This document shows, piece by piece, positions 1-4,983 of a stretch of 4,983 nucleotides of DNA. A program made the position numbers and the translations under genes. This DNA comes from a virus (taxonomy: Duplodnaviria > Heunggongvirae > Uroviricota > Caudoviricetes). Within the stretch, counting starts at the first letter, position 1; every line of letters starts with the position of its first letter. The notes beneath the pieces were generated by a model, which was not told where the DNA came from, did no database searches, and saw only the letters and a program-made list of their open reading frames with translations. Where the stretch lies: the IMG/VR virus record IMGVR_UViG_3300039327_000009, positions 1 to 4,983 of that record; one strand, written 5' to 3'.

Positions 1-93
1 GCAGAAAAAGCTTATTATGCTTCCATCGGAAACGATGATCTGGCAGCCTGAGTTCACAGATAAAACACTCTCCAGGAAACCCGGGGCGGTTCA
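1..93 (+). mobile_element. IS3-family insertion sequence, right-terminal segment (element body lies left of the window); includes the transposase C-terminus at 1..51
   Basis: Positions 1..93 are the exact reverse complement of 4886..4978. The inner end is ...CCCGGGGCGGTTCA (81..93), giving the TG...CA terminus typical of IS3-family elements. Frame +1 from position 1 reads [16 protein letters not shown] then stop (TGA 49..51), a plausible transposase C-terminus. Assignment to an IS629/IS3411-like element is from memory and unverified. Confidence 0.8.
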
Positions 94-664
94 TCAGGTC
101 TTCCGCGTTCATCCCTCCGGTGATGGCATCAAGTTCTTCGATTCCGGTCTTCAGGGTATCGGACTCTTCTCCGTTCCTCAGACGCCTGTCAAGCGTGTCA
201 GTGTAGTCGGTGATGATTTCCCCTAACCGTACAGGTTTAACCTCGTCACGGGGCTTTCTGATGGCTGAGAGACGTTTTACAAGTTCATCCATCGCCTGAC
301 TCGATGCGTCGATGGTTCCGCTTTGGATTGGTTCACGCATTTCATCCATGATTTCCAGCACCAGACGGCGGTGATAGTTATCCGCGACCATTCCGGCATA
401 TCCCTTCAGGTTTGCGGCGCTCGGGCAGTTTTTGCTGGTCATCAGGATTGACGTGAAATGCTCCTCTCCGCACGCCTCGGCAACCATCAGCGCGTCGATT
501 AGGTTTCTGTTTCTCGCCTGCTTCCGGATAACCTCGAAGGCTTTCCGGTAGAGCGGAATTGAAAACGCTTCCGGCTCCAGCGTTGCAAGAACGTCACTGG
601 CGGTTGGAGTTAATCCACCAATCAGCAGGCCACCGATAACGCTCGCTTCGATATCCTGTCTCAT
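94..664 (-). pseudogene. DnaB-family replicative helicase, N-terminal portion only; truncated by IS insertion at 93/94
   Basis: I translated the minus strand by hand from ATG 664..662. The frame is open to the window edge and is not in the ORF track because it has no in-window stop. It reads [20 protein letters not shown]...[33 protein letters not shown]...[17 protein letters not shown], resembling the DnaB N-terminal domain. No Walker A motif follows; past position 94 the frame runs into IS sequence. The ATG overlaps the O stop (ATGA at 661..664), suggesting translational coupling. Confidence 0.8.
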
Positions 665-1608
665 GCAATCCCCCTGTCTGCAAACTTCCCTTCCCGAACT
701 CCCGTTAACGAGTCTTCTCTCAGCAGGTAATCAAAATCAGCCGTCCAGCCCGTGTCGTTGTCTCCGAAGTAAAACGGCTTGGCCTGATGCACAAACGCCC
801 TGACATACGCTCTGAAACCGTCCACGTTTGGCGTTTTCAGTTGCGGGATGATTTTCTTCAGGCGGCGTTTTCGTTTCTCGTTGACCGCAACAGCGTGTGG
901 CAGTCTGTCACCGACTTCGGTGTTGTAGGCGTTCAGGAAGGATTCGTAGTCGATTCGTTCTGCCTTGCGACGTTCAGGTTTAACCTGCCCATCGCCTCCC
1001 CCATTGGGGGGTAGGGGGGTATTATTTATATTCTTGTTAATACCTTCTTGTTCATGATGTGCGGTTGTTTGTGCGGCTTCATGTGCGCTTTCATGTGCGG
1101 CATGTACGCTGAAAGCCGCGCTATTGCTGGCTTCATCATGTGCGGCATCATGTGCGGTTGTTTGTGCGGCTTCATGTGCGGGTAAATTGTCCATTTTTTG
1201 AGCATATTCATGGTAATTTGTGATGGTTATCACACGGCCTTTTTGCTTCTCTCCATCAATGGAGATCATCCCCTCTTTCACAAAAACCTGAAGCATCCGC
1301 TCAACCTGATCACGGCTTGCTGGCTTGCCATGTCTGTCGCATAACTGAAGACCTAAATCAGCTGCTGTCACAACCAGTTGACCGGGTTGCAGATGCCATT
1401 CATGACCTTTGAAATTCGCTTTGTATGGCTTTCTGGCGGCATTCAGGAGAAGGTTTTCCCACAGGGTGCGAAGATAAACATCTTTCGCCCATGACTGTTT
1501 CAGAATGCTCCGGTACAACGGAATGTAACCAGTTTTCTGGTTCTCCATCCTGTTGCTCCTGCGCTCGTGTGCGGCGCTGAAATCGTAGATTTTTGCTGTA
1601 TTGCTCAT
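661..1608 (-). CDS. O: Replication initiation protein, lambda O-like, with ori iterons embedded in the coding sequence
   Basis: 315-aa ORF. The N-terminus [10 protein letters not shown] resembles lambda O (MTNTAKILNF). A central His/Ala-rich low-complexity linker is encoded by the DNA iterons. The position, between cII and the helicase, fits a lambdoid replication module. Confidence 0.8.
1051..1182. repeat. Origin-of-replication iterons (about 9 copies of a CATGTGCGG-like 9-mer, including two ~35-bp direct repeats) inside the O-like gene
   Basis: Near-identical ~35-bp units at 1053..1087 and 1149..1182, plus further (C)ATGTGCG(G/C) copies between them. An AT-rich stretch at 1018..1050 and a C5/G6 palindrome at 1005..1018 lie downstream in the O reading direction, mirroring the lambda ori layout of iterons followed by an AT-rich region. 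Confidence 0.75.
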
Positions 1609-1610
1609 AA

Positions 1611-1883
1611 CTACCTGCCTTGACGAAAGACCTTAAGAACATCGTTAAACTGACTTACGGATATGTCTTCTTTGAGAAGCTTTTCCAGAAATGCGTTTGG
1701 AATGAACGTATATCCCTCCTCTTTTGGTAGAGACGGGAGCAACGCCCTCGCCTCAGCCTTCAGAAGCTCAGTTCTGGCAACTTTCACAAAAGAGATTTGA
1801 GTTCTTTCATCAATGGAACGAAGGAAGCGCAAACGCTTAGCTTCTTTGTGTGTATCAGGTGGATTAAAGCCTTTGTTTCGCAT
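1611..1883 (-). CDS. Hypothetical 90-aa basic protein between cII and O
   Basis: In-frame ATG at 1883..1881 preceded by GAGG (8-nt spacer). It starts 23 nt after the cII stop and ends 2 nt before the O start. The longer 181-aa ORF in the track (1611..2156) overlaps cII in another frame, so the downstream start is preferred. No family recognised. Confidence 0.5.
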   Translation of the reverse strand: MRNKGFNPPDTHKEAKRLRFLRSIDERTQISFVKVARTELLKAEARALLPSLPKEEGYTFIPNAFLEKLLKEDISVSQFNDVLKVFRQGR

Positions 1884-1905
1884 ATAATTACCTCGTTGGA
1901 TGTTG

Positions 1906-2199
1906 TTAAAATTCCATTTGTATTTGATCAGAACGCTCGGTTGCCGCCGGGCGTTTTTTATTGGTGAGAATCGAAGCAACTTGTCGTGCCAATCGAGCCA
2001 TGTCGTCGTCGACAACACCCCATTCAAGAACAGCAAGCAGCATTGAGAACTTTGGAATCCAGTCCCTCTTCCACCTGCTGATCTGCGACTTATCAACGCC
2101 CACAGCTTCCGCTGTCTTCTCAGTTCCAAGCATTGCGATTTTGTTAAGCAACGCACTCTCGATTCTTAGAGCCTCGTTGCGTTTGTTTGCACGAACCAT
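1906..2199 (-). CDS. cII: Transcriptional activator CII (lambda-type)
   Basis: 97-aa product MVRANKRNEALRIESALLNKIAMLGTEKTAEAVGVDKSQISRWKRDWIPKFSMLLAVLEWGVVDDDMARLARQVASILTNKKRPAATERSDQIQMEF, near-identical to lambda CII as I recall it. Start is the internal ATG at 2199 with AAGGAAAT upstream; the 126-aa track ORF is an upstream in-frame extension. Confidence 0.92.
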   Translation of the reverse strand: MVRANKRNEALRIESALLNKIAMLGTEKTAEAVGVDKSQISRWKRDWIPKFSMLLAVLEWGVVDDDMARLARQVASILTNKKRPAATERSDQIQMEF

Positions 2200-2209
2200 A
2201 TGTAAGTAT
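2177..2209 (+). promoter_or_regulatory. PRE-like CII-activated promoter (TTGC-N6-TTGC flanking the -35, putative -10 AAGTAT), directed toward cro and the repressor gene
   Basis: TTGCGTTTGTTTGC at 2177..2190 is the CII recognition repeat. It overlaps the 5' end of cII on the opposite strand, as in lambda. AAGTAT lies at 2204..2209. Confidence 0.7.
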
Positions 2210-2214
2210 TTCCT

Positions 2215-2250
2215 TAACAAATAAGAAGTTATGCGCATCAACTTATGCGC
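2215..2250 (-). terminator. Candidate tR1-like hairpin between nutR and cII
   Basis: On the minus strand, GCGCAT-AAGTTG-ATGCGC (plus 2233..2250) is followed by a U-rich tract AUAACUUCUUAUUUG. The T-run is weak, so this may be a rho-dependent or leaky site. Confidence 0.3.
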
Positions 2251-2255
2251 GTTGT

Positions 2256-2300
2256 ATTCCCGCATTTCGGCGGGAATGAGGACCATGACTGTTAAAGAGC
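2256..2300 (-). promoter_or_regulatory. nutR (boxA GCTCTTTAACA plus boxB hairpin TCCCGC-CGAAAT-GCGGGA)
   Basis: On the minus strand downstream of cro: boxA at plus 2290..2300 and boxB stem-loop at plus 2257..2276. Both are identical to the nutL copy at 3392..3432. Confidence 0.85.
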
Positions 2301-2307
2301 AATTTGC

Positions 2308-2493
2308 TTATGCCGCTTTGCGGTAAGCGCTTTCTTGATACTTCAGGGCGCCAGCTGTAACGACTTCCAGTCGATAGGCGTCTTTCTCTGGGATGACTTC
2401 CTTCCACTGAGAGACTGCTGCGTCGCTAATGCCTAACGCTTTAGCTACAGCACGCTGGGTTCCGAAGTGGTCGATAACATCTTTCTTGTACAT
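2308..2493 (-). CDS. cro: Cro repressor (P22 Cro-like)
   Basis: 61-aa product MYKKDVIDHFGTQRAVAKALGISDAAVSQWKEVIPEKDAYRLEVVTAGALKYQESAYRKAA, with an HTH (QRAVAKALGISDAAVSQW). Divergent from the repressor gene, GGAG SD 7 nt upstream, and a PR promoter immediately upstream. Confidence 0.9.
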   Translation of the reverse strand: MYKKDVIDHFGTQRAVAKALGISDAAVSQWKEVIPEKDAYRLEVVTAGALKYQESAYRKAA

Positions 2494-2507
2494 AGACTCG
2501 CTCCGAA

Positions 2508-2573
2508 ATTAAAGAACACTTAAATTATCCACTAAAGGAATCTTAAGTCAAGTTTATTTAAGATGTCTTAACT
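2508..2573. promoter_or_regulatory. OR operator cluster with PR (minus strand: -35 TTGACT at 2546..2551, 17-bp spacer, -10 ATAATT at 2523..2528) and the PRM region
   Basis: 18-bp operators fitting ANTNAAG-N4-CTTNANT: ATTAAAGAACACTTAAAT (2508..2525) and ATTTAAGATGTCTTAACT (2556..2573), with a weaker site at about 2541..2558. The repressor ATG at 2574 has no SD, so its mRNA is probably leaderless as for lambda PRM. Confidence 0.8.
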
Positions 2574-3224
2574 ATGAAAACTCAATTGATGGGAGAGCGC
2601 ATTCGCGCTCGGAGAAAAGAACTCAAGATCAGGCAGGCCGCACTTGGAAAGATGGTCGGCGTGTCTAATGTTGCCATATCTCAGTGGGAACGCTCTGAGA
2701 CAGAGCCAAATGGAGAGAATCTTCTCGCCCTGGCTAATGCGTTGAAGTGTTCCCCTGACTATCTGATGAAAGGAGAGGAAAGTCTTTCAAACATTGCCTA
2801 TCACAGTAGGCATGATCCAAGAGGGTCATACCCTCTGATTAGCTGGGTGAGCGCAGGATGCTGGATGGAAGCTGTAGAACCATATCATAAGCGTGCAATA
2901 GATAACTGGTACGATACAACCGTAGACTGTTCAGAAGATTCGTTTTGGTTGGACGTGAAGGGAGACTCAATGACGGCTCCGGCCGGTCTCAGTATCCCTG
3001 AAGGAATGATAATACTCGTCGATCCTGAAGTAGAGCCGCGTAACGGGAAACTGGTAGTTGCAAAGCTCGAAGGAGAAAACGAGGCAACTTTCAAGAAGTT
3101 AGTTATTGATGCAGGCAGGAAGTTTCTAAAACCACTTAACCCACAATATCCGATGATCGAGATCAACGGAAACTGCAAAATCATCGGCGTAGTTGTCGAT
3201 GCAAAACTAGCAAACCTTCCATAA
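2574..3224 (+). CDS. cI: Prophage repressor, CI/C2-type (N-terminal HTH, C-terminal LexA-like S24 autopeptidase domain)
   Basis: 216-aa product. HTH at QAALGKMVGVSNVAISQWE; C-terminal domain with GDSM (catalytic Ser) and VVAKLEGENEATFKKL (Lys). As I recall it, the sequence closely matches P22 C2 (MNTQLMGERIRARRK...VVVDAKLANLP). Confidence 0.93.
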   Translation: MKTQLMGERIRARRKELKIRQAALGKMVGVSNVAISQWERSETEPNGENLLALANALKCSPDYLMKGEESLSNIAYHSRHDPRGSYPLISWVSAGCWMEAVEPYHKRAIDNWYDTTVDCSEDSFWLDVKGDSMTAPAGLSIPEGMIILVDPEVEPRNGKLVVAKLEGENEATFKKLVIDAGRKFLKPLNPQYPMIEINGNCKIIGVVVDAKLANLP

Positions 3225-3248
3225 GGGGGCATTCGCCCCTTTTTTTTT
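3225..3248 (+). terminator. Rho-independent terminator immediately after the repressor gene
   Basis: GGGGC-ATTC-GCCCC hairpin (3226..3239) followed by a T9 run (3240..3248). Confidence 0.8.
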
Positions 3249-3272
3249 ATTTCCTTTAAAAATCAAAGCCAA

Positions 3273-3345
3273 ACTTAAGTTACGAAAGAAAATTTAAGTT
3301 TTCTTCAAAAATGCTCTTGACCATTAATTAAAGAGATCTTAAATT
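3273..3345 (+). promoter_or_regulatory. OL operators and PL (-35 TTGACC at 3317..3322, 17-bp spacer, -10 TAAATT at 3340..3345)
   Basis: Operator ATTAAAGAGATCTTAAAT (3327..3344) is near-identical to the OR site at 2508..2525. A second site ATTTAAGTTTTCTTCAAA lies at 3292..3309, and a palindrome AACTTAAGTT at 3272..3281. Confidence 0.75.
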
Positions 3346-3391
3346 TAAGCCATCAGCAGGACGCTGGAAGCCAAACGGAACAGATTGGCAG

Positions 3392-3432
3392 GCTCTTTAA
3401 CATTGATGGGATTGTCCCGCCGAAATGCGGGA
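3392..3432 (+). promoter_or_regulatory. nutL (boxA GCTCTTTAACA at 3392..3402; boxB hairpin TCCCGC-CGAAAT-GCGGGA at 3415..3432)
   Basis: Identical boxA and boxB to nutR, with matching spacing (12 vs 13 nt), about 45 nt downstream of the predicted PL start. Confidence 0.85.
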
Positions 3433-3745
3433 ACCAAAGAGTAGTTGGCTTTGGGGTGACGTGAAGTGCAGCTGCACGACGGCAACCGGAAGATAAGCAC
3501 CCGGCGCGTCACCGCCAAAGTCAATTCCATAGGCGTTATGCAGCCGCCACCATATTCAAGAAAGCTGCACAAGAGGTAGGAGGATTTATGTGAATGCATA
3601 ACTTCAAAACCGAGGTTAATTAAATCTCTCGATCCGAGCATCGACCTATTAGGTGGCGAGATGCTCTTTCTGCCCCTCAGTTCGAGGGGCCAGAAACCAC
3701 TTTGCAATCACTATCAATTCCAAAGTTGTTTCATCGGAGGTCAAC

Positions 3746-4045
3746 ATGACAGTAGTCATTACATATCTGGCTGACGATAACGCCAGAAATCGCCGCAGAG
3801 CACGCAGACAGGCTCAACGTGAACAGGCGATGCAAGAACAGCGACTGGCGCGAAAAATTGCGCTAAAGCTCTCTGGTTGCGTCAGAGCGGATAAAGCAGC
3901 ATCACTCGGAATCCTTCGCTGCAAGAAGGCAGATGAAGTCGAGAGTAAACAGAATCGTATTTACTACCGCAAGCCACGCAGTGAAATGGGTGTGACTTGT
4001 GTTGGTCGCCAGAAAATGAAATTAGGCAGCAAACCACTTATTTGA
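3746..4045 (+). CDS. N: N-family transcription antiterminator
   Basis: 99-aa product. N-terminal arginine-rich motif (NARNRRRARRQAQREQ); C-terminus YYRKPRSEMGVTCVGRQKMKLGSKPLI resembles the lambda and phage 21 N C-termini. GGAGG SD at 3736..3740. Positioned downstream of PL and nutL. The track ORF from 3653 is an upstream extension lacking an SD. Confidence 0.85.
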   Translation: MTVVITYLADDNARNRRRARRQAQREQAMQEQRLARKIALKLSGCVRADKAASLGILRCKKADEVESKQNRIYYRKPRSEMGVTCVGRQKMKLGSKPLI

Positions 4046-4053
4046 GGTGATAT

Positions 4054-4524
4054 ATGACAAAATCATGGAGCGTACCTTTTCCTGAATCAGAAACTGAACA
4101 TGATGGAATGCCTGTTTTCTGGAGATTCCAAGCGACAGTTGAAGAAGATGGAATCAAAATATTCGCACTTCAATATATAGCTTTTCATCAGACAGAGCAT
4201 TATGCATGGTTGGTTCCTGCGCATTGGATTGTTAATTTTAAACCAGCACCAAATCAGTGGTTACAGGAATGGAAACAAAGGAGAAATAGATATGCAATTA
4301 AGAAAGTAGCAAAAAATGCAGAAAGATCTTTTGCATTCCCGACGAAGAAACTTGCCATTGAAAGTTTATTGCGCCGGAAGAAATACCATTTGATGAGAAT
4401 CAAACAAGATTTGGCTGTTGTATCAACTCTTGTTGATGGGATGAAGAATATTGATACATCAACACCAGGTATTGAATATAACTTTGGACACAACCAAGAA
4501 ACAGAAAACTGGGTGTTTTATTAG
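4054..4524 (+). CDS. Hypothetical protein (156 aa), AT-rich accessory (moron-like) gene downstream of N
   Basis: ATG at 4054 with GAGGTGA SD overlapping the N stop. Visibly lower GC than neighbouring genes (by eye, not computed). Trp/aromatic-rich N-terminal half, basic C-terminal half, no obvious transmembrane segment or catalytic motif. No family recognised. Confidence 0.6.
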   Translation: MTKSWSVPFPESETEHDGMPVFWRFQATVEEDGIKIFALQYIAFHQTEHYAWLVPAHWIVNFKPAPNQWLQEWKQRRNRYAIKKVAKNAERSFAFPTKKLAIESLLRRKKYHLMRIKQDLAVVSTLVDGMKNIDTSTPGIEYNFGHNQETENWVFY

Positions 4525-4628
4525 TACGAATAAGCACTGTGTATTCATTCCAACGAGTGAATACACGGAGCAATGTCGCTCGTAACTAAACAGGAGCCGA
4601 CTTGTTCTGATTATTGGAAATCTTCTTT

Positions 4629-4653
4629 GCCCTCCAGTGTGAGGGCTTTTTTA
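4629..4653 (+). terminator. Rho-independent terminator (tL1-like) after the 156-aa gene
   Basis: GCCCTC-CAGTGT-GAGGGC hairpin (4629..4646) followed by TTTTTTAT. Confidence 0.65.
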
Positions 4654-4718
4654 TATGCATACCAATAACGCTTCACTCGAGGCGTTTTCGTTATGCAATC
4701 AAACAGAAGGAGCATCCT

Positions 4719-4885
4719 ATGCAACAGTTCGCTATTGCAGGGGCGGCATCGGTTCGCCCTTTCAACCCGATTTTATCGGTACAGCATTCACGAAAAAACA
4801 TTTTAACCGGAGCAGACTTTAAACAACCAAGAATGAAAAGCTTGCTCGAAAAGCTTTGGGATATTTTGAAACAACAAGGCCGTCC
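4719..4885 (+). pseudogene. Small hypothetical gene truncated by IS insertion after codon 55 (frame continues into IS sequence to the stop at 4925)
   Basis: Strong SD AAGGAG at 4707..4712 with a 6-nt spacer to ATG 4719. Product begins MQQFAIAGAASVRPFNPILSVQHSRKNILTGADFKQPRMKSLLEKLWDILKQQGRPE. The IS terminus begins at 4886, so the last ~13 residues are IS-derived. The track start at 4614 lies upstream of the terminator and is unlikely. Confidence 0.45.
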
Positions 4886-4983
4886 TGAACCGCCCCGGGT
4901 TTCCTGGAGAGTGTTTTATCTGTGAACTCAGGCTGCCAGATCATCGTTTCCGATGGAAGCATAATAAGCTTTTTCTGCTTCTG
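4886..4983 (-). mobile_element. IS3-family insertion sequence, right-terminal segment in inverted orientation (element body lies right of the window); transposase C-terminus on the minus strand at 4928..4983
   Basis: TGAACCGCCCCGGG... begins at 4886. Positions 4886..4978 are a perfect reverse complement of 1..93, and 4979..4983 continue as further IS sequence. Confidence 0.8.

What the first reader, a model, noticed from the sequence alone, without database searches (positions are those of the whole stretch)
1..4983. Entire immunity-replication segment is bracketed by inverted copies of an IS3-family terminus that truncate genes at both junctions
Positions 1..93 and 4886..4978 are a perfect 93-bp inverted repeat, each ending in the IS3-type ...GGTTCA / TGAACC... 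terminus with the transposase C-terminus pointing inward. The left junction (93/94) cuts a DnaB-like helicase after its N-terminal domain; the right junction (4885/4886) cuts a small gene. This is either a composite-transposon-like unit carrying a complete repressor-operator-N module, or the footprint of an IS-mediated inversion or deletion within a prophage. Either could mobilise or fix a phage immunity cassette.
Basis: seen in the sequence. Interest (0 to 1): 0.75.

Follow-up and report, generated by a model that had tools for sequence, protein, structure and literature searches.

The report
IS629 copies bracket decayed prophage remnant
The window is the immunity and replication region of a CUS-3-like E. 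coli prophage flanked by the inner ends of two identical, inverted IS629 copies: one is a plain insertion and the other borders a 20.7-kb deletion that disabled the phage, which is an ordinary, well-known kind of prophage decay.

Summary
Positions 1-93 and 4886-4978 are a perfect inverted repeat, and they are the right (IRR) ends of two full 1310-bp IS629 copies. The window is 100% identical to a stretch of a complete E. coli chromosome (OZ040079.1) and to short-read gut-metagenome contigs that break inside the same IS. It is therefore probably a whole short-read contig that ends in a collapsed repeat.

The interior (95-4885) is identical to an intact CUS-3-like, P22-like prophage at argW/dsdC.

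- **Right copy:** a simple insertion with a perfect 3-bp duplication (TCC). It does not truncate the small gene, a cIII homologue. It removes only the stop codon and adds 12 codons.
- **Left copy:** no target duplication (TAC vs TCA). It sits at a 20,720-bp deletion running from the gp16-like injection gene to codon 190 of the DnaB-like helicase. The deletion removes the nin, Q, lysis and head genes.
- **Rejected readings:** the flanks, gene order and orientation rule out composite transposition and a fixed inversion.

The result is a grounded prophage that keeps an intact repressor, operator and N module. This kind of event is already known, and interest is low.

The parts
1..93 (+). Right end (IRR side) of IS629 copy A. 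The last 16 codons plus stop of transposase orfB are at 1-51, and the terminus ...GGGGCGGTTCA ends at 93.
   Evidence: Identical to L003 5283-5375, the end of a full 1310-bp element at L003 4066-5375. That element is 99.5% identical over 1310/1310 nt to elements annotated 'IS3 family IS629'.
94..94 (.). Orphan T between the IS629 end and the point where helicase homology begins. The intact prophage has C here.
   Evidence: This is the only mismatch to the intact prophage on the left side. All phage relatives also start matching at 95. The T is present in the chromosome and in two independent metagenome contigs. It may be the first base of an original TAC duplication (inference).
95..664 (-). 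5' fragment (codons 1-190 of 458) of the phage DnaB-like replicative helicase. The ATPase domain is lost.
   Evidence: Pfam finds only the DnaB N-terminal domain, E 8e-14. The intact gene is 1377 nt. Homology ends at intact-prophage coordinate 35393.
661..1548 (-). Replication initiator O, with internal 12-nt repeats at about 1048-1193 (probable ori iterons).
   Evidence: Pfam Phage_rep_O, E 7e-15. Repeats seen.
1611..1883 (-). 90-aa conserved phage protein of unknown function.
   Evidence: phrog_2519, E 2e-57.
1906..2199 (-). cII.
   Evidence: Pfam Phage_CII, E 5e-48.
2257..2300 (-). nutR-like site: boxA (GCTCTTTAACA) plus a boxB hairpin.
   Evidence: Inverted repeats I3 and I6 with 3392-3433. 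Hairpin predicted. The nut assignment rests on established knowledge of lambdoid boxA/boxB.
2308..2493 (-). cro.
   Evidence: Pfam P22_Cro, E 9e-28.
2494..2573 (.). Divergent OR/pR/pRM control region.
   Evidence: Promoter-like site on the minus strand at 2551-2524. Operator-like repeats D5, I4 and I15.
2574..3224 (+). cI/C2-type repressor, followed by an intrinsic terminator at 3223-3242.
   Evidence: Pfam HTH_3 plus Peptidase_S24. Terminator. The sequence is identical to the intact prophage.
3290..3433 (+). OL/pL region and nutL (boxA at 3392, boxB at 3415-3433).
   Evidence: Promoter-like site at 3317-3345. Repeats I7, I3 and I6. Fold.
3746..4045 (+). N-like antiterminator.
   Evidence: phrog_271 'anti-termination protein N-like', E 3e-36. 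Weak Pfam N_peptide hit below the curated cutoff.
4054..4524 (+). 156-aa conserved phage protein of unknown function.
   Evidence: phrog_1636, E 1e-111.
4719..4925 (+). cIII-like gene. All 56 native codons are intact, but the stop codon is replaced and 12 codons are read from the IS629 end.
   Evidence: phrog_550, E 8e-23, over residues 1-56. Junction comparison with the intact prophage.
4883..4885 (.). Inner copy of the 3-bp target-site duplication (TCC) of IS629 copy B.
   Evidence: L003 flanks read ...GTCC|IS|TCCATGAG, while the intact target is GTCCATGAG.
4886..4983 (-). Right end (IRR side) of IS629 copy B, inverted relative to copy A.
   Evidence: Identical to L003 10168-10265, the end of a full 1310-bp element at L003 10168-11477 that is 1310/1310 identical to copy A.

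Best explanation
The window is the early (immunity and replication) region of a CUS-3-like, P22-like prophage integrated at argW next to dsdC in E. coli. It has been hit by two separate events involving IS629, a 1310-bp IS3-family element. Copy B, on the right, is a plain insertion with a 3-bp duplication (TCC) in the last codon of the cIII-like gene, and the prophage continues undisturbed beyond it (shown). Copy A, on the left, marks a 20,720-bp deletion that joins the gp16-like injection gene to codon 190 of the helicase. The deletion removes the helicase ATPase domain and the nin, Q, lysis, terminase, portal, capsid and most injection genes (shown). The way the deletion arose is inferred. 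Most likely copy A first inserted into gp16, duplicating TAC, and an IS-adjacent deletion then removed everything from the second base of its right-hand TAC up to the helicase. That would leave the orphan T at position 94. The alternative is recombination between two directly oriented IS629 copies. The outcome is a grounded prophage that cannot replicate, lyse or package but keeps an unaltered cI, cro, cII, N, nutL/nutR and operator module, so it probably still confers immunity (inferred). The symmetric appearance of the IS ends at the window edges is most likely because the window is a short-read contig that stops where the assembler met the repeat.
For: The window is 100% identical over 4983 nt to L003 5283-10265 of the complete chromosome OZ040079.1, and to metagenome contigs L004 (k127, IS arms 126/125 nt) and L005 (k119, arms 118/117 nt). 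L003 holds three full 1310-bp IS copies. A and B are identical, and C differs by 1 nt. Their flanks are A TAC|IS|TCA, B TCC|IS|TCC and C GTT|IS|GTT. The IS is 99.5% identical over its full length to annotated IS629. IS629 is reported to make 3-4 bp duplications (PMC3271280). Window 95-4885 has no difference from the intact prophage of ATCC 11775. Alignment of L003 to the intact prophage, all on the same strand and in the same order, shows a single gap of 20,720 bp at copy A and exact continuity with 3-bp overlaps at copies B and C. The gene content of the deleted segment comes from the annotation. Independent IS629-bounded deletions of the same prophage occur in other strains (L001, L006). Proteins were identified.
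Against: The order of events at the left junction rests on a single base (T at 94), which would match the proposed TAC flank by chance one time in four. No precursor genome with IS629 flanked by TAC/TAC in gp16 was found among 5426 complete RefSeq E. coli genomes. Retained immunity is inferred from sequence identity only. That the window is a whole short-read contig is inferred from sister contigs, and its arms (93 and 98 nt) are not symmetric.
Confidence: 0.9

Rival explanations
1. The two inverted IS629 copies and the 4.8-kb cargo form a composite transposon that moved, or can move, the immunity cassette as one unit.
For: Two 100% identical IS copies bracket the segment, so the geometry alone resembles a composite transposon.
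Against: The outer flanks differ (TAC on the left, TCC on the right), whereas copy B alone has a perfect TCC/TCC duplication. The cargo is collinear with the prophage sequence beyond copy B and sits in its native place and orientation. With this geometry the outer ends are both IRL. From general knowledge, IS3-family transposition proceeds through an IRR-IRL circle junction, which this pair cannot form. No copy of the unit was seen elsewhere.
Confidence: 0.02
2. The arrangement is the product of homologous recombination between the inverted IS629 copies, so the segment is inverted or flips between two orientations in the population.
For: Two identical 1310-bp inverted repeats 4.8 kb apart are a good RecA substrate. 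The window itself would look the same in either orientation, because both inner ends are IRR.
Against: In the complete chromosome the segment has the same orientation as in the intact prophage (all alignments plus/plus and in order). Copy B's inner and outer flanks form a direct TCC/TCC pair, which an inversion would have separated. A second large assembly carrying the same junction protein has mostly the same neighbouring genes.
Confidence: 0.04
3. The left junction arose by RecA recombination between two directly oriented IS629 copies, one inserted in gp16 and one in the helicase, rather than by an IS-adjacent deletion from a single copy.
For: Mismatched flanks (TAC vs TCA) are what a hybrid IS left by such a recombination would show. 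The lineage carries many identical IS629 copies, and related strains show about 30 matching places per genome.
Against: A helicase-resident copy should be followed by native helicase sequence (CCA...), but the base next to the IS is T in the window and C in the intact prophage, and every phage-database hit likewise starts matching only at 95. This model therefore needs an extra point mutation exactly at the junction. No genome with an IS629 at this helicase site was found.
Confidence: 0.25
4. The bracketing repeat is an assembly or construction artefact and no such locus exists.
For: The IS ends sit almost symmetrically at both window edges, as in contigs that stop at repeats.
Against: The same 4983 nt occur inside a 4.88-Mb complete chromosome with full IS copies on both sides. 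The junction-specific 68-aa fusion protein is on record on at least 10 contigs from several sources.
Confidence: 0.02

Closest known systems
IS629 (iso-forms IS1203 and IS3411), IS3 family, of E. coli and Shigella
   Same: The length is 1310 bp and identity to annotated IS629 in Stx phages is 99.5%. It has orfA (HTH_Tnp_1) and orfB (rve) with an annotated programmed frameshift and ALIL pseudoknot. The termini are TG...CA, and two of three copies have 3-bp duplications.
   Different: Nothing essential differs. This variant is 100% identical to the copy in GenBank AF017626 (phage 21 int region) and differs by about 0.5% from the O157 copies.
IS629 insertions and IS-mediated deletions in lambdoid prophages of E. 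coli O157:H7
   Same: The same IS inserts into prophage genes and borders deletions that inactivate prophages and diversify close strains (PMC3271280, read; the work it cites as its reference 7 was not read here).
   Different: The host here is an E. coli carrying a CUS-3-like prophage at argW/dsdC, not an Stx phage of O157. This particular 20.7-kb deletion and the cIII insertion were not found in any of 5426 complete RefSeq genomes.
Phage CUS-3 (P22-like phage of E. coli RS218, GenBank CP000711)
   Same: The early region is 98.3% identical over 83% of the interior. The intact relative sits between the tRNA-Arg gene/intS and dsdC and carries a tailspike and an acyltransferase gene.
   Different: The copy in the window's strain is a remnant that lacks 20.7 kb of nin, late and morphogenesis genes and carries three IS629 copies.
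Composite transposons bounded by inverted IS copies (Tn10/Tn5 type)
   Same: Two identical inverted IS copies bracket a few kilobases of cargo.
   Different: There is no shared duplication outside the pair. The cargo is in its native context, and one IS has its own duplication. Nothing indicates that the unit has ever moved.

Membership tests
IS3 family / IS629 | Two consecutive overlapping ORFs: orfA with an HTH, orfB with a DDE (rve) catalytic domain, joined by a -1 frameshift. | tested here: met
   In L003, orfA is 108 aa (PF01527) and orfB is 295 aa (PF00665 rve, PF13276). RefSeq annotates 'programmed frameshift' and the ALIL pseudoknot on identical copies. The frameshift itself was not tested.
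IS3 family / IS629 | Imperfect terminal inverted repeats ending 5'-TG...CA-3'. | tested here: met
   IRL is TGAACCGCCCCGGGAATCCTGGAGA and IRR is TGAACCGCCCCGGGTTTCCTGGAGA (reverse complement of the right end), 23 of the first 25 nt identical.
IS3 family / IS629 | 3-4 bp target-site duplication on simple insertion. | tested here: met
   Copy B has TCC/TCC and copy C has GTT/GTT. Copy A lacks one because it borders a deletion. The literature value comes from PMC3271280.
IS3 family / IS629 | Near-identity to the reference IS629 over its full 1310 bp. | tested here: met
   99.5% over 1310/1310 nt to features annotated 'insertion sequence: IS3 family IS629' (H57, H67). ISfinder itself was not available.
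Composite transposon | One target-site duplication flanking the whole IS-cargo-IS unit. | tested here: not met
   The outer flanks are TAC (left of A) and TCC (right of B).
Composite transposon | Cargo foreign to the insertion context. | tested here: not met
   The cargo and the DNA beyond copy B are contiguous in the intact prophage, separated only by the 3-bp duplication.
IS-mediated inversion | Segment reversed relative to the ancestral order, with the duplications of the two IS copies exchanged as reverse complements. | tested here: not met
   All blocks align plus/plus and in order to the intact prophage. Copy B keeps a direct TCC/TCC pair.
IS-associated deletion | A single IS copy joins two sequences that are distant in the ancestor, in the same orientation, without a target-site duplication. 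| tested here: met
   gp16 (intact_rc 14672) is joined to the helicase (35393) across copy A, 20,720 bp are missing, and the flanks are TAC vs TCA.
Lambdoid immunity region (cI-OR-cro, pL-nutL-N, cII, cIII, O-P) | Divergent repressor and cro genes with repeated operators, N with nut sites on both early transcripts, and cII, cIII and replication genes in canonical order. | tested here: met
   Pfam and PHROG assignments. Promoter-like sites and terminators. boxA/boxB inverted copies. Function was not tested.

The most novel reading that the evidence does not exclude
IS629 may decay this prophage in a non-random way. Three strains carry different IS629-bounded deletions that all start in the gp16-like injection gene. 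Two of these endpoints lie only 4 nt apart, with the IS in opposite orientations, next to a CGGTTC motif that resembles the IS629 terminus. All three deletions remove late genes but spare the cI immunity module and the immI/Clp/YafO region. This could reflect an IR-like insertion hot spot combined with selection to keep superinfection immunity while losing the lethal lytic functions. In addition, the identical inverted IS pair could let the immunity cassette flip in a subpopulation.
Probability: 0.12. Interest if true: 0.35.

Novelty: already known. Interest (0 to 1): 0.1.

Why it matters
It matters little beyond bookkeeping. It shows how a K1-associated CUS-3-like prophage becomes locked in the chromosome by IS629 while keeping its repressor. 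That may preserve immunity to related phages and any lysogenic-conversion genes outside the deletion. It is also a practical reminder that perfect inverted repeats at both ends of a short contig usually mean the assembler stopped at an IS, and that only the outer flanks can tell insertion, deletion, inversion and composite transposition apart.

Tried and rejected
- **Spurious extension of the prophage match:** BLAST extended the intact-prophage match 3 nt into each IS end (91-4888), which looked like overlap or duplication. Base-level alignment showed this cost one mismatch (position 94) and one gap (4885/4886), so the true homology is 95-4885.
- **Same junctions in complete genomes:** None of the complete RefSeq E. 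coli genomes has them. The one hit with 100% coverage (H1) is five joined pieces with IS629 at other sites.
- **Rfam at gathering thresholds on the window:** no matches.
- **Full-text search for the IS629 terminal sequence:** no paper found.
- **Microhomology at the deletion endpoints:** none convincing. The deleted DNA starts CGGTTCC... and ends ...ATTATCAC.
- **First Pfam call:** it failed because my helicase coordinates were one base off, and I reran it with 95-664.
- **Rejected readings:** composite transposition, fixed inversion and assembly artefact were considered and rejected, as set out under the rival explanations.
Full report
**Observation.** The window ends are a perfect inverted repeat. 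The repeat finder gives arms 1-93 and 4886-4978, 93 nt, 100% complementary, and a script confirmed exact identity. The IS-like sequence continues to 4983 on the right, so the 93-nt length is set by the left window edge and not by biology. Frame 1 of 1-51 reads the last 16 codons and the stop of a transposase, pointing inward.

**What the repeat is.** I looked up the ORF that crosses the right junction (68 aa, 4719-4925) by exact sequence. It is on record on at least 10 contigs, including a complete 4.88-Mb chromosome (OZ040079.1, locus L003) and short-read gut-metagenome contigs (L004, L005). The window is 100% identical over all 4983 nt to L003 5283-10265, to L004 and to L005.

In L003 the two arms are the ends of full 1310-bp elements: copy A at 4066-5375 on the plus strand and copy B at 10168-11477 on the minus strand. 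They are identical at all 1310 positions. A third copy, C, at 15063-16372 differs by one base. Each has orfA (HTH_Tnp_1) and orfB (rve) and termini TGAACCGCCCCGGG...CCCGGGGCGGTTCA. RefSeq annotates identical copies as IS3-family with a programmed frameshift and ALIL pseudoknot. The element is 99.5% identical over its full length to features annotated 'IS3 family IS629' in Stx phages. It is IS629.

**Why the IS ends sit at the window edges.** The sister contigs are named k127 and k119, and they carry IS arms of 126/125 and 118/117 nt, which is k-1 and k-2. That is the signature of a de Bruijn assembler stopping at a repeat. The window (arms 93 and 98 nt) is most likely another contig of this kind. 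This is an inference. The junctions themselves are real, because they occur inside a complete chromosome.

**The interior.** The interior is the early region of a P22-like lambdoid prophage. On the minus strand, in window order, lie:

- the helicase fragment (95-664, DnaB N-terminal domain only)
- O (661-1548)
- a 90-aa protein of unknown function
- cII
- cro

On the plus strand lie:

- the cI/C2 repressor (2574-3224, HTH_3 plus Peptidase_S24)
- an N-like antiterminator (3746-4045)
- a 156-aa protein of unknown function
- a cIII-like gene (4719 onward)

Promoter-like sites for pR and pL, terminators, and inverted boxA/boxB (nutR and nutL) copies lie where expected. The closest phages are Gally, CUS-3 and JEP4, at 98-99% identity over 80-84% of the interior. 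About 100 complete E. coli genomes carry the region. In many of them, for example ATCC 11775 and S88, the interior is uninterrupted.

**Comparison with the intact prophage.** The intact prophage of ATCC 11775 lies between the tRNA-Arg gene/intS and dsdC. Base by base, window 95-4885 is identical to it, and the only differences are at the two junctions.

- **Right junction.** The intact sequence is ...GGCCGTCCATGAGTTT, and L003 reads ...GGCCGTCC|IS629|TCCATGAGTTT. This is a perfect 3-bp duplication (TCC), with the prophage continuing normally into erf. It matches the 3-4 bp duplications reported for IS629 (PMC3271280). The insertion lies in the last sense codon of the cIII-like gene (CCA to CCT, still Pro). 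It removes the TGA and appends [12 protein letters not shown], so the gene is extended (56 to 68 aa) and not truncated.
- **Left junction.** The flanks of copy A are TAC and TCA, so there is no duplication. Beyond copy A lies the gp16-like injection gene, not the rest of the helicase.
- **The deletion.** Aligning L003 to the intact prophage gives four blocks, all in the same order and on the same strand. There is a single gap of 20,720 bp at copy A and exact 3-bp overlaps at copies B and C.
- **What was lost.** The missing DNA covers the helicase from codon 191 onward, two small genes, ninB through ninH, Q, holin, endolysin and Rz, terminase, portal, scaffold, capsid, head-completion genes and injection genes.

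| Reading | Prediction | Result |
|---|---|---|
| Composite transposition | One duplication outside the pair, and cargo foreign to its context | Neither holds: outer flanks are TAC vs TCC, the cargo is collinear with the flank, and copy B has its own duplication |
| Inversion | Reversed order and exchanged, reverse-complemented duplications | Neither holds |
| IS-associated deletion | A single IS joining two distant same-strand sequences without a duplication | Holds at copy A |

The locus therefore records two independent IS629 events, one insertion and one deletion. A third insertion (copy C) lies outside the window.

**How the deletion arose.** This part is inferred. The base at 94 is T, while the intact prophage has C there. 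Every hit in the phage search likewise starts matching only at 95. The T appears in three independent assemblies, so it is not a sequencing error.

If copy A first inserted into gp16 and duplicated TAC, its original right flank began with T. A deletion running from the next base to the helicase would then leave exactly IS|T|CAGGTC. If the deletion instead arose by recombination with a second copy resident in the helicase, the flank should read CCA, and an extra mutation at the junction must be assumed. I therefore favour insertion in gp16 followed by an IS-adjacent deletion. This preference rests on one base, which would match by chance one time in four. I found no precursor genome and no convincing microhomology.

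**Consequence.** This is also inferred. The prophage can no longer replicate, lyse or assemble particles. Its repressor, operators, cro, cII, N and nut sites are unchanged, so it should still confer immunity. Nothing supports the 'mobilise' half.

**Context.** Other strains with many IS629 copies show different IS629-bounded deletions in the same prophage. In L001 gp16 is joined to Q, and in L006 gp16 is joined to the helicase at another codon. The gp16 endpoint in L006 lies only 4 nt from that of L003, with the IS in the opposite orientation. This fits the known picture of IS629-driven prophage decay described for O157 (PMC3271280), seen here in a CUS-3-like prophage.

**Verdict.** The phenomenon is already known, and interest is low.

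Noticed in passing
window 2257-2300 and 3392-3433: A roughly 44-nt inverted repeat brackets the cro-cI region: a 19-nt perfect core (TCCCGCCGAAATGCGGGAA) plus an 18-nt arm containing GCTCTTTAACA. These look like boxA plus boxB hairpin of nutR and nutL on the divergent pR and pL transcripts.
   Followed up: partly
window 1048-1193: Arrays of a 12-nt unit (CATGTGCGG-type, 2.7 and 4 copies) lie inside the O gene's linker region, which encodes a repetitive AAHE/AAQTT stretch. They are probably the ori iterons.
   Followed up: partly
window 1930-1957 (+): A strong intrinsic-terminator-like hairpin with a T run lies on the strand antisense to the 3' end of cII. This is the position expected for an OOP-like antisense RNA. 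Rfam gave no hit.
   Followed up: no
window 94: A single orphan T lies between the IS629 end and the first helicase base. It matches neither the IS nor the intact prophage, which has C. It is present in three independent assemblies.
   Followed up: partly
L003 4065/4066, L006 6000/6001, L001 2054/2055: Three strains carry different IS629-bounded deletions, all with one endpoint in the gp16-like injection gene. The L003 and L006 endpoints are 4 nt apart with the IS in opposite orientations, next to CGGTTCC, which resembles the IS629 terminus CGGTTCA. This may be an insertion hot spot.
   Followed up: partly
L003 5215-5946 (window 95-664 and beyond the left edge): The truncated helicase ORF reads on through the junction into the antisense strand of IS629. 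It is called as a 243-aa product: 190 native residues plus 53 IS-derived residues.
   Followed up: no
L003 15063-16372: A third IS629 copy, 1 nt different from copies A and B and with duplication GTT, lies in the same prophage remnant next to the ASCH-domain gene. The remnant therefore holds three copies within 12.3 kb.
   Followed up: yes
window 2507-2570 and 3288-3346: Repeated AAGAnnnCTTAAAT-type motifs (families D5, I4, I7, I15) surround the promoter-like sites for pR and pL. They are presumably the OR and OL operators of this immunity type.
   Followed up: no
GenBank AF017626.1 (hit H56): The IS629 variant here is 100% identical over 1310 nt to a copy interrupting the int region in a record for phage 21 from E. 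coli EC38. It is closer to that copy than to the O157 copies (99.5%).
   Followed up: no

What the first reader, a model, noticed from the sequence alone, without database searches (positions are those of the whole stretch)
3433..3580. Unusually long, GC-rich, highly structured leader between nutL and N
About 310 nt separate nutL from the N start. The stretch has no credible ORF but contains nested inverted repeats: CCAAAG/CTTTGG (3433..3453), GGTGACG/CGTCACC (3455..3513) enclosing the perfect 12-bp palindrome GTGCAGCTGCAC (3466..3477), and CCGG...CCGG. It could be an RNase III processing site controlling N translation, an embedded small RNA, or a protein-binding site.
Basis: seen in the sequence. 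Interest (0 to 1): 0.5.

Follow-up and report, generated by a model that had tools for sequence, protein, structure and literature searches.

The report
Phage N-gene leader RNase III hairpin
The structured stretch is the counterpart of the well-known hairpin in phage lambda's N-gene leader RNA that RNase III cuts to control N synthesis. The leader is unusually long only because an extra, uncharacterised 206-base structured block sits between that hairpin and the N start.

Summary
The window is a lambdoid immunity region: cI, pL, nutL, leader, N. Positions 3443-3526 fold into a 21-bp stem with one bulged base (dG -41 kcal/mol, z -4.2).

This stem is homologous to the lambda N-leader hairpin that RNase III processes. 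The same stem base (GGNUUUGG / CCAAAG) pairs in all 57 distinct related leaders examined, including lambda, 21, P22 and HK620-type phages, whatever lies inside the stem. Covariation is strong: 96.6% of cells paired, 9 of 20 pairs with compensatory changes, 0 of 500 shuffles as good.

Cleavage itself was not tested.

Two features appear undescribed:
- **The insert.** The unusual length comes from a 206-nt insert (3526-3731) that the nearest relative, HK630, lacks. It is non-coding, moderately structured, itself mosaic, and carries a conserved SD-AUG-UGA start-stop.
- **A competing hairpin.** The small upstream pairing CCAAAG:CUUUGG is also conserved, with compensatory variants. It competes with the base of the long stem.

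Overall this is a variant of a known element, of modest interest.

The parts
3317..3345 (+). pL promoter (-35 TTGACC 3317-3322, -10 TAAATT 3340-3345). The inferred transcript start is about 3352 (A of ATCAGCAGG).
   Evidence: One search finds this as the only sigma-70-like site in 3200-3800. It aligns to the annotated pL start of phage 21.
3392..3401 (+). nutL boxA (GCTCTTTAAC, rrn-like)
   Evidence: It lies in a stretch invariant across the five leaders aligned. It corresponds to the boxA features annotated in phage 21, HK630 and HK140.
3415..3432 (+). nutL boxB hairpin (UCCCGC-CGAAAU-GCGGGA)
   Evidence: A 19-nt perfect inverted repeat with 2257-2275, which is nutR boxB on the rightward transcript (I2). 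It folds.
3434..3454 (+). Small alternative hairpin CCAAAG (3434-3439) : CUUUGG (3449-3454). It competes with the base of the long stem.
   Evidence: It is conserved with compensatory variants: CCAAAC:GUUUGG, CCAAAA:UUUUGG, UCAAAG:CUUUGG.
3443..3526 (+). Long N-leader hairpin, homologous to the lambda RNase III-processed stem. Lower stem 3443-3454/3515-3526, bulged G3514, upper stem 3455-3463/3505-3513, apical region 3464-3504.
   Evidence: Fold. Lambda folds the same way. The stem base pairs in all 57 distinct leaders. Covariation.
3466..3477 (+).
   Evidence: Relatives carry UUGCAGCUGCAA, UUGCAGCAGCAA and others that keep the 4-bp stem. RNAalifold prefers an alternative pairing, GCUG/CGGC, so this is unresolved.
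3486..3504 (+). Apical mini-hairpin CCGG / CCGG with conserved 11-nt loop AAGAUAAGCAC
   Evidence: Compensatory GC to AU in 9 sequences and CG to UA in 5 sequences.
3526..3731 (+). 206-nt leader insert, absent from HK630-type leaders. Non-coding, a series of hairpins, internally mosaic.
3578..3593 (+). Strong SD (AGGAGG 3578-3583) plus AUG (3588-3590) and UGA (3591-3593): a start-stop mini-ORF. It is followed by a 9-codon ORF at 3594-3623 (MHNFKTEVN).
   Evidence: The 18-nt block AGGAGGATTTATGTGAAT is invariant in all insert alleles. A plasmid homologue has ATGTAA. The 9-codon ORF is not kept in the CUS-3 allele.
3636..3696 (+). Two insert hairpins: GAGCAUC/GAUGCUC (3636-3642/3660-3666) and UUUCUGCCCCUC/GAGGGGCCAGAAA (3667-3696)
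   Evidence: Compensatory changes between the window allele, the CUS-3 allele and the plasmid locus L132.
3693..3732 (+). Insert hairpin (16 positions, 14 paired) whose 3' arm ends 3 nt before the N Shine-Dalgarno sequence
   Evidence: (I2). It is invariant apart from one mismatch position, so there is no covariation evidence.
3736..4045 (+). N Shine-Dalgarno GGAGG (3736-3740) and N gene (ATG 3746 to stop 4045, 99 aa, arginine-rich motif)
   Evidence: phrog_271, anti-termination protein N-like, E = 2.9e-36. Weak Pfam N_peptide match. Annotated as N in CUS-3 and HK140.

Best explanation
Positions 3443-3526 of the pL transcript form the lambdoid N-leader hairpin. This is a roughly 21-bp duplex (lower stem, one bulged base on the 3' side, upper stem) placed just after nutL.

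**How it works in lambda (established, not tested here).** N bound at nutL together with the Nus factors and RNA polymerase represses translation of N in cis. RNase III cuts the duplex, which detaches nutL from the N ribosome-binding site and relieves the repression. N synthesis is thereby coupled to the level of RNase III in the cell.

**Inference for this phage.** I infer the same mechanism here.

**The upstream CCAAAG hexamer (inferred).** It is conserved and can refold with the 5' arm. I propose that it either delays formation of the long stem or helps the two cleavage products separate.

**The 206-nt insert (3526-3731; function not shown).** It is a separately acquired, non-coding, hairpin-forming block. 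It moves the RNase III stem from about 20 nt to about 220 nt upstream of the N start. It places a different hairpin (3693-3732) against the N Shine-Dalgarno sequence. It carries a conserved start-stop that could load ribosomes onto the leader.
For: **Context.** pL, boxA, boxB (identical to nutR boxB) and N are all in place.

**Fold.** dG is -41.3 kcal/mol with z -4.16.

**Homology.**
- 3345-3525 is 98.9% identical to HK630 and 78-80% identical to phage 21, mEp235, Lambda_ev058 and Stx phages. In each case the match stops at the 3' base of the stem.
- The lambda leader has GGCUUUGGGGUGUGUG...CACACACC(A)CCAAAGC and folds into the same architecture.
- P22 does as well.

**Conservation of pairing.**
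- In all 57 distinct leaders the minimum-energy fold pairs the two arms, although the interior varies from 31 to 191 nt.
- Arms-only alignment of 19 distinct stems: 96.6% of cells paired, 9 of 20 pairs with changes on both sides, 0 of 500 shuffles as good, slid controls 35-45% paired.
- An unsupervised MAFFT plus RNAalifold run recovers the upper stem and the CCGG mini-hairpin with compensatory changes.

**Position relative to N.** Where there is no insert, the 3' arm ends 18-22 nt before the N ATG.

**Literature.**
- The lambda N leader is an RNase III target (PMC5371410, citing Steege 1987).
- nutL-dependent translational repression of N acts across a highly structured spacer (PMC5725501).
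- A discrete RNA covering part of the homologous P22 hairpin has been detected (PMC13397905).

**Alternative hairpin.** Compensatory variants are listed.

**Insert.**
Against: - No cleavage data exist for this phage or for any HK620-type N leader. RNase III recognition cannot be predicted reliably from sequence.
- In this window the hairpin is about 220 nt from the N ribosome-binding site, not adjacent as in lambda, 21, P22 and HK630. The quantitative effect on N translation could therefore differ or be lost.
- The arms-only alignment used for one search was hand-anchored on the conserved TTTGG and CCAAA motifs, which favours the structure.
- The stem sequences fall into about eight lineages, so the number of independent compensatory events is smaller than the cell counts suggest.
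- The ends of the P22B RNA lie at the stem base and in the apical region. They do not sit where I recall the lambda RNase III cuts to be, inside the lower stem.
- The window is an IS-bracketed prophage remnant, so this particular copy may not be expressed.
Confidence: 0.7

Rival explanations
1. The hairpin region is the precursor of a stable small RNA that has a function of its own, in trans or packaged into vesicles. Control of N translation would then be secondary.
For: PMC13397905 reports P22B, a 96-nt RNA abundant in infected cells and in outer-membrane vesicles. Mapped onto the P22 sequence, it covers the apical region plus the 3' arm of the homologous hairpin and ends 16 nt before the gene 24 ATG. 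The loop AAGAUAAGCAC is conserved across three N-gene types.
Against: There is no promoter or intrinsic terminator of its own and no Rfam family. The apical region, which would carry any trans-acting sequence, is the least conserved part: lambda, P22, L007, L009 and L086 each have unrelated interiors of 31-191 nt. No target has been proposed in the P22 paper. The RNA is what a processing or decay intermediate of a stable stem would look like.
Confidence: 0.12
2. The inverted repeats act at the DNA level. The palindrome GTGCAGCTGCAC or the long repeat would be a protein-binding or recombination site.
For: There is a perfect 12-bp palindrome containing CAGCTG at 3466-3477. The 3' base of the stem coincides with a mosaic boundary between phage modules.
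Against: Relatives carry UUGCAGCAGCAA and UUGCAGCAGUAA. These destroy the centre of the palindrome but keep the 4-bp RNA stem. G-U pairs are tolerated throughout the long stem (GU:15 at pair 1/44, GU:8 at pair 5/40), and G-U pairing only makes sense in RNA. The strand asymmetry (one bulged base always on the 3' arm) is conserved in lambda, P22 and the window.
Confidence: 0.03
3. The region encodes a small protein: the 37-aa GTG ORF at 3466-3579, the antisense 120-aa ORF, or the mini-ORFs of the insert.
For: The ORFs exist, and automatic pipelines have annotated them as hypothetical proteins in some records. The 9-codon ORF MHNFKTEVN resembles MHKFKSESK on a plasmid and MRTRNFKSESM in Serratia, Citrobacter and Kluyvera contigs.
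Against: Neither long ORF has a meaningful family match: the 37-aa ORF has none, and the 120-aa ORF matches only an unknown-function PHROG over its last 20 residues. The 37-aa frame is closed after 3 codons in Lambda_ev058-type leaders (TTGCAGCAGTAA). Annotated strands disagree between records. Substitutions in the stem are paired compensatory changes rather than codon-wise changes. The 9-codon ORF has no ATG and an internal TGA in the CUS-3 allele.
Confidence: 0.04
4. The 206-nt insert has no function. It would be a tolerated scrap left by illegitimate recombination at a module boundary.
For: The same boundary carries other unrelated inserts in sister phages: a 38-aa hydrophobic ORF in L009-type leaders and a ~250-nt block upstream of the hairpin in L006-type leaders. 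The commonest arrangement has no insert, in 30 of 66 distinct HK620-type leaders. One insert hairpin (3693-3732) shows no covariation because it does not vary.
Against: The insert is kept in 163 of 5426 E. coli genomes and in three phage records, always at this site. It folds better than shuffles (z -2.6 and -3.4). Two of its hairpins keep pairing through compensatory changes across two alleles and a distant plasmid homologue. The SD-AUG-stop block is invariant between variable segments, and its stop codon changes only to another stop codon (TGA to TAA) in the plasmid.
Confidence: 0.3

Closest known systems
RNase III-sensitive hairpin of the phage lambda N-gene leader (Steege et al. 1987; Kameyama et al. 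1991; Wilson et al. 1997 and 2002). The papers are cited from memory and through PMC5371410 and PMC5725501. The originals are not in the held library.
   Same: Same position on the pL transcript, between nutL and N. Same stem base (GGCUUUGGGGUG / CACC-N-CCAAAG). Same layout of lower stem, one bulged base on the 3' arm, and upper stem. The upstream complementary hexamer is also present.
   Different: The interior is unrelated and shorter (41 nt unpaired or apical here, against about 81 nt in lambda). The upper stem sequence differs through compensatory changes. Here the 3' arm is about 220 nt from the N start instead of about 20 nt. Cleavage is untested here.
The same hairpin in HK630/HK620-type, phage 21 and P22 N leaders
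   Same: 98.9% identity to HK630 over 3345-3525. 78-80% identity to phage 21 and the P22-boxB type. All fold alike.
   Different: Those phages have the N Shine-Dalgarno sequence 8-13 nt after the stem. The window, like CUS-3 and HK140, has the 206-nt insert in between.
rrn operon leader: the nut-like boxB-boxA-boxC element, where boxC forms one strand of the RNase III stem that brackets 16S rRNA (PMC8632103)
   Same: A Nus-factor loading site is followed directly by the 5' strand of an RNase III duplex. The nut-bound polymerase can 'deliver' that strand to its downstream partner. From memory, the 5' arm of the lambda stem overlaps what was called boxC of nutL.
   Different: In rrn the partner strand lies about 1.7 kb away and cleavage matures rRNA. 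Here the partner is 40-60 nt away and the outcome is control of translation of one mRNA.
P22B small non-coding RNA (PMC13397905, 2026)
   Same: It maps to the homologous hairpin of the P22 gene 24 leader: apical part plus 3' arm, with the 3' end at the stem base.
   Different: It is defined only by small-RNA sequencing in P22, and its function is unknown. The apical sequence is unrelated to the window's. No equivalent data exist for this phage.
Start-stop mini-ORFs in E. coli (Meydan et al., bioRxiv 10.1101/520783)
   Same: [quoted passage not shown] In yecJ such a site binds ribosomes and slightly lowers expression of the host gene.
   Different: The published cases are inside coding genes. 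This one is in a 5' leader, and its translation has not been shown.

Membership tests
Lambdoid N-leader RNase III hairpin | Lies on the pL transcript between nutL (boxA, boxB) and the N start | tested here: met
   pL at 3317-3345. boxA at 3392-3401. boxB at 3415-3432, identical to nutR boxB. N at 3746-4045.
Lambdoid N-leader RNase III hairpin | Extended duplex of about two helical turns (20 bp or more) | tested here: met
   21 pairs with one bulge, -41.3 kcal/mol, z -4.16.
Lambdoid N-leader RNase III hairpin | Sequence homology of the stem base to the lambda stem | tested here: met
   GGCTTTGGGGTG / CACC-N-CCAAAG is shared with lambda.
Lambdoid N-leader RNase III hairpin | Pairing maintained by compensatory change across relatives | tested here: met
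   96.6% of cells paired, 9 of 20 pairs with double changes, 0 of 500 shuffles as good. The upper stem is recovered without supervision. The stem base pairs in all 57 folds.
Lambdoid N-leader RNase III hairpin | 3' arm directly abuts the N ribosome-binding site (within about 20 nt) | tested here: not met
   222-227 nt in window-type leaders, against 18-22 nt in lambda-like, 21, P22-type and HK630-type leaders.
Lambdoid N-leader RNase III hairpin | Cleaved by E. coli RNase III in vivo or in vitro | not testable with these tools
   No data. Indirect only: lambda precedent and the P22B RNA.
Lambdoid N-leader RNase III hairpin | Cleavage relieves nutL/N-dependent repression of N translation | not testable with these tools
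   Known for lambda only (PMC5725501, citing Wilson 1997 and 2002).
Curated RNA families (Rfam 15) | Match to any covariance model at or near its gathering score | tested here: not met
   Nothing relevant at E <= 10 in the window, or at E <= 1 in lambda and four related loci. The element has no Rfam family.
Independent small-RNA gene | Own promoter and own terminator | tested here: not met
   Only pL is found. No terminator-like site lies on the + strand between 3243 and 3800.
Start-stop regulatory mini-ORF | [quoted passage not shown] | tested here: met
   AGGAGG-ATTT-ATG-TGA is invariant in all 11 distinct insert sequences. The plasmid homologue has ATG-TAA.
Start-stop regulatory mini-ORF | Ribosome occupancy and an effect on the downstream gene | not testable with these tools
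   No ribosome profiling or reporter data are available.

The most novel reading that the evidence does not exclude
The space between nutL and the N ribosome-binding site may be a modular landing pad for portable regulatory RNA blocks. The 206-nt insert would be one such cassette: a conserved start-stop, an optional NFK[ST]E-type mini-ORF, and two covarying hairpins. A relative of it sits in an intergenic region beside a hok toxin gene on Klebsiella-type conjugative plasmids. On this reading the cassette rewires N control, for example by loading ribosomes on the leader or by uncoupling the N ribosome-binding site from the nutL-bound complex. In addition, the conserved CCAAAG:CUUUGG alternative hairpin would be a functional switch that governs formation of the RNase III stem or release of its cleavage products.
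Probability: 0.2. Interest if true: 0.5.

Novelty: new variant of a known kind. Interest (0 to 1): 0.3.

Why it matters
The timing and level of N decide whether a lambdoid phage can read through its early terminators. That includes Stx-converting and K1-capsule-modifying prophages of pathogenic E. coli.

This analysis shows that the RNase III hairpin described in lambda is a conserved, covarying module. It is shared by lambda, 21, P22, HK620-type and Stx-phage N leaders.

Natural variants now exist in which the hairpin is moved about 200 nt from the ribosome-binding site or carries very different interiors. They are ready-made test material for a specific question: how does a nut-bound elongation complex repress a distant ribosome-binding site, and does distance or intervening structure matter?

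The element has no Rfam family, so a covariance model would improve prophage annotation. It would also remove spurious 'hypothetical protein' calls over the leader.

Tried and rejected
- **Rfam.** An E-value scan of the window and of lambda plus four related loci found nothing relevant.
- **Protein families.** The 37-aa leader ORF has no Pfam or PHROG match. The 120-aa antisense ORF has no Pfam match and only a 20-residue match to an unknown-function PHROG.
- **Mobile element idea.** I tested whether the insert is a multi-copy element. It occurs once per genome and always at this site, so I rejected that idea.
- **The ~250-nt block in L006-type leaders.** It is not better folded than shuffles (z -0.94), so I did not pursue it as a structured RNA.
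- **Accessibility of the N Shine-Dalgarno sequence.** Thermodynamic estimates before and after a notional cut gave no clear difference. I did not use them.
- **Automatic alignments.** Plain MAFFT alignments of the hairpin mis-register the 5' arm. I therefore used equal-length arms-only constructs and say so.
- **Genome-wide pattern scan.** A scan for the start-stop 18-mer mostly returned chance Shine-Dalgarno matches in Firmicutes. Only three enterobacterial contigs looked related.
- **Primary literature.** The lambda papers (Wilson 1997 and 2002, Parks 2014, Bubunenko 2013, the Court 2013 review, Casjens and Hendrix 2015) are not in the held library. Exact lambda cleavage positions therefore rest on my memory and are not asserted.
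- **Long-range pairing.** The minimum-energy fold pairs 3402-3414 with 3704-3718. This pairing is not conserved in the CUS-3 allele, so I dropped it.

Full report
**What the window is.** The 4983-nt window is a lambdoid immunity and early-control region, read in the leftward (pL) direction on the + strand.
- On the - strand: a truncated P, O (661-1608), lambda-like cII (1906-2199), nutR and cro (2308-2493).
- On the + strand: a LexA-type cI repressor (2574-3224; Peptidase_S24 plus HTH) and its terminator (3223-3242).
- Then pL (TTGACC 3317-3322, TAAATT 3340-3345), nutL, a long leader, and N (3746-4045; phrog_271 N-like, E = 2.9e-36).
- The nutL assignment is secure. boxA (3392-3401) lies in a stretch invariant across the five leaders aligned. 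The boxB hairpin (3415-3432) is a perfect 19-nt inverted repeat of a sequence between cro and cII, which is nutR boxB.
- By alignment with the annotated phage 21 record, the transcript starts at about 3352. The N leader is therefore about 394 nt.

**Check of the observation.**
- Positions 3433-3530 fold to -41.3 kcal/mol against -27.2 +/- 3.4 for dinucleotide shuffles (z -4.16).
- The predicted structure is a 21-bp stem. It has a lower helix 3443-3454/3515-3526, a single bulged G3514, and an upper helix 3455-3463/3505-3513.
- GC is 53-59% across 3350-3549.

**What it is.**
- Window 3345-3525 is 98.9% identical to phage HK630. It is 78-80% identical to phage 21, mEp235, Lambda_ev058 and many Stx-converting phages. 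In each case the match stops at the 3' foot of the stem.
- Lambda itself reads GGCUUUGGGGUGUGUG ... CACACACC(A)CCAAAGC at the equivalent place. It folds into the same layout of lower stem, 3' bulge and upper stem, around an unrelated 81-nt interior.
- P22 does the same with ACUGGCG/CGCCAGU as its upper stem.

**Conservation of the pairing.**
- A scan of viral contigs with the 20-mer around boxA returned 120 loci. Together with the fetched phage and E. coli records, these gave 57 distinct leaders.
- In every one, an independent minimum-energy fold pairs the GGNUUUGG arm with the CCAAAG arm. This holds although the interior ranges from 31 to 191 nt and extra blocks flank the stem in some.
- I built an equal-length, arms-only alignment of 19 distinct stems. 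It was hand-anchored on the TTTGG and CCAAA motifs, a choice that favours the structure, and I declare that here.
- On that alignment, 96.6% of cells form standard pairs and 9 of 20 pairs show changes on both sides. None of 500 shuffles reaches any of the five measures. Sliding the partner by 1-3 columns drops pairing to 35-45%.
- A plain MAFFT alignment with RNAalifold, with no hand-anchoring, still recovers the upper stem (CG to UA in 9 sequences, GC to AU in 5). It also recovers the CCGG mini-hairpin (GC to AU in 9, CG to UA in 5).
- The stem is therefore a conserved RNA structure, not a chance repeat and not a DNA palindrome. G-U pairs are frequent. Variants of the 12-mer such as UUGCAGCAGCAA break the DNA symmetry while keeping a 4-bp RNA stem.

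**Link to known biology.**
- PMC5371410, citing Steege et al. [quoted passage not shown] - PMC5725501 summarises Wilson et al. 1997 and 2002. nutL lies about 200 nt upstream of N. N and the Nus factors bound at nutL repress N translation. The intervening RNA is highly structured.
- From my own knowledge of those papers, which are not held in the library: the leader order is NUTL, RNase III-sensitive hairpin, ribosome-binding site. Cleavage does not affect antitermination but abolishes N-mediated repression.
- The rrn operons offer a parallel. A nut-like boxB-boxA-boxC element is followed by boxC forming one strand of the RNase III stem around 16S rRNA (PMC8632103).
- A 2026 paper reports a 96-nt RNA, P22B, ending 16 nt before P22 gene 24. 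Placed on the P22 sequence, it is the apical part plus 3' arm of the homologous hairpin. A discrete RNA species does arise from this element in at least one relative.

**Why the leader is long.**
- In lambda, 21, the P22-boxB type and HK630, the 3' arm ends 18-22 nt before the N ATG.
- HK630 has the same N start (MTVVITYLAD) and reads ...CCAAAGTCAAT|CATCGGAGGTCAACATG.
- The window reads ...CCAAAGTCAAT[206 nt]CATCGGAGGTCAACATG.
- Among 66 distinct HK620-type leaders, 30 have no insert and 18 carry this insert. Others carry different cargo. One type has a 38-aa hydrophobic ORF between stem and ribosome-binding site. Another has a ~250-nt block between boxB and the stem. Several have greatly enlarged stem interiors.

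**Properties of the insert (3526-3731).**
- It occurs in only three phage records (CUS-3, where the whole cI-N spacer is annotated as a 'boundary sequence', and HK140 deposited twice). It also occurs in 163 of 5426 complete E. coli genomes, typically once per genome, and at the N leader in every case I inspected.
- It has no conserved ORF. It folds moderately better than shuffles (z -2.6 here, -3.4 in CUS-3).
- It is itself mosaic, with two alleles for each of two segments separated by invariant blocks.
- Two hairpins, 3636-3666 and 3667-3696, keep their pairing through compensatory changes between alleles.
- A third hairpin, 3693-3732, is invariant. It ends 3 nt before the N Shine-Dalgarno sequence, so it takes the place next to the ribosome-binding site that the RNase III stem holds in other phages.
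- The most conserved block is AGGAGGATTTATGTGAAT: a strong Shine-Dalgarno sequence, then AUG, then UGA.
- A weak but collinear homologue exists on a family of Klebsiella-type conjugative plasmids (E = 4e-4). It lies in an intergenic region beside a hok toxin gene. It keeps the start-stop as ATGTAA, keeps both hairpins (one with a G:C to A:U double change), and keeps a 9-codon ORF, MHKFKSESK against MHNFKTEVN here.
- A similar mini-ORF (MRTRNFKSESM) appears in Serratia, Citrobacter and Kluyvera contigs. The ORF is destroyed in the CUS-3 allele, so peptide-level function is doubtful.
- Start-stops that bind ribosomes are documented in E. coli (bioRxiv 10.1101/520783). That makes a ribosome-loading role conceivable but unproven.

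**A second conserved pairing.**
- It is retained in all lineages with compensatory variants: CCAAAC:GUUUGG in the P22-boxB type and P22, CCAAAA:UUUUGG in L082, CCAGAAC:GUUUUGG in phage 21, and UCAAAG:CUUUGG in lambda.
- At the variable position the long stem tolerates G.G or U.G (pair 6/39). The small hairpin stays Watson-Crick.
- I infer, and have not shown, a role in ordering co-transcriptional folding. Alternatively it may refold the 5' cleavage product so that the nutL fragment lets go of the N mRNA.

**Mechanism and confidence.**
- Shown: the element is the homologue of the lambda N-leader hairpin, and its pairing is under selection.
- Inferred from lambda: RNase III cleaves it, and cleavage frees N translation from nutL-dependent repression.
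- Unknown: what the 206-nt insert does.
- My preferred reading is that cleavage anywhere between nutL and the ribosome-binding site still severs the tether, so the basic switch survives. The insert may change how tightly the uncleaved leader holds the ribosome-binding site near the nut complex.
- Overall confidence in the stated explanation is 0.7. Homology alone is above 0.95.

**Novelty.** The hairpin belongs to a classical, if uncurated (no Rfam family), regulatory element. The displaced arrangement, the insert with its start-stop, and the covarying alternative hairpin are to my knowledge undescribed. I rate the finding as a new variant of a known kind, of modest interest.

Noticed in passing
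window 1-93 and 4886-4978: The two ends of the window are a perfect 93-nt inverted repeat. The sequence matches the end of an IS3-family (IS1203-like) element that is present in 4526 of 5426 E. coli genomes. The 4.8-kb immunity region, with P truncated near position 91, is therefore bracketed by two inverted copies of an IS end. That makes it a prophage remnant or a contig bounded by IS copies. The ATCC 11775 prophage has the same leader without the right-hand IS.
   Followed up: partly
L006 491-742, also L008, L040, L058, L074, L075, L096; variant in L095 and L107: Some sister leaders carry a ~250-nt block between boxB and the RNase III-type stem. It has several GNRA-like loops and its own SD plus a 3-codon mini-ORF. 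It has no Rfam hit and does not fold better than shuffles (z -0.94).
   Followed up: partly
L009 about 660-777 (also L019, L086, L087, L092, L104): In these leaders the space between the stem and the N ribosome-binding site holds a 38-aa hydrophobic ORF with its own ribosome-binding site (MLDIITNPILGGLVTTFAIGFGFTIWSEVDDWMWERKNK). It looks like a moron-type small membrane protein inserted at the same boundary.
   Followed up: no
L132 1501-1625 (plasmid p08A21CPO005_A and 11 near-identical conjugative plasmids): An intergenic homologue of the core of the insert: start-stop ATGTAA, 9-codon ORF, two hairpins. It lies about 240 nt from a convergent hok/mok toxin locus, downstream of an HTH gene and a hypothetical gene. 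Related mini-ORFs occur in Serratia, Citrobacter and Kluyvera contigs L147, L151 and L153.
   Followed up: partly
window 3487-3500 (loop AAGAUAAGCAC): The 11-nt loop of the CCGG mini-hairpin is nearly invariant (AAGAU[A/C]AGCA[C/U]) across leaders that serve three different N genes and boxB types. That is unexpected for a mere loop. No partner sequence was looked for.
   Followed up: no
window 1053-1180 (inside the O gene, - strand): There are four copies of a repeat with 12-nt sub-periodicity (CATGTGCGG...). It encodes the His/Ala-rich linker of O and probably corresponds to the ori iterons (D1).
   Followed up: no
window 3345-3707 (- strand) and 3466-3579 (+ strand); HK630 gp43, HK140_048, Lambda_ev058 VUF53880.1: Public records annotate 'hypothetical proteins' on inconsistent strands across nutL and the hairpin. 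These look like spurious gene calls over a structured RNA leader.
   Followed up: partly
window 3264-3349: The pL region contains several copies of an AAnTTAAGTTT-type inverted motif (repeat finder I1, I4, I7, I8). These are presumably the OL operators for this immunity type and match the positions of OL1-OL3 in the phage 21 annotation.
   Followed up: no
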